In this document: positions 1-64,000 of the stretch, in pieces | How positions within the stretch are numbered: position 1 is the stretch's first letter | Layout of the letters: every line of letters starts with the position of its first letter | Source: a phage | Sequence record: PX104380.1 | DNA length: 64,000 nt | Strand: one strand, 5' to 3' | The notes under the pieces: model-generated | Databases searched by the model: none | Seen by the model: the letters and a program-made list of their open reading frames with translations, nothing else | Told to the model about the DNA's origin: nothing | Position numbers and translations under genes: made by a program

Positions 1-1836
<1,836 letters not shown>

Positions 1837-1864
1837 TATTAAAGCATATTAAAGAGGATTAAAA

Positions 1865-3844
1865 ATGACTTTATTATCTCCGGGCATTGAGCTCAAAGAA
1901 ACTACGGTTCAAAGCACCGTGGTTAATAACTCTACTGGTACAGCAGCTTTGGCCGGTAAATTCCAGTGGGGTCCTGCTTTTCAGATTAAACAGGTTACAA
2001 ATGAAGTAGATTTAGTTAATACTTTTGGTCAACCAACCGCTGAAACTGCTGACTATTTTATGTCTGCGATGAATTTCTTGCAGTACGGAAATGACTTACG
2101 AGTAGTTCGTGCTGTTGATAGAGATACCGCTAAAAACTCATCTCCGATTGCTGGTAATATTGAATACACAATTTCTACCCCAGGTAGTAACTATGCAGTT
2201 GGAGATAAAATCACGGTCAAATATGTTTCAGATGATATTGAAACTGAAGGTAAAATTACTGAAGTAGACGCAGATGGAAAAATTAAGAAAATTAATATTC
2301 CTACTGCAAAAATTATCGCTAAAGCTAAAGAAGTTGGCGAATACCCAGCATTAGGTTCTAACTGGACTGCAGAAATTTCTTCATCTTCTTCCGGTTTAGC
2401 TGCAGTAATAACTCTTGGAAAAATTATTACTGATTCCGGTATTTTATTAGCTGAAATCGAGAGCGCTGAAACTGCTATGACAGCAGTTGATTTTCAGGCA
2501 AATCTTGAAAAATATGGAATTCCAGGAGTAGTAGCTCTCTATCCAGGCGAATTAGGCGATAAAATTGAAATTGAAATCGTATCTAAAGCTGACTATGCGA
2601 AAGGCGCTTCTGCATTACTCCCAATTTATCCAGGTGGTGGTACTCGCGCATCTACTGCCAAAGCAGTGTTTGGATATGGACCACAAACTGATTCACAGTA
2701 CGCCATTATAGTTCGTCGTAATGATGCTATTGTTCAAAGCGTTGTTCTTTCAACTAAGCGTGGTGAAAAAGATATTTACGATAGTAACATCTATATCGAT
2801 GACTTTTTCGCAAAAGGTGGTTCAGAATATATTTTTGCAACTGCACAAAACTGGCCAGAAGGCTTCTCTGGAATTTTAACTCTGTCTGGTGGATTATCAT
2901 CAAATGCTGAAGTAACAGCAGGAGATTTGATGGAAGCTTGGGACTTCTTTGCTGACCGTGAATCTGTTGACGTTCAACTGTTTATTGCGGGTTCTTGTGC
3001 TGGTGAATCTTTAGAAACAGCATCTACTGTCCAAAAACACGTCGTTTCAATTGGTGATGCTCGCCAGGATTGCTTAGTATTGTGCTCACCACCGCGTGAA
3101 ACTGTAGTTGGAATTCCTGTAACCCGTGCTGTTGATAACTTAGTCAATTGGAGAACTGCAGCAGGTTCATACACTGATAATAACTTTAATATCAGTTCAA
3201 CCTACGCAGCAATTGATGGCAACTACAAATATCAGTATGACAAATATAATGATGTGAATCGTTGGGTTCCATTAGCAGCTGATATTGCTGGTTTATGCGC
3301 AAGAACTGATAACGTATCTCAGACTTGGATGTCTCCAGCTGGTTATAATCGTGGCCAGATTCTTAACGTTATTAAACTTGCTATTGAAACTCGCCAGGCT
3401 CAGCGCGACCGTTTATATCAAGAAGCTATCAACCCGGTAACTGGTACAGGTGGTGATGGTTACGTATTGTATGGTGATAAAACAGCTACTTCTGTTCCTT
3501 CTCCATTTGATCGTATTAACGTTCGTCGTCTGTTTAATATGTTGAAAACGAATATCGGACGTAGTTCAAAATATCGTTTGTTCGAATTAAACAATGCGTT
3601 TACTCGTTCTTCATTCCGTACAGAAACTGCTCAGTACTTGCAAGGAATTAAAGCTCTTGGCGGAATTTATGAATATCGTGTAGTTTGCGATACAACAAAT
3701 AACACTCCGTCAGTAATTGATAGAAATGAGTTTGTTGCAACATTCTACATCCAACCGGCGCGCAGTATAAATTATATCCAACTTAATTTCGTCGCAACTG
3801 CTACTGGCGCAGACTTCGATGAGTTAACTGGACTTGCAGGTTAA
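1865..3844 (+). CDS. 18: tail sheath protein gp18
   Basis: 659-aa ORF with ATG and SD; size and position as in T4. Confidence 0.95.
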   Translation: MTLLSPGIELKETTVQSTVVNNSTGTAALAGKFQWGPAFQIKQVTNEVDLVNTFGQPTAETADYFMSAMNFLQYGNDLRVVRAVDRDTAKNSSPIAGNIEYTISTPGSNYAVGDKITVKYVSDDIETEGKITEVDADGKIKKINIPTAKIIAKAKEVGEYPALGSNWTAEISSSSSGLAAVITLGKIITDSGILLAEIESAETAMTAVDFQANLEKYGIPGVVALYPGELGDKIEIEIVSKADYAKGASALLPIYPGGGTRASTAKAVFGYGPQTDSQYAIIVRRNDAIVQSVVLSTKRGEKDIYDSNIYIDDFFAKGGSEYIFATAQNWPEGFSGILTLSGGLSSNAEVTAGDLMEAWDFFADRESVDVQLFIAGSCAGESLETASTVQKHVVSIGDARQDCLVLCSPPRETVVGIPVTRAVDNLVNWRTAAGSYTDNNFNISSTYAAIDGNYKYQYDKYNDVNRWVPLAADIAGLCARTDNVSQTWMSPAGYNRGQILNVIKLAIETRQAQRDRLYQEAINPVTGTGGDGYVLYGDKTATSVPSPFDRINVRRLFNMLKTNIGRSSKYRLFELNNAFTRSSFRTETAQYLQGIKALGGIYEYRVVCDTTNNTPSVIDRNEFVATFYIQPARSINYIQLNFVATATGADFDELTGLAG

Positions 3845-3850
3845 TTGATT

Positions 3851-4489
3851 ATGGGGCTTCGGCCCCTATTCTCGAGGAAACAAGTGATTATTTCTAAGTT
3901 TGTTACAATAAAACCAAGAAATCATTCAAAAATGTGGTCGACAATTCTGGGATATAAAGTATCATATCATGATACAGTATCTGTTCCAATAGAATTAATG
4001 CCAAAGAATAGTAATAAAATAGTTGACGCTAAATGTGATTTGTGTGGTACTAAATTTAGTAGAAGCATTCAGCTTTTAAATAGAACACCCACACATGCAT
4101 GTAGAAAATGTAGCATTAAACAAGTTGCTATTAAAAATTCGGAAGTTCAATCTGGAATAAGCAGACCATGGCAAAGAGGCGATAAACATCCTCGATGGAC
4201 TGGTAAAAGAAAAGAGTTTGCATTATATGCTAGTAGAGTTCATTCTATAACTAAGTCAGCTAAAATAAGAAAAATTTGGTCAAAATGGCCAAATGCTGAT
4301 AAAATAGGAGTGTGTGGCGTAGAAGGTGCTTACCAACTCGATCATAAAGTATCTATCAAATATGGATTTGATAATTTAATTCCGCCGGAAATTATAGCAA
4401 GCGTAAAAAATTTAGAAATAATCACTTGGGAATCTAACCGAGAAAAATCAAAAAGAAATAGTGTAGATCTTTGGGATTTACTAGAATGA
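3851..4489 (+). CDS. free-standing HNH homing endonuclease inserted between genes 18 and 19
   Basis: frame open from TTG 3845 immediately after gp18 stop; in-frame ATGs at 3851 and 3932 (true start uncertain); CxxC...CxxC zinc-finger-like pairs and C-terminal HNH-like motif DHKVS..G..N..N; no gene here in T4 as I recall. Confidence 0.6.
   Translation: MGLRPLFSRKQVIISKFVTIKPRNHSKMWSTILGYKVSYHDTVSVPIELMPKNSNKIVDAKCDLCGTKFSRSIQLLNRTPTHACRKCSIKQVAIKNSEVQSGISRPWQRGDKHPRWTGKRKEFALYASRVHSITKSAKIRKIWSKWPNADKIGVCGVEGAYQLDHKVSIKYGFDNLIPPEIIASVKNLEIITWESNREKSKRNSVDLWDLLE
3853..3866 (+). other. RNA hairpin GGGGC-UUCG-GCCCC directly 3' of gene 18, embedding the ATG at 3851
   Basis: perfect 5-bp GC stem with UUCG tetraloop read from sequence; no U-run after it. 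Confidence 0.5.
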
Positions 4490-4515
4490 TTCTAAAGGCC
4501 TGTTTCGGCAGGCCA

Positions 4516-4523
4516 TATAAATA
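4516..4523 (+). promoter_or_regulatory. late promoter TATAAATA (distal copy), preceded by hairpin 4497-4514
   Basis: GGCCTG-N6-CAGGCC hairpin followed by ATATAAATAC. Confidence 0.45.
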
Positions 4524-4574
4524 CACTATATCCTTAATTCTTTAATTCTATATGCCCTAGGTTAAACATAGGGA

Positions 4575-4582
4575 TATAAATA
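4575..4582 (+). promoter_or_regulatory. late promoter TATAAATA for gene 19, preceded by hairpin 4555-4573
   Basis: CCCTA-N9-TAGGG hairpin followed by ATATAAATAC; 14 nt upstream of ATG 4597 with SD AGAGG. Confidence 0.55.
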
Positions 4583-4596
4583 CTACAGAGGCTAAT

Positions 4597-5088
4597 ATGT
4601 TTGTAGATGATGTAACACGAGCGTTTGAATCTGGTGATTTTGCTCGACCTAACTTATTCCAAGTAGAAATTTCTTATCTTGGACAAAATTTTACGTTCCA
4701 ATGTAAAGCCACTGCTTTACCAGCTGGTATTGTAGAAAAAATTCCAGTCGGATTTATGAACCGTAAAATTAACGTGGCAGGCGATCGTACATTCGATGAC
4801 TGGACTGTTACAGTAATGAACGATGAAGCTCATGATGCTCGCCAGAAGTTTGTTGATTGGCAAAGCATTGCTGCTGGTCAAGGAAACGAAATTACTGGTG
4901 GAAAACCTGCAGAGTATAAAAAGAGCGCTATTGTTCGTCAATATGCTCGTGATGCTAAAACAGTAACAAAAGAAATTGAAATTAAAGGTCTGTGGCCTAC
5001 TAACGTGGGTGAACTTCAATTAGATTGGGATTCAAACAATGAAATCCAAACCTTTGAAGTAACTCTTGCTCTCGATTATTGGGAATAA
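4597..5088 (+). CDS. 19: tail tube protein gp19
   Basis: 163-aa ORF, ATG with SD; T4 size and position. Confidence 0.95.
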   Translation: MFVDDVTRAFESGDFARPNLFQVEISYLGQNFTFQCKATALPAGIVEKIPVGFMNRKINVAGDRTFDDWTVTVMNDEAHDARQKFVDWQSIAAGQGNEITGGKPAEYKKSAIVRQYARDAKTVTKEIEIKGLWPTNVGELQLDWDSNNEIQTFEVTLALDYWE

Positions 5089-5093
5089 AATGA

Positions 5094-5111
5094 ATGGGGA
5101 GAAATCCCCAT
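5094..5111 (+). other. hairpin ATGGGGA-GAAA-TCCCCAT 3' of gene 19
   Basis: 7-bp stem with GAAA loop; no clear U-run, so a terminator role is uncertain. Confidence 0.4.
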
Positions 5112-5120
5112 CCTGCTTAA

Positions 5121-6745
<1,625 letters not shown>

Positions 6746-6746
<1 letters not shown>

Positions 6747-6991
6747 TGGAAGGTTTAATTGAAGCTATTAAATCAAACGACCTCGTAGCCGCTCGTAAAT
6801 TATTTGCTGAAGCCATGGCTGCAAGAACGACTGATTTAATCAAAGAAGAAAAAATCACTATCGCTCGTAATTTCTTAATCGAAGGTGAAGAACCTGAAGA
6901 CGAGGATGAAGATGAAGATGATGACGAAGATAGCGATGATAAAGACGACAAAAAAGACAAAGACTCTGACGAAGACGAGGATGATGAATAA
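6746..6991 (+). CDS. 67: prohead core protein gp67
   Basis: 81 aa with ED-rich acidic C-terminal tail; TAATG overlap with gene 20 stop. Confidence 0.85.
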
Positions 6992-7416
6992 TGATTCTAA
7001 TCCCTGAAACTCATGAATTAGTTCTCGAGAATGTCGAAGCACTTATTCCTGAAGCACAGGGTCGCTTTGACGAGTTGTCTTCTGCTTTAAATAAAGACGA
7101 TATAAATAAAATTATCGAGAATATGCTTGATGATGAAACTGATTTAGCGGTTGCATTAGCTTCTATTAATGAAAATATGCCGTTAAATGAATTCATCGTT
7201 AAACATGTTTCTGCCCGTGGTGAAATTACTCGCACTAAAGATCGCAAAACACGCGAACGTAATGCATTTCAAACTACCGGGTTGTCTAAAGCAAAACGTA
7301 GACAAATTGCTCGTAAAGCTACCAAAACGAAGATTGCCAATCCAGCAGGTCAATCTCGTGCTCAGCGTAAGCGTAAAAAAGCTCTTAAACGCCGTAAAGC
7401 ATTAGGATTAAGCTAA
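6991..7416 (+). CDS. 68: prohead core protein gp68
   Basis: 141 aa; TAATG overlap with gene 67; basic C-terminus. Confidence 0.85.
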
Positions 7417-8054
7417 TGAATGAACCCCAATTACTAATTGAAACTTGGGGTCAACCTGGCGAAATTATTGATGGCGTACCAATGCTTGAATCCCATGATG
7501 GGAAAGACTTAGGTTTAAAACCTGGTTTATACATCGAAGGAATATTCATGCAAGCAGAAGTCGTCAATAGAAATAAACGTCTTTATCCAAAACGCATATT
7601 AGAAAAAGCGGTAAAAGACTATATTAATGAGCAAGTTTTAACTAAACAAGCTCTCGGAGAATTAAATCATCCTCCACGCGCTAATGTTGACCCGATGCAA
7701 GCCGCTATCATTATAGAAGATATGTGGTGGAAAGGAAATGACGTATACGGACGAGCTCGTGTTATTGAAGGTGACCATGGTCCTGGAGATAAATTAGCAG
7801 CTAATATTCGTGCCGGATGGATTCCAGGAGTTTCTTCTCGTGGATTAGGTTCATTGACTGACACAAATAAAGGTTATCGTATCGTAAACGAAGGATTCAA
7901 ATTAACTGTAGGTGTTGATGCAGTATGGGGTCCAAGTGCTCCAGATGCATGGGTAACTCCTAAGGAAATTACAGAATCACAGACGGCGGAAGCCGATACA
8001 AGTGCCGATGACGCCTATATGGCTCTCGCAGAGGCCATGAAAAAAGCGTTATAA
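7416..8054 (+). CDS. 21: prohead core scaffold protease gp21
   Basis: 212 aa; TAATG overlap with gene 68; T4 size and position. Confidence 0.9.
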   Translation: MNEPQLLIETWGQPGEIIDGVPMLESHDGKDLGLKPGLYIEGIFMQAEVVNRNKRLYPKRILEKAVKDYINEQVLTKQALGELNHPPRANVDPMQAAIIIEDMWWKGNDVYGRARVIEGDHGPGDKLAANIRAGWIPGVSSRGLGSLTDTNKGYRIVNEGFKLTVGVDAVWGPSAPDAWVTPKEITESQTAEADTSADDAYMALAEAMKKAL

Positions 8055-8057
8055 ATA
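8050..8057 (+). promoter_or_regulatory. late promoter TATAAATA for gene 22
   Basis: TATAAATA overlapping gp21 stop, 27 nt upstream of ATG 8085. Confidence 0.5.
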
Positions 8058-8084
8058 TTATTATCTAAACAACAGGACTACAAA

Positions 8085-8894
8085 ATGCTTAAAGAACAAC
8101 TGATTGCCGAAGCGCAGAAAATTGATGCTTCCGTTGCTCTTGATAGTATTTTCGAATCAGTTAATATTTCTCCGGAAGCAAAAGAAACTTTCGGCACTGT
8201 ATTCGAAGCTACCGTCAAGCAGCACGCCGTTAAATTAGCTGAATCTCATATCGCTAAAATTGCTGAAAAAGCAGAAGAAGAAGTAGAAAAAAATAAAGAA
8301 GAAGCAGAAGAAAAAGCTGAGAAGAAAATCGCTGAGCAAGCTTCTAAATTCCTTGACCATCTTGCAAAAGAATGGCTCACTGAAAATAAATTAGCAGTAG
8401 ATAAAGGCATCAAAGCCGAACTGTTTGAATCCATGCTTGGTGGATTGAAAGAGCTCTTCGTTGAACACAACGTTGTTGTTCCAGAAGAATCAGTTGATGT
8501 TGTAGCTGAAATGGAAGAAGAACTGCAAGAACACAAAGAAGAATCAGCTCGTCTGTTCGAAGAACTCAATAAGCGTGACGCATATATCAATTATGTGCAG
8601 CGTGAAGTGGCATTGAGCGAAAGTACTAAAGATCTGACTGAGTCTCAAAAAGAAAAAGTCTCTGCTCTGGTCGAAGGTATTGATTATTCAGATGCATTCT
8701 CAAGCAAATTGAGTGCCATCGTAGAAATGGTGAAGAAATCTAATAAAGATGAAAGCACTATTACTGAGAGTATAAATACTCCTGATACTGAAGCAGCCGG
8801 ACTGAATTTCGTCACTGAAGCTGTAGAAGATAAATCTGCACAAGGTGCAGAAGATATTGTAAGTGTATATGCGAAAGTCGCATCTCGTTTCTAA
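8085..8894 (+). CDS. 22: prohead core scaffold protein gp22
   Basis: 269 aa, Glu/Lys-rich coiled-coil composition; T4 size. Confidence 0.9.
   Translation: MLKEQLIAEAQKIDASVALDSIFESVNISPEAKETFGTVFEATVKQHAVKLAESHIAKIAEKAEEEVEKNKEEAEEKAEKKIAEQASKFLDHLAKEWLTENKLAVDKGIKAELFESMLGGLKELFVEHNVVVPEESVDVVAEMEEELQEHKEESARLFEELNKRDAYINYVQREVALSESTKDLTESQKEKVSALVEGIDYSDAFSSKLSAIVEMVKKSNKDESTITESINTPDTEAAGLNFVTEAVEDKSAQGAEDIVSVYAKVASRF
8771..8778 (+). promoter_or_regulatory. late promoter TATAAATA inside gene 22 (P23-like)
   Basis: exact TATAAATA about 135 nt upstream of gene 23 ATG. Confidence 0.45.
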
Positions 8895-8912
8895 TTTTAA
8901 AGGTTAACACAA

Positions 8913-10478
8913 ATGACTATCAAAACTAAAGCTGAACTTTTGAACAAATGGAAGCCATTACTGGAAGGTGAAGGTTTACCGGAAATTGCTAATAGCAAAC
9001 AAGCGATTATCGCTAAAATCTTTGAAAACCAGGAAAAAGATTTCCAGACAGCTCCGGAATATAAAGACGAAAAAATTGCTCAGGCATTCGGTTCTTTCTT
9101 AACAGAAGCTGAAATCGGTGGTGACCACGGTTACAATGCTACCAACATCGCCGCAGGTCAGACTTCTGGCGCAGTAACTCAGATTGGCCCGGCTGTTATG
9201 GGTATGGTACGTCGTGCTATTCCTAACCTGATTGCTTTCGATATTTGCGGTGTTCAGCCGATGAACAGCCCGACTGGTCAGGTATTCGCACTTCGTGCGG
9301 TATATGGTAAAGACCCAATCGCTTCCGGCGCTAAAGAAGCATTCCACCCAATGTATGGTCCAGATGCAATGTTCTCTGGTCAGGGTGCTGCTAAGAAATT
9401 CGCTGCTTTGAAAGCAAGTGATACTCTTGAAGTCGGAACTATTTACACCCACTTCTTCCAGGACACTGGTACTGTGTATCTGCAAGCTACATCAGCTAAA
9501 CAAATTGATTCAGGCGCATCTGACGCAGACAAATTAGATGCTGAAATTAAGAAACAAATGGAAGCTGGTGTACTGGTAGAAATCGCTGAAGGTATGGCTA
9601 CTTCTATCGCTGAACTTCAAGAAGGTTTTAACGGTTCTACCGATAACCCGTGGAATGAAATGGGCTTCCGTATCGATAAACAAGTTATCGAAGCTAAATC
9701 TCGTCAGCTGAAAGCTGCTTACTCTATTGAATTAGCACAAGACCTCCGCGCTGTTCATGGTATGGATGCTGATGCTGAACTGTCTGGTATTCTGGCTACA
9801 GAAATTATGCTGGAAATCAACCGCGAAGTTGTTGATTGGATTAACTACTCCGCTCAGGTTGGTAAATCTGGTATGACCCTGACTCCGGGTTCTAAAGCTG
9901 GTGTATTCGACTTCCAGGACCCAATCGATATTCGTGGTGCTCGCTGGGCGGGTGAATCCTTTAAAGCTCTGTTGTTCCAGATTGACAAAGAAGCAGTTGA
10001 AATTGCTCGTCAAACCGGTCGTGGTGAAGGTAACTTCATTATCGCTTCCCGTAACGTAGTTAACGTTCTGGCTTCAGTTGATACCGGCATTTCTTATGCT
10101 GCACAAGGTCTGGCTACCGGCTTTAACACTGATACTACCAAGTCAGTATTTGCTGGTGTTCTGGGTGGTAAATACCGTGTATATATCGACCAGTATGCTA
10201 AACAGGATTATTTCACTGTAGGTTATAAAGGTCCGAACGAAATGGATGCTGGTATTTACTACGCTCCATATGTAGCTCTGACTCCACTGCGTGGTTCTGA
10301 TCCGAAGAACTTCCAACCGGTAATGGGGTTCAAAACTCGTTACGGTATCGGTATCAACCCATTTGCAGAATCCGCTGCTCAGGCTCCGGCTTCTCGCATT
10401 CAGAGTGGTATGCCTTCTATCCTGAACAGCCTTGGTAAGAACGCTTACTTCCGCCGTGTATATGTTAAAGGTATCTAA
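8913..10478 (+). CDS. 23: major capsid protein gp23
   Basis: 521 aa; sequence and size as T4 gp23. Confidence 0.97.
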   Translation: MTIKTKAELLNKWKPLLEGEGLPEIANSKQAIIAKIFENQEKDFQTAPEYKDEKIAQAFGSFLTEAEIGGDHGYNATNIAAGQTSGAVTQIGPAVMGMVRRAIPNLIAFDICGVQPMNSPTGQVFALRAVYGKDPIASGAKEAFHPMYGPDAMFSGQGAAKKFAALKASDTLEVGTIYTHFFQDTGTVYLQATSAKQIDSGASDADKLDAEIKKQMEAGVLVEIAEGMATSIAELQEGFNGSTDNPWNEMGFRIDKQVIEAKSRQLKAAYSIELAQDLRAVHGMDADAELSGILATEIMLEINREVVDWINYSAQVGKSGMTLTPGSKAGVFDFQDPIDIRGARWAGESFKALLFQIDKEAVEIARQTGRGEGNFIIASRNVVNVLASVDTGISYAAQGLATGFNTDTTKSVFAGVLGGKYRVYIDQYAKQDYFTVGYKGPNEMDAGIYYAPYVALTPLRGSDPKNFQPVMGFKTRYGIGINPFAESAAQAPASRIQSGMPSILNSLGKNAYFRRVYVKGI

Positions 10479-10492
10479 TCTTTGACGATTTA

Positions 10493-10510
10493 AGGGACCT
10501 TCGGGTCCCT
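10493..10510 (+). terminator. hairpin AGGGACC-UUCG-GGUCCCU plus U-run after gene 23
   Basis: 7-bp stem, UUCG loop, followed by TTAGTTGTTTTT. Confidence 0.6.
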
Positions 10511-10526
10511 TTAGTTGTTTTTATGG

Positions 10527-10534
10527 TATAAATA
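10527..10534 (+). promoter_or_regulatory. late promoter TATAAATA for gene 24
   Basis: exact TATAAATA 27 nt upstream of ATG 10562. Confidence 0.55.
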
Positions 10535-10561
10535 AATCATATAAACTGAAAGGAAAGCGCA

Positions 10562-11845
10562 ATGGCTAAAATCAACGAACTTCTGCGCGAATCAACCACA
10601 ACGAATAGCAACTCAATCGGTCGCCCAAATCTCGTTGCTTTGACTCGCGCTACCACTAAATTAATATATTCTGACATTGTAGCAACGCAAAGAACTAATC
10701 AACCTGTTGCTGCTTTTTATGGTATCAAATACCTTAACCCAGACAACGAATTTACATTTAAAACTGGTGCTACTTACGCTGGCGAAGCTGGATATGTAGA
10801 CCGAGAAAAAATCACAGAATTAACAGAAGAGTCTAAATTAACTCTCAATAAAGGCGATTTATTCAAATATAATAATATCGTTTATAAAGTATTAGAAGAT
10901 ACACCATTTGCTGATATTGAAGAAAGTGATTTAGAATTAGCTCTTCAGATTGCAATTGTTCTTTTAAAGGTTCGTCTATTTTCTGACGCAGCGTCAACAA
11001 GCAAATTTGAAAGCTCTGATAGTGAAATTGCGGATGCTAGATTCCAGATTAATAAATGGCAAACCACAGTTAAATCTCGCAAACTTAAAACTGGTATCAC
11101 AGTTGAATTAGCACAAGATTTAGAAGCAAACGGATTCGATGCTCCTAATTTCTTAGAAGATTTGCTTGCAACCGAAATGGCAGATGAAATCAATAAAGAT
11201 ATTCTGCAGTCTTTGATTACAGTATCAAAACGTTATAAAGTTACAGGAATTACTGATACTGGATTCATTGATTTGAGTTATGCATCTGCACCTGAAGCTG
11301 GTCGTTCATTATACCGAATGGTATGTGAAATGGTTTCGCATATCCAAAAAGAATCAACTTATACAGCAACGTTCTGTGTTGCTTCTGCTCGTGCCGCTGC
11401 GATTCTTGCTGCATCTGGTTGGTTAAAACATAAACCAGAAGATGACAAGTATCTTTCACAAAATGCCTACGGGTTCTTAGCTAATGGTTTACCGCTTTAT
11501 TGCGATACTAACAGCCCATTAGATTATGTAATCGTTGGCGTAGTAGAAAATATCGGTGAAAAAGAAATTGTTGGATCAATTTTCTATGCTCCGTATACAG
11601 AAGGTCTTGACTTAGATGACCCTGAACATGTAGGTGCATTTAAAGTTGTAGTTGATCCAGAAAGTTTGCAGCCATCTATCGGTTTATTAGTTAGATATGC
11701 TTTATCTGCAAATCCTTACACTGTAGCAAAAGATGAAAAAGAAGCAAGAATAATTGATGGTGGAGACATGGATAAAATGGCGGGTCGTTCAGATTTGTCC
11801 GTTTTATTAGGTGTTAAGCTACCAAAAATTATCATTGATGAATAA
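10562..11845 (+). CDS. 24: capsid vertex protein gp24
   Basis: 427 aa; T4 size and position. Confidence 0.95.
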   Translation: MAKINELLRESTTTNSNSIGRPNLVALTRATTKLIYSDIVATQRTNQPVAAFYGIKYLNPDNEFTFKTGATYAGEAGYVDREKITELTEESKLTLNKGDLFKYNNIVYKVLEDTPFADIEESDLELALQIAIVLLKVRLFSDAASTSKFESSDSEIADARFQINKWQTTVKSRKLKTGITVELAQDLEANGFDAPNFLEDLLATEMADEINKDILQSLITVSKRYKVTGITDTGFIDLSYASAPEAGRSLYRMVCEMVSHIQKESTYTATFCVASARAAAILAASGWLKHKPEDDKYLSQNAYGFLANGLPLYCDTNSPLDYVIVGVVENIGEKEIVGSIFYAPYTEGLDLDDPEHVGAFKVVVDPESLQPSIGLLVRYALSANPYTVAKDEKEARIIDGGDMDKMAGRSDLSVLLGVKLPKIIIDE

Positions 11846-11850
11846 AACAA

Positions 11851-11868
11851 AGGGACCGAAAGGTCCCT
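11851..11868. terminator. bidirectional hairpin AGGGACC-GAAA-GGUCCCU between convergent genes 24 and rnlB
   Basis: 7-bp stem, GAAA loop, T-rich on both sides. Confidence 0.6.
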
Positions 11869-11874
11869 TTTTAT

Positions 11875-12879
11875 TTAGCTCACCAACTCAATCCAAGCCG
11901 GACGAAGTACATCTTGTACCATTTTAACTAATTCCTTTTTAACCAAAGAAGGATTATCCGCTTGAGTTAGAGTAATACCTTCACGAGAAGTTTCTTCCAA
12001 AATATCTTGAACAGTTAATCCCATTACCTTTCCAAAATCTTTTGGACCAATTTCGCCAATTTTGGAAATAACGTTATTTACTCGGTTCAATGTAACATAA
12101 CAAGCTAAAATTCCAACCAATTTATTATCAGCTTCTGACAATTCAACTTTAGCTTTAATAGGCTTATCAGACTTTTTCTTTTCACTAAATTTAGAATTCT
12201 TGCATTTGATGGCTACACGATTTCCATTATGAAGCCAAGAAGGATAACAAGGTTTCAATACATATCCTTCAGCGGTAAATACTTCGCCTTTTGCTTCAGC
12301 TTTCCAAACGCATTTATTTGCATCAACTAATCCAGCGTGGTCTACTGTAAAATTATAATTTTGGACGACAGAATCTAAATCATTTGGCAATTTAATAAGC
12401 TCTTCAAATTTACCGCGACCTAAAAGTGGAGCCATTTTAAATTTAAATGTATTACAGAATGATTCCATCATATAATCATCGACATAAGTCACATCACCAC
12501 TTTCTGTAGTGACAATAATGTCAAATACATAAAAATCTTTATCACCATAATCAACATTCTTCTGAATGCCAGGTCCAGCGAATTCGCCAAAGACTTGATA
12601 AGATACAACCGCTGAAGTTTCCATAATTTCTTGTACTGCTTTAATGGAATCAGCGTAATTCTTTAGAATAATTTCATACCCAAAGAAATCTTCAGCAGGA
12701 AGAATAGGACCAGTGCGTTTAGCGCAAGTTACTTTATCACGCTCAATAATCAATGAGAAATTTGTGCCGTGAATCTTTTCACGAGCTACCCATTCGCCGC
12801 CAGTCAATCCCAAGCTATAAAGTTTTTCAATAAATTTAGAGTTGTAATGATTTTCAAGACTGCTATACTTTTTAAACAT
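11875..12879 (-). CDS. rnlB: RNA ligase 2
   Basis: 334 aa; nucleotidyltransferase motif I KIHGTN; ATG with SD GAGGA. Confidence 0.9.
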
Positions 12880-12888
12880 AATTAATCC

Positions 12889-13167
12889 TCAAAATGTAAT
12901 TTCTAACCAATCACCATCACGCTGATCACTATTGACTTTAAAATTAAATCCTTCTTTTCTCAGCCAATCACCAATTTCTTCAGTAATCAATTTATCACGA
13001 GCAGTACAATAATAACTAAAATATGTTTTACCTTGTTCAGCTGCTTTATTAGCAAGTTCCGAAAAATCTTTAATAAAACACTCTAGTTTAAACTGTTTGC
13101 TTTTAAGTGCTTTTTCGCGTAATTGATTAGCAAAAGATTCATTTTCATAAAGATCATACTGTTCCAT
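12889..13167 (-). CDS. 24.2: hypothetical protein (T4 24.2 position)
   Basis: 92-aa ORF with ATG and SD; position downstream of rnlB as in T4. Confidence 0.6.
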   Translation of the reverse strand: MEQYDLYENESFANQLREKALKSKQFKLECFIKDFSELANKAAEQGKTYFSYYCTARDKLITEEIGDWLRKEGFNFKVNSDQRDGDWLEITF

Positions 13168-13369
13168 TTTTCACCTTTTTATTAATATGTCTTTTTCTAT
13201 AGACAACTTTTTCTCGAGTTTCAAATTTATTCTTAGCAGTCATAGCTCGAGCCCATAATACAGCCACTTCTTTTGCCTGTAAGTTCAATTCACGAGCAAT
13301 TTCAATGAATGACTTTCCAGACTCATGAAGAGTAAACACCACAACCTCAGTTCTCATAATCAATCTCAT
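13154..13369 (-). CDS. 24.3: hypothetical protein (T4 24.3 position)
   Basis: 71-aa ORF; start ATG 13369 or M5 uncertain. Confidence 0.55.
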   Translation of the reverse strand: MRLIMRTEVVVFTLHESGKSFIEIARELNLQAKEVAVLWARAMTAKNKFETREKVVYRKRHINKKVKNGTV

Positions 13370-13437
13370 GTTATCGAGTTGGTGCCATTATATACATCGT
13401 TTTCTGACTATGTTTTGTGTGCTTTCAAAATGAAGAA

Positions 13438-13453
13438 AGGGGCCGAAGCCCCT
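13438..13453 (-). terminator. hairpin AGGGGC-UUCG-GCCCCU plus U-run 3' of hoc
   Basis: 6-bp stem followed on minus strand by UUCUUCAUUUUG. Confidence 0.55.
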
Positions 13454-13458
13454 TACGA

Positions 13459-14877
13459 TTATGGATAGGTATAGATGATACCAGTTTCTAAAGCAGTTTT
13501 ATGAATGATGTATCCATTACGCGATTCTTGAACATCAACTTCTGGATAATCTTTCATCATCTTCTGAAGAGTGTAACGATGCAGGTAGTACTTACTATCT
13601 GGGTCGTCAGTTTTCCAATCTTTACCTTCTTCAGTCATTTTTTGGATTTCATCCATAACCCACCAACCGCACCAGATGTAAGCTGAAGTACGGTGTGGAA
13701 GAGGATGAACATAAGGCAATTCACCTTCTGGTTCCGGAGCAACTTTATCAGTCACTTGAACTTGACCTGTTGTTTTAACTGTTTTGCTATCATAATCAGT
13801 TGCTGTAACGACAGCAGTAACTTCAATAGTTTGACTTCCAACAGATGAGGTATCGACAGTATATACGTTAGTTGACCCTTCTACAGGAGAAGAATCTTTC
13901 TTCCACGAGTAAGTAATTTGTGCTTCTTCTGGAGCATCCGTAACATTAGCCGTAAATGTAGCTGAAGCATCTTGCTGAACGTTAATAGAAGGAGGAGTCA
14001 ATGTAACCTGTGGATTCATTGTCTTCTTATTAACTGTCAATGATACTTCATTAGAAGTAACTTCCTTTTCATTGTAATTTTCTGCTGTTACTTGGGCTAC
14101 GCATTTAATTCTTTTTACTCCACTTGTAGTTGGAGTATAGCTAAATGTAGAGTTAGTTTCTCCACCAACTTGAGAATCATCTACATACCATTGATACGTA
14201 GCAGACGCTCCATCAGGTTGAGAAGCTAAGGCAGCAGTAAATTGAACTAGGGTTCCAATTACTCCAGCTGAAGGACTATCGGGAGTTACTGCCAAAGTAG
14301 TTGTCTGTGTCTTTTTATTAACAGTCAGTGACACTTCATTAGAAGTAACTTCTTTTGCATCATAATCTGTCGCGGTTACTTGAGCTACACACTTAATTGT
14401 TTTAACTCCACTTGTGTCAGGAGTGTAATTGAATGTAGCAGAAGTCGCTTCGTCTACAGGAGAACCATCAACGTACCATTGATACGTAGCAGATGCACCT
14501 GATGGCTGCGAAGCTAAAGCAGCGGTAAATTTAACAGCTGTTCCAATTACTCCTGCTGGAGGACTATTGGGAGTTACGGCTAAGGTAGTCGTCTGTGTCT
14601 TATTTTTAACTGTGATAGTTGTTGTCGCTTCAGCCGTTTCCGGGCCTCCTTCAGAAAGTGTATTTGTTGCAACAACTTTAATAGTCTTTTGACCAGCAGG
14701 ACCTTTTAATACATAATCAAAAGTTGCTTCAGACCCATCTTGTGGAGCATTATCTACACTCCAAGCATAAGTAATAGTTCCACCTCCAGTTTCACCACTA
14801 GGTGCAGCAGTAAACTGCTTGGTTTCATCAATAACTCCTGACGGTGTTTTAGGAGTTATATCAACTGTAAAAGCCAT
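13459..14877 (-). CDS. hoc: head outer capsid protein Hoc (472 aa, four Ig-like repeats)
   Basis: Ig-like repeats with QWYVD and KCVAQVTA motifs; position between 24.3 and inh; longer than the 376 aa I recall for T4 Hoc. Confidence 0.9.
   Translation of the reverse strand: MAFTVDITPKTPSGVIDETKQFTAAPSGETGGGTITYAWSVDNAPQDGSEATFDYVLKGPAGQKTIKVVATNTLSEGGPETAEATTTITVKNKTQTTTLAVTPNSPPAGVIGTAVKFTAALASQPSGASATYQWYVDGSPVDEATSATFNYTPDTSGVKTIKCVAQVTATDYDAKEVTSNEVSLTVNKKTQTTTLAVTPDSPSAGVIGTLVQFTAALASQPDGASATYQWYVDDSQVGGETNSTFSYTPTTSGVKRIKCVAQVTAENYNEKEVTSNEVSLTVNKKTMNPQVTLTPPSINVQQDASATFTANVTDAPEEAQITYSWKKDSSPVEGSTNVYTVDTSSVGSQTIEVTAVVTATDYDSKTVKTTGQVQVTDKVAPEPEGELPYVHPLPHRTSAYIWCGWWVMDEIQKMTEEGKDWKTDDPDSKYYLHRYTLQKMMKDYPEVDVQESRNGYIIHKTALETGIIYTYP
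14026..14601 (-). repeat. tandem direct repeat, 2 x 288 bp, inside hoc (duplicated Ig-like domain)
   Basis: aa 93-188 and 189-284 of Hoc are nearly identical; both begin KTQTTTLAVTP and end EVTSNEVSLTVNK. Confidence 0.85.
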
Positions 14878-14886
14878 AAGTTATCC

Positions 14887-15567
14887 TTATTTTAATGTTA
14901 CGAAAGAAGAATTGCGTGTTTCACGAATTAAAACTGATCCGTCGCGATTAATGTAATAAATTAAGCTAAACAGAGTTTGGTGTGCTGACGCGTGTTCAAA
15001 ACTAGTTGGATGAGATTTCCAATCAGGAGTTTCAGCGATCCATTGATAAATCCACCAAGGAACCGTACAGAATCCTGGATTTTTCCCCAATAATTGAAGA
15101 TTCGGGCTAAAGTTTTCCGGAAGAGTAAATACAGACGGCTTTTCAGATTCAATAATCTCAGCTACAGCTTGTTCAAACTTTTCTTCAACAAAAGGAGTGT
15201 CTTCAATCAAAACATCAGTATTTTCAGGAATTTTATCCGTTTCTACCACTTCAATTTTAATATCAGATTTAACTGGAGAATCAATCAGAAGTGCTGCTTC
15301 TGGATTGACTTCTTCATCGTCATATTTTAATCCCTCTGCAGCATCAGCAGCATCAATTAAGTCTTTAATAGATAACCCATCAGTCTCTGGCATAGGTTCA
15401 CTAGCGAGCTTCTGGAGGGCTTCTTCAATATCAACAACGATATTATCAAAAGATTTATTCTTTTTGACCTTTATACCAAACTGTTCAGCATATTCAGCTA
15501 ATTTAGCTTTAGCTTCTTTATTATCATCAAGAGCCTTCAGCTCTGCAATATAATCTTTATCTATCAT
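14887..15567 (-). CDS. inh: inhibitor of prohead protease Inh
   Basis: 226-aa ORF, ATG with SD GAGGA; T4 size and position. Confidence 0.8.
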   Translation of the reverse strand: MIDKDYIAELKALDDNKEAKAKLAEYAEQFGIKVKKNKSFDNIVVDIEEALQKLASEPMPETDGLSIKDLIDAADAAEGLKYDDEEVNPEAALLIDSPVKSDIKIEVVETDKIPENTDVLIEDTPFVEEKFEQAVAEIIESEKPSVFTLPENFSPNLQLLGKNPGFCTVPWWIYQWIAETPDWKSHPTSFEHASAHQTLFSLIYYINRDGSVLIRETRNSSFVTLK

Positions 15568-15580
15568 AATATTTCCTCAG

Positions 15581-15588
15581 TATAAATA
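15581..15588 (+). promoter_or_regulatory. late promoter TATAAATA for uvsW
   Basis: exact TATAAATA 29 nt upstream of ATG 15618. Confidence 0.5.
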
Positions 15589-15617
15589 TAGATATATTTA
15601 TTACATGGTATTTAGAC

Positions 15618-17129
15618 ATGACTGACATTAAAGTACATTTTTATGATTTTAGTCACGTGAGAATTGATTGTGAAGAAAGTACATTTCATGAACTCCGTGA
15701 TTTCTTTAGCTTTGAGGCCGATGGATATAGATTTAACCCTCGCTTCAGATATGGCAACTGGGATGGACGAATCCGTCTTTTAGATTATAATCGCCTTCTT
15801 CCATTCGGCTTAGTCGGGCAAATTAAAAAGTTCTGTGATAACTTTGGCTATAAAGTCTGGATTGACCCACAAATTAACGAAAAAGAAGAATTATCAAGAA
15901 AAGATTTTGATGAATGGCTTTCTAAATTAGAAATCTATTCAGGAAATAAAAGAATTGAACCACACTGGTATCAAAAAGATGCAGTGTTCGAAGGATTAGT
16001 TAATCGTCGTAGAATTCTTAATCTTCCAACATCTGCAGGTAAATCTTTAATTCAAGCTTTGCTTGCGCGATATTATTTGGAAAATTATGAAGGTAAAATT
16101 CTTATCATTGTTCCAACAACTGCTCTTACAACTCAGATGGCTGATGACTTTGTTGACTATCGTTTATTCAGTCATGCAATGATAAAGAAAATTGGTGGCG
16201 GAGCATCAAAAGATGATAAATATAAAAATGATGCACCAGTCGTTGTTGGTACATGGCAAACTGTAGTAAAACAACCAAAAGAATGGTTCTCACAGTTTGG
16301 AATGATGATGAATGATGAATGCCATTTAGCAACAGGAAAAAGTATTTCATCTATCATATCAAGTTTAAATAACTGCATGTTCAAATTCGGTTTGTCCGGT
16401 TCATTACGTGATGGCAAAGCCAATATCATGCAGTATGTTGGAATGTTTGGCGAAATATTTAAGCCAGTAACGACTTCTAAATTAATGGAAGATGGGCAAG
16501 TAACTGAGCTAAAAATTAATAGTATTTTTCTTCGTTATCCTGATGAGTTCACTACTAAATTAAAGGGAAAAACTTACCAAGAAGAAATAAAAATTATTAC
16601 TGGGCTCAGTAAAAGAAATAAATGGATCGCTAAATTAGCCATTAAGCTTGCGCAAAAAGATGAAAACGCTTTTGTTATGTTTAAACATGTATCGCACGGT
16701 AAAGCTATTTTCGATTTAATTAAAAATGAATACGATAAAGTTTATTACGTATCAGGGGAAGTTGATACCGAAACCCGCAATGTAATGAAAACTTTAGCTG
16801 AAAATGGTAAAGGAATAATTATAGTAGCTAGTTATGGTGTATTTTCTACTGGTATTTCAGTTAAAAATCTGCATCACGTTGTTTTAGCACACGGTGTTAA
16901 ATCAAAAATCATTGTATTACAAACAATCGGTCGTGTATTACGTAAGCATGGTTCTAAAACAATCGCAACGGTCTGGGACCTCATAGATGACGCGGGCGTA
17001 GTTTCTAAATCAAAAACATCTTCTAAAAAATACTCGCATTTAAACTATCTTTTAAAACATGGACTTGATCGTATTCAGCGTTATGCTGATGAGAAGTTTA
17101 ATTATGTGATGAAAGAGGTTAAACTTTGA
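15618..17129 (+). CDS. uvsW: UvsW helicase
   Basis: 503 aa; Walker A TSAGKS and DExH-like NDECH. Confidence 0.95.
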   Translation: MTDIKVHFYDFSHVRIDCEESTFHELRDFFSFEADGYRFNPRFRYGNWDGRIRLLDYNRLLPFGLVGQIKKFCDNFGYKVWIDPQINEKEELSRKDFDEWLSKLEIYSGNKRIEPHWYQKDAVFEGLVNRRRILNLPTSAGKSLIQALLARYYLENYEGKILIIVPTTALTTQMADDFVDYRLFSHAMIKKIGGGASKDDKYKNDAPVVVGTWQTVVKQPKEWFSQFGMMMNDECHLATGKSISSIISSLNNCMFKFGLSGSLRDGKANIMQYVGMFGEIFKPVTTSKLMEDGQVTELKINSIFLRYPDEFTTKLKGKTYQEEIKIITGLSKRNKWIAKLAIKLAQKDENAFVMFKHVSHGKAIFDLIKNEYDKVYYVSGEVDTETRNVMKTLAENGKGIIIVASYGVFSTGISVKNLHHVVLAHGVKSKIIVLQTIGRVLRKHGSKTIATVWDLIDDAGVVSKSKTSSKKYSHLNYLLKHGLDRIQRYADEKFNYVMKEVKL

Positions 17130-17818
17130 ATTATAAATTAATATACGATAATTTAATTAATAGAGCCCAGAATCGGGCTCGCCTTAATGGATACACTGAA
17201 ACTCATCATATAATTCCTAGATGTATGGGCGGTACAGATGATAAGTGTAATTTGGTAGAACTAACAGCTGAAGAGCATTTTATAGCTCATAAACTTTTAG
17301 CTAAAATTCATCCGAACCATTACGGTATAATTAAAGCCGTTATATGTATGGGGATGAATTCAAAGACTCATGAAAGACACGTTAATAAATCTTACGCCTG
17401 GGAACGTCGTAAAATGGCAGAACTTCAATCAGGTGAAGGTAATCCATTTTACGGAAAACACCATACGGAAGAACACAAACAATATATGTCAAAACTCATG
17501 AAAAATCGTCCAATTACGTGGGGAAGTAAAATTAGTAAAACTAAAAGAATGAACCCAACAAAATGGACTGAAGAAGCTAAAAGATTGCATTCTATCAATC
17601 AATCAGGTAAAAATAATGGCATGTATGGAAGGAAACATTCCGCTAAATCTATTCAGAAAATTAAAGATAACATGCCAGATAATTCAGGAGCTAATAACCC
17701 AGCTGCTAAACCTATAGAAGTAAATGGTGTTAAGTATAAATGCATGAAAGATGCTTCTAAAGCTACTGGATTATCAATGTACAAATTAAGAATACTTAGA
17801 AAAACAGTTAATTTATAA
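17126..17818 (+). CDS. free-standing HNH homing endonuclease, MobE-like paralog
   Basis: TTG start overlapping uvsW stop, SD GAAAGAGG upstream; N-terminus (M)NYKLIYDNLINRAQNRARL parallels the mobE ORF at 44890-45531 (MNYQKIYNDLISRAQAREPL); HNH motif ETHHIIPRCMGGTDDKCNLVELTAEEHFIAH. Confidence 0.75.
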   Translation: MNYKLIYDNLINRAQNRARLNGYTETHHIIPRCMGGTDDKCNLVELTAEEHFIAHKLLAKIHPNHYGIIKAVICMGMNSKTHERHVNKSYAWERRKMAELQSGEGNPFYGKHHTEEHKQYMSKLMKNRPITWGSKISKTKRMNPTKWTEEAKRLHSINQSGKNNGMYGRKHSAKSIQKIKDNMPDNSGANNPAAKPIEVNGVKYKCMKDASKATGLSMYKLRILRKTVNL

Positions 17819-17832
17819 GGGCTTCGGCCCTT
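17817..17832 (+). other. hairpin AAGGGC-UUCG-GCCCUU 3' of the HNH gene
   Basis: 6-bp stem with UUCG loop directly after stop codon; overlaps the SD region of uvsW.1. Confidence 0.45.
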
Positions 17833-17843
17833 TGGAGAAAAAG

Positions 17844-18074
17844 ATGTTACTAGAATTTAAACAATTTCTTTATGAAGCTTCTATTGATGAATTTATGGGT
17901 AAAATTGCCTCTTGCCAAACATTAGAAGGTTTAGAAGAACTTGAAGCTTATTATAAGAAAAGAGTTAAAGAAACTGAATTAAAAGATACTGATGACATCT
18001 CTGTGAGAGATGCTTTGGCAGGAAAAAGAGCTGAATTAGAAGATTCAGACGATGAAGTAGAAGAAAGTTTTTAA
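17844..18074 (+). CDS. uvsW.1: UvsW.1
   Basis: 76 aa from ATG 17844 with SD GGAG (ORF track starts at in-frame TTG 17832); T4 size. Confidence 0.7.
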   Translation: MLLEFKQFLYEASIDEFMGKIASCQTLEGLEELEAYYKKRVKETELKDTDDISVRDALAGKRAELEDSDDEVEESF

Positions 18075-18128
18075 ATAAAAAAGGCCCAACCGAAAAGGAA
18101 GGGCCAAAACTATAGACTAAAGGTCACA

Positions 18129-18296
18129 CTATAGCAAAAGTTGTGTTTCATTTAATTGTTCTTCCGAACTTTCTGAAACTGGTAGTTCTTTAATGTAATT
18201 ATAGCAAGGCCCAGGATGTACAGGACCTTTGTCTGTTTCAACAACCAATGCAGAATCGATTGGAGTTTTACAGACAACACAAATCTTATCTGACAT
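18129..18296 (-). CDS. uvsY.-2: hypothetical protein (uvsY.-2 position)
   Basis: 55 aa from ATG with SD AAGGAG; ORF track start is an upstream GTG that would include a late promoter. Confidence 0.6.
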   Translation of the reverse strand: MSDKICVVCKTPIDSALVVETDKGPVHPGPCYNYIKELPVSESSEEQLNETQLLL

Positions 18297-18321
18297 GATT
18301 GTCTCCTTTTGAATATAGTAA

Positions 18322-18329
18322 TATTTATA
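18322..18329 (-). promoter_or_regulatory. late promoter TATAAATA for uvsY.-2
   Basis: exact TATAAATA on minus strand 25 nt upstream of ATG 18296. Confidence 0.45.
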
Positions 18330-18419
18330 AACCCATTTTAATCCGCATTTCTTGTACACGGATTAAGCAAGCTTCCATCTCTGCTAATAGTCGAAATACT
18401 TCTTTATAATCTGTCATAT

Positions 18420-18647
18420 TTACCCCATATCTCTCATATGCATATCAATGCCCATATCTTTAGAATAAAAATATTCATCAAGATATCCGGCAAATTTTCC
18501 TTTAATATAAAGGACATCTTCACCACATGGGTGGTCGGCCAGGATACGAATATCCTGACGCTTAAGATTATGCTTTTTCGTTAAGAATTGAATTTCCGTT
18601 TCAAATTCTTCTTCATAATTAAAAGCATCATCAATGCTATATCTCAT
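18420..18647 (-). CDS. uvsY.-1: hypothetical protein (uvsY.-1 position)
   Basis: 75 aa; TAATG overlap with uvsY stop. Confidence 0.7.
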   Translation of the reverse strand: MRYSIDDAFNYEEEFETEIQFLTKKHNLKRQDIRILADHPCGEDVLYIKGKFAGYLDEYFYSKDMGIDMHMRDMG

Positions 18648-19060
18648 TATTTTCCGGCCTCAAATGCTCGCATGTCTTGAATATGCTTAATAGCAAATCC
18701 ACGTGATTTAATAGCATCAAGAGCTCCGCTACAGAAATCTAATAAAATTCCCCAATATTGCAATGAAGTATCAACCTTTAAAACATCCTTATCAGCTGAT
18801 AGAACTGTTTTCATTTCTGATTTCTCGTAACGATCCATACTAAATTCATCACCATCTCCTCGTCCCGAGTAGTAATCTAATTTAGCTTTAAGAGCAACTT
18901 TTTTCTGTGCTTCAATTCTAAGCATTTCCTTTTTAATACTTGAATGCTTATTAAGCCATTTACTATATAACATCACATTATTAGCTGCTTCATACTGTAA
19001 TTTAGTCGAATCTATAAACACATCTTTCTTCAATTCTTCTTGAAGATCTTCTAATCTCAT
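18647..19060 (-). CDS. uvsY: recombination mediator UvsY
   Basis: 137 aa; T4 size; position upstream of uvsY.-1. Confidence 0.93.
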   Translation of the reverse strand: MRLEDLQEELKKDVFIDSTKLQYEAANNVMLYSKWLNKHSSIKKEMLRIEAQKKVALKAKLDYYSGRGDGDEFSMDRYEKSEMKTVLSADKDVLKVDTSLQYWGILLDFCSGALDAIKSRGFAIKHIQDMRAFEAGK

Positions 19061-19100
19061 ATTGTTCTCTATTCAATTGTTATTGGATGGACTTAGATTC

Positions 19101-19129
19101 ATTATACCACGTTTATACGTGAAGCATTA
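19101..19129 (-). promoter_or_regulatory. MotA-dependent middle promoter for uvsY
   Basis: MotA box TAATGCTTCA fused to gp25 stop, 13-nt spacer, then TATAAT; about 40 nt upstream of uvsY ATG. Confidence 0.55.
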
Positions 19130-19525
19130 TACTCTATTACTGGAAGCCAGTTGTAGTTTTATCTGCTCAATATCATCAGGGTTATCAATGACTGAAAAGC
19201 GTATTTCTACTATCAGAGTATAATCATCATAAACCGGTATTACATTAACTGCTAATTTATCAATACGTGGCTCATAGTTTCTTACTGCGCTTTCGATATT
19301 ACGCTCAACAGTGTCAGCAGTAAGAGGAGTCATATTCTCAAAAAGTTGGTCAGATAAATCACATCCAAATTCAGGGTCAAACGGTCTTGAACCTTTTCTT
19401 GTTGTAATAATTCCCAAAAGACTGTTTTTAATTGACCTTAATCCAAGTGATCTGGAAACATCTTTGTTCCAATCCATTTTCATCTCTGGGTCAATATCAG
19501 AATAAAGCTTATTAATATTTGCCAT
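19127..19525 (-). CDS. 25: baseplate wedge protein gp25
   Basis: 132 aa; TAATG overlap with gene 26. Confidence 0.95.
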   Translation of the reverse strand: MANINKLYSDIDPEMKMDWNKDVSRSLGLRSIKNSLLGIITTRKGSRPFDPEFGCDLSDQLFENMTPLTADTVERNIESAVRNYEPRIDKLAVNVIPVYDDYTLIVEIRFSVIDNPDDIEQIKLQLASSNRV

Positions 19526-20151
19526 TACAATAGCTCAAAGAATTCTTTGAGTCCTCTTATTACATGAGCGTGAGTTTTTCCACACTCTGGACATTTAATT
19601 GGAACAGCCAAATAAACAGTAGGCTTTAAAAGCATATCTTTTATAGCTACAATATCTGACTCTGTGATGATAGAATATAAATCTTCCAATTCTTTTTCAT
19701 TTAAGTCTTCAACTGGAATGCTTTCACCGTTAGCATGAATCGTTTCTATACATGATACTATCATGTGGGCTATATTTTTATCATCAAAAATTTTAGGGTA
19801 ATGGAATTTAATTTTAATGTCACCCAGTGTATACCAGAGGTCTTCTGGTGCATCTATTTGTGTATGTAATAGATTTATATGGGTTGGTATTTCAGTTCCA
19901 CAGGTGCACTTCCAGGAGTTTTCGTGATTAACTTCGCCAAGAGAATGTGCCCATAAATGAATCAACAATAGTTCTGATTCTTGACGATTTAAATCTTTTG
20001 CATTTGTGCAGTCTTTGATTAGCTTTTTAACAATTACTTCTACGGAACCATTATTTTTGGCAGTAATAAGTTCTAGATATTCTTTAAGAGTAAATGCGCG
20101 ACAATTGATTATTTTAGAACCAACTCTCACATCAAATTTATATTCATACAT
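19525..20151 (-). CDS. 26: baseplate hub protein gp26
   Basis: 208 aa; ATG with SD AGGAG. Confidence 0.9.
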
Positions 20152-20172
20152 ATTTAGCTCCTTTATTTATCA

Positions 20173-20184
20173 TATTTATAAATA
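20173..20184. promoter_or_regulatory. overlapping divergent late promoters (TATTTATAAATA) for genes 26 and 51
   Basis: plus-strand TATAAATA 20177-20184 and minus-strand TATAAATA 20173-20180 share a palindromic core. Confidence 0.55.
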
Positions 20185-20201
20185 GAATAAAAGGAGCATC
20201 T

Positions 20202-20951
20202 ATGGCAAACATTATTCGTTGTAAATTACCAGATGGTGTTCATCGTTTTAAACCATTTACGGTAGAAGATTATCGAGATTTTTTGTTAGTTCGAAACGAT
20301 ATAGAACATCGGTCACCACAAGAACAAAAAGAAATAATTGCTGATTTAATTGCTGATTATTTTGGAGACTATCTAAAGACTTGGCAACCATTTATATTTT
20401 TGCAGGTATTTGTAGGGTCAATAGGTAAAACTAAAGTACCGGTCACATTCATATGTCCAAAATGTAAAAAAGAAAAGACAGTTCCATTTGAAATATACCA
20501 AAAAGAATTAAAGGAACCTGTTTTTGATGTAGCTAATGTTAAAATTAAATTAAAGTTTCCTTCTGAGTTTTATGAAAATAAAGCAAAGATGATTACTGAA
20601 AATATTCATTCTGTTCAAGTAGATGAAATATGGTATGATTGGAAGGAAATTAGTGAATCAAGTCAAATAGAACTTGTTGACGCCATCGAGATAGAAACAT
20701 TAGAAAAAATTCTCGATGCAATGAATCCTATTAATTTAACATTGCATATGTCGTGTTGTAATAAGTATGTAAAAAAATACACTGATATAGTAGATGTGTT
20801 TAAGCTATTAGTTAACCCAGATGAAATATTTACTTTTTATCAAATTAATCACACACTCGTAAAAAGTAATTATAGCTTAAATTCAATAATGAAAATGATT
20901 CCTGCCGAGCGCGGATTCGTATTAAAACTGATTGAGAAGGATAAACAATAA
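20202..20951 (+). CDS. 51: baseplate hub assembly protein gp51
   Basis: 249 aa; SD AGGAG. Confidence 0.9.
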
Positions 20952-22126
20952 TGAGTATGTTGCAACGCCCGGGATATCCAAATCTCAGCGTTAAATTATT
21001 TGATAGCTACGACGCTTGGAGTAATAATAGATTTGTTGAATTAGCTGCTACTATTACCACATTAACTATGCGGGATTCTCTTTATGGCCGAAATGAAGGA
21101 ATGCTGCAGTTTTATGATTCTAAAAACATTCATACAAAAATGGATGGAAATGAAATAATTCAGATTTCTGTAGCTAATGCAAACGATATTAATAATGTTA
21201 AAACACGAATTTATGGATGCAAGCATTTTTCCGTGTCAGTAGATTCAAAAGGCGATAACATCATTGCTATTGAATTAGGAACTATTCATTCTATAGAAAA
21301 TCTTAAATTTGGCAGACCATTTTTCCCTGATGCCGGTGAATCTATAAAGGAAATGCTTGGCGTAATTTATCAAGATCGTACATTATTAACTCCAGCGATA
21401 AATGCTATTAATGCTTATGTTCCTGATATTCCATGGACTAGCACATTTGAAAACTATTTGTCATATGTAAGAGAAGTTGCTCTAGCTGTAGGAAGCGATA
21501 AGTTCGTATTTGTATGGCAAGACATCATGGGAGTTAACATGATGGACTATGATATGATGATAAATCAAGAACCATATCCAATGATTGTCGGTGAGCCAAC
21601 TTTAATAGGTCAATTCGTCCAAGAATTGAAATATCCATTAGCATATGATTTTGTTTGGTTGACTAAATCAAATCCGCATAAACGCGATCCAATGAAAAAT
21701 GCTACTATCTATGCTCATTCATTTTTAGATTCTTCATTACCAATGATTACTACAGGAAAGGGTGAAAACTCTATTGTGGTGTCAAGGTCAGGTGCTTATT
21801 CTGAAATGACTTATAGGAATGGATATGAAGAAGCTATTCGTCTTCAGACTATGGCGCAGTATGATGGTTACGCTAAATGTTCTACTGTCGGTAATTTTAA
21901 CTTGACTCCTGGCGTTAAAATTATTTTTAATGATAGTAAAAACCAATTTAAAACAGAATTTTACGTTGATGAAGTTATTCACGAATTATCAAATAATAAT
22001 TCCGTAACTCATCTTTATATGTTCACTAATGCAACGAAACTGGAAACAATCGACCCAGTTAAGGTTAAAAATGAATTTAAATCTGATACTACCACTGAAG
22101 AAAGTAGTTCTTCCAATAAGCAATAA
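20951..22126 (+). CDS. 27: baseplate hub protein gp27
   Basis: 391 aa; TAATG overlap with gene 51. Confidence 0.95.
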
Positions 22127-22604
22127 AGAAGTTTCTATTCCTAAAATGGGTCTTAAGCATTATAACATTTTAAAAGATGTTAAAGGTCCTGATGAAAATT
22201 TAAAACTTCTTATTGATTCTATTTGTCCGAATTTATCACCGGCAGAAGTTGATTTCGTTTCTATTCATTTATTGGAATTTAATGGAAAGATTAAATCTCG
22301 TAAAGAAATAGATGGCTATACTTATGACATAAATGATGTTTATGTATGCCAAAGATTAGAGTTTCAATACCAAGGAAATACATTTTATTTTAGACCTCCT
22401 GGAAAATTTGAACAATTTTTAACTGTGAGCGATATGTTATCCAAATGCTTGCTTAAGGTCAATGATGAAGTTAAAGAAATTAATTTTCTTGAGATGCCAG
22501 CATTCGTTTTAAAATGGGCAAATGATATTTTTACAACTTTAGCAATTCCTGGCCCTAATGGTCCAATAACTGGAATTGGCAATATTATTGGATTATTTGA
22601 ATGA
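22071..22604 (+). CDS. 28: baseplate hub distal subunit gp28
   Basis: 177 aa from ATG 22071 (ORF track starts at an earlier in-frame ATG 22029 inside gene 27); overlaps gene 27 3' end. Confidence 0.8.
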
Positions 22605-24373
22605 AAAAGCCACAAGAAATGCAAACGATGCGTAGAAAAGTTATTTCAGATAATAAACCAACACAGGAAGCGGCTAAATCCGCTTCCAACACTTTATCTG
22701 GGCTTAATGACATTTCTACAAAATTGGATGATGCTCAAGCTGCTTCTGAATTAATTGCTCAAACTGTCGAAGAAAAATCGAATGAAATAGTTGGAGCAAT
22801 TGGTAACGTAGAAAGCGCAGTGAGTGATACTACTGCCGGTTCTGAGTTAATTGCTGAAACTGTCGAAATTGGCAATAATATTAATAAAGAAATCGGTGAA
22901 TCACTCGGGAGCAAATTAGATAAATTAACGAGTTTACTAGAGCAAAAAATTCAGACAGCCGGAATTCAGCAAACTGGAACGAGTTTAGCAGTAGTCGAAA
23001 ATGCTATTCCTGTTAAAGTCGTCGAGGATGATACAGCTGAATCTGTGGGTCCTTTATTACCGGCTCCTGAAGCAGTTAATAATGATCCTGATGCTGATTT
23101 TTTCCCTACTCCTCAGCCAATTGAACCAAAACAAGAGTCTCCAGAAGAGAAGCAAAAAAGAGACGCATTTAACTTAAAAATATCTAATGCATTAGATAAA
23201 TTAACGAAGACTGTTGATTTTGGATTTAAAAAATCCATTTCAATTACTGATAAAATATCAAGCATGTTATTTAAGTACACCATCAGTGCTGCTATTGAAG
23301 CTGCTAAAATGACTGCAATGATATTGGCTGTTGTTGTTGGAATAGACCTGTTGATGGTTCATTTTAAATACTGGTCAGATAAATTTTCAAAAGCCTGGGA
23401 TTTATTTAATACTGACTTTACTAAATTCTCTAGCGAAACCGGAACATGGGGTCCTTTATTACAGAGCATCTTTGATTCTATTGATAAAATTAAACAACTT
23501 TGGGAAGCGGGAGATTGGGGTGGATTGACAGCAGCTATTGTTGAAGGACTCGGAAGTGTTCTTTTTAATTTAGGTGAACTTATTCAATTAGGTATGGCTA
23601 AATTATCTGCAGCAATTCTTCGAGTCATTCCTGGTATGAAGGATACTGCTGATGAAGTAGAAGGAAGAGCATTAGAAAATTTCCAAAATTCTACTGGAGC
23701 ATCTCTCAATAAAGAAGACCAGGAAAAAGTTGCAAATTATCAAGATAAACGAATGAACGGAGACCTTGGTCCGATAGCAAAAGGATTAGATAAAATTGCT
23801 AATTGGAAAACTCGTGCATCTAACTGGATTCGTGGTGTAGATAATAAAGAAGCACTAACATCTGATGAAGAGAGAGCAGAGGAAGAAGAAAAATTAAAGC
23901 AGCTTTCTCCAGAGGAAGCTAAAATTGCTTTAATGAAAGCTAATGAAGCTCGTGCTGCGATGATTCGTTTTGAAAAATACGCTGATTCAGCTGATATGAG
24001 CAAAGACTCGACAGTTAAATCAATTGAAGCTGCTCATGAAGACCTTAAAAAACGAATGAATGATCCGGATTTAAATAATTCACCAGCGGTTAAAAAAGAA
24101 CTTGCTGCTAGATTTTCTAAAATTGATGCTACTTATCAAGAGCTCAAGAAAAATCAGCCTAATGCCAAACCTGAAACTTCTGCTAAATCACCAGAAGCAA
24201 AACAAGTCCAGGTAATAGAAAAGAACAAAGCACAACAAGCTCCTGTTCAACAAGCATCTCCTTCAATCAATAATACTAATAATGTTATTAAGAAAAATAC
24301 TGTCGTTCATAATATGACACCTGTCACAAGCACAACTGCTCCTGGTGTATTTGGCGCGACGGGAGTTAATTAA
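22601..24373 (+). CDS. 29: baseplate hub / tail length determinant gp29
   Basis: 590 aa; ATGA overlap with gene 28. Confidence 0.95.
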   Translation: MKKPQEMQTMRRKVISDNKPTQEAAKSASNTLSGLNDISTKLDDAQAASELIAQTVEEKSNEIVGAIGNVESAVSDTTAGSELIAETVEIGNNINKEIGESLGSKLDKLTSLLEQKIQTAGIQQTGTSLAVVENAIPVKVVEDDTAESVGPLLPAPEAVNNDPDADFFPTPQPIEPKQESPEEKQKRDAFNLKISNALDKLTKTVDFGFKKSISITDKISSMLFKYTISAAIEAAKMTAMILAVVVGIDLLMVHFKYWSDKFSKAWDLFNTDFTKFSSETGTWGPLLQSIFDSIDKIKQLWEAGDWGGLTAAIVEGLGSVLFNLGELIQLGMAKLSAAILRVIPGMKDTADEVEGRALENFQNSTGASLNKEDQEKVANYQDKRMNGDLGPIAKGLDKIANWKTRASNWIRGVDNKEALTSDEERAEEEEKLKQLSPEEAKIALMKANEARAAMIRFEKYADSADMSKDSTVKSIEAAHEDLKKRMNDPDLNNSPAVKKELAARFSKIDATYQELKKNQPNAKPETSAKSPEAKQVQVIEKNKAQQAPVQQASPSINNTNNVIKKNTVVHNMTPVTSTTAPGVFGATGVN

Positions 24374-24381
24374 GGAATAAT

Positions 24382-25476
24382 ATGGCAATTGTTAAAGAAA
24401 TAACTGCTGATTTAATTAAAAAGTCCGGTGAAACAATTTCAGCCGGACAGAGTACTAAATCAGAAGTAGGAACTAAAACATACACAGCCCAGTTTCCAAC
24501 TGGGCGTGCTAGTGGTAATGACACTACAGGGGACTTCCAGGTAACAGATCTATATAAGAATGGATTATTATTTACTGCATACAATATGTCATCTAGGGAT
24601 TCTGGAAGTCTTAGAACGATGAGATCTAACTACTCTTCTTCATCTTCGAGTATTTTACGTACAGCCAGAAACACTATCAGTAATACAGTATCAAAACTAT
24701 CAAATGGACTAATATCAGATAATAATTCAGGAACAATAAGTAAAGTTCCTGTTGCAAATATTCTTTTACCTAGATCTAAATCTGACGTCGATACGTCATC
24801 ACATAGATTTAATGATGTTCAAGATAGTCTTATTACAAAAGGCGGAGGTACTGCTACTGGTGTGCTAAGCAATATGGCTTCAACCGCAGTATTTGGAGCG
24901 TTGGAAAGTATAACACAAGGTATAATGGCTGATAATAATGAGCAGATTTATACGACAGCCAGAAGTATGTATGGCGGTGCTGAAAATAGAACTAAAGTGT
25001 TTACATGGGATTTGACTCCACGTTCAACAGAAGATTTAATGGCTATTATTAATATCTATCAGTATTTTAACTATTTTTCTTATGGTGAAACAGGTAAATC
25101 TCAATATGCTGCTGAAATAAAGGGATATTTAGATGATTGGTATCGTTCTACGTTAATTGAACCTTTATCTCCGGAAGACGCAGCTAAAAATAAAACACTA
25201 TTTGAGAAAATGACAGCAAGTTTAACGAACGTTCTTGTAGTTTCAAACCCGACAATTTGGATGGTGAAAAACTTTGGTGCAACATCTAAGTTTGATGGAA
25301 AAACGGAAATATTTGGTCCATGCCAAATACAGAGCATTAGATTTGATAAAACACCTAATGGTAACTTTAACGGATTAGCTATTGCTCCAAACCTCCCTAG
25401 TACATTTACTCTCGAGATTACTATGAGAGAAATTATCACGTTAAACCGTGCTTCTTTATATGCGGGGACTTTTTAA
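24382..25476 (+). CDS. 48: baseplate tail tube cap gp48
   Basis: 364 aa; SD AAGGA. Confidence 0.9.
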   Translation: MAIVKEITADLIKKSGETISAGQSTKSEVGTKTYTAQFPTGRASGNDTTGDFQVTDLYKNGLLFTAYNMSSRDSGSLRTMRSNYSSSSSSILRTARNTISNTVSKLSNGLISDNNSGTISKVPVANILLPRSKSDVDTSSHRFNDVQDSLITKGGGTATGVLSNMASTAVFGALESITQGIMADNNEQIYTTARSMYGGAENRTKVFTWDLTPRSTEDLMAIINIYQYFNYFSYGETGKSQYAAEIKGYLDDWYRSTLIEPLSPEDAAKNKTLFEKMTASLTNVLVVSNPTIWMVKNFGATSKFDGKTEIFGPCQIQSIRFDKTPNGNFNGLAIAPNLPSTFTLEITMREIITLNRASLYAGTF

Positions 25477-26441
25477 TGTATTCTTTAGAGGAATTTAATA
25501 ATCAAGCAATAAACGCAGACTTCCAACGTAATAATATGTTCAGCTGTGTTTTTGCTACAACTCCATCAACTAAAAGCTCATCGTTAATAAGCTCAATTAG
25601 TAACTTTGCTTATAATAACTTGGGTCTAAATTCAGATTGGTTGGGATTAACTCAAGGTGATATTAATCAGGGAATTACCACGCTAATTACCGCTGGCACA
25701 CAAAAACTAATAAGAAAATCGGGAGTCAGTAAATATCTTATTGGCGCTATGAGTCAGCGTACTGTTCAGAGTTTATTAGGCTCATTTACAGTTGGTACAT
25801 ATTTAATTGACTTCTTTAACATGGCATATAACTCATCTGGATTGATGATATACTCTGTAAAAATGCCAGAGAATAGATTATCCTATGAAACTGACTGGAA
25901 CTATAATTCTCCTAATATTCGTATAACTGGGAGAGAATTAGACCCTTTGGTTATTTCATTTAGAATGGATTCAGAAGCTTGTAACTATCGTGCAATGCAA
26001 GACTGGGTTAACGCTGTTCAAGACCCAGTAACTGGATTACGTGCTTTGCCACAAGATGTCGAGGCAGATATTCAGGTTAATCTTCATGCTCGTAATGGAT
26101 TACCTCATACTGCGGTGATGTTCACTGGATGCATTCCAATATCAGTGAGCGCTCCTGAGTTATCATATGATGGAGATAACCAAATAACTACATTTGACGT
26201 TACTTTTGCGTATAGAGTGATGCAGGCTGGAGCAGTTGATAGACAAGCTGCCCTTGAATGGCTTGAATCTGCTACTATAAATGGTATTCAAAGCGTTCTC
26301 GGAAATAGTGGAGGTGTTACTGGACTATCTAATTCGCTTTCACGACTTAGTAGATTAGGGGGAACTGCAGGAAGCATTTCAAATATTAATACTATGACAG
26401 GAATTGTCAATTCGCAGAGTAAAATATTAGGAGCAATATAA
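25476..26441 (+). CDS. 54: baseplate tail tube initiator gp54
   Basis: 321 aa; TAATG overlap with gene 48. Confidence 0.9.
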   Translation: MYSLEEFNNQAINADFQRNNMFSCVFATTPSTKSSSLISSISNFAYNNLGLNSDWLGLTQGDINQGITTLITAGTQKLIRKSGVSKYLIGAMSQRTVQSLLGSFTVGTYLIDFFNMAYNSSGLMIYSVKMPENRLSYETDWNYNSPNIRITGRELDPLVISFRMDSEACNYRAMQDWVNAVQDPVTGLRALPQDVEADIQVNLHARNGLPHTAVMFTGCIPISVSAPELSYDGDNQITTFDVTFAYRVMQAGAVDRQAALEWLESATINGIQSVLGNSGGVTGLSNSLSRLSRLGGTAGSISNINTMTGIVNSQSKILGAI

Positions 26442-26443
26442 CA

Positions 26444-26465
26444 ATGGGGACCGAAAGGTCCCCAT
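26444..26465. terminator. bidirectional hairpin AUGGGGACC-GAAA-GGUCCCCAU between gene 54 and the convergent 96-aa ORF
   Basis: 9-bp stem, GAAA loop, T-run on plus side. Confidence 0.6.
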
Positions 26466-26469
26466 ATTT

Positions 26470-26760
26470 TTATTTACGGAATGAAATAAAAGCAGCAACT
26501 GAAGCAACTAAACTGTCTTCAATATAAACTTCAATTTTTACCGGAGCTTCTGATTCAAATTTACCTGTTACTACACCCTGAAAAATACTTTCAGTCTGTT
26601 TTGGCTTTGAAAAATTTTCAGAAGGAAAAATTCCGAACTTTTTATCTGTTCCGAAAATTTTAATAAATTCATCATAAACTGCTTCATTGAAAGCGTTATC
26701 AGCGGGAATAACGCCTTCAACGACGAGTTCTTGACCTAAAAAGCGCAAAGAAGATTTCAT
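26470..26760 (-). CDS. hypothetical protein, 96 aa (alt.-3 position)
   Basis: ATG with SD GAGGA; own early promoter upstream and terminator downstream. Confidence 0.6.
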   Translation of the reverse strand: MKSSLRFLGQELVVEGVIPADNAFNEAVYDEFIKIFGTDKKFGIFPSENFSKPKQTESIFQGVVTGKFESEAPVKIEVYIEDSLVASVAAFISFRK

Positions 26761-26791
26761 TTTGTGTTCCTCATGTTATGTCAGTAAAACT

Positions 26792-26821
26792 ACTATAACA
26801 CAATACGAGGGACTTGTAAAC
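26792..26821 (-). promoter_or_regulatory. T4-type early promoter (GTTTAC-N18-TATAGT, extended -10 TG)
   Basis: -35 GTTTAC fused to stop TAG of the upstream alt paralog; part of a 53-bp element 51/53 identical to 42044-42096. Confidence 0.55.
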
Positions 26822-28878
26822 TACATTTTGAACTTTTTAGACATTCCGTTAATGTTAACCAAAGAAGCCAAGATTTGAGAAACTTCGTTTTCCTCTTCTT
26901 TTGATTCTTCTACAAGGAATTGATTAAATCCAGCCATTGGACGAACTTCACCAGTTTCCATTAGATGGTCGCCATCATATACCGATTCTTCTAATTGTTC
27001 AGAAGGAGGAACGATTGTGCCTTCGATTAGATACTTGTTATAAGCAGTTTCTTTCATCATGTACGTACTCACTTTATTAATCTTCAGCAAAATTCCACGC
27101 GGTAGAATAACTTCAGCTTCCGATGGAAATCCTGATAAATGACCTGGAACGATAACTTTAACTCGTTCAGCTCCTTTAATTACCATACCTACATTAGTTT
27201 CAGCGTCTTCATTCGCATATGTAGAATGACTACCCATATGCATTAAATCTTCAGCATCAACTGAACCTTCTCCTTCACCAGAAAATACTGCTCCGGAATC
27301 ATCTAAGGCCATATAATTTTTACCATATTCACCGAAGATATTTGGCTTGAGTGAAGTAGATACAAAGTTCTTGAAATAGAACATTTTATTTTCTATATTA
27401 TGACGTAAAGTTTTAAAAGTAACTTCTTGGCCACGGTAAAGTGTAGTTCCCGGAGGAAGAACTGAACCTTTAGCAAATGCAGAATCCAACGTCTCAATGT
27501 GCTTAATAGCACGTTCCATATATTCTTCACGTGTAGAATCAGGTTTACCTAAAAGGAATGAGTTCATTTCAACATATGAATCTGCACAATAATCTTCAAT
27601 TACATCAGATTCAGCCTGAGTTAATCCTTTTGGAGTTACTTCAGTGCTTGCATATTCATATGCCTGAGCAGCAGATTCATCAATCAATTTATAAATTCCA
27701 TTCATTACAAATTGAATAATAGCTGTCTTTTCATCTGGCGTAGCTTTAGAACCTTTAACTAAATCATTGATAATTTTCTTAATAACATCAAAGCTATTAG
27801 AAATATTAATGTCAGCAAGATCGCTTAAAATTTTATCAGTTTTATAATCAAAGAATTCTTTATTCTTTAAATATTCTTGAGAACCTTGATATGTTATATC
27901 GCTCTGCAGCTTGATAGATGGATCACGTAAACGTGCATGGGCCAATGCAATATGATTTCGGAAGCTTTCGAGTTCATAATCACTAGATTTAAAACGAGAA
28001 GCGCTTCTCATACCGCCTATAGCTCCTTTGCTGAAGTTTGAACCAATCTGGATAACACCAGAGTTCATCGGACCTTCTGCTTTATATACCGGAACTTTAG
28101 ATTCAAACTCTTGATATTTCTTAGCAGCGAAGCTATCACCCTGAAGTGAAGCATCGACAGTAGAATATTGAGCTTGTGCTGCTAATCGACGACTAATTTT
28201 AGTTTTTTGAATAACAGCTTGATCCGTGCGCTTATCATTTTCTAAAGCAATAGAAGCAGCAACAGCGACAGCTTTAGGAACAGCATTACCGGTTTTAACA
28301 TCTACATAAACATCACCAACATTTGATTCAACTTTTGTGAATAACTCAGTTGAAATAGGAGGTACACCTGGAATGTCTTCTAAATTGGCATTTTTACGGT
28401 AAACCATAATATATGCGTACTTTTTATCATAATCCCAGATTTCCTTTAAAAGAACATATCGACCTGCTCCTTTAGTACGTACTAAACGGTCAGCAATAAC
28501 TTGCATTTGACGAGCTGCGCCATTTGTTTTACTTTTTAGTACGCGGAATAGGCATGCATCAATTTTATACTGCTTTATTGTTTGAAGAGCAGTATCAAAA
28601 ACAGCATTAATGACGCCAATTGGATTTCCACCCAAGTTTTTAAGTTTAACTAATGATAGTTTCTCATTAACACCTATCATTACGATATGCATCATTTTAT
28701 CGCCTGGCTTAACGTTTTTATTTGTATCACCGCCAGAGGTGTATGTACAAAATCTAAATCCAGGAAGCACGCTTTCTTCGCCGGCTTGAATAGCAAAAAT
28801 TTGTGGTATTTTATGCTTAGGATTTAAGTTAACAACCGGCGCCGAAGCGCCGTCAAATAATTCTGTAATAAGTTCCAT
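26821..28878 (-). CDS. Alt-like ADP-ribosyltransferase paralog (685 aa)
   Basis: N-terminus MELITELFDG highly similar to the upstream paralog; ART triad YRGQ / FVSTSL / SEAEVILPRG intact. Confidence 0.85.
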   Translation of the reverse strand: MELITELFDGASAPVVNLNPKHKIPQIFAIQAGEESVLPGFRFCTYTSGGDTNKNVKPGDKMMHIVMIGVNEKLSLVKLKNLGGNPIGVINAVFDTALQTIKQYKIDACLFRVLKSKTNGAARQMQVIADRLVRTKGAGRYVLLKEIWDYDKKYAYIMVYRKNANLEDIPGVPPISTELFTKVESNVGDVYVDVKTGNAVPKAVAVAASIALENDKRTDQAVIQKTKISRRLAAQAQYSTVDASLQGDSFAAKKYQEFESKVPVYKAEGPMNSGVIQIGSNFSKGAIGGMRSASRFKSSDYELESFRNHIALAHARLRDPSIKLQSDITYQGSQEYLKNKEFFDYKTDKILSDLADINISNSFDVIKKIINDLVKGSKATPDEKTAIIQFVMNGIYKLIDESAAQAYEYASTEVTPKGLTQAESDVIEDYCADSYVEMNSFLLGKPDSTREEYMERAIKHIETLDSAFAKGSVLPPGTTLYRGQEVTFKTLRHNIENKMFYFKNFVSTSLKPNIFGEYGKNYMALDDSGAVFSGEGEGSVDAEDLMHMGSHSTYANEDAETNVGMVIKGAERVKVIVPGHLSGFPSEAEVILPRGILLKINKVSTYMMKETAYNKYLIEGTIVPPSEQLEESVYDGDHLMETGEVRPMAGFNQFLVEESKEEENEVSQILASLVNINGMSKKFKM

Positions 28879-28881
28879 GAT

Positions 28882-30975
28882 TTATCCTTGAACGAACTTG
28901 TAAGGCATGTTTGTAATATCTATGCAAGACGCAATAATTCCAAGAGATGATTCTACTTTCTGTTTAACATTTGATGAAACAAATGATGCAAAGTCAACTC
29001 TGTCTTCTACTTTAATATCACCTGTCATTGCAACCAATTCACCAGTTTCCATTAGACGGTCACCGTCATAAATTACCGATTCGGTGAGTTCTTCCGTAGT
29101 CATAACTTCAGCTTGAATGAGTTTTGTATTATTAGATGTTGTTCCGTCATTATTAGAAGCATCAGTTATTTTATTAACTTTGACCATCAATCCGCGCGGT
29201 AGAATAACTTCAGCTTCTGTTGCTATTCCGAGACTTCCTGGATATACAACATTAACTTTATGAGCTCCATCAATTGCCCATCCTATTTGAACTTTAACAT
29301 ATTCAGGATTTTCTTTATACGCTCTTATTTCGTTTGGATTAATAGTTATTCCTTCTTCATTTTTATCAACTGTTAATTCATTACGAGCTTCTGGTTCTAA
29401 AAGACCAATACCAGCATGTGTGATTCCAAAACGTCCAAAAATGATAGGAGTTAAAGAAGTAGATACAAAATTTCTGAAGTAGAACACTTTATTTTTAACT
29501 AACGCTTCATATATAGGAGCAGTCATACTTTGAGCACGATAAACTGTAATGTCTTCTGGTATACGGTCACCATTTTCAAAAGCTGAATCTAAGTTATTTA
29601 TAGCAGATTCAATTTCTTTTTCACTCATTACATCGTATCGTTCTGGATTGTAACGACCTAAAAGAAGATTATTGATGTCAGTATATCCTGAACCGCAATA
29701 TTCTCTAATGCCACGCTTTTGTGATGGAGTATATTTAGAACCATCGCGTGCAATAGTAATATCAATCATTGGACCAGCACCAATTCCAGAAAAACTGTAA
29801 ATCATTCGTTTGAGGAATTTAGTTTTTGCTGCGTTCCAGGAATTTTTAGTTATTTCTTCCCAGACTTCATCTGGCTGCCCTTTACGATTTTTATTATGTT
29901 TATCAAGCCATTTATCTTTGTATTCTTCAAAGAATTTATTAACAGCTGCTGCGTATTTCTCTAAACATTTTATTGAAGTAGTTGGTTCATTTTTGATTGC
30001 GTTAAAAATTACATCTTTAATTTTTTCTGAAACTTCATCAACCTCACTTTTTGAAAAGAATTTATAGTCATAGTGAAGTTCATCTGCGGTTCCTTCGGCA
30101 ATAATTTTTGCTGCCTTAGTTTTAGAAGCTAATGAATTAATTCCAAGCTTCATTTCTTCTGCTTCGGGAATTAAAGGAGCGGTAGCAGGTTTATTGAAAT
30201 TAGCTGCGGTAGATTCATACTTATGGAATAATTCACTTTCAAATCTAGAAGATTCCAACGACTGACTTTGCGCAATTGCTCTACGGGAAATTTTAACTTT
30301 AACGATTACAGCTTGGTCAGAACGTTTATCATTTTCTTGTGCAATAGATGCTGCAATTGCCTCATTTTTAGTTACTTGAGCTCCAGTATCTTTATTGATA
30401 TAAACATCACCGACCTTCGATTCAACCTTAGTAAAGAGCTCGGTACTAATTTCCGGAACCCCTGGAATGTCTTCTAGTGATACATTTTTGCGATGTATAA
30501 GAATATATGCATACTTTTTATCGTAATCCCAGAGTTCCTTAAGAAGGACGTATCTACCACCTGAACGACTGCGGATGAGTCTATCAGCAATAAGTTGAAT
30601 TTGTCGAGCTTGACCGGCGGTTTTAGACTTAAGAATACGAAGCATGCAGGCATCAATTTTATATTGACGCATTGTTTGCATTGCAACAGTAAAAACTGAA
30701 TTGATATAATTAATCGGGCTTGGCCCAAGACCTTTTAATTTAGCAATTGAACCTTTAGCAGTTAATGTAAAAGGAACAATATGCATCATTTTATCGCCCA
30801 TTTTTAAATCGCGATTAGTATCACCTCCAGATGTATAGGTACATAAACGAAAGCCTGGTTGTTCAATTGCATCATCAACATGAACTGAAAAAATTTGCGG
30901 TATTTTCTTCTTTGGATTTAAGTTTGTAATCGGAAGAGTAGTATCTTCGTCAAATAATTCTGTAATTAGTTCCAT
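28882..30975 (-). CDS. alt: Alt ADP-ribosyltransferase (697 aa)
   Basis: N-terminus MELITELFDE; ART triad YRAQ / FVSTSL / TEAEVILPRG; position downstream of gene 30 as T4 alt. Confidence 0.88.
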   Translation of the reverse strand: MELITELFDEDTTLPITNLNPKKKIPQIFSVHVDDAIEQPGFRLCTYTSGGDTNRDLKMGDKMMHIVPFTLTAKGSIAKLKGLGPSPINYINSVFTVAMQTMRQYKIDACMLRILKSKTAGQARQIQLIADRLIRSRSGGRYVLLKELWDYDKKYAYILIHRKNVSLEDIPGVPEISTELFTKVESKVGDVYINKDTGAQVTKNEAIAASIAQENDKRSDQAVIVKVKISRRAIAQSQSLESSRFESELFHKYESTAANFNKPATAPLIPEAEEMKLGINSLASKTKAAKIIAEGTADELHYDYKFFSKSEVDEVSEKIKDVIFNAIKNEPTTSIKCLEKYAAAVNKFFEEYKDKWLDKHNKNRKGQPDEVWEEITKNSWNAAKTKFLKRMIYSFSGIGAGPMIDITIARDGSKYTPSQKRGIREYCGSGYTDINNLLLGRYNPERYDVMSEKEIESAINNLDSAFENGDRIPEDITVYRAQSMTAPIYEALVKNKVFYFRNFVSTSLTPIIFGRFGITHAGIGLLEPEARNELTVDKNEEGITINPNEIRAYKENPEYVKVQIGWAIDGAHKVNVVYPGSLGIATEAEVILPRGLMVKVNKITDASNNDGTTSNNTKLIQAEVMTTEELTESVIYDGDRLMETGELVAMTGDIKVEDRVDFASFVSSNVKQKVESSLGIIASCIDITNMPYKFVQG

Positions 30976-30998
30976 GTTATCCTCTCTAGTGTTTATTC

Positions 30999-31006
30999 TA
31001 TTTATA
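30999..31006 (-). promoter_or_regulatory. late promoter TATAAATA for alt
   Basis: minus-strand TATAAATA 23 nt upstream of alt ATG, following the terminator hairpin. Confidence 0.5.
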
Positions 31007-31011
31007 AAATT

Positions 31012-31029
31012 AAAGGCCCGAAGGCCTTT
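31012..31029 (-). terminator. hairpin AAAGGCC-UUCG-GGCCUUU overlapping stop of the 62-aa ORF
   Basis: 7-bp stem followed on minus strand by U-rich tract. Confidence 0.5.
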
Positions 31030-31216
31030 AGTAATCTAGTGGTAAGAGAGTACGGTATATTTCAAACTTCGGTCCTTTTTCATATGGATCAAATCTTTCC
31101 GTGAATTCATCATATGCTAGTTTATCTGGGAATTCAAGAATAACCTGCGATACCGCAGTGGAAACATCTCCACCTTCTTTTTGAGCCACGACAATTGTTT
31201 CTAAGTAAGCTTTCAT
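31028..31216 (-). CDS. hypothetical protein, 62 aa
   Basis: ATGA overlap with ligase stop. Confidence 0.5.
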   Translation of the reverse strand: MKAYLETIVVAQKEGGDVSTAVSQVILEFPDKLAYDEFTERFDPYEKGPKFEIYRTLLPLDY

Positions 31217-32676
31217 AAACCAGTTACCTCATGAAAATCGCCAAATACATCTTCGAACGTATTAGCTTTAGTTTTATCTTCACGTAAACGAATTGCAATT
31301 GGAAGAAATAGCTTAACGTAATCAGTACGTCCATCTAATTTTACCCAGCCGTTGCATTCGCACTCTAGAATTTTTCCAATATAATAATTTTGGTTTTCCA
31401 TAATGCGAGTACGGTCAAGTTCATGCGATTTTACGCCGGCTTTATCTTTTAAGCCTGAACCAGCATTTACTTTAATTTTTCCACACTCTGATTCAAGAAT
31501 GAAACCACCTGCTTTAGTAGGGTCTTTACGGTGAGGATAAATTCCTACAATTTTTAAATCAACATCAATTACTTCTTTAAATTTATAGAGATTTTTTGAA
31601 CGAGCATTTTCCCATAATCCATCGATATTTTTGAGAATAATACCTTCAAGACCTTGGTCAATATACTTTTTATAAATTACCTTAGCTTCATCTAGGTTAT
31701 TTACTACCTGGTTTTCAATTAAAATTACTTTGTCATATCCTGATGTCATTTGTTCTAGTTTAGAAAAACGTACATCATATTTTAAACGAAATGCTGGAAG
31801 ACTATATATTTCTACTAATGGAACATAATCCCAGACCTGAAACTTCATGCATTGAGCTTCTTTTTCTGAAATAGTTCCCTTTAAAGATTTATTAGCGATT
31901 CCATTAGAAGTAGTACGTGATTCAGCTACTTCGGCGAATTCTTTAGCTTTACTAATTTCAGGATAAGCATCAAAAAGAAAATCTAGGCCTTCTGGCTCCT
32001 TTTTAACTTGCTCATGGTATACCAATTCGCCATCAATTAACACACCTTCTGGATGAATCTGGCGAGCTTCTGCAGTCATTTTGATTAACTCTTCCTTAAG
32101 AAGATCTAATCCTAGATATTCATTACCAGCTCGTGATAAAAGACGAACATCATCTAATTCATCACCTCTAACTTCAGCAAAGCACCGAGCTCCATCAGCT
32201 TTTAACTGGGCAAAAGCTGGAAATTTGATATTCTTATTAATGCCTTTTTCATCATAAGAACTTGCAAGCATTTGAGGTTGTTCAGGAATTAAACCTGGCC
32301 AAACTTTGTTTGCAATAGATACTGATGCACCGCATTCAAGGTCTCGCATCATCACTCGACGCAAAACTTCAACATCATCTTTTTTACCGTCAGTAATATA
32401 TCCAGTTAATTCCTCAATTGCCGCATTTCCAGTCAATTTCCGAGTAGCTAACGTGAATTCAATGAAGTCAAGCATATCGGTAAGAGTCAACATTCCAAAA
32501 CTCTGGGTAGCAATACCAGGTTTAGGCCATTTCTTGATATAATACTGTAACCCACGAGAATAAGTCAGACGATATACTCGTTTAAGCAATTCATTATCTT
32601 TATTCTTTTCAAGAATTGCTTGCTTCTGCTTAGTTGAACCAATAGATGCTATTTCGTTCAGAATTTTAAGAATCAT
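31213..32676 (-). CDS. 30: ATP-dependent DNA ligase gp30
   Basis: 487 aa; active-site motif KADGAR; SD AAGGA. Confidence 0.96.
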   Translation of the reverse strand: MILKILNEIASIGSTKQKQAILEKNKDNELLKRVYRLTYSRGLQYYIKKWPKPGIATQSFGMLTLTDMLDFIEFTLATRKLTGNAAIEELTGYITDGKKDDVEVLRRVMMRDLECGASVSIANKVWPGLIPEQPQMLASSYDEKGINKNIKFPAFAQLKADGARCFAEVRGDELDDVRLLSRAGNEYLGLDLLKEELIKMTAEARQIHPEGVLIDGELVYHEQVKKEPEGLDFLFDAYPEISKAKEFAEVAESRTTSNGIANKSLKGTISEKEAQCMKFQVWDYVPLVEIYSLPAFRLKYDVRFSKLEQMTSGYDKVILIENQVVNNLDEAKVIYKKYIDQGLEGIILKNIDGLWENARSKNLYKFKEVIDVDLKIVGIYPHRKDPTKAGGFILESECGKIKVNAGSGLKDKAGVKSHELDRTRIMENQNYYIGKILECECNGWVKLDGRTDYVKLFLPIAIRLREDKTKANTFEDVFGDFHEVTGL

Positions 32677-32942
32677 TATTCATCCTTCAGAGTTTGGTTT
32701 ACAACTCTATTATAAATCAATTCATCATTAAGCTCAGGCAAAGACTTATGATATGTAGTTCTAACTTTATTTCCTTGCATCCAGTGCTTGACGTAAATGA
32801 AACCTTGCTCTACACATTTTTTAAAAATTCGTTCGTCTTTTTGAGCTCGGAATTCTGGATTGCATCTAAAAAATTGATTTACGTGACCGTAATCACGTGT
32901 AGTATTACCTTCATTTTCATAAATAGTATGAACAACAAACAT
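32676..32942 (-). CDS. 30.1: hypothetical protein (30.1 position)
   Basis: 88 aa; TAATG overlap with ligase start; SD AAGGAG. Confidence 0.6.
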   Translation of the reverse strand: MFVVHTIYENEGNTTRDYGHVNQFFRCNPEFRAQKDERIFKKCVEQGFIYVKHWMQGNKVRTTYHKSLPELNDELIYNRVVNQTLKDE

Positions 32943-33778
32943 TAGAATGCTCCTTGGAAAATATTATCACCACTAGTAGGTCTATTATACAAATACTCTA
33001 TGCCACCAGGTTTAATATAGTTCCATGTCTGAAACGGATGTGTCTGATATGGATGATATAGATTATAAGGATTAAATCCAGGAGTTCTCCAGGTAGTGTT
33101 CCAAGGAAAAGAATCGTTTTTAACCATCTTCTCGATTACATCTTTTATAGCTTTTTCACGATCAAAACTTTCTTTATTTTCCTTCGGTGAAAAAAGCTTA
33201 TTCTCTACATCATTCCATGTATAAACTCGCTGTGCAGTTTTTGGAATACTGTCACGCTCCCCTCGAGCCATCCAATAAACAGGAACATTTAATATTTCAC
33301 TCGCGTGATCGCAGTGGTGAGCGAGATCGTCAATATAACAAATTACGTTATATTTCTCTTTTGCTTTTTTGAACAACTCTTCTTTTGAAGAATCATGACC
33401 ACACATCAATACTTCTGAGAAGGCACCAGGAAAAAGAGCATTCAAATTAAATTGACGATTCAGCAGAGCGTCAATAGAATCACCCAGTGCTGTAACAGCT
33501 ACAAAATTATAATCTTCTTTTAATTTGTTAATTACACACAGAGCATCTTTATATGGAGACAAGTAACGAATAAAATCCGAACGATTGTATTTTTCAATTA
33601 ACTTGACGCCAAGTTCTTCGTCGCAATTAAAGAGTTTACCTGGAGAAATAAATTTCTCATCTTGGATCATTTTTAAAATATGTTCTAACGGAAGATTATA
33701 TTTCTGAGCAAAATAAGGAAGGCCTGATTGCCAGCTTAAACATACTCCATCAATATCAGTTAAAATAGTAGGCTTCAT
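32942..33778 (-). CDS. 30.2: HAD-like hydrolase (30.2 position)
   Basis: 278 aa; HAD motif I LTDIDGV near N-terminus and DD motif YIDDLAHH. Confidence 0.7.
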   Translation of the reverse strand: MKPTILTDIDGVCLSWQSGLPYFAQKYNLPLEHILKMIQDEKFISPGKLFNCDEELGVKLIEKYNRSDFIRYLSPYKDALCVINKLKEDYNFVAVTALGDSIDALLNRQFNLNALFPGAFSEVLMCGHDSSKEELFKKAKEKYNVICYIDDLAHHCDHASEILNVPVYWMARGERDSIPKTAQRVYTWNDVENKLFSPKENKESFDREKAIKDVIEKMVKNDSFPWNTTWRTPGFNPYNLYHPYQTHPFQTWNYIKPGGIEYLYNRPTSGDNIFQGAF

Positions 33779-34233
33779 AGAGAGTCTCTTAATAGGTTTA
33801 ACACATCAATAAATTCAGCTTCGGTTAGTATTGTATCATCTTTTGTTAGACCACTAGCCATGCTATGCTTCAAAATTTTTCCTTTAGAGGCTTGTAAGGC
33901 ATCACGAAACCCCTTGTTTTGAATCGCTGCTTCAAAATATGCATTTGTATACAACTCTTTCCATGCTGCAGAGTATCTTGAAAAGGGAATTCCAAGCCAG
34001 AAAAGCGTCCCACGGTCCGCAGCTCTTGCATAAGCTCTTCCACTTTGCTGGGCGGCCAATCCGGAGAGCCTAAATATACGACGTTGTTGTTCAACATTTT
34101 TCACCTTGCATCCTTGGAGGAATCCTTCAAGACCTCCGAATTGAATACCATCCATGACGAAAGGCCATTGGGCGAAATTACTTAATGCGCATGATGGCCA
34201 TCTAAAATTGCTTCTAATCTCTAACTCAGACAT
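33775..34233 (-). CDS. 30.3: NADAR (YbiA/DUF1768)-family protein (30.3 position)
   Basis: 152 aa from ATG 34233 (ORF track starts at in-frame TTG 34239); NADAR-like segment FRWPSCALSNFAQWPFVMDGIQFGGLEGFLQGCK. Confidence 0.7.
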   Translation of the reverse strand: MSELEIRSNFRWPSCALSNFAQWPFVMDGIQFGGLEGFLQGCKVKNVEQQRRIFRLSGLAAQQSGRAYARAADRGTLFWLGIPFSRYSAAWKELYTNAYFEAAIQNKGFRDALQASKGKILKHSMASGLTKDDTILTEAEFIDVLNLLRDSL

Positions 34234-34432
34234 TTTCAATACTTATAATTTCAACATCAGCCCAATGACCATAGCAAGGAAGACGAAATTCAACTGGCCA
34301 GTTAGGGTCCTTTTCTAATATAATAGACTTAACTTGTGGTTCTTCGTGTTCATCAGTATACGGATTTTTATCTGTTACTTTATATGTGACCTTAATGTAC
34401 TGAATTCCAAAAATCTTATTAATTATATTCAT
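34226..34432 (-). CDS. hypothetical protein, 68 aa
   Basis: ATG with SD AAAGGA; ATGA overlap with upstream gene. Confidence 0.5.
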   Translation of the reverse strand: MNIINKIFGIQYIKVTYKVTDKNPYTDEHEEPQVKSIILEKDPNWPVEFRLPCYGHWADVEIISIENV

Positions 34433-34626
34433 ACTAATTCCTTTAATCCGTAGATAGGAGATAATTCATCACCCATACGAAGGTCTTCATTTCCATCTAC
34501 CCAGGAAACAATATAAGCCTCTTTTACTTGAACATCTCCCAATTTAAATGCGGGTAAAACCTTAGAAATTAATCCAGGTATACCAACTCCCTTTAATTCA
34601 ACAGTTTGGCCTAAAAAGAATTTCAT
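34429..34626 (-). CDS. hypothetical protein, 65 aa
   Basis: ATG with SD GAGG; TAATG overlap. Confidence 0.5.
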   Translation of the reverse strand: MKFFLGQTVELKGVGIPGLISKVLPAFKLGDVQVKEAYIVSWVDGNEDLRMGDELSPIYGLKELV

Positions 34627-34913
34627 TAAAACCTCATCTGAAAACCATGCGATTTAACATTACCGCCATTAATATCAGAACTATTAATTTCACGTGCAAT
34701 TGAGGGATCAATGTCAATTTCGCCATTAAGTTTAACGATAGCTAAAGTATCGCGCCCATTTACAGTACGGAACTCTAAAGGGCAGACTACATTAACGTAG
34801 TTTTTAATCGATTCACTGGTAGGTTGCAAATGAGCAGGAAGGTCTTTAGGCGCCTTAGAGAAAACCACTTCACAGAAATTTTTGCGGGTATCAAAATAAG
34901 TAGTCATAAACAT
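34626..34913 (-). CDS. hypothetical protein, 95 aa
   Basis: ATG 34913 with SD GAGGA; ORF track start is an upstream TTG reading through a UUCG hairpin at 34930-34945. Confidence 0.5.
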   Translation of the reverse strand: MFMTTYFDTRKNFCEVVFSKAPKDLPAHLQPTSESIKNYVNVVCPLEFRTVNGRDTLAIVKLNGEIDIDPSIAREINSSDINGGNVKSHGFQMRF

Positions 34914-34953
34914 AATATTTTCCTCAGTAAGGGGCCGAAGCCCCTGTTTTATT

Positions 34954-35319
34954 TTAAATATCAAATTCGTTAAGAACTACATCAAAGATTGCTTCAAGAT
35001 GCTCAGGTTTAGCTCTATTACTCAGAATATGACGAATCCAAGTTTTAACAAGAAGCTTGCGATTAACGCCATTCCAGCAAGGATGAGCCCCTAAATCACG
35101 TTGACGAAAATCATCATCTAATGCGATTTTAAAAGAAGAACCTTCTTTCGTGATTGAAACTGTAATACCGTTTTCAAATCGCATATACACATAGTTAGGA
35201 GTCATATACTGTTCAATTTCGCATACTGATCCATTTTGATGTTTCCAAAGGCAAATAGTATCAATAGAACCTGCAATACCATTAGAAACATATTTACGTT
35301 CAAAGTTGATGTAGTTCAT
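34954..35319 (-). CDS. hypothetical protein, 121 aa
   Basis: ATG with SD GGAGA; early promoter upstream. Confidence 0.55.
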   Translation of the reverse strand: MNYINFERKYVSNGIAGSIDTICLWKHQNGSVCEIEQYMTPNYVYMRFENGITVSITKEGSSFKIALDDDFRQRDLGAHPCWNGVNRKLLVKTWIRHILSNRAKPEHLEAIFDVVLNEFDI

Positions 35320-35355
35320 TTTTGTTCTCCGAGATGTTTAATTGCGGTACAGGTA

Positions 35356-35385
35356 TATAATATCATATCCTGTACCAAAGTAAAC
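35356..35385 (-). promoter_or_regulatory. T4-type early promoter (GTTTAC-N18-TATTAT) with -10 inside the loop of an 8-bp inverted repeat
   Basis: -35 begins 2 nt after the upstream stop; inverted repeat GGTACAGG / CCTGTACC at 35346-35376. Confidence 0.5.
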
Positions 35386-35387
35386 AA

Positions 35388-35720
35388 TTATTTTACTACT
35401 TTCCAGTGCTGCATGTCAAGTTTACCGACTTTTTTCATCTTCTCAATTAAGCGTTCGGCACGTTGGCGAGCTGTAACATAATACCATTCACCTAATTCAT
35501 TTTGTTCAATTTTTCCAACGATTACTGTATTCAATTCATAAATCCAACCAGTAAAGAAATTATGAACTTGAATTGTAAAGGTGAAATCTGTTCCCATACC
35601 TTCTGTTGTTTCTACTTCAATAATATCACCTTCAACTGCCATTAAGAACCACATAGTTTCATCATATTTACCATTGAAGCATTTAGTTTTAACTGCAGCG
35701 TTCAGATTAATCGTTTTCAT
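35388..35720 (-). CDS. hypothetical protein, 110 aa
   Basis: ATG with SD AAAGGAG. Confidence 0.55.
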   Translation of the reverse strand: MKTINLNAAVKTKCFNGKYDETMWFLMAVEGDIIEVETTEGMGTDFTFTIQVHNFFTGWIYELNTVIVGKIEQNELGEWYYVTARQRAERLIEKMKKVGKLDMQHWKVVK

Positions 35721-35747
35721 TTTATTCTCCTTTGTTTGTGTAAGATA

Positions 35748-35777
35748 ATACTATCACAAAGGAACCATACTGTAAAC
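35748..35777 (-). promoter_or_regulatory. T4-type early promoter (GTTTAC-N17/18-TAGTAT)
   Basis: GTTTAC and TGTGATAGTAT upstream of the 110-aa ORF. Confidence 0.45.
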
Positions 35778-35801
35778 AACTTTGTGCAATCTTTGGAAAA
35801 T

Positions 35802-35825
35802 AAAAAAGGACTCCCGAAGGAGTCC
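35802..35825 (-). terminator. hairpin GGACUCC-UUCG-GGAGUCC plus UUUUUU, 3' of 30.9
   Basis: 7-bp stem followed by six U on the minus strand. Confidence 0.6.
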
Positions 35826-35830
35826 TTAAC

Positions 35831-36007
35831 TTATGCTTTCTGCTTACCAAAACGAGAAGCATCATCTCGAAGAACCGCACGTGCTCGGCGCATGATCTTC
35901 TCAACAGTTTGATTGATACGAGAGTTCGACCCACGCTTGTAGCCAGCGCGTTTAGAATCACCAACTTTCTTTTCAACTGCTTTCTTTGCTTTAGCTTGTT
36001 TTGCCAT
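35831..36007 (-). CDS. 30.9: hypothetical basic protein (30.9 position)
   Basis: 58 aa from ATG 36007 (MAKQAKAKK...); an in-frame ATG at 36049 would give 72 aa. Confidence 0.55.
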   Translation of the reverse strand: MAKQAKAKKAVEKKVGDSKRAGYKRGSNSRINQTVEKIMRRARAVLRDDASRFGKQKA

Positions 36008-36251
36008 TATAAATTCTCTTTTAAATGAAAATGCAGGACTTATTGGCATTGCCTGCGAAAGCCCTCAAAGGGGTACTTAGGTTTTGAATATTTACCGACA
36101 GGATAACCATAAACCCGTCATCATTCACATTCAAGAGGTACACCATAAAACTGCCGGGGTCTTAAAACTATAATGATTCGCAAATCATTAATCAGACAGT
36201 TCGACGGCTCCTCGATTTTAGCTCACACTAAGGCAGTGAATCTCCAATAAA

Positions 36252-36500
36252 TTACTTCAGTGTTACCACAAAGTGACGAACTGCTTTTCGTGCAGCAGAA
36301 GCCAGAGGCTTAGCATATTTAAGTTCATCTTTTTCCTGAAGCTCAGCAGCTAATGCAGTTTGAGCAGGATTCAGATGTTTGAAATAACGCAGGATTTCAA
36401 GAGCTTCGGCTTCAACATCAATAGATGCGCCATAGTTTTCGTGACCATTATTCCATGCGTTTCGTTGCAGTTCAAGAGCGTGTTGTAATTGTTTAATCAT
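36252..36500 (-). CDS. rIII: lysis inhibition accessory protein rIII
   Basis: 82 aa; T4 size and position upstream of 30.9. Confidence 0.85.
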   Translation of the reverse strand: MIKQLQHALELQRNAWNNGHENYGASIDVEAEALEILRYFKHLNPAQTALAAELQEKDELKYAKPLASAARKAVRHFVVTLK

Positions 36501-36647
36501 TTAAAAATTCTCGTTAGAGATTAAAACTCGGTAGTCACGTTCTTCTGAATTTCATCTTCTTTCGACAGATCTCTCAGTTGTAGACTACCACATAGAATTG
36601 TTCGGTTAACTTATTATTCCGACACCCAATTCATATTATTATTTATA

Positions 36648-36983
36648 TCACTTATAAAGACACGGAATAGCTTTATAGTGACAAGTAACGAATTTTTGTT
36701 TAATTTCTTTTGGCTGCTTAAGACCCAGAGCTACAAAAGGATGCGGAACATTTCGAATTTGACCAACTGGAAGAGAAGTCAAATCACCGACTTCGCAGAA
36801 ACCTTCAGGAACATCAGGACCAACAGAGTGAACTACACACAGTTCAGGAACTTCACCTTGAACACGTTTACCGATAATAAGTCCTGATTCTGTAACTTCT
36901 TCATCACCGGCTTGTGCAGGTTCAGAAACTAAAATAACATATTCACCGACAGCACGAATTGGTAGCTGTTGTACTTCAGACAT
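36648..36983 (-). CDS. 31: head assembly co-chaperonin gp31 (GroES-like)
   Basis: 111 aa; SD AAAGGA; T4 size. Confidence 0.93.
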
Positions 36984-37013
36984 CGTTTTTCCTTTTTGTT
37001 AACAGATGAATTA

Positions 37014-37041
37014 ATAATAACAAATAATTCTTAAAGCATTT
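37014..37041 (-). promoter_or_regulatory. MotA-dependent middle promoter for gene 31
   Basis: consensus MotA box AAATGCTTTA fused to the 31.1 stop, 12-nt spacer, then TATTAT. Confidence 0.55.
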
Positions 37042-37348
37042 ATTTACCAATAAATTGAAGCAAATGCTCAACTTTCATACCATTAACGGAAATCAATTTG
37101 TCAATAGAAAAACCTCGCCATGCACCAAGCTCAACATCAAATACTGGAATCATATCCGTAGATTCTTTCCGAGTAGATTCAGTCAATTTACCAGTTTGCA
37201 TGGTTGGCATAAAGTCTGCATCACGAGTACCTTTCATAGTACGAATAGTACCATCAGACTTTTCAAAAACTACGTTTGAAACACCCATGGACAATTTGGT
37301 TTTCAAAATTTCGCGAATTGCTACTTTCTGCTCAGTTGTCAGTTTCAT
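37040..37348 (-). CDS. 31.1: hypothetical protein (31.1 position)
   Basis: 102 aa, ATG start. Confidence 0.6.
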   Translation of the reverse strand: MKLTTEQKVAIREILKTKLSMGVSNVVFEKSDGTIRTMKGTRDADFMPTMQTGKLTESTRKESTDMIPVFDVELGAWRGFSIDKLISVNGMKVEHLLQFIGK

Positions 37349-37585
37349 TTATTTACCTATTACAGTTTTAATATGAGTTGTTCCACGTTCTTTAAGGGTG
37401 GAAAGTAATTTTTGACATTTTTCTAAATCAGATTTCCAACTATATGGTCTATCAATACAAACCCAATTTGTCTTATAATACTGCTTCCATTTAGAGAAAA
37501 AATATTTCTTATACTCTACAGCAAATGAAATATTCTCATTAGAATAAGAACTAATTGCTGTAAGCTTTACCAAACGAAATTTCAT
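37349..37585 (-). CDS. 31.2: hypothetical protein (31.2 position)
   Basis: 78 aa; TAATG overlap with cd. Confidence 0.6.
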   Translation of the reverse strand: MKFRLVKLTAISSYSNENISFAVEYKKYFFSKWKQYYKTNWVCIDRPYSWKSDLEKCQKLLSTLKERGTTHIKTVIGK

Positions 37586-38166
37586 TATTCACCGCAGAAT
37601 TCGTTGATATTTTCCCAGTTTAACTTATTCAAGTTTTTCTTAGGAACATTAAACACTTCAATACCCGCATTTCGCAGAATATCATCCCAGCCAGGTTTAT
37701 TTTTATCGTATGTTTCACAATAAACCAACTTTTTAATACCAGATTGAGCTATCGCTTTTGCACAATCTGGACAAGGAGAAAGTGTTACATACATAGTAGC
37801 ACCTTCAATAGAAGAACCATTTCGTGCAGCAAACAAAATTGCATTTAGTTCAGCATGAATTTCATTTTTAGATGACCATTCCGAGTGAGCACTACGATGT
37901 TCTTTCGCCAAGACAAAACGATCAGTTGAACCAAATGATACGCATTCAGGCTTATGACCTTGAATGATAGTATGTTTAGGTTTATTCAGCAACCAACCTT
38001 GCTCGGCGGCATAATCACAACAGTTCACACCACCGGCAGGCGAACCATTATACCCAGTAGAAATAATACGTCCATTCTTTTCAATTACTGCTCCTACCTT
38101 CCAGGAGCAACATTTTGATTCTTGTGATACTAAATATGCAATTTGAAGTACTGTACTCGCTTTCAT
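37585..38166 (-). CDS. cd: dCMP deaminase
   Basis: 193 aa; zinc motifs HAELNA and SPCPDCAKAI. Confidence 0.93.
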   Translation of the reverse strand: MKASTVLQIAYLVSQESKCCSWKVGAVIEKNGRIISTGYNGSPAGGVNCCDYAAEQGWLLNKPKHTIIQGHKPECVSFGSTDRFVLAKEHRSAHSEWSSKNEIHAELNAILFAARNGSSIEGATMYVTLSPCPDCAKAIAQSGIKKLVYCETYDKNKPGWDDILRNAGIEVFNVPKKNLNKLNWENINEFCGE

Positions 38167-38501
38167 TTCATAATCACCAGATAAGCAGATTTAGCAGTTT
38201 CAACACGATAAATTTCGTGACGAAGTTTAGTTATACTTTTAATAACAGAACTAATTATATTCTGCCCATCTTTAAAGCGGTTTTTCTTGTCAATAAAAAT
38301 TGCGCCAACCATCTTTTTGTGAAGCTCAACTGGATACTTCGTCACAATAATAGCATCATATACAGAAGGATGAATACTATTTACTAGAGTGTCATTCATT
38401 AAAGTTATTCTAATGAACTGTGCTGTTTCAGAGTCAAGCGCTCTATGATCGCCAGTGTCATTTTCAAGACAATTATCAATTATATCAGTTAAATTCATCA
38501 T
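38163..38501 (-). CDS. cd.1: hypothetical protein (cd.1 position)
   Basis: 112 aa; ATGA overlaps on both sides. Confidence 0.55.
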   Translation of the reverse strand: MMNLTDIIDNCLENDTGDHRALDSETAQFIRITLMNDTLVNSIHPSVYDAIIVTKYPVELHKKMVGAIFIDKKNRFKDGQNIISSVIKSITKLRHEIYRVETAKSAYLVIMK

Positions 38502-38737
38502 AGTACGCCATACACCCTTTGTGCTTCAACTAATCCATCAAAATCTAATTTAAGATGCGATATTTGATCGCCATCGCCTGGATTCACAATTACTAATACT
38601 GAACGAGGAGTTTCGGTAATAACACGAACCGATGTTTCAGGAAATCGTTCAGAAACCTTATTTACCAATTCCTGCGCAAATAGCTTAACTTTTTCTTGGA
38701 ATTCTTTAACAGTAATCGGTTTTTCACTTAGCAGCAT
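38498..38737 (-). CDS. cd.2: hypothetical protein (cd.2 position)
   Basis: 79 aa; SD GAGGA; early promoter upstream. Confidence 0.55.
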   Translation of the reverse strand: MLLSEKPITVKEFQEKVKLFAQELVNKVSERFPETSVRVITETPRSVLVIVNPGDGDQISHLKLDFDGLVEAQRVYGVL

Positions 38738-38766
38738 TTTGTTTTCCTCATTTGTTTGGTAGAGCT

Positions 38767-38796
38767 ATAATATCACAACTCTACCGTAAAGTAAAC
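38767..38796 (-). promoter_or_regulatory. T4-type early promoter (GTTTAC-N18-TATTAT) with -10 inside the loop of a 7-bp inverted repeat
   Basis: inverted repeat GGTAGAG / CTCTACC at 38758-38785; -35 begins 2 nt after cd.3 stop. Confidence 0.5.
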
Positions 38797-38798
38797 TA

Positions 38799-39074
38799 TT
38801 AAATTGCTTTGAATTCTGCTGTCTGCGATTCAAAACGAATATCGCCTTTGATGACTAGCTCAGCATCAAGACCGAATACAACAATGATATGCGCGGAACC
38901 TGGATACAGCGTAATGGCAATAGAATCCACCTGGTCTGGAAGCAAAGTGTTCAATACATGAGTCACTTGAGCATGAATTCGAAGCTCGGCTGCGTTATCA
39001 AGCTTTTCAAACATATTATTAGCGATAATTTGACTAAACACTACTTCTACGATTTTAGAATAAGTCGGAAACAT
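38799..39074 (-). CDS. cd.3: hypothetical protein (cd.3 position)
   Basis: 91 aa; SD GAGGT. Confidence 0.55.
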   Translation of the reverse strand: MFPTYSKIVEVVFSQIIANNMFEKLDNAAELRIHAQVTHVLNTLLPDQVDSIAITLYPGSAHIIVVFGLDAELVIKGDIRFESQTAEFKAI

Positions 39075-39076
39075 AT

Positions 39077-39277
39077 TTACCTCACATAATTTTCTTCAAG
39101 CCAATCGATAACATCCAAAGCGTTATCAAAAGTTGAACCATCTACTTTATCTTCTGTTTCATAGTCAAGAACATCTAAACCTACTCTTCCATTAACAATA
39201 GGCCATAAACAAAACAGGTATTTCTTTTCTTTTTCAATTTTATCACAAAGATGATAAATCTTTTCTAGATTATTCAT
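39077..39277 (-). CDS. cd.4: hypothetical protein (cd.4 position)
   Basis: 66 aa. Confidence 0.5.
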   Translation of the reverse strand: MNNLEKIYHLCDKIEKEKKYLFCLWPIVNGRVGLDVLDYETEDKVDGSTFDNALDVIDWLEENYVR

Positions 39278-39463
39278 AAGTTTTCCATGGTAAAGGCAGT
39301 TTAGTTTTCTTTACTGTTAGTTCAACATCAGGATTCTTTTCTCTCAATTTAAGACATTCCTCCCAAGCTCTGATTTCACTAGTGAATACACAAAATTGCC
39401 CATTACTAGTACCGACTAAACCACTATTTACAATAATAGCCCAAGTTTCATGATGCCATGCCA

Positions 39464-39464
<1 letters not shown>
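39270..39464 (-). CDS. cd.5: hypothetical protein (cd.5 position)
   Basis: 64 aa from the ATG that overlaps the pseT stop (TAATG); ORF track start 39494 lies inside pseT. Confidence 0.5.
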
Positions 39465-40664
<1,200 letters not shown>

Positions 40665-40668
<4 letters not shown>

Positions 40669-40901
40669 TTATTTTTCTCAACCAATGATTGAATATAATC
40701 ATGCAGGTCTTTAGATGCTTTACCCCACTTATTTTGATATTCATTTTTGAGATTAGCACGTGATTGAGCTAATAAAACATCATTAGTTGGAGGTAAAGAT
40801 TCTAACCGCTGAATCTGGCGTCCGTAAATCATTGCAGCCATCTCGGATTCATAAATCAATCCTTTGAGATGTTCAAATTGATGCCATGAAATCATTTGCA
40901 T
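40665..40901 (-). CDS. hypothetical protein, 78 aa
   Basis: ATG with SD AGAGGA. Confidence 0.5.
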
Positions 40902-41191
40902 TTATCCTCTTTTAACTCTTGACGATAATAACATATCATAGTTTTCTGATCATGTACATATCGTTTTACATCATTAAGCCAAATACGAAATTCCTGGGAA
41001 TCTTCAAATGGCATACCGACCCAAGCTTTACCATCAATAACTTTAACTTGCCAAGATAGTTTAGCTTCGTCATATGACTTTATTTGTACAGGCCAATTAG
41101 GATGAACTGTTTCTTTCTTTACTTCTAGAGGCTTTGTCGAACAACCAACTAGAAGACCAATAGATAATATTACTGCTGATAGTTTAATCAT
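40892..41191 (-). CDS. pseT.2: outer-membrane spanin lipoprotein (Rz1-like)
   Basis: 99 aa; signal peptide with lipobox LLVGC; directly downstream of the i-spanin. Confidence 0.7.
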   Translation of the reverse strand: MIKLSAVILSIGLLVGCSTKPLEVKKETVHPNWPVQIKSYDEAKLSWQVKVIDGKAWVGMPFEDSQEFRIWLNDVKRYVHDQKTMICYYRQELKEDKCK

Positions 41192-41541
41192 TTAGAAAGG
41201 TCCTGGATGTCTTCTGCGAACTTGTTGAAGGAGTTGTTGATTTGTTTTTCAACCAACCCTGGCTTACGAGCCACCACATCCGCCTTCTTTGTGTCTTTGC
41301 GCAGTTTTTCATTTTCACGCTCAATAGCAGCAATCGCCTCACGATTTTTATTATTCATCGCATCAATATAATTATACTGAATTCGCAAATTATCTAATGC
41401 TAAGGCGTTTTCATTGGCTGTTTTTGTAATTTCAGTAACTGATGTTTCTAATCTTTCTACCTTATTTTTTAAAATAATAGATGTTCCGCCTAATGCTATT
41501 ACAATTAATAGCAAACCTGCTGTAGTATTACTTAATTGCAT
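41188..41541 (-). CDS. pseT.3: inner-membrane spanin (Rz-like)
   Basis: 117 aa; N-terminal TM helix AGLLLIVIALGGTSIIL then coiled-coil-like region. Confidence 0.7.
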   Translation of the reverse strand: MQLSNTTAGLLLIVIALGGTSIILKNKVERLETSVTEITKTANENALALDNLRIQYNYIDAMNNKNREAIAAIERENEKLRKDTKKADVVARKPGLVEKQINNSFNKFAEDIQDLSK

Positions 41542-42038
41542 AAAGTTTTAATAACCTCTACAATATCATCTTGAGAAAGACCGTTAATTAAAATATGATG
41601 TTCAGCCGGAGATTTAGAAATTTTAAAGCATGCCTCAACATCTTCTGCCATATCCGATGCACTACGATTTGGATTACTAATTCCAAGACGATGCTTTCCA
41701 GTCAAAGGATTAACGATGATATAGCATTTGCAGCTATTGATATGAACATTAGGTTGAGTCTGATTAATGAACACTTCACAATCATACTTAGCGAGTTGAT
41801 TTTCTAAAAAGACTTTCATCTCCTCAACCGCATCAGGAAGCATATCACGGGCTTGCTCAAGACGACGATTTCGATATTCTTTAATGGTCGTTTTCCGCTT
41901 GACTTGCTTAGCTAAATCTTTCTTAAGATCGGTGATATATCCAACTCGACGATTTCCTTTAAATACAGAAATCCCATCCGTAGTATCACCGTATGCTTCA
42001 ACAACCATTTCAGTAGTAATAAGCTGCAAATCCATCAT
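41532..42038 (-). CDS. alc: Alc, inhibitor of host transcription
   Basis: 168-aa ORF (T4 Alc about 167 aa); position between rnlA and spanins; early promoter and SD upstream. Confidence 0.8.
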   Translation of the reverse strand: MMDLQLITTEMVVEAYGDTTDGISVFKGNRRVGYITDLKKDLAKQVKRKTTIKEYRNRRLEQARDMLPDAVEEMKVFLENQLAKYDCEVFINQTQPNVHINSCKCYIIVNPLTGKHRLGISNPNRSASDMAEDVEACFKISKSPAEHHILINGLSQDDIVEVIKTLCN

Positions 42039-42066
42039 AAAGTCCTCATGTTATGTCAGTAAGACT

Positions 42067-42096
42067 ACTATAACACAACACGAGGGACTTGTAAAC
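42067..42096 (-). promoter_or_regulatory. T4-type early promoter (GTTTAC-N18-TATAGT) for alc
   Basis: part of the 53-bp element 42044-42096, 51/53 identical to 26769-26821. Confidence 0.55.
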
Positions 42097-42099
42097 AGC

Positions 42100-43687
<1,588 letters not shown>

Positions 43688-43690
43688 AAT

Positions 43691-43711
43691 AAAATGGGCC
43701 TTGCGGCCCAC
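43691..43711 (-). terminator. hairpin UGGGCC-GCAA-GGCCCA plus U-run, 3' of nrdB
   Basis: 6-bp stem, GNRA loop, followed by UUUUAUU on minus strand. Confidence 0.55.
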
Positions 43712-43714
43712 TCC

Positions 43715-44893
43715 TTAAAAATATTTTTTAAAACTCATCATAACTTTATCATCAACATCATTATCAATCTGTGCAACAAGATAAGATGACAGTTCTACTT
43801 CTTGCGGCGCGGATTGAACATTATCAGAATTAAGGTATTCACGAATCCAAGGATATGGATGTTTAACCGGAGCATCGGTAATTGGACATGGAAGACCGCA
43901 CTGTTTCATACGAGATACAGTTAAGTAATCAATAAAGCTCCACATGCTATTTGTATTTAATCCAGGAACATCGCCATCTTTAAATAAATGAACTGCCCAA
44001 TCTTTTTCTTGGCGGTTAACTTCCATGAAAATATCAACTGCTTCTTGTTCACACTCTTGAGCAATTTTAACCCATTCATCACCATCAGTGCCAAGCTGAA
44101 GTTGACGAATAATATATTGAGTGCCTTTAAGGTGAAGTTGTTCATCACGTGCAATGAACTTCATAATCTTGGCATTACCTTCCATGATTTCCATGTTCTT
44201 ATGGAAGTTAAAGGTACATGCGAAAGATACATAAAAACGAATAGCTTCAAGGGCATTAATAACATGCAGACACAGATAAAGCGACTTCATTAGCTCACGC
44301 TTCCAATATGTCTCATGCTCAATAGCATCTTCAATAACGTCTTCGTCTGCATTAATTTCTTTTTGGTATTCGATATCAGCTTTAGCGTTTTCCCAATAAC
44401 GAGTTTTAATCAGAACGTCATCATAATAACGTCCAATGGATTCAGCGCGTTTCATAATAGCTTCATCTAATACAATCTCATCAAATACCTTTGACGGATC
44501 AGTATAAAGATTTCGCATAATATGAGTGTATGAACGACTGTGAATAGTTTCACTAAAAGTCCATGTAGCAACCCATGTATCAAGACTTGGGTCTGAAATT
44601 AATGACATAAGTACAGCAGATGGCGCACGACCCTGAATGCTATCCAAAAGTGATTGATACTTCAGGTTGTTAGTAAAAATATTTTGCTGGTACTGAGGAA
44701 GCTTATTAAACTGTGCAGCATCCATCATTAAGTTTACTTCTTCAGGACGCCAAAAAAATGATAAAGATTTCTCAATAAGTTCTTCAAATACTCTATGTCG
44801 TTGAATATCATATCGAGCTAAACCCAATCCAGAACCAAAAAACATCGGCTCAGTCAAAATATTAACAGGGGATGTATTAAAAACTGTACTCAT
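43715..44893 (-). CDS. nrdB: ribonucleotide reductase small subunit (intron-less)
   Basis: 392 aa uninterrupted; diiron-site segments present; SD AAGGA. Confidence 0.95.
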   Translation of the reverse strand: MSTVFNTSPVNILTEPMFFGSGLGLARYDIQRHRVFEELIEKSLSFFWRPEEVNLMMDAAQFNKLPQYQQNIFTNNLKYQSLLDSIQGRAPSAVLMSLISDPSLDTWVATWTFSETIHSRSYTHIMRNLYTDPSKVFDEIVLDEAIMKRAESIGRYYDDVLIKTRYWENAKADIEYQKEINADEDVIEDAIEHETYWKRELMKSLYLCLHVINALEAIRFYVSFACTFNFHKNMEIMEGNAKIMKFIARDEQLHLKGTQYIIRQLQLGTDGDEWVKIAQECEQEAVDIFMEVNRQEKDWAVHLFKDGDVPGLNTNSMWSFIDYLTVSRMKQCGLPCPITDAPVKHPYPWIREYLNSDNVQSAPQEVELSSYLVAQIDNDVDDKVMMSFKKYF

Positions 44894-45531
44894 TTAGAAT
44901 CCTTAAATTTACATTTATCATAATGCCATCTTAAAGCATTGCCTTTATTAACTTTCTTGCCACAATGCGGACAAGGCGGATACTCTGTACCTTGCTTAGT
45001 TCTCAAAGAAATCAAATCACGGGTTTCTTTAGTATGAGGAACATCTCTTGTCGGAGAAATTGTACCATACATCGGATTAAGCACGCCGACTTTAGCAGCA
45101 GCTATATTCTTTTTAGCTTCTTCGGTTTTAGGTTTTCTCATGCGAGCTAAATGCTCTTTGGTAAATTTCCTTCCTTTAAGAGCTCTACTTATCTTTTCTC
45201 TGGTTTCCATAGAAACTTCACGTCCTATAGCAGCTTCAGATAAACGTCGTCTACCTAATTCGTACAGTTGAGAAGAAATTTTATATGAGCGATTTTTACC
45301 AGTCAAGCACATTAAACCAAAAGCTTTCTTTAATCCTGGGGTGTCATATATTTTACATAAAAGCCAATGAGCTATAAAATGCTCTCTACCTGTTAATTCA
45401 ACTAAATTTTCTTTATCATCAGAACCTCCCATGCATTTAGGGACTATATGATGTGTCTCTTTATATTCGGATAAAGGTTCCCGAGCCTGAGCTCGGGAAA
45501 TTAGGTCATTATAGATTTTTTGATAATTCAT
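44890..45531 (-). CDS. mobE: free-standing HNH homing endonuclease MobE
   Basis: 213 aa between nrdA and nrdB, the T4 mobE position; HNH motif ETHHIVPKCMGGSDDKENLVELTGREHFIAH; TAATG overlap with nrdA, ATGA overlap with nrdB. Confidence 0.8.
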   Translation of the reverse strand: MNYQKIYNDLISRAQAREPLSEYKETHHIVPKCMGGSDDKENLVELTGREHFIAHWLLCKIYDTPGLKKAFGLMCLTGKNRSYKISSQLYELGRRRLSEAAIGREVSMETREKISRALKGRKFTKEHLARMRKPKTEEAKKNIAAAKVGVLNPMYGTISPTRDVPHTKETRDLISLRTKQGTEYPPCPHCGKKVNKGNALRWHYDKCKFKDSK

Positions 45532-47795
45532 TACAATTTACACGCTGCACAATCGTCGGCTTTAGGAGTTTCTATTTCATAATCATCAGTACCAGAACCA
45601 TCACGGGTATTATGATAATAGAAATTTTTAATGCCATAATACCATCCGTATAACATGTCATCAATCATTATTGACATTGGAACCTTTCCTTTTGGAAAAA
45701 TCTGCGGGTCATAGTATGTATTCGCCGAAGCTGATTGACAAACCCATTTCAGCATAATAGCTACCTGCGTAAGATAAGGTTTATTACCTTTCTTAGCTAA
45801 TTTCCATGTATAATCATAGAGGTCTATGTTATGCTCAATATTGGGCACGACTTGATTAAAGGAGCCCTCTTTTGATTCTTTAACAGAGACTGGTCCACGT
45901 GGAGGCTCGATACCGTTTGTACTGTTAGAAACTTGGGAAGATGACTCACATGGCATAAGTGCTGATAATGTGCTATTACGGATGCCAAAGAGCTTAAGGT
46001 CTTCCCGCAGCGACGACCAGTCACAAACGTATTTTGGAGCTGCGATTTGGTCAATCTTTTTATTGTACCAGTCGATAGGTAATTCGCCTCGAGACCAACG
46101 AGTGTCTGAATAATATTCGCAAGGTCCTTTTTCTTTGGCGAGTTTAATGGATGCTTTAATGAGTCCATACTGTAATCTCTCAAATAGTTCATGTGTTAAA
46201 TCGTTAGCATCTTCATAAGAAGCAAAGTTACTTGCCAGCCAAGCTGCATAGTTAGTAACACCTACACCGAGGTTACGACGCTTTTTAGCTTTTTCTGCTT
46301 CAGGAACTGGATATCCTTGGTAATCCAAAAGATTATCAAGAGCACGAACTTGAACTTCTGCCAATTCATTAATTTTATCTTGGTCTTGCCAATCGAAGTT
46401 ATCCAGCACAAATGCAGATAACGTGCACAATCCAATTTCAGCATCGGGGCTATTCACATCATTTGTTGGAATAGCAATTTCACAGCACAAGTTACTCTGA
46501 CGAATAGGTGCCTTTTCACGAATAAACGGAGTATAGTTATTCGTATTATCAATGAACTGTACATAAATCCTTGCTGTTCCTGAGCGTTCAGTCATGAGCA
46601 ATTCAAATAGTTCACGAGCTTTAATACGCTTTTTACGAATATTAGGGTCTTTTTCTGCTGCTTCGTATAATTCACGGAAACGGTCTTGGTCTTTAAAATA
46701 AGAATAATAAAGCTCTCCACCCATTTCATGCGGACTGAACAAAGTAATGTAGTCGTTCTTTCCAAAACGTTCCATCATTAGGTCATTCAGCTGGACGCCA
46801 TAATCCATATGACGGATACGGTTTTCTTCTACACCTTTGTTATTTTTCAAAACGAGAAGATTTTCAACTTCCAAATGCCAAATAGGATAATAAGCAGTAG
46901 CAGCGCCGCCACGAATTCCACCCTGTGAGCATGATTTAACAGCAGTCTGAAAATGTTTCCAAAAAGGAATAACACCAGTATGACGCACTTCACCCATGCC
47001 AATCTTAGAACCTTCGGCACGAATCATACCAACGTTAATACCAATTCCAGCACGTTTGGAGATATATTCAACAATTGAAGCGGAAGCCTTATTGATAGAC
47101 TTTAATGAATCACCTGCCTCAATAACAACACATGAACTAAACTGCCGAGTCGGAGTACGGCAACCAGCCATAATAGGAGTTGGTAATGAAATCTGTCGAG
47201 TAGATACTGCTTCATAAAAACGAATAACATGTTTTAATCTATCAACAGGTTCATCTTGATGCAATGCCATTCCAATAGTCATAAATGCAAACTGAGGAGT
47301 TTCATAAATTTGACCAGTGGTTTTATCTTTAACTAAATATTTTTCTTTTAATTGCATCGCCCCGGAATAAGTAAATTCCATATCCCGCTCGTGCTTAATT
47401 TTTGATTCTAAAAATGTAATTTCTTCTGCTGAATATTTTGACAATAATTCAGGGTCATATTTACCTTCATTTACACAGTAAGAAATATGGTCAATAAATG
47501 AACGCGGTTCATACTGCCCATAAACATGCTTACGAAGAGCGAACATTAGACAACGTGCAGCTACATATTGATAATCAGGCTCTTCAACCGAAATAGAATT
47601 CGCAGCGGCCTTAATGACAATAGTCTGAATATCATCAGTTGTCATTCCATCACGGAGATAAGATTTAATATTTTCATATAATTCATAAGGATCTACTGAT
47701 GTTCCCTCAGCTGCCCAAGATAAAACTTTAATAATTTTTTGTGGGTCAAAGCTCTGAGAAACACCACTACTTTTGATAACATTAATTAATTGCAT
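45531..47795 (-). CDS. nrdA: ribonucleotide reductase large subunit
   Basis: 754 aa; active-site motif SNLCCEIAIP; SD GAGGA. Confidence 0.97.
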   Translation of the reverse strand: MQLINVIKSSGVSQSFDPQKIIKVLSWAAEGTSVDPYELYENIKSYLRDGMTTDDIQTIVIKAAANSISVEEPDYQYVAARCLMFALRKHVYGQYEPRSFIDHISYCVNEGKYDPELLSKYSAEEITFLESKIKHERDMEFTYSGAMQLKEKYLVKDKTTGQIYETPQFAFMTIGMALHQDEPVDRLKHVIRFYEAVSTRQISLPTPIMAGCRTPTRQFSSCVVIEAGDSLKSINKASASIVEYISKRAGIGINVGMIRAEGSKIGMGEVRHTGVIPFWKHFQTAVKSCSQGGIRGGAATAYYPIWHLEVENLLVLKNNKGVEENRIRHMDYGVQLNDLMMERFGKNDYITLFSPHEMGGELYYSYFKDQDRFRELYEAAEKDPNIRKKRIKARELFELLMTERSGTARIYVQFIDNTNNYTPFIREKAPIRQSNLCCEIAIPTNDVNSPDAEIGLCTLSAFVLDNFDWQDQDKINELAEVQVRALDNLLDYQGYPVPEAEKAKKRRNLGVGVTNYAAWLASNFASYEDANDLTHELFERLQYGLIKASIKLAKEKGPCEYYSDTRWSRGELPIDWYNKKIDQIAAPKYVCDWSSLREDLKLFGIRNSTLSALMPCESSSQVSNSTNGIEPPRGPVSVKESKEGSFNQVVPNIEHNIDLYDYTWKLAKKGNKPYLTQVAIMLKWVCQSASANTYYDPQIFPKGKVPMSIMIDDMLYGWYYGIKNFYYHNTRDGSGTDDYEIETPKADDCAACKL

Positions 47796-48112
47796 AAGTC
47801 CTCAACTTGAAAATCGTCTTTAAACAATCGGTTAACTATATGAGCTATTATATCACCATGACACGGCTTTGGTTTACATGTGCATCCTAGCCTCATTCCA
47901 CGTAAAGGCTCTAAATGTGCTTTAGTTATTTCTCCGGATTTAATTCGACGTATAAAATCTTTTTTGAATAATTCAATGGCAGCCTCCCGGCTGCCAGCAT
48001 CTTTACCGACGTAATTTCCCCAAAATGTACCACGGTGAATATTAACATCAAAGTCGGATTTGTATTTATTCACTACCCGACATAGACGGCCCGCGCGGTG
48101 ATAATTCGGCAT
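47786..48112 (-). CDS. hypothetical Cys-rich protein, 108 aa
   Basis: motif [12 protein letters not shown]; overlaps the upstream ORF by 47 nt in a different frame. Confidence 0.5.
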
Positions 48113-48329
48113 ATTGTTTTTCCGTTAAAACAGTAATATCGTAGTAACAGTCAGAAGAAGTTTTAACTGTGGAAATTTTATTATCAAAATACTCACGAGT
48201 CATTTTATGAGTATAATATTTTTTGCCATAAATGATAATAGGCTGATTTGGTCCTGGAACTTCCAGTTCACTTGGATTGGGAAGTTCAAAAAGAACAACA
48301 CCAGAAGTATCTTTAAATCGTAAAATCAT
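48066..48329 (-). CDS. hypothetical protein, 87 aa
   Basis: ATG 48329 with SD GAGGA (ORF track starts at TTG 48341). Confidence 0.5.
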
Positions 48330-48352
48330 ATATCCTCGCAATTAAATTAAAA

Positions 48353-49213
48353 TTATACTGCCATTTTTCCTTTAATTGGCGGGTGAGATACATAGTCGTT
48401 AAGAACAAAATTATGCGGCTTTGCGAATTGACTCAACCAAAATACCTGCGATTCTGTATCCCATTCATCAAATTCATCTGGAAATTTTAATTGTAATTCG
48501 CATAAATCCATAGGTTCACGACGCAAAATTTCTTTACATTGTTCTACGTGATTCATATAGATATGAGTATTACCACCAGAAAATATCAAATCTCCCGGAA
48601 TAAGATTACACATCTTAGCTACAATATGAACTAACGTAGCATATGATGCAATATTAAATGGAAGACCGAGGAAAACATCTACCGAACGTTGATACCACTG
48701 AAGGTCAAGGTATCCATTACGAACATTAAATTGATAGAACATATGACAAGGTGGTAATGCCATCTGCTTGAGTTCAGCTGGATTCCATGCTGAAACAATT
48801 TGACGCCTATCATTTGGCAGTTTTTTAATACGATCAATAACTTCTATAATTTGGTCTACACCACCAAAATCACGCCACTGTTTTCCATAAATTGGACCAA
48901 GTTCACCGCTATGGTATCCTAAATCTTTTGCTTGATTTTCGTAATTTTCATCCCAAACTGTTTTGCCTTGGATTAACGAATCATGTTGAATTAATCGCAA
49001 ATCATTGACATTTGTGCTTCCCGATAAAAACCATATTAACTCAGCAATGCAAGCTTTCCAGGCGAGCTTTTTAGTTGTTACTGCAGGAAAACCTTTAGTT
49101 AAATCCCAGCGTAATTTAGTACCGAACAAAGCAATTGTTCCTGTGCCTGTTCGGTCATCGGTTTCATAACCATTTTCAAAAATGTCTTTAATTAAATCTT
49201 GGTATTGTTTCAT
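48353..49213 (-). CDS. td: thymidylate synthase (intron-less)
   Basis: 286 aa uninterrupted; active-site motif PPCHMFYQF; SD AGGTG. Confidence 0.95.
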   Translation of the reverse strand: MKQYQDLIKDIFENGYETDDRTGTGTIALFGTKLRWDLTKGFPAVTTKKLAWKACIAELIWFLSGSTNVNDLRLIQHDSLIQGKTVWDENYENQAKDLGYHSGELGPIYGKQWRDFGGVDQIIEVIDRIKKLPNDRRQIVSAWNPAELKQMALPPCHMFYQFNVRNGYLDLQWYQRSVDVFLGLPFNIASYATLVHIVAKMCNLIPGDLIFSGGNTHIYMNHVEQCKEILRREPMDLCELQLKFPDEFDEWDTESQVFWLSQFAKPHNFVLNDYVSHPPIKGKMAV

Positions 49214-49228
49214 TTAACACCTATATAA

Positions 49229-49576
49229 TCAATACGGTTTAGCATCAAATTTTCTCTCAATTTCAGGCGTGAAATATAATTCTTTACCGCGTTTGGAAAA
49301 GCGACCAATAATATGATAATTATTCTCATCAAACGTGATATTACCAATATCCATAGCTTTCAACCAAATATCGATATTTCTATCCAGCTTTATGTCAAAA
49401 TTCCAATACGGAGAACTATTACCGAAAATACTGCAAGCGGATTCAGTGAAACAACTGCTATAAATCTTATCTTTAGGAACTACTAATTGATAGACACCTT
49501 TAATAAACTGAGGACCCTGCCACTTTGGCTGTTTCTCGTCTTTTTCTAATAGAATAGGGTAATAATTAAAATTCAT
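49229..49576 (-). CDS. hypothetical protein, 115 aa, inserted between frd and td
   Basis: ATG start; 19-nt and 15-nt spacers to flanking genes; no motif recognised. Confidence 0.6.
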   Translation of the reverse strand: MNFNYYPILLEKDEKQPKWQGPQFIKGVYQLVVPKDKIYSSCFTESACSIFGNSSPYWNFDIKLDRNIDIWLKAMDIGNITFDENNYHIIGRFSKRGKELYFTPEIERKFDAKPY

Positions 49577-49595
49577 ATTTCCGCCACGCGTTATT

Positions 49596-50422
<827 letters not shown>

Positions 50423-50433
50423 ATTATCTCCTA

Positions 50434-50766
50434 TTAAAAAGGATCAGGAACATATCCGCTAGCTTTAATCATTTTAATTAACGTTAACATTCCTTTGTTA
50501 ACTGCTCGTGAGATTTCATCAAAAACTTCATCACTAAAAAGTTCTAACACGCCCTTCTGAACTTTTAATTTACAGCCAACAATTTCTTCATCGCCTATAG
50601 TAAATTCATTACCACCAATTCCACCGAAAAACTTAATTACACCAGTTAACTGTCTTCCACGAGAATATGGGTCGTGTGATAAAGTAATATGAGTCACCCC
50701 GAGTACAGTTTTAAATTGGCAGCGAATATTTACTTGTGAAATTCCAGTTACATGAATGTCAGACAT
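50434..50766 (-). CDS. hypothetical protein, 110 aa
   Basis: SD GAGGA. Confidence 0.55.
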   Translation of the reverse strand: MSDIHVTGISQVNIRCQFKTVLGVTHITLSHDPYSRGRQLTGVIKFFGGIGGNEFTIGDEEIVGCKLKVQKGVLELFSDEVFDEISRAVNKGMLTLIKMIKASGYVPDPF

Positions 50767-50776
50767 AATATTTTCC

Positions 50777-51019
50777 TCAAATAGACTTTTTCACAATTTT
50801 CCAATCAGCTTTAAACTGATCGACGTCAGAGTGATAAATCCAAAATCCTGCGCTTTCACCGTCTTCATAAAGCGGACACCCATCACATTCATCTTCCCAT
50901 CCCATACCACGTAAAAGATGTTCAGCTTTTTCAACAAGTTCAGAATCTTTACCGATGATATTAAAATACCATTTACCTCTAACTTCTGAATCTTTGATGC
51001 TTTGGCGTTGTAATCTCAT
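50777..51019 (-). CDS. hypothetical protein, 80 aa
   Basis: ATG 51019 with SD GAGGAG; ORF track start is an upstream GTG inside the promoter. Confidence 0.5.
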   Translation of the reverse strand: MRLQRQSIKDSEVRGKWYFNIIGKDSELVEKAEHLLRGMGWEDECDGCPLYEDGESAGFWIYHSDVDQFKADWKIVKKSI

Positions 51020-51048
51020 TTTATTCTCCTCATGTAGTTGATAGGGTA

Positions 51049-51078
51049 ATAGTATCACACTACTACCCTACCGTAAAC
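51049..51078 (-). promoter_or_regulatory. T4-type early promoter (GTTTAC-N18-TACTAT)
   Basis: -35 fused to stop TAG of the upstream gene; -10 flanked by short inverted repeat GGGTA / TACCC. Confidence 0.5.
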
Positions 51079-51443
51079 TACTTTTTGAAAGTTTTTCGCA
51101 AAAGTTCAATGATTTCATCTACATTGTTTTCATCTACAATGCAGTGAATTTTTGTTACGCCAGAAACCGGGTCTTTGACTTCATCTTTTTCAGAAGTCGG
51201 TTCTTTATACTCACGAAAACAATGAAATTCGTCTTCACAAACGTTAAAGTAAAAATGCTTTCCATTTGCGCATTCAATGTGTTTTATTACTCTAAATCCA
51301 TCAACAAAGAAAGCTTCTTTAACTTCAAACCATCCGCCATTTTCTTGAATAATTTTAACTATTGCTGAATTAGAACGTGGGCAATAATTAATAAATGTAT
51401 CAATAAGTCTTGGAACAAGTTCATACTTTTTACCGATATACAT
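51078..51443 (-). CDS. hypothetical protein, 121 aa
   Basis: SD GAGGA. Confidence 0.55.
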   Translation of the reverse strand: MYIGKKYELVPRLIDTFINYCPRSNSAIVKIIQENGGWFEVKEAFFVDGFRVIKHIECANGKHFYFNVCEDEFHCFREYKEPTSEKDEVKDPVSGVTKIHCIVDENNVDEIIELLRKTFKK

Positions 51444-51487
51444 TATGTTTTCCTCATTTTAACGGGGCTGTAATAGCCCCTTGATAA

Positions 51488-51715
51488 TTATTGTTCAATC
51501 AATCCCATGTAAAATTCTGCGTCTTCAGAATCCATACCATCACAATATTCATTAGCCATAAAGCGGGTGAGGTCTTCAAGAGGACCTTCAATAACGATTT
51601 GAATACTCCAAAACTTAGAATCTTGCACGCTTGTGATACTAAGTTCAGGATAACGATTACGAATAATTTCTTCGATATATTCAAAATCAACGATGTCAAT
51701 ATCAACTTTAGCCAT
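51488..51715 (-). CDS. hypothetical protein, 75 aa
   Basis: ATG 51715 with SD AAGAGGA; ORF track start would read through the gene 32 terminator. Confidence 0.5.
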
Positions 51716-51758
51716 ATTATTTTCCTCTTTAATCATCAGCAGTATTGCCGATAGTTGT

Positions 51759-51788
51759 ATAGTACCATGGAAGGACAAGGATGTAAAC
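51759..51788 (-). promoter_or_regulatory. T4-type early promoter (GTTTAC-N18-TACTAT)
   Basis: lies between the gene 32 terminator and the 75-aa ORF. Confidence 0.5.
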
Positions 51789-51804
51789 CGTTTTGTGAAA
51801 AAAT

Positions 51805-51839
51805 TTTTGAAATAAAAAAAGGGGACCCTAGAGGTCCCC
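51805..51839 (-). terminator. rho-independent terminator 3' of gene 32
   Basis: hairpin GGGGACC-UCUAG-GGUCCCC (51821-51839) followed by UUUUUUUAUUU. Confidence 0.65.
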
Positions 51840-51861
51840 AATTAATTAGTAATATAATCTA

Positions 51862-52770
51862 TTAAAGGTCATTCAAAAGGTCATCTAGGTCCGTGTCATC
51901 AGCACTAGATGAACTGCCAGAGCTTGAGCTCATAAAATCATCTTCAGTTTTTGTATTGAAGTCATCAACATTGAATGCATCCAAATCATCAGCAACTTTA
52001 TCAGCTTTCTTAGCAGCAGTTGCAGCAGCACCGCCCATCACAGCAGTTCCCATAACTTGACCGAATTTAGTGCTCAGTTCTTCAAACGATTTGAATTTAT
52101 CTTTAGAAGTCATTTCAGAAAGGTCAACCATTTGTTCGAACAGTTCTTTCTGGAAAGATTCATCGTCAATGTTTGGAATCGCAGATTGATTCAGGAATTT
52201 AGATTCGTCGTAGTTACTAAAACCAGAAACTTGTTTAACTTTCAGTACAAAGTTAGCACCTTCCCACGGACAAGTTACATCAACCGGAGTTTCACCCATT
52301 TCAACATCAACTGCAATCATTGCATTGATTTTATCCCAGATTTTCTTACCGAAACGGTATTTAAATACTTTACCTTCGTTTTCTGGAGTAGCTGGGTCTT
52401 TTACAACAAGAATGTTAGCCCAGTAAGAAGTTTTGCGTTTAACAAGACTGTACTCTTTATTGTCAGTGTTGTACAGATCATTTTTACTGATGTATTGACA
52501 TACTGGGCAAGAATCGTAATCACCGTGGGTAGATGAACATGTTTCAATATACCATTTACCATTTTTCTTGAAACCGTGATTTACAAGAATTGCGAATGGT
52601 GCTTGTTCATCATTTTTAGACGGAAGAAAACGAATTACTGCTTGACCGTTACCCGCATTATCGAGTTTCAGTTTCCACTCGCCTTTATCTTCAGAAGAAA
52701 AACCACCTTTATTGCCATTCAGTTTAGCCATTTGTGCAGCGAGTTCAGCAGTAGATTTACGTTTAAACAT
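51862..52770 (-). CDS. 32: single-stranded DNA-binding protein gp32
   Basis: 302 aa; zinc-binding His/Cys cluster in [15 protein letters not shown]; acidic Ser/Asp-rich C-terminus. Confidence 0.97.
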
Positions 52771-52831
52771 TTTATTTCCTTTTTAACTTAATTTAATTAA
52801 CAGTTGGTGCTATGACACTTTACCTCATAGC
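52771..52831 (-). promoter_or_regulatory. gene 32 autoregulatory translational operator (pseudoknot plus AU-rich leader)
   Basis: 7-bp stem GCUAUGA / UCAUAGC with loop GGU able to pair with downstream ACC; then UUAAUUAAAUUAAGUUAAAAAGGAAAUAAAAUG. Confidence 0.55.
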
Positions 52832-53454
52832 TGGCATAATTTGCAATACTCTGGGTCTTCGAGAGGTATCCAACCTGAGTTGAAATACTTTACCATCGAT
52901 TTAGCAGTTGTATCAGTTATATTTATATTACCTTTAACTCTTCGCCATCCAGGAGTTTTACCGTACAGATTAGAAGATAATAACACATAATTCTCGTAAG
53001 CAATATGAGATAATTTCCAAGACTCTATATTAGCTCGTGATGTTTTCCAAGGTCTAAAATCGTCACGGTTCATATAATTAGCCAATCTCATATGCTCTCT
53101 AACTTCCGGGTCTTTGGCTGGATGAGTTTCACCACTCACACCAAATCCGCCGCCAGCATATACCAGATTAAAATAGTCTGGATTATCTCTGGCATTTACT
53201 TCAAGTTGGTATTTTCGTTCTGCTTCAATAACATCCAAGCCATCATCAATTTGAATTATTTTAACGCTCGGTTTTTGAAGCATTACCGCATTCAAAAATC
53301 TTTTTTGTTTACATGAACTCCAATATTCCTTTCCGGAAGAGTCATATATTATTCCGTTCTCAAATGAGCAATTTAATTTACTACCGATATAGTAGTATGG
53401 CGGAGTCTTATTTTTGACACGGTCTTCAAATGTAAACCAATATACTATATTCAT
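52825..53454 (-). CDS. segG: GIY-YIG-like homing endonuclease (segG position)
   Basis: 209 aa between genes 59 and 32; N-terminal IVYWFTF...YYYIGSK resembles a GIY-YIG motif; no SD; stop codon inside the gene 32 operator. Confidence 0.6.
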   Translation of the reverse strand: MNIVYWFTFEDRVKNKTPPYYYIGSKLNCSFENGIIYDSSGKEYWSSCKQKRFLNAVMLQKPSVKIIQIDDGLDVIEAERKYQLEVNARDNPDYFNLVYAGGGFGVSGETHPAKDPEVREHMRLANYMNRDDFRPWKTSRANIESWKLSHIAYENYVLLSSNLYGKTPGWRRVKGNINITDTTAKSMVKYFNSGWIPLEDPEYCKLCQL

Positions 53455-53455
53455 A

Positions 53456-54109
53456 TCAATACTTACAAGATTTCACAGTTTCAATGAAAACATTTTTAGC
53501 TTTCTGTGAATCAATATTTAAAATTTTTCTATAAGCCTTTAACTTTATAGAATAATTATTCCAGACTAAATTATCAGTCTGTTCATCATGTTTATCAATT
53601 ATATTTAAAAATGAATCAAGCAAAATAAACGTTTCAAACGAAATTATGTTCGACTGAAGCAGTTTAAAAATATAACTTGATTGAACTTTTGGATTATATT
53701 CAAAGATTTCTTTAAAAGCAGAAACTTCAACTTTCTTACTAAAATAATAAATGTTGCGAATATCTTCTTCAAACTTAAATTTAATTTGCTTTAAGCGTCC
53801 GATATATTCACGATAAAACACAAGTGCATCAGCGTCAGAGATATCACCAATCCAAGCATCTTGGTTAGCAACCAAATTACTTATAAAGATTAAAGCAAGT
53901 TCCTTTAATTTATATTTTTCTGATAACTTCTGGAAAAAATACTTATCCCTTCGCTTTTGATAAGCGGCATCAGACACCCGCATGCACCAATTATACTTAA
54001 TAACATCATACTTTCCATTCATATGTTGTTTTATCATTAAGTATAATTTATAAACTGATTTACCATCAATGTATCTTTCACCACCAGCAGGCATGCGGAG
54101 TTTAATCAT
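53456..54109 (-). CDS. 59: helicase loader gp59
   Basis: 217 aa; ATGA overlap with gene 33. Confidence 0.95.
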   Translation of the reverse strand: MIKLRMPAGGERYIDGKSVYKLYLMIKQHMNGKYDVIKYNWCMRVSDAAYQKRRDKYFFQKLSEKYKLKELALIFISNLVANQDAWIGDISDADALVFYREYIGRLKQIKFKFEEDIRNIYYFSKKVEVSAFKEIFEYNPKVQSSYIFKLLQSNIISFETFILLDSFLNIIDKHDEQTDNLVWNNYSIKLKAYRKILNIDSQKAKNVFIETVKSCKY

Positions 54110-54444
54110 AGCAGAAAATCTAATGTATTAGTTTTTTCACAACGAACAACAGAAGGACGTAAAAGATTTTCGTCAATAGCTTCCGACTGAATTTTTTCAA
54201 TTATACCCGAAGGAATAAATTTAGCAAATTGAGTTTCAGGAATAGAGTTTTCTTCCAAGAATGCTGTTGTAGCTTCAAGATAACTCATTCCAAACTCTTC
54301 TACCATTTTTTCAATAATAAATCCATTTTCTTGACGATCAAGAAGCTTTGCTATTTCATCCTTTTCTTTCTTGATTGAAAGTTCTTTTTCTGAAAGCCCG
54401 GCCTCATCGACCGGGCGAATATCATTTAGAGAAAACTGTGTCAT
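54106..54444 (-). CDS. 33: late transcription accessory protein gp33
   Basis: 112 aa from ATG 54444 (ORF track starts at TTG 54453); overlaps dsbA 3' end. Confidence 0.9.
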   Translation of the reverse strand: MTQFSLNDIRPVDEAGLSEKELSIKKEKDEIAKLLDRQENGFIIEKMVEEFGMSYLEATTAFLEENSIPETQFAKFIPSGIIEKIQSEAIDENLLRPSVVRCEKTNTLDFLL

Positions 54445-54691
54445 AAAGTTCAACTACCTCTTCAGTTTCAGCTTCAAACACATCACGGTTATCTTTATGA
54501 TACAAAGCTAATAGACGATTAAACATCTTGCCATCAACACCAAGTTCATCTTTAGCACGAATTCGAATATCTTTAATCAGTTCATTATAACCGGAAATTT
54601 TCAGTTTATGATCAGATGCTTCTTTAATAAATTTAGCCAAGTCTTCGCCGTGGATAGCTTCATCAAATTCAACCATTTCTTTTTTAGCCAT
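54422..54691 (-). CDS. dsbA: DsbA, dsDNA-binding late transcription protein
   Basis: 89 aa; SD GAGGT. Confidence 0.9.
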   Translation of the reverse strand: MAKKEMVEFDEAIHGEDLAKFIKEASDHKLKISGYNELIKDIRIRAKDELGVDGKMFNRLLALYHKDNRDVFEAETEEVVELYDTVFSK

Positions 54692-54699
54692 TATTCACC

Positions 54700-55617
54700 T
54701 CAAAATTCATTAATGCTATTAGTTAATTTAGAAAGACCCGCTTTTACAAAATATGAATAAATTTTGCCACGCGGTGGTAATTTATATGAATTATAGTAAT
54801 TCACAATGTTTGAAGCAATATTATCAGGAATATAATCAAAATCAATTAGAACTAAATTTTCTTTATAACGATTATATTCAGATTCTGTAAGAAGCACCTT
54901 AGCTTGCTCACGGTCATTAGCAATAGCTTCAACGATTGAAGTTTTCATTGAAGGAGTTCGTTCACCTTCAACTCTGGTAAACCAAAAGTCAGATCGTACT
55001 TTAACTGAAGCAACGTTATCCTTTTTGTCGCCTTTAAGGATTTTAGTCATACAGTCAATTTCAGCAGAACCGCTTTTAATTTTAACCCATTTCTTATGCA
55101 TCGGTGACCATTGCTTAACATTTGGGTATTTGTGAAGCTGTGTAAAGTCACCATCCGATGAAATGATTAAAATCTTGTGTCCTTCTAAAGAGAATTTTTT
55201 AACAAGAACAGCAATGTGGTCATCTGCTTCATACTTATCAATATCCATAACAATGTATGGCATATAAGCTTTCAATTCATCTATAACTTTATGACTGGAT
55301 TCAAAATAACCTTCCCAGTCCCAAGTAGATTCTTCTCGTGCTTTTCCACGGTTTTTCTTGTAATAGTAAGCAAAATCACGACGCCAGTATCCAGATTTCG
55401 CGTTATCAATACACAGTACAATTTTAGTGTATCCAAGCGTTTTTGCTTTTTTGACATTAAACTTAATTGAGTTCAATATCAAATGACGAACCATTGATAA
55501 ATTAATTTTTTCTTTATCTGGGAAGTTTACTAAAGCAGTTGAAAGCGCAATTTGACTAAAGTCAATAAAGCAAATTCCTTCTTTGTAATCTTCATCCAGC
55601 ATCATTTCTAAATCCAT
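54700..55617 (-). CDS. rnh: RNase H (5'-3' exonuclease, FEN family)
   Basis: 305 aa from ATG 55617 with SD GAGG (ORF track starts at TTG 55632); acidic active-site clusters DDH and SSDGDF. Confidence 0.93.
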   Translation of the reverse strand: MDLEMMLDEDYKEGICFIDFSQIALSTALVNFPDKEKINLSMVRHLILNSIKFNVKKAKTLGYTKIVLCIDNAKSGYWRRDFAYYYKKNRGKAREESTWDWEGYFESSHKVIDELKAYMPYIVMDIDKYEADDHIAVLVKKFSLEGHKILIISSDGDFTQLHKYPNVKQWSPMHKKWVKIKSGSAEIDCMTKILKGDKKDNVASVKVRSDFWFTRVEGERTPSMKTSIVEAIANDREQAKVLLTESEYNRYKENLVLIDFDYIPDNIASNIVNYYNSYKLPPRGKIYSYFVKAGLSKLTNSINEF

Positions 55618-55646
55618 ATGAACCTCGTTCAATTAGTGAGATTTCT

Positions 55647-55676
55647 ATTATATACCATCCAAATCTTAAAGTAAAC
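55647..55676 (-). promoter_or_regulatory. T4-type early promoter (GTTTAC-N17-ATATAA) for rnh
   Basis: GTTTAC and TATATAAT upstream of rnh; divergent from the gene 34 late promoter. Confidence 0.5.
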
Positions 55677-55679
55677 AAG

Positions 55680-55687
55680 TATAAATA
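55680..55687 (+). promoter_or_regulatory. late promoter TATAAATA for gene 34
   Basis: exact TATAAATA 34 nt upstream of ATG 55722. Confidence 0.55.
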
Positions 55688-55721
55688 CTTATTATTGAAA
55701 ACACAATAGGAGCCCGGGAGA

Positions 55722-58700
55722 ATGGCCGAGATTAAAAGAAAGTTCAGAGCAGAAGACGGTCTGGACGCAGGTGGTGATAAAATAATCAACGTAGCTTTAG
55801 CTGATCGTACCGTAGGAACTGACGGTGTTAACGTTGATTACTTAATTCAAGAAAACACAGTTCAGCAATATGATCCAACTCGTGGATATTTAAAAGATTT
55901 TGTAATCATTTATGATAACCGCTTTTGGGCTGCTATAAATGATATTCCAAAACCAGCAGGAGCTTTTAATAGCGTACGATGGAGAGCGTTACGTACTGAT
56001 GCTAACTGGATTACGGTTTCATCTGGTTCATATCAATTAAAATCTGGTGAAGCTATTTCGGTTAACACCGCAGCTGGTAATGATATTACATTTACTTTAC
56101 CATCTACCCCAATTGATGGTGATACTATCGTTCTCCAAGATATTGGAGGAAAACCAGGAGTTAACCAAGTTTTAATTGTAGCTCCGGTGCAAAGTATTGT
56201 AAACTTCAGAGGTCAACAAGTACGTTCAGTACTAATGACTCATCCAAAATCGCAGATAGTTTTAATTTTTAGTAATCGTCTGTGGCAAATGTATGTTGCT
56301 GATTATAGTAGAGAAGCTGTAGTTGTAACGCCTGCGAGTCTCTATCAGGCGCAATCAAACGATTTTATCGTACGTAGATTTACTTCTGCTTCAGCAATTA
56401 ATATTAAACTTCCTAGATTTGCTAATCATGGGGATATTATTAATTTTGTTGATTTAGATAAATTAAATCCGTTATATCATACTATCGTTACTACATACGA
56501 TGAAACGACTTCAGTACAAGAAGTTGGAACTCATTCCATTGAAGGCCGTACAACGATTGACGGTTTCTTAATGTTTGATGATAATGAGAAATTGTGGAGA
56601 TTATTTGACGGGGATAGTAAAGCACGTTTACGCATTATAATAACTAATTCTAATATTCGTCCAAACGAAGAAGTTATGGTATTTGGTGCGAATAACGGAA
56701 CAACTCAAACAATTGAGCTTCAGCTTCCAACTAATATTTCTGTTGGTGATACTGTTAAAATTTCCATGAATTACATGAGAAAAGGACAAACAGTTAAAAT
56801 CAAAGCTGCCGGTGAAGATAAAATTGCTTCTTCAGTTCAATTGCTGCAATTCCCAAAACGTTCAGAATATCCGCCTGAAACTAAATGGGTGACTGTCCAA
56901 GAATTAGTTTTTAACGGTGAAACTAATTATGTTCCAGTTTTACAGCTTGCTTATATAGAAGATTCTGATGGAAAATACTGGGTTGTACAGCAAAACGTTC
57001 CAACTGTAGAAAGAGTAGATTCTTTAAATGATTCTACTAGAGCAAGATTAGGCGTAATTGCTTTAGCTACACAGGCTCAAGCTAATGTCGATTTAGAAAA
57101 TTCTCCACAAAAAGAATTAGCAATTACTCCAGAAACATTAGCTAACCGTACTGCTACAGAAACTCGTAGAGGTATCGCAAGAATAGCAACTACTGCTCAA
57201 GTGAATCAGAACACCACATTCTCTTTTGCAGATGATATTATCATCACTCCTAAAAAGCTGAATGAAAGAACTGCTACAGAAACTCGTAGAGGCGTCGCTG
57301 AAATTGCTACACAGCAAGAAACTAATGCAGGAACCGATGATACTACAATCATCACTCCTAAAAAACTTCAAGCTCGCCAAGGTTCTGAATCATTATCTGG
57401 TATTGTAACTTTTGTATCTACTGCAGGTGCTACTCCAGCTTCTAGCCGTGAATTAAATGGTACGAATGTTTATAATAAAAACACTAATAACTTGGTTGTT
57501 TCGCCTAAAGCTTTGGATCAGTATAAAGCTACTCCAACGCAACAAGGTGCAGTAATTTTAGCAGTTGAAAGTGAAGTAATTGCTGGACAAAGCCAAGAAG
57601 GATGGGCAAATGCTGTTGTAACGCCAGAAACGTTACATAAAAAGACATCAACTGATGGAAGAATAGGATTAATTGAAATTGCTACGCAAAATGAAGTTAA
57701 TACAGGAACTGATTATACTCGTGCAGTCACTCCTAAAACTTTAAATGACCGTAGAGCAACTGAAAGTTTAAGTGGTATAGCTGAAATTGCTACACAAGTT
57801 GAATTCGACGCAGGCGTCGACGATACTCGTATCTCTACACCATTAAAAATTAAAACCAGATTTAATAGTACTGATCGTACTTCTGTTGTTGCTCTATCTG
57901 GATTAGTTGAATCAGGAACTCTCTGGGACCATTATACCCTTAATATTCTTGAAGCAAATGAGACGCAACGTGGTACACTTCGTGTAGCTACACAGGTCGA
58001 AGCTGCTGCAGGAAAATTAGATAATGTTTTAATAACTCCTAAAAAGCTTTTAGGTACTAAATCTACTGAAGCACAAGAAGGTGTTATTAAAGTTGCAACT
58101 CAGTCTGAAACTGTGACTGGAACGTCAGCAAATACTGCTGTATCTCCAAAAAATTTAAAATGGATTGTGCAGAGTGAACCTACCTGGGCAGCTACTACTG
58201 CAGTAAGAGGCTTTGTTAAAACTTCATCTGGTTCAATTACATTTGTCGGTAATGATACAGTCGGTTCTACCCAAGATTTAGAACTGTATGAGAAAAATAG
58301 TTATGCAGTATCACCATATGAATTAAACCGTGTATTAGCAAATTATTTGCCATTAAAAGCAAAAGCTGCAGATAGTAATTTATTGGATGGTCTAGATTCA
58401 TCTCAGTTCATTCGTAGGGATATTGCGCAGACGGTTAATGGTTCACTAACCTTAACTCAACAAACGAATCTGAGTGCCCCTCTTGTATCATCTAGTACTG
58501 CTACGTTTGGTGGTTCAGTTACAGCAAATAGTGTACTAACAATTTCTAATACTGGAACAGCAACTCGATTGATTTTTGAGAAAGGACCTCAAACTGGAAC
58601 AAACCCAGCCCAAACGATGACTGTTAGAGTGTGGGGAAATCAATTTAGTGGGGAATCAGATACAACACGTTCTACCGTATTTGAAGTTAGTGATGAAACA

Positions 58701-59591
58701 TCTAGTCATTTTTATTCTCAGCGCAATAAAGCCGGAAATATAACATTTAATATCAACGGTACAGTAACACCGATAAATGTTAATGCTTCAGGAACATTGA
58801 ATGCAAATGGCGTAGCAACATTTGGTAATTCAGTCACTGCAACCGGTGAAATTATTTCTCGAAGCGCAAATGCTTTCCGTGCTATTAACGGAAATTATGG
58901 TTTCATTGTTCGCAACGATGGATCAGTAACGAATTTTATGCTTACTGCATCGGGTGATCAGACTGGTGGATTCAACGGATTACGCCCATTAGCTATTAAT
59001 AATGCATCTGGTCAAGTAACGATTGGTGAAAGCTTAATCATCGCCAAAGGTGCTACTATAAATTCAGGTGGTTTAACTGTTAACTCGAGAATTCGTTCTC
59101 AGGGTACTAAAACCGCTGATTTATACACCCGTGCACCGACATCTGATACTGTAGGATTCTGGTCAATCGATATTAATGATTCAGCTACTTATAACCAATT
59201 CCCGGGTTATTTTAAAATGGTTGAAAAAACTAATGAAGTGACTGGACTTCCATATTTAGAACGTGGCGAAGAAGTTAAATCTCCTGGTACATTGACTCAG
59301 TTTGGTAACACACTTGATTCGCTTTACCAAGATTGGATTACTTATCCAACAACCCCAGAAGCGCGTACCACTCGTTGGACCCGCACATGGCAGAAAACCA
59401 AAAATTCCTGGTCAAGTTTTGTTCAGGTATTTGATGGAGGTAACCCTCCTCAACCGTCTGATATCGGTGCTTTACCATCTGATAATGCTACAATGGGTAA
59501 TCTTACTATTCGTGATTTCTTACGAATTGGTAATGTTCGCATTATTCCTGACCCAGTGAATAAAACTGTTAAATTTGAATGGGTTGAATAA
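55722..59591 (+). CDS. 34: long tail fiber proximal subunit gp34
   Basis: 1289 aa; T4 size; internal TETRRG-type repeats. Confidence 0.97.
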   Translation: MAEIKRKFRAEDGLDAGGDKIINVALADRTVGTDGVNVDYLIQENTVQQYDPTRGYLKDFVIIYDNRFWAAINDIPKPAGAFNSVRWRALRTDANWITVSSGSYQLKSGEAISVNTAAGNDITFTLPSTPIDGDTIVLQDIGGKPGVNQVLIVAPVQSIVNFRGQQVRSVLMTHPKSQIVLIFSNRLWQMYVADYSREAVVVTPASLYQAQSNDFIVRRFTSASAINIKLPRFANHGDIINFVDLDKLNPLYHTIVTTYDETTSVQEVGTHSIEGRTTIDGFLMFDDNEKLWRLFDGDSKARLRIIITNSNIRPNEEVMVFGANNGTTQTIELQLPTNISVGDTVKISMNYMRKGQTVKIKAAGEDKIASSVQLLQFPKRSEYPPETKWVTVQELVFNGETNYVPVLQLAYIEDSDGKYWVVQQNVPTVERVDSLNDSTRARLGVIALATQAQANVDLENSPQKELAITPETLANRTATETRRGIARIATTAQVNQNTTFSFADDIIITPKKLNERTATETRRGVAEIATQQETNAGTDDTTIITPKKLQARQGSESLSGIVTFVSTAGATPASSRELNGTNVYNKNTNNLVVSPKALDQYKATPTQQGAVILAVESEVIAGQSQEGWANAVVTPETLHKKTSTDGRIGLIEIATQNEVNTGTDYTRAVTPKTLNDRRATESLSGIAEIATQVEFDAGVDDTRISTPLKIKTRFNSTDRTSVVALSGLVESGTLWDHYTLNILEANETQRGTLRVATQVEAAAGKLDNVLITPKKLLGTKSTEAQEGVIKVATQSETVTGTSANTAVSPKNLKWIVQSEPTWAATTAVRGFVKTSSGSITFVGNDTVGSTQDLELYEKNSYAVSPYELNRVLANYLPLKAKAADSNLLDGLDSSQFIRRDIAQTVNGSLTLTQQTNLSAPLVSSSTATFGGSVTANSVLTISNTGTATRLIFEKGPQTGTNPAQTMTVRVWGNQFSGESDTTRSTVFEVSDETSSHFYSQRNKAGNITFNINGTVTPINVNASGTLNANGVATFGNSVTATGEIISRSANAFRAINGNYGFIVRNDGSVTNFMLTASGDQTGGFNGLRPLAINNASGQVTIGESLIIAKGATINSGGLTVNSRIRSQGTKTADLYTRAPTSDTVGFWSIDINDSATYNQFPGYFKMVEKTNEVTGLPYLERGEEVKSPGTLTQFGNTLDSLYQDWITYPTTPEARTTRWTRTWQKTKNSWSSFVQVFDGGNPPQPSDIGALPSDNATMGNLTIRDFLRIGNVRIIPDPVNKTVKFEWVE

Positions 59592-59599
59592 GAGGTATT

Positions 59600-60715
59600 A
59601 TGGAAAAATTTATGGCAAAGTTTGGACAAGGATATGTCCAAACGCCATTTTTATCGGAAAGCAATTCAGTAAGATACAAAATAAGTATAGCGGGTTCTTG
59701 CCCGCTTTCTACCGCAGGACCATACGTTAAATTTCAAGATAATCCTGTAGGAAGTCAAACATTTAGTGCAGGTCTTCATTTAAGAGTTTTTGACCCTTCC
59801 ACGGGAGCATTGGTTGATAGTAAGTCATATGTTTTTTCGACTTCAAATGATACTACATCAGCTGCTTTTGTTAGTTTCATGAATTCTTTTTCAAACAACA
59901 GACTTGTTGCCATATTAACTAGCGGAAAGGTTAATTTTCCTCCTGAAGTAGTATCTTGGTTAAGAACGGCAGGAACATCTGCTTTTCCATCTGATTCTTT
60001 ATTGTCAAGATTTGATGTATCATATGCTGCCTTTTACACTTCTTCTAAAAGAGCTATCGCACTAGAGCATGTTAAACTGAGTAACAGAAAAAGCACAGAT
60101 GACTATCAAACTATATTAGATGTAGTATTTGACAGTTTAGAAGATGTTGGAGCGACAGGATTTCCTAAAAGAACATATGAAAGCGTTGAGCAATTTATGT
60201 CAGCTGTTGGTGGAACTAATAACGAAATTGCACGTCTACCTACAGCATCTGCAATAAGTAAACTTTCTGACTATAATTTAATTCCTGGAGATGTTCTTTA
60301 TCTTAAAGCACAACTATATGCTGATGCTGATTTACTTGCTCTTGGAACTACAAATATATCTATCCGTTTTTATAATGCGTCGAATGGATATATTTCCTCG
60401 ACACAAGCTGAGTTTACTGGACAGGCTGGGTCTTGGGAATTAAAGGAAGATTATGTAGTTGTTCCTGAAAACGCTGTAGGATTTACGATATACGCACAGA
60501 GAACTGCACAAGCGGGTCAAGGCGGTATGAGAAATTTAAGCTTTTCTGAAGTGTCAAGAAATGGCGGCATTTCAAAACCTGCTGAGTTTGGCGTCAATGG
60601 TATTCGAGTTAATTATATCTGCGAATCTGCTTCACCTCCAGATATAATGGTACTTCCTACGCAAGCATCGTCTAAAACTGGTAAAGTGTTTGGACAAGAA
60701 TTTAGAGAAGTTTAA
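59600..60715 (+). CDS. 35: long tail fiber hinge connector gp35
   Basis: 371 aa; begins MEKFMAKFGQGYVQTPF. Confidence 0.95.
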   Translation: MEKFMAKFGQGYVQTPFLSESNSVRYKISIAGSCPLSTAGPYVKFQDNPVGSQTFSAGLHLRVFDPSTGALVDSKSYVFSTSNDTTSAAFVSFMNSFSNNRLVAILTSGKVNFPPEVVSWLRTAGTSAFPSDSLLSRFDVSYAAFYTSSKRAIALEHVKLSNRKSTDDYQTILDVVFDSLEDVGATGFPKRTYESVEQFMSAVGGTNNEIARLPTASAISKLSDYNLIPGDVLYLKAQLYADADLLALGTTNISIRFYNASNGYISSTQAEFTGQAGSWELKEDYVVVPENAVGFTIYAQRTAQAGQGGMRNLSFSEVSRNGGISKPAEFGVNGIRVNYICESASPPDIMVLPTQASSKTGKVFGQEFREV

Positions 60716-60720
60716 ACTGA

Positions 60721-60743
60721 GGGAGCCTTCGGGTTCCCTTTTT
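60721..60743 (+). terminator. hairpin GGGAGCC-UUCG-GGUUCCC plus UUUUU, 3' of gene 35
   Basis: 7-bp stem (one G-U pair), UUCG loop, then five U. Confidence 0.6.
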
Positions 60744-60746
60744 CTT

Positions 60747-60754
60747 TATAAATA
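60747..60754 (+). promoter_or_regulatory. late promoter TATAAATA for gene 36
   Basis: exact TATAAATA 23 nt upstream of ATG 60778. Confidence 0.55.
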
Positions 60755-60777
60755 CTATTAAAATAAAGGGGCATACA

Positions 60778-61434
60778 ATGGCTGATTTAAAAGTAGGTTC
60801 AACAATCGGAGGCTCTGTCATTTGGCATCAAGGAAATTTTCCATTGAATCCAGCCGGTGACGATGTACTCTATAAATCATTTAAAATATATTCAGAATAT
60901 AATAAACCACAAGCAACTGATAACGATTTCGTTTCTAAAGCTAATGGTGGTACTTATTTAAATAAAGTAATTTTTAATAAAGGAATGACTGTTCCTGGTG
61001 CTGGGTCAGGTGACAACGGTATTTTTGCCGGTCCTGGTGATAATGCCACATATGATACTACAAATATGGATATTGTTTCATGGTATGGTATCGGCTTTAA
61101 ATCATCACAAGGAGCAGCAGGTAGAACTGTAGTAATTAACACACGAAACGGAGATATTAGCTCAAAGGGTGTAATTGAAGCATCACAAATACGCGCAACT
61201 TCGCTATCACCAGTAAATAATTATGACCTTACGAGAAAAGATTATGTTGATGGAGCAATAAATATTGTTACAACAAATGCAAACTCTAGAGTATTACGCT
61301 CTGGAGACACTATGACAGGAAATTTAACTGCGCCAAACCTTTTTTCACAGAATCCTGCATCTCAACCCTCGCATGTTCCGCGATTTGACCAAATCGTAAT
61401 TAAGGATTCTGTTCAAGATTTCGGCTATTATTAA
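60778..61434 (+). CDS. 36: long tail fiber distal connector gp36
   Basis: 218 aa; SD AAGGGG. Confidence 0.93.
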   Translation: MADLKVGSTIGGSVIWHQGNFPLNPAGDDVLYKSFKIYSEYNKPQATDNDFVSKANGGTYLNKVIFNKGMTVPGAGSGDNGIFAGPGDNATYDTTNMDIVSWYGIGFKSSQGAAGRTVVINTRNGDISSKGVIEASQIRATSLSPVNNYDLTRKDYVDGAINIVTTNANSRVLRSGDTMTGNLTAPNLFSQNPASQPSHVPRFDQIVIKDSVQDFGYY

Positions 61435-61442
61435 GAGGACTT

Positions 61443-64000
61443 ATGGCTACTTTAAAACAAATACAATTTAAAAGAAGCAAAACGGCAGGTCAACGTCCAG
61501 CTGCTTCAGTATTAGCCGAAGGTGAATTGGCTATAAACTTAAAAGACCGTGTACTTTTTACTAAAGATGACCAGGGAAATATTATTGATTTAGGTTTTGC
61601 TAAAGGCGGTAGTATTGACGGGAATGTTATTCATAAAGGCAATTATAACCAAACTGGCGATTATACTTTAAACGGTACATTCACCCAGACTGGTAATTTT
61701 AATTTAACCGGTATTGCTCGAGTAACTCGTGATATTATTGCTGCTGGGCAGATTATGACTGAAGGCGGAGAACTTATTACAAAAAGTTCAGGTACATCAC
61801 ATGTTCGTTTTCATGATTCAGCTGACCGTGAACGTGGAATCATTTTTTCTCCTGCTAATGATGGATTAACTACACAAGTAATTAACATCAGAGTTCAAGA
61901 TTACAAAGCCGGTTCAGAAAGCACTTTCGCTTTTAATGGAAATGGTTTGTTTTCTTCACCAGAAGTTTTTGGGTGGAAATCTGTATCAACTCCGGTAATT
62001 TATACCAATAAAGTTATCACCAATAAAAAAGTTAAAGATGATTATGACATCTATTCGATGGCAGACAATGTTCCATTGTCTGAAAGCACTACTGCTATTA
62101 ATCATCTACGTGTCATGCGCAATGCAGTCGGTTCTGGTATTTTCCATGAAGTTAAAGATAATGATGGAATAACTTGGTATAGTGGAGATGGATTAGATGC
62201 TTATCTGTGGTCATTTACCTGGAGCGGCGGAATTAAATCAAGTCACTCAATTTCCATCGGTTTAACACCCGGACCTAAGGATTACTCAATATTAGGACCG
62301 TCTAGTATCGCTTTAGGAGATAATGATACTGGATTTAAATGGCATCAAGACGGATATTATTTCAGTGTTAACAATGGCACAAAAACGTTTTTATTTAGTC
62401 CAAGCGAAACAACTAGCCTAAGAAAATTTGTAGCTGGATATTCTACTAACGGAACCGATTTAACTACTCCTCCAACTGAAAATTATGCTCTTGCTACTGT
62501 AGTGACATACCATGATAATAACGCGTTTGGGGATGGTCAGACTCTTTTAGGATATTATCAAGGCGGTAACTATCATCATTATTTCCGCGGCAAGGGCACT
62601 ACAAACATTAATACTCACGGCGGGTTGTTAGTTACTCCAGGCAATATTGACGTTATTGGTGGTTCTGTTAATATCGATGGTAGAAATAATGCTTCTACAG
62701 CGATGTTTAAAGGTAACACAACAGGTAGTAGTTCTGTGGATAACATGACAATTTCTGTGTGGGGTAATACATTTATTAATCCAAGCGAAGGCACCCGCAA
62801 AAATGTCATGGAAATTTCCGATGCAACTAGCTGGATGAGCTATATTCAAAGACTTACTACTGGTGAAGTAGAAATGAACGTTAACGGTTCATTTGAATCA
62901 TCTGGTGTTACTGCTGGAAATAGAGGAGTTCACACAACAGGCGAAATTTCATCTGGAGCAGTGAATGCGCTTCGCATTTGGAATGCAGATTATGGAGCCA
63001 TTTTTAGACGTTCAGAAGGAAGTCTTCATATTATTCCAACTGCTTACGGTGAAGGCAAAAATGGTGATATCGGTCCACTTCGTCCATTTAGTATTGCTTT
63101 GGATACTGGTAAGGTTGTTATTCCAGATTTAGAATCAAGTTATAACACGTTTGCTGCAAATGGCTACATTAAATTTGCTGGTCATGGGGCTGGTGCCGAC
63201 GGTTATGATATTCAGTATTCACAAGCTGCTCCTATTTTCCAAGAAATCGATGATGCTGCTGTAAGCAAATATTATCCTATTGTTAAACAGAAGTTTTTAA
63301 ACGGTAAAGCCGTTTGGTCTTTAGGTACTGAAATTAATTCAGGTACTTTTGTTTTACATCATTTGAAAGAAGATGGTTCACAAGGCCATACATCAAGATT
63401 TAATGCTGATGGTACAGTTAATTTCCCCGATAACGTTCAGGTCGGCGGCGGTGAAGCTACTATTGCTCGTAATGGTAATATTTTCTCAGATATTTGGAAA
63501 TCGTTTACTTCTGCGGGAGAAACCACAAATATTCGCGATGCAATAGCTACTCGTGTTTCTAAAGAAGGCGACACGATGACTGGTAAATTGACTTTATCGG
63601 CAGGCAATGATGCTCTCATTTTAACTGCGGGCGAAGGTGCTTCATCACATATCCGTAGTGATGTAGGTGGTACAGGTAACTGGTATATAGGCAAAGGCGG
63701 CGGCGACAATGGTCTAGGTTTTTATAGTTACATTACACAAGGCGGTGTATACATAACAAATAACGGCGAAATATCGCTTTCTCCTCAAGGTCAAGGAACA
63801 TTTAATTTTAATAGAGACCGCCTTCATATAAACGGTACACAATGGGTTGCGCACCAAGCTGGTGATTGGGGAAACCAATGGCGACAAGAAGCGCCAATAT
63901 TTGTAGATTTTGGCAATGTCGGTAATGATAGTTATTACCCGATTATCAAAGGAAAATCTGGTATTACTAATGAAGGATACATATCGGGTGTTGATTTTGG
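61443..64000 (+). CDS. 37: long tail fiber distal subunit gp37 (5' partial, runs off window end)
   Basis: ATG 61443 8 nt after gp36 stop; begins MATLKQIQFKRSKTAGQRPAASVLAEGELA; frame open to nt 64000; not in ORF track because no stop is reached. Confidence 0.93.
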   Translation, partial: MATLKQIQFKRSKTAGQRPAASVLAEGELAINLKDRVLFTKDDQGNIIDLGFAKGGSIDGNVIHKGNYNQTGDYTLNGTFTQTGNFNLTGIARVTRDIIAAGQIMTEGGELITKSSGTSHVRFHDSADRERGIIFSPANDGLTTQVINIRVQDYKAGSESTFAFNGNGLFSSPEVFGWKSVSTPVIYTNKVITNKKVKDDYDIYSMADNVPLSESTTAINHLRVMRNAVGSGIFHEVKDNDGITWYSGDGLDAYLWSFTWSGGIKSSHSISIGLTPGPKDYSILGPSSIALGDNDTGFKWHQDGYYFSVNNGTKTFLFSPSETTSLRKFVAGYSTNGTDLTTPPTENYALATVVTYHDNNAFGDGQTLLGYYQGGNYHHYFRGKGTTNINTHGGLLVTPGNIDVIGGSVNIDGRNNASTAMFKGNTTGSSSVDNMTISVWGNTFINPSEGTRKNVMEISDATSWMSYIQRLTTGEVEMNVNGSFESSGVTAGNRGVHTTGEISSGAVNALRIWNADYGAIFRRSEGSLHIIPTAYGEGKNGDIGPLRPFSIALDTGKVVIPDLESSYNTFAANGYIKFAGHGAGADGYDIQYSQAAPIFQEIDDAAVSKYYPIVKQKFLNGKAVWSLGTEINSGTFVLHHLKEDGSQGHTSRFNADGTVNFPDNVQVGGGEATIARNGNIFSDIWKSFTSAGETTNIRDAIATRVSKEGDTMTGKLTLSAGNDALILTAGEGASSHIRSDVGGTGNWYIGKGGGDNGLGFYSYITQGGVYITNNGEISLSPQGQGTFNFNRDRLHINGTQWVAHQAGDWGNQWRQEAPIFVDFGNVGNDSYYPIIKGKSGITNEGYISGVDF

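Follow-up and report, generated by a model that had tools for sequence, protein, structure and literature searches.

Genes and signals around the gene 32 leader

The region described here belongs to a 64,000-nucleotide stretch of phage DNA (PX104380.1), which as a whole is referred to as the window. Judged from its sequence, the stretch is a Tequatrovirus with approximately 98% identity to T4. In the 2.4 kb around the candidate gene 32 operator, identity to T4 and the nearest relatives (NBEco003, T4, RB55, RB59, Sf24 and others) was 97.8-98.1%, and the gene order was identical. The corresponding genes are labelled 33, 59, SegG and 32 in the T4 GenBank record. The features located in this region are listed in Table 1. 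The structured element of the operator is a pseudoknot at 52836-52809 on the minus strand, equivalent to positions -67 to -40 of T4. It sits in the 5' leader of the gp32 gene, with the AUG at 52770 and the last base of the element at -39.

Table 1. Features of the gene 59-segG-gene 32 region (positions in the window, in order of transcription)
Feature	Position	Strand	Basis
Gene 59 (helicase loader), 217 aa	53456..54109	-	ORF list; Pfam T4_Gp59_N (E 1e-53) and T4_Gp59_C (E 1e-52); T4 annotation
Gene 59 stop UGA	53458-53456	-	sequence
segG homing endonuclease gene, 209 aa	52825..53454	-	206/210 (98%) identical to T4 SegG; PHROG 7504 'homing endonuclease', E 1.6e-131
TATAAATA, T4 late-promoter consensus inside segG; -157..-150 from gene 32 AUG	52920..52927	-	pattern search
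AAUUAU, equivalent of T4 RNase E site -71 (about -70 here, near 52840)	52836..52841	-	alignment to T4
Stem 1, 5' arm UGCC, within segG coding sequence	52833..52836	-	identical to T4; covaries with 52821-52824
Loop 1, single A	52832	-	invariant in 10/10 leaders (alignment A3)
Stem 2, 5' arm GCUAUGA, holding the segG stop UGA	52825..52831	-	sequence; covariation
Stem 1, 3' arm GGUA	52821..52824	-	covariation
Loop AAGUG, crossing stem 1	52816..52820	-	sequence
Stem 2, 3' arm UCAUAGC	52809..52815	-	sequence; covariation
AACUGU hexamer just 3' of the pseudoknot	52800..52805	-	conserved in T4-like gene 32 leaders
A/U-rich tract with UUAA(A) repeats	52771..52808	-	sequence; gp32 cooperative-spreading function from PMC535899
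Shine-Dalgarno AAGGAAA of gene 32	52781-52775	-	sequence
Gene 32, single-stranded-DNA-binding protein, 302 aa	51862..52770	-	Pfam gp32 PF08804 (E 1.6e-66); T4 annotation
Terminator 3' of gene 32: GC-rich hairpin, then U run	51821..51839	-	sequence

Concerning the reading frame between genes 59 and 32, the initial annotation had described a segG-like ORF of 209 aa that starts 2 nt after the gp59 stop and is not preceded by a Shine-Dalgarno sequence. The ORF indeed encodes the orthologue of T4 SegG. The junction reads UGA U AUG, leaving 1 base between the gp59 stop and the segG ATG (53454-53452), and no AGGA/GGAG core was found in the 20 nt before this ATG (…AAAUCUUGUAAGUAUUGAU). With its start 1 nt downstream of that stop and no Shine-Dalgarno sequence, segG is probably translated by termination-reinitiation behind gp59, and only at a low level. 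A search of SegG (window 52828-53454) detected no GIY-YIG or any other Pfam family, even at E values up to 10. The assignment of SegG to the GIY-YIG class therefore rests on the literature, where a table lists it as such (PMC2988022). A note in the T4 record makes the same assignment.

The segG gene also carries signals that serve its neighbour. Gene 32 has its middle and late promoters within segG (Edgell, Gibb and Belfort 2010, PMC2988022). The same study lists segG among promoter-less cassettes and suggests that RNase E processing lowers segG transcript levels. In some relatives segG looks decayed. In one (L004, 1818-2451) the gene reads as two ORFs of 64 and 174 aa, and in another (L140, from PEC04, 278-910) only 153 aa are annotated; both have an intact 3' end, T4-type pseudoknot and leader. 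Such copies fit the notion that segG is protected from clean loss by the gene 32 promoters embedded in it. On the plus strand, we noticed a sigma-70-like promoter at 52812-52840 (ATGACA, 17-nt spacer, CATAAT, TG extension, 10/12 matches), which overlaps the pseudoknot and is directed into antisense segG. This match may be due to chance, as the region contains fewer promoter-like sites than its shuffles.

Topology of the pseudoknot and covariation of its stems

The gene 32 operator is among the oldest examples of translational autoregulation. For the window leader, the initial annotation had proposed a 7-bp stem (GCUAUGA/UCAUAGC), a GGU in the loop that pairs with the following ACC, and an unstructured tract further 3', an arrangement taken to be that of the T4 gp32 autoregulatory operator. 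The stem is present (52831-52825 / 52815-52809), and the tract could be read directly from the sequence. It is A/U-rich, contains UUAAA repeats, one of which reads UUAAG, and extends over the ribosome-binding site to the gene 32 AUG (UUAAUUAAAUUAAGUUAAAAAGGAAAUAAA); only a weak alternative hairpin was predicted on folding 52808-52771. The likeness to the T4 operator also held, as the knot, located in the gp32 leader, is identical in sequence to T4 -67 to -40. The proposed partner of the loop, however, proved to be incorrect. The element is an H-type pseudoknot with a stem 1 of 4-5 bp, a loop 1 of 1 nt and a stem 2 of 7 bp, approximately 28 nt in total, and the loop GGU pairs with UGCC upstream of the hairpin. 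In the literature, the pseudoknot is described as a '~28-nucleotide' structure (Borjac-Natour et al., PMC535899) and placed 67 nt upstream of the AUG (Uzan and Miller 2010, PMC3014915).

The pairing was examined by comparison among phages. Gene 32 loci were gathered from IMG/VR with three gp32 queries, and their leaders were read for a compact layout consisting of 4-5 nt, an A, 7 nt, the complement of the first 4-5 nt, a loop of 3-7 nt and the complement of the 7 nt. This gave 10 distinct leaders with a compact knot, whose sequences are related to one another. The alignment used (A3) was made without the 5' flanks and was anchored by hand on stem 2; as the columns of stem 1 and stem 2 are contiguous, there is no freedom of register. 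A MAFFT version including the flanks (A2) introduced gaps into stem 1 and was discarded.

Stem 1 reads UGCC/GGUA in the T4-type leader and UGACC/GGUCA in the T2-type leader, with the same stem 2 (GCUAUGA/UCAUAGC) in both. Other leaders differ in both stems: AUACC/GGUAU with GCUACGA/UCGUAGC (L013), GUCC/GGAC with GGUGCAA/UUGCAUC (L016), AUGCC/GGCAU with GGUGUGA/UCACAUC (L018), ACCU/AGGU with GUUAUCA/UGAUAAC (L090), and GUCC/GGAC with GUUGCAA/UUGCAAC (L106). Across the 10 leaders, 95% of the cells of the canonical structure were paired, a value that rose to 100% for stem 2 and for the inner four pairs of stem 1. Both-sided, compensatory changes were found in 8 of the 12 canonical pairs, among them three of the four inner pairs of stem 1 and four of the seven pairs of stem 2, so that covariation supports the 7-bp stem predicted earlier. 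The covariation score of the canonical structure was reached by none of 500 shuffles, and slid registers of the structure dropped to 23-50% paired.

The same leaders allowed an evaluation of the fold in which the hairpin GCUAUGA/UCAUAGC becomes a pseudoknot through base pairs between its loop GGU and the ACC directly after the stem. In terms of pseudoknot stereochemistry, an ACC without a linker would have to span the 7-bp helix to reach loop bases about 20 Angstrom away, which is sterically implausible. GGU and ACC are complementary in the window, in T4 and in T2-type leaders, and the three pairs form in 9/10, 7/10 and 4/10 leaders, respectively. Nevertheless, only 66.7% of the cells of this helix were paired across the 10 leaders, with 0 compensatory changes, and all departures were mismatches, while the inner four pairs with the upstream strand were paired throughout. 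Three leaders (L018, L019 and L106) have AAC in place of ACC, and the loops of L016, L027 and L106 read GGA yet pair perfectly with the upstream strand. The knot of the literature, at -67 to -40, also takes in the upstream strand. We consider pairing of the loop with the downstream ACC to be very improbable.

With UGCC as the true partner of the loop, the element starts at 52836, and more of segG is involved than had been stated. The earlier coordinates (52771-52831) were right in that the element overlaps the 3' end of segG, but they began 5 nt too far downstream. As had been noted, the stop codon lies inside the stem: UGA (52827-52825) forms the final three bases of GCUAUGA, the 5' arm of stem 2. 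The overlap is not confined to the stop. It covers approximately 12 nt, from U(-66) to A(-55), and the terminal codons of segG, (UUA) UGC CAG CUA UGA, extend into the pseudoknot.

We also considered that the hairpin might be a chance product of an AT-rich leader that has neither a pseudoknot nor a function. Shuffling the 80-nt leader produced a perfect 7-bp hairpin in 7% of cases, and the window contains on average 0.21 of them per 80 nt. Single-sequence folding, a method that cannot model pseudoknots, recovered the 7-bp hairpin with an unremarkable z-score of -1.1. In an Rfam scan of 51000-55000 at a permissive threshold, no match reached the gathering score of any family. As the hairpin alone is not beyond chance, the case for the structure rests on the comparison among phages and on the T4 literature. 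Both point the other way: the two stems covary strongly across diverged phages, which already refutes a chance origin, and the element is identical to the footprinted and mutationally defined T4 operator. A chance hairpin thus has practically no probability left. The best match in the Rfam scan was DUF2815 RNA (RF03084; 52768-52825, minus strand), with 20.3 bits against a gathering score of 41.2 and an E value of 2.2. It was driven by the UUAAAAAGGAAAUAA…AUG ribosome-binding region and is probably due to chance, though DUF2815 proteins are phage-associated.

Gene 32 leaders of T4 and other T4-like phages

Taken together with the gene order, these results indicate that the element is most probably the canonical T4-type gene 32 translational operator in a T4-like phage, a reading to which we assign a probability of roughly 0.9. 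Alignment of the leader with that of T4 (141 nt, window 52760-52900) revealed 3 differences, none of them within the pseudoknot. The first is a G to A change two bases 5' of AAUUAU, the putative RNase E site, which lies in the AAA (Lys205) codon of segG, 4 nt before the pseudoknot; Glu205 of T4 SegG is thereby replaced by Lys. The second is an A to G change in the third UUAAA repeat, and the third is the loss of one A before the AUG, which shortens the spacer by 1 nt. The T4 operator (McPheeters, Stormo and Gold 1988; Shamoo et al. 1993, via PMC535899) otherwise shares with the window the knot itself, the UUAAA-rich tract, the Shine-Dalgarno sequence, the flanking genes and the overlap with segG. 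Earlier publications already cover the operator, the pseudoknot, the segG overlap (2004), the embedded promoters and RNase E processing, and the window phage adds only the three point differences to the known T4 system.

The pseudoknot of T2/T6 gene 32 (NMR structure, PDB 2TPK, cited in PMC3014915), represented here by leaders L002 and L005, shares stem 2, the single-A loop 1 and the downstream tract with the window. It differs in stem 1, which is UGACC/GGUCA (5 bp) rather than UGCC/GGUA, and in the second loop, with 7 nt rather than 5 nt. These phages do not have segG; their pseudoknot is intergenic, and the late promoter TATAAATA lies directly upstream of it. The RB69 operator (Borjac-Natour, Petrov and Karam 2004, PMC535899) likewise consists of a knot and an unstructured tract, and has been experimentally probed and footprinted. 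In contrast to the window, RB69 has no segG and its stem sequences are different; L016, L027 and L106 are comparable variants.

Several further features of the leaders were noted. Between the knot and the Shine-Dalgarno sequence, segG-bearing Tequatroviruses (L140-L143, L003 and L004) have 2 to 4 AUUAA/UUAAA units; the window (52782-52803) has 3, one of which is mutated to UUAAG. Many enterobacterial T4-like phages have no compact knot (L006-L012, L014, L015, L017, L020, L021, L023, L024, L114-L122 and L133). In L006-L012, L014 and L015, gp59 ends 10-18 nt before the gene 32 AUG, and the leader is largely gp59 coding sequence; in L017, L020, L021, L023 and L024 the gap between gp59 and gene 32 is 27-66 nt. 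Such knot-less leaders agree with RB49, which has been reported to have no knot (PMC535899). A larger or differently spaced knot, seen by eye and missed by the compact-knot scan, may be present at about -95..-45 in L025/L026 (UGACA/UGUCA and GGUGUAG/CUACAUC in L025) and at about -100..-40 in L127/L129 (CUCUUAU/AUAAGAG and GGUGUAC/GUACAUC in L127).

A second conserved sequence in these leaders is the hexamer AACUGU. We counted it from -70 to -1 of gene 32 in loci L002-L027 and L085-L133. It was present in 36 of the 39 distinct T4-like leaders, and the 59 copies found compare with about 2.2 expected from the background of the loci. Across the whole window, the two strands contain 37 and 28 copies against about 22 expected, at most a mild excess, and the strong enrichment is therefore specific to the leaders. 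The usual context is A-rich, AAAACUGU(U/A)AA. In knot-less phages, 3-4 copies are found 10-13 nt apart, some of them in the C-terminal codons of gp59 and in all three frames. A literature search for AACUGU together with gp32 found nothing. This unexplained motif may deserve more attention than the overlap between the operator and segG.

Origin and consequences of the segG overlap

Phages that do not carry segG keep the pseudoknot. In L002 and L005, which have a T2-type stem 1, it is retained in the spacer between genes 59 and 32, including the UGA in an identical stem 2. In these leaders gp59 stops 99 nt before the AUG. Homology between the segG-less sequence and the window resumes at query position 67, corresponding to window position 52834, inside the 5' arm of stem 1. 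As the knot is present in segG-less phages and homology resumes at this point, segG must owe its stop and its last ~3 codons to sequence that is found independently of it. The segG-knot junction was matched over at least 80% of a 170-nt probe in 141 phage records, and the gp59-knot junction of the T2 type was present in 357; together these account for essentially all of the approximately 500 Tequatrovirus matches. The T4-type stem 1 and loop were found in 8/8 segG-bearing leaders inspected (the window, T4, L003, L004, PEC04, SfPhi01, KMB22 and ACG-C40). Linkage between segG and the T4-type knot is expected, as co-conversion occurs during SegG-driven homing (PMC2988022).

Borjac-Natour et al. 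(2004, PMC535899) pointed out, both in the legend to Figure 3 and in the Discussion, that the T4 pseudoknot overlaps ORF32.1 (segG), and they proposed segG to be a chimera extended into the pseudoknot of the recipient. Our comparisons suggest a corresponding course of events. A free-standing homing endonuclease cassette would have inserted into the spacer between genes 59 and 32, with its reading frame crossing the cassette boundary into the pre-existing pseudoknot and ending at the UGA that stem 2 already supplied. The overlap would then be a historical by-product. Other cassettes of T4, segA, segE, mobB and mobC, resemble segG in that they displaced a host promoter, carry the promoters of the downstream gene, are expressed from upstream transcripts, have no translation-initiation region of their own and are subject to RNase E processing (PMC2988022). 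What distinguishes segG from these cassettes is that its ORF additionally reads into the structured RNA operator of the downstream gene.

In T4 and RB69, gp32 that is in excess over ssDNA nucleates on the pseudoknot and then spreads cooperatively 3' over the UUAAA/UAAA tract, occluding the ribosome-binding site (PMC535899). By analogy with these two phages, for which binding and self-repression have been shown in the literature, gp32 presumably acts in the same way at the window leader. Free gp32 on the knot would spread over the Shine-Dalgarno sequence and the AUG, and would stop its own translation once ssDNA is saturated. According to the literature, RNase E cleaves every species of gene 32 mRNA at -71, a site 4 nt 5' of the pseudoknot; the RNA before the cut decays rapidly, and the processed message is of unusual stability (PMC3014915). 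The operator would therefore act mostly on RNA that no longer carries segG. In the window phage, a cut at the equivalent site would turn segG RNA into a non-stop RNA, devoid of its stop and of the last four sense codons, and would separate the stable, autoregulated gene 32 mRNA from it.

Could the overlap itself be used for regulation, with ribosomes terminating on segG melting the knot, or bound gp32 hindering the completion or termination of SegG? Taking into account the general geometry of the ribosome, the segG stop codon and both 5' arms fit one footprint, and on an unprocessed transcript a ribosome terminating at the UGA would hold both arms and melt the knot. In the genomes inspected, segG is always linked to the T4-type knot allele, and the decayed copies in L004 and PEC04 retain the 3' end. 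On the other hand, co-conversion during homing already accounts for the linkage, and the gene 32 promoters inside segG for the preserved 3' end (PMC2988022). The segG gene, without a Shine-Dalgarno sequence, is probably rarely translated, and cleavage at -71 is reported for every gene 32 mRNA species, the portion 5' of the cut decaying rapidly (PMC3014915). Moreover, the 357 segG-less Tequatrovirus records have no overlap, and the two segG-less leaders that were read, L002 and L005, carry essentially the same operator. We thus regard a regulatory use of the overlap as unlikely, compared with its origin as a by-product of insertion. The more specific proposal, that gp32 on the knot gates completion or termination of SegG on unprocessed transcripts or that terminating ribosomes transiently derepress gene 32, appears quite unlikely. 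If it were true, SegG would be made preferentially when ssDNA titrates gp32, at the time when recombination-dependent homing can succeed.

The initial annotation had spoken of endonuclease expression as entangled with gp32 autoregulation. This holds as a fact at the level of the sequence; RNase E processing probably restricts any functional entanglement. SegG synthesis and gp32 autoregulation may plausibly influence each other, and direct cross-talk between SegG synthesis and gp32 repression is probably minor, given the low level at which SegG would be made and the separation of segG from gene 32 mRNA by RNase E.

What the present analysis provides is a corrected topology of the pseudoknot in this leader, together with comparative confirmation of both stems in diverged T4-like phages. 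By borrowing its last codons and its stop from a pre-existing knot, segG is an example of how a selfish endonuclease comes to resist deletion.
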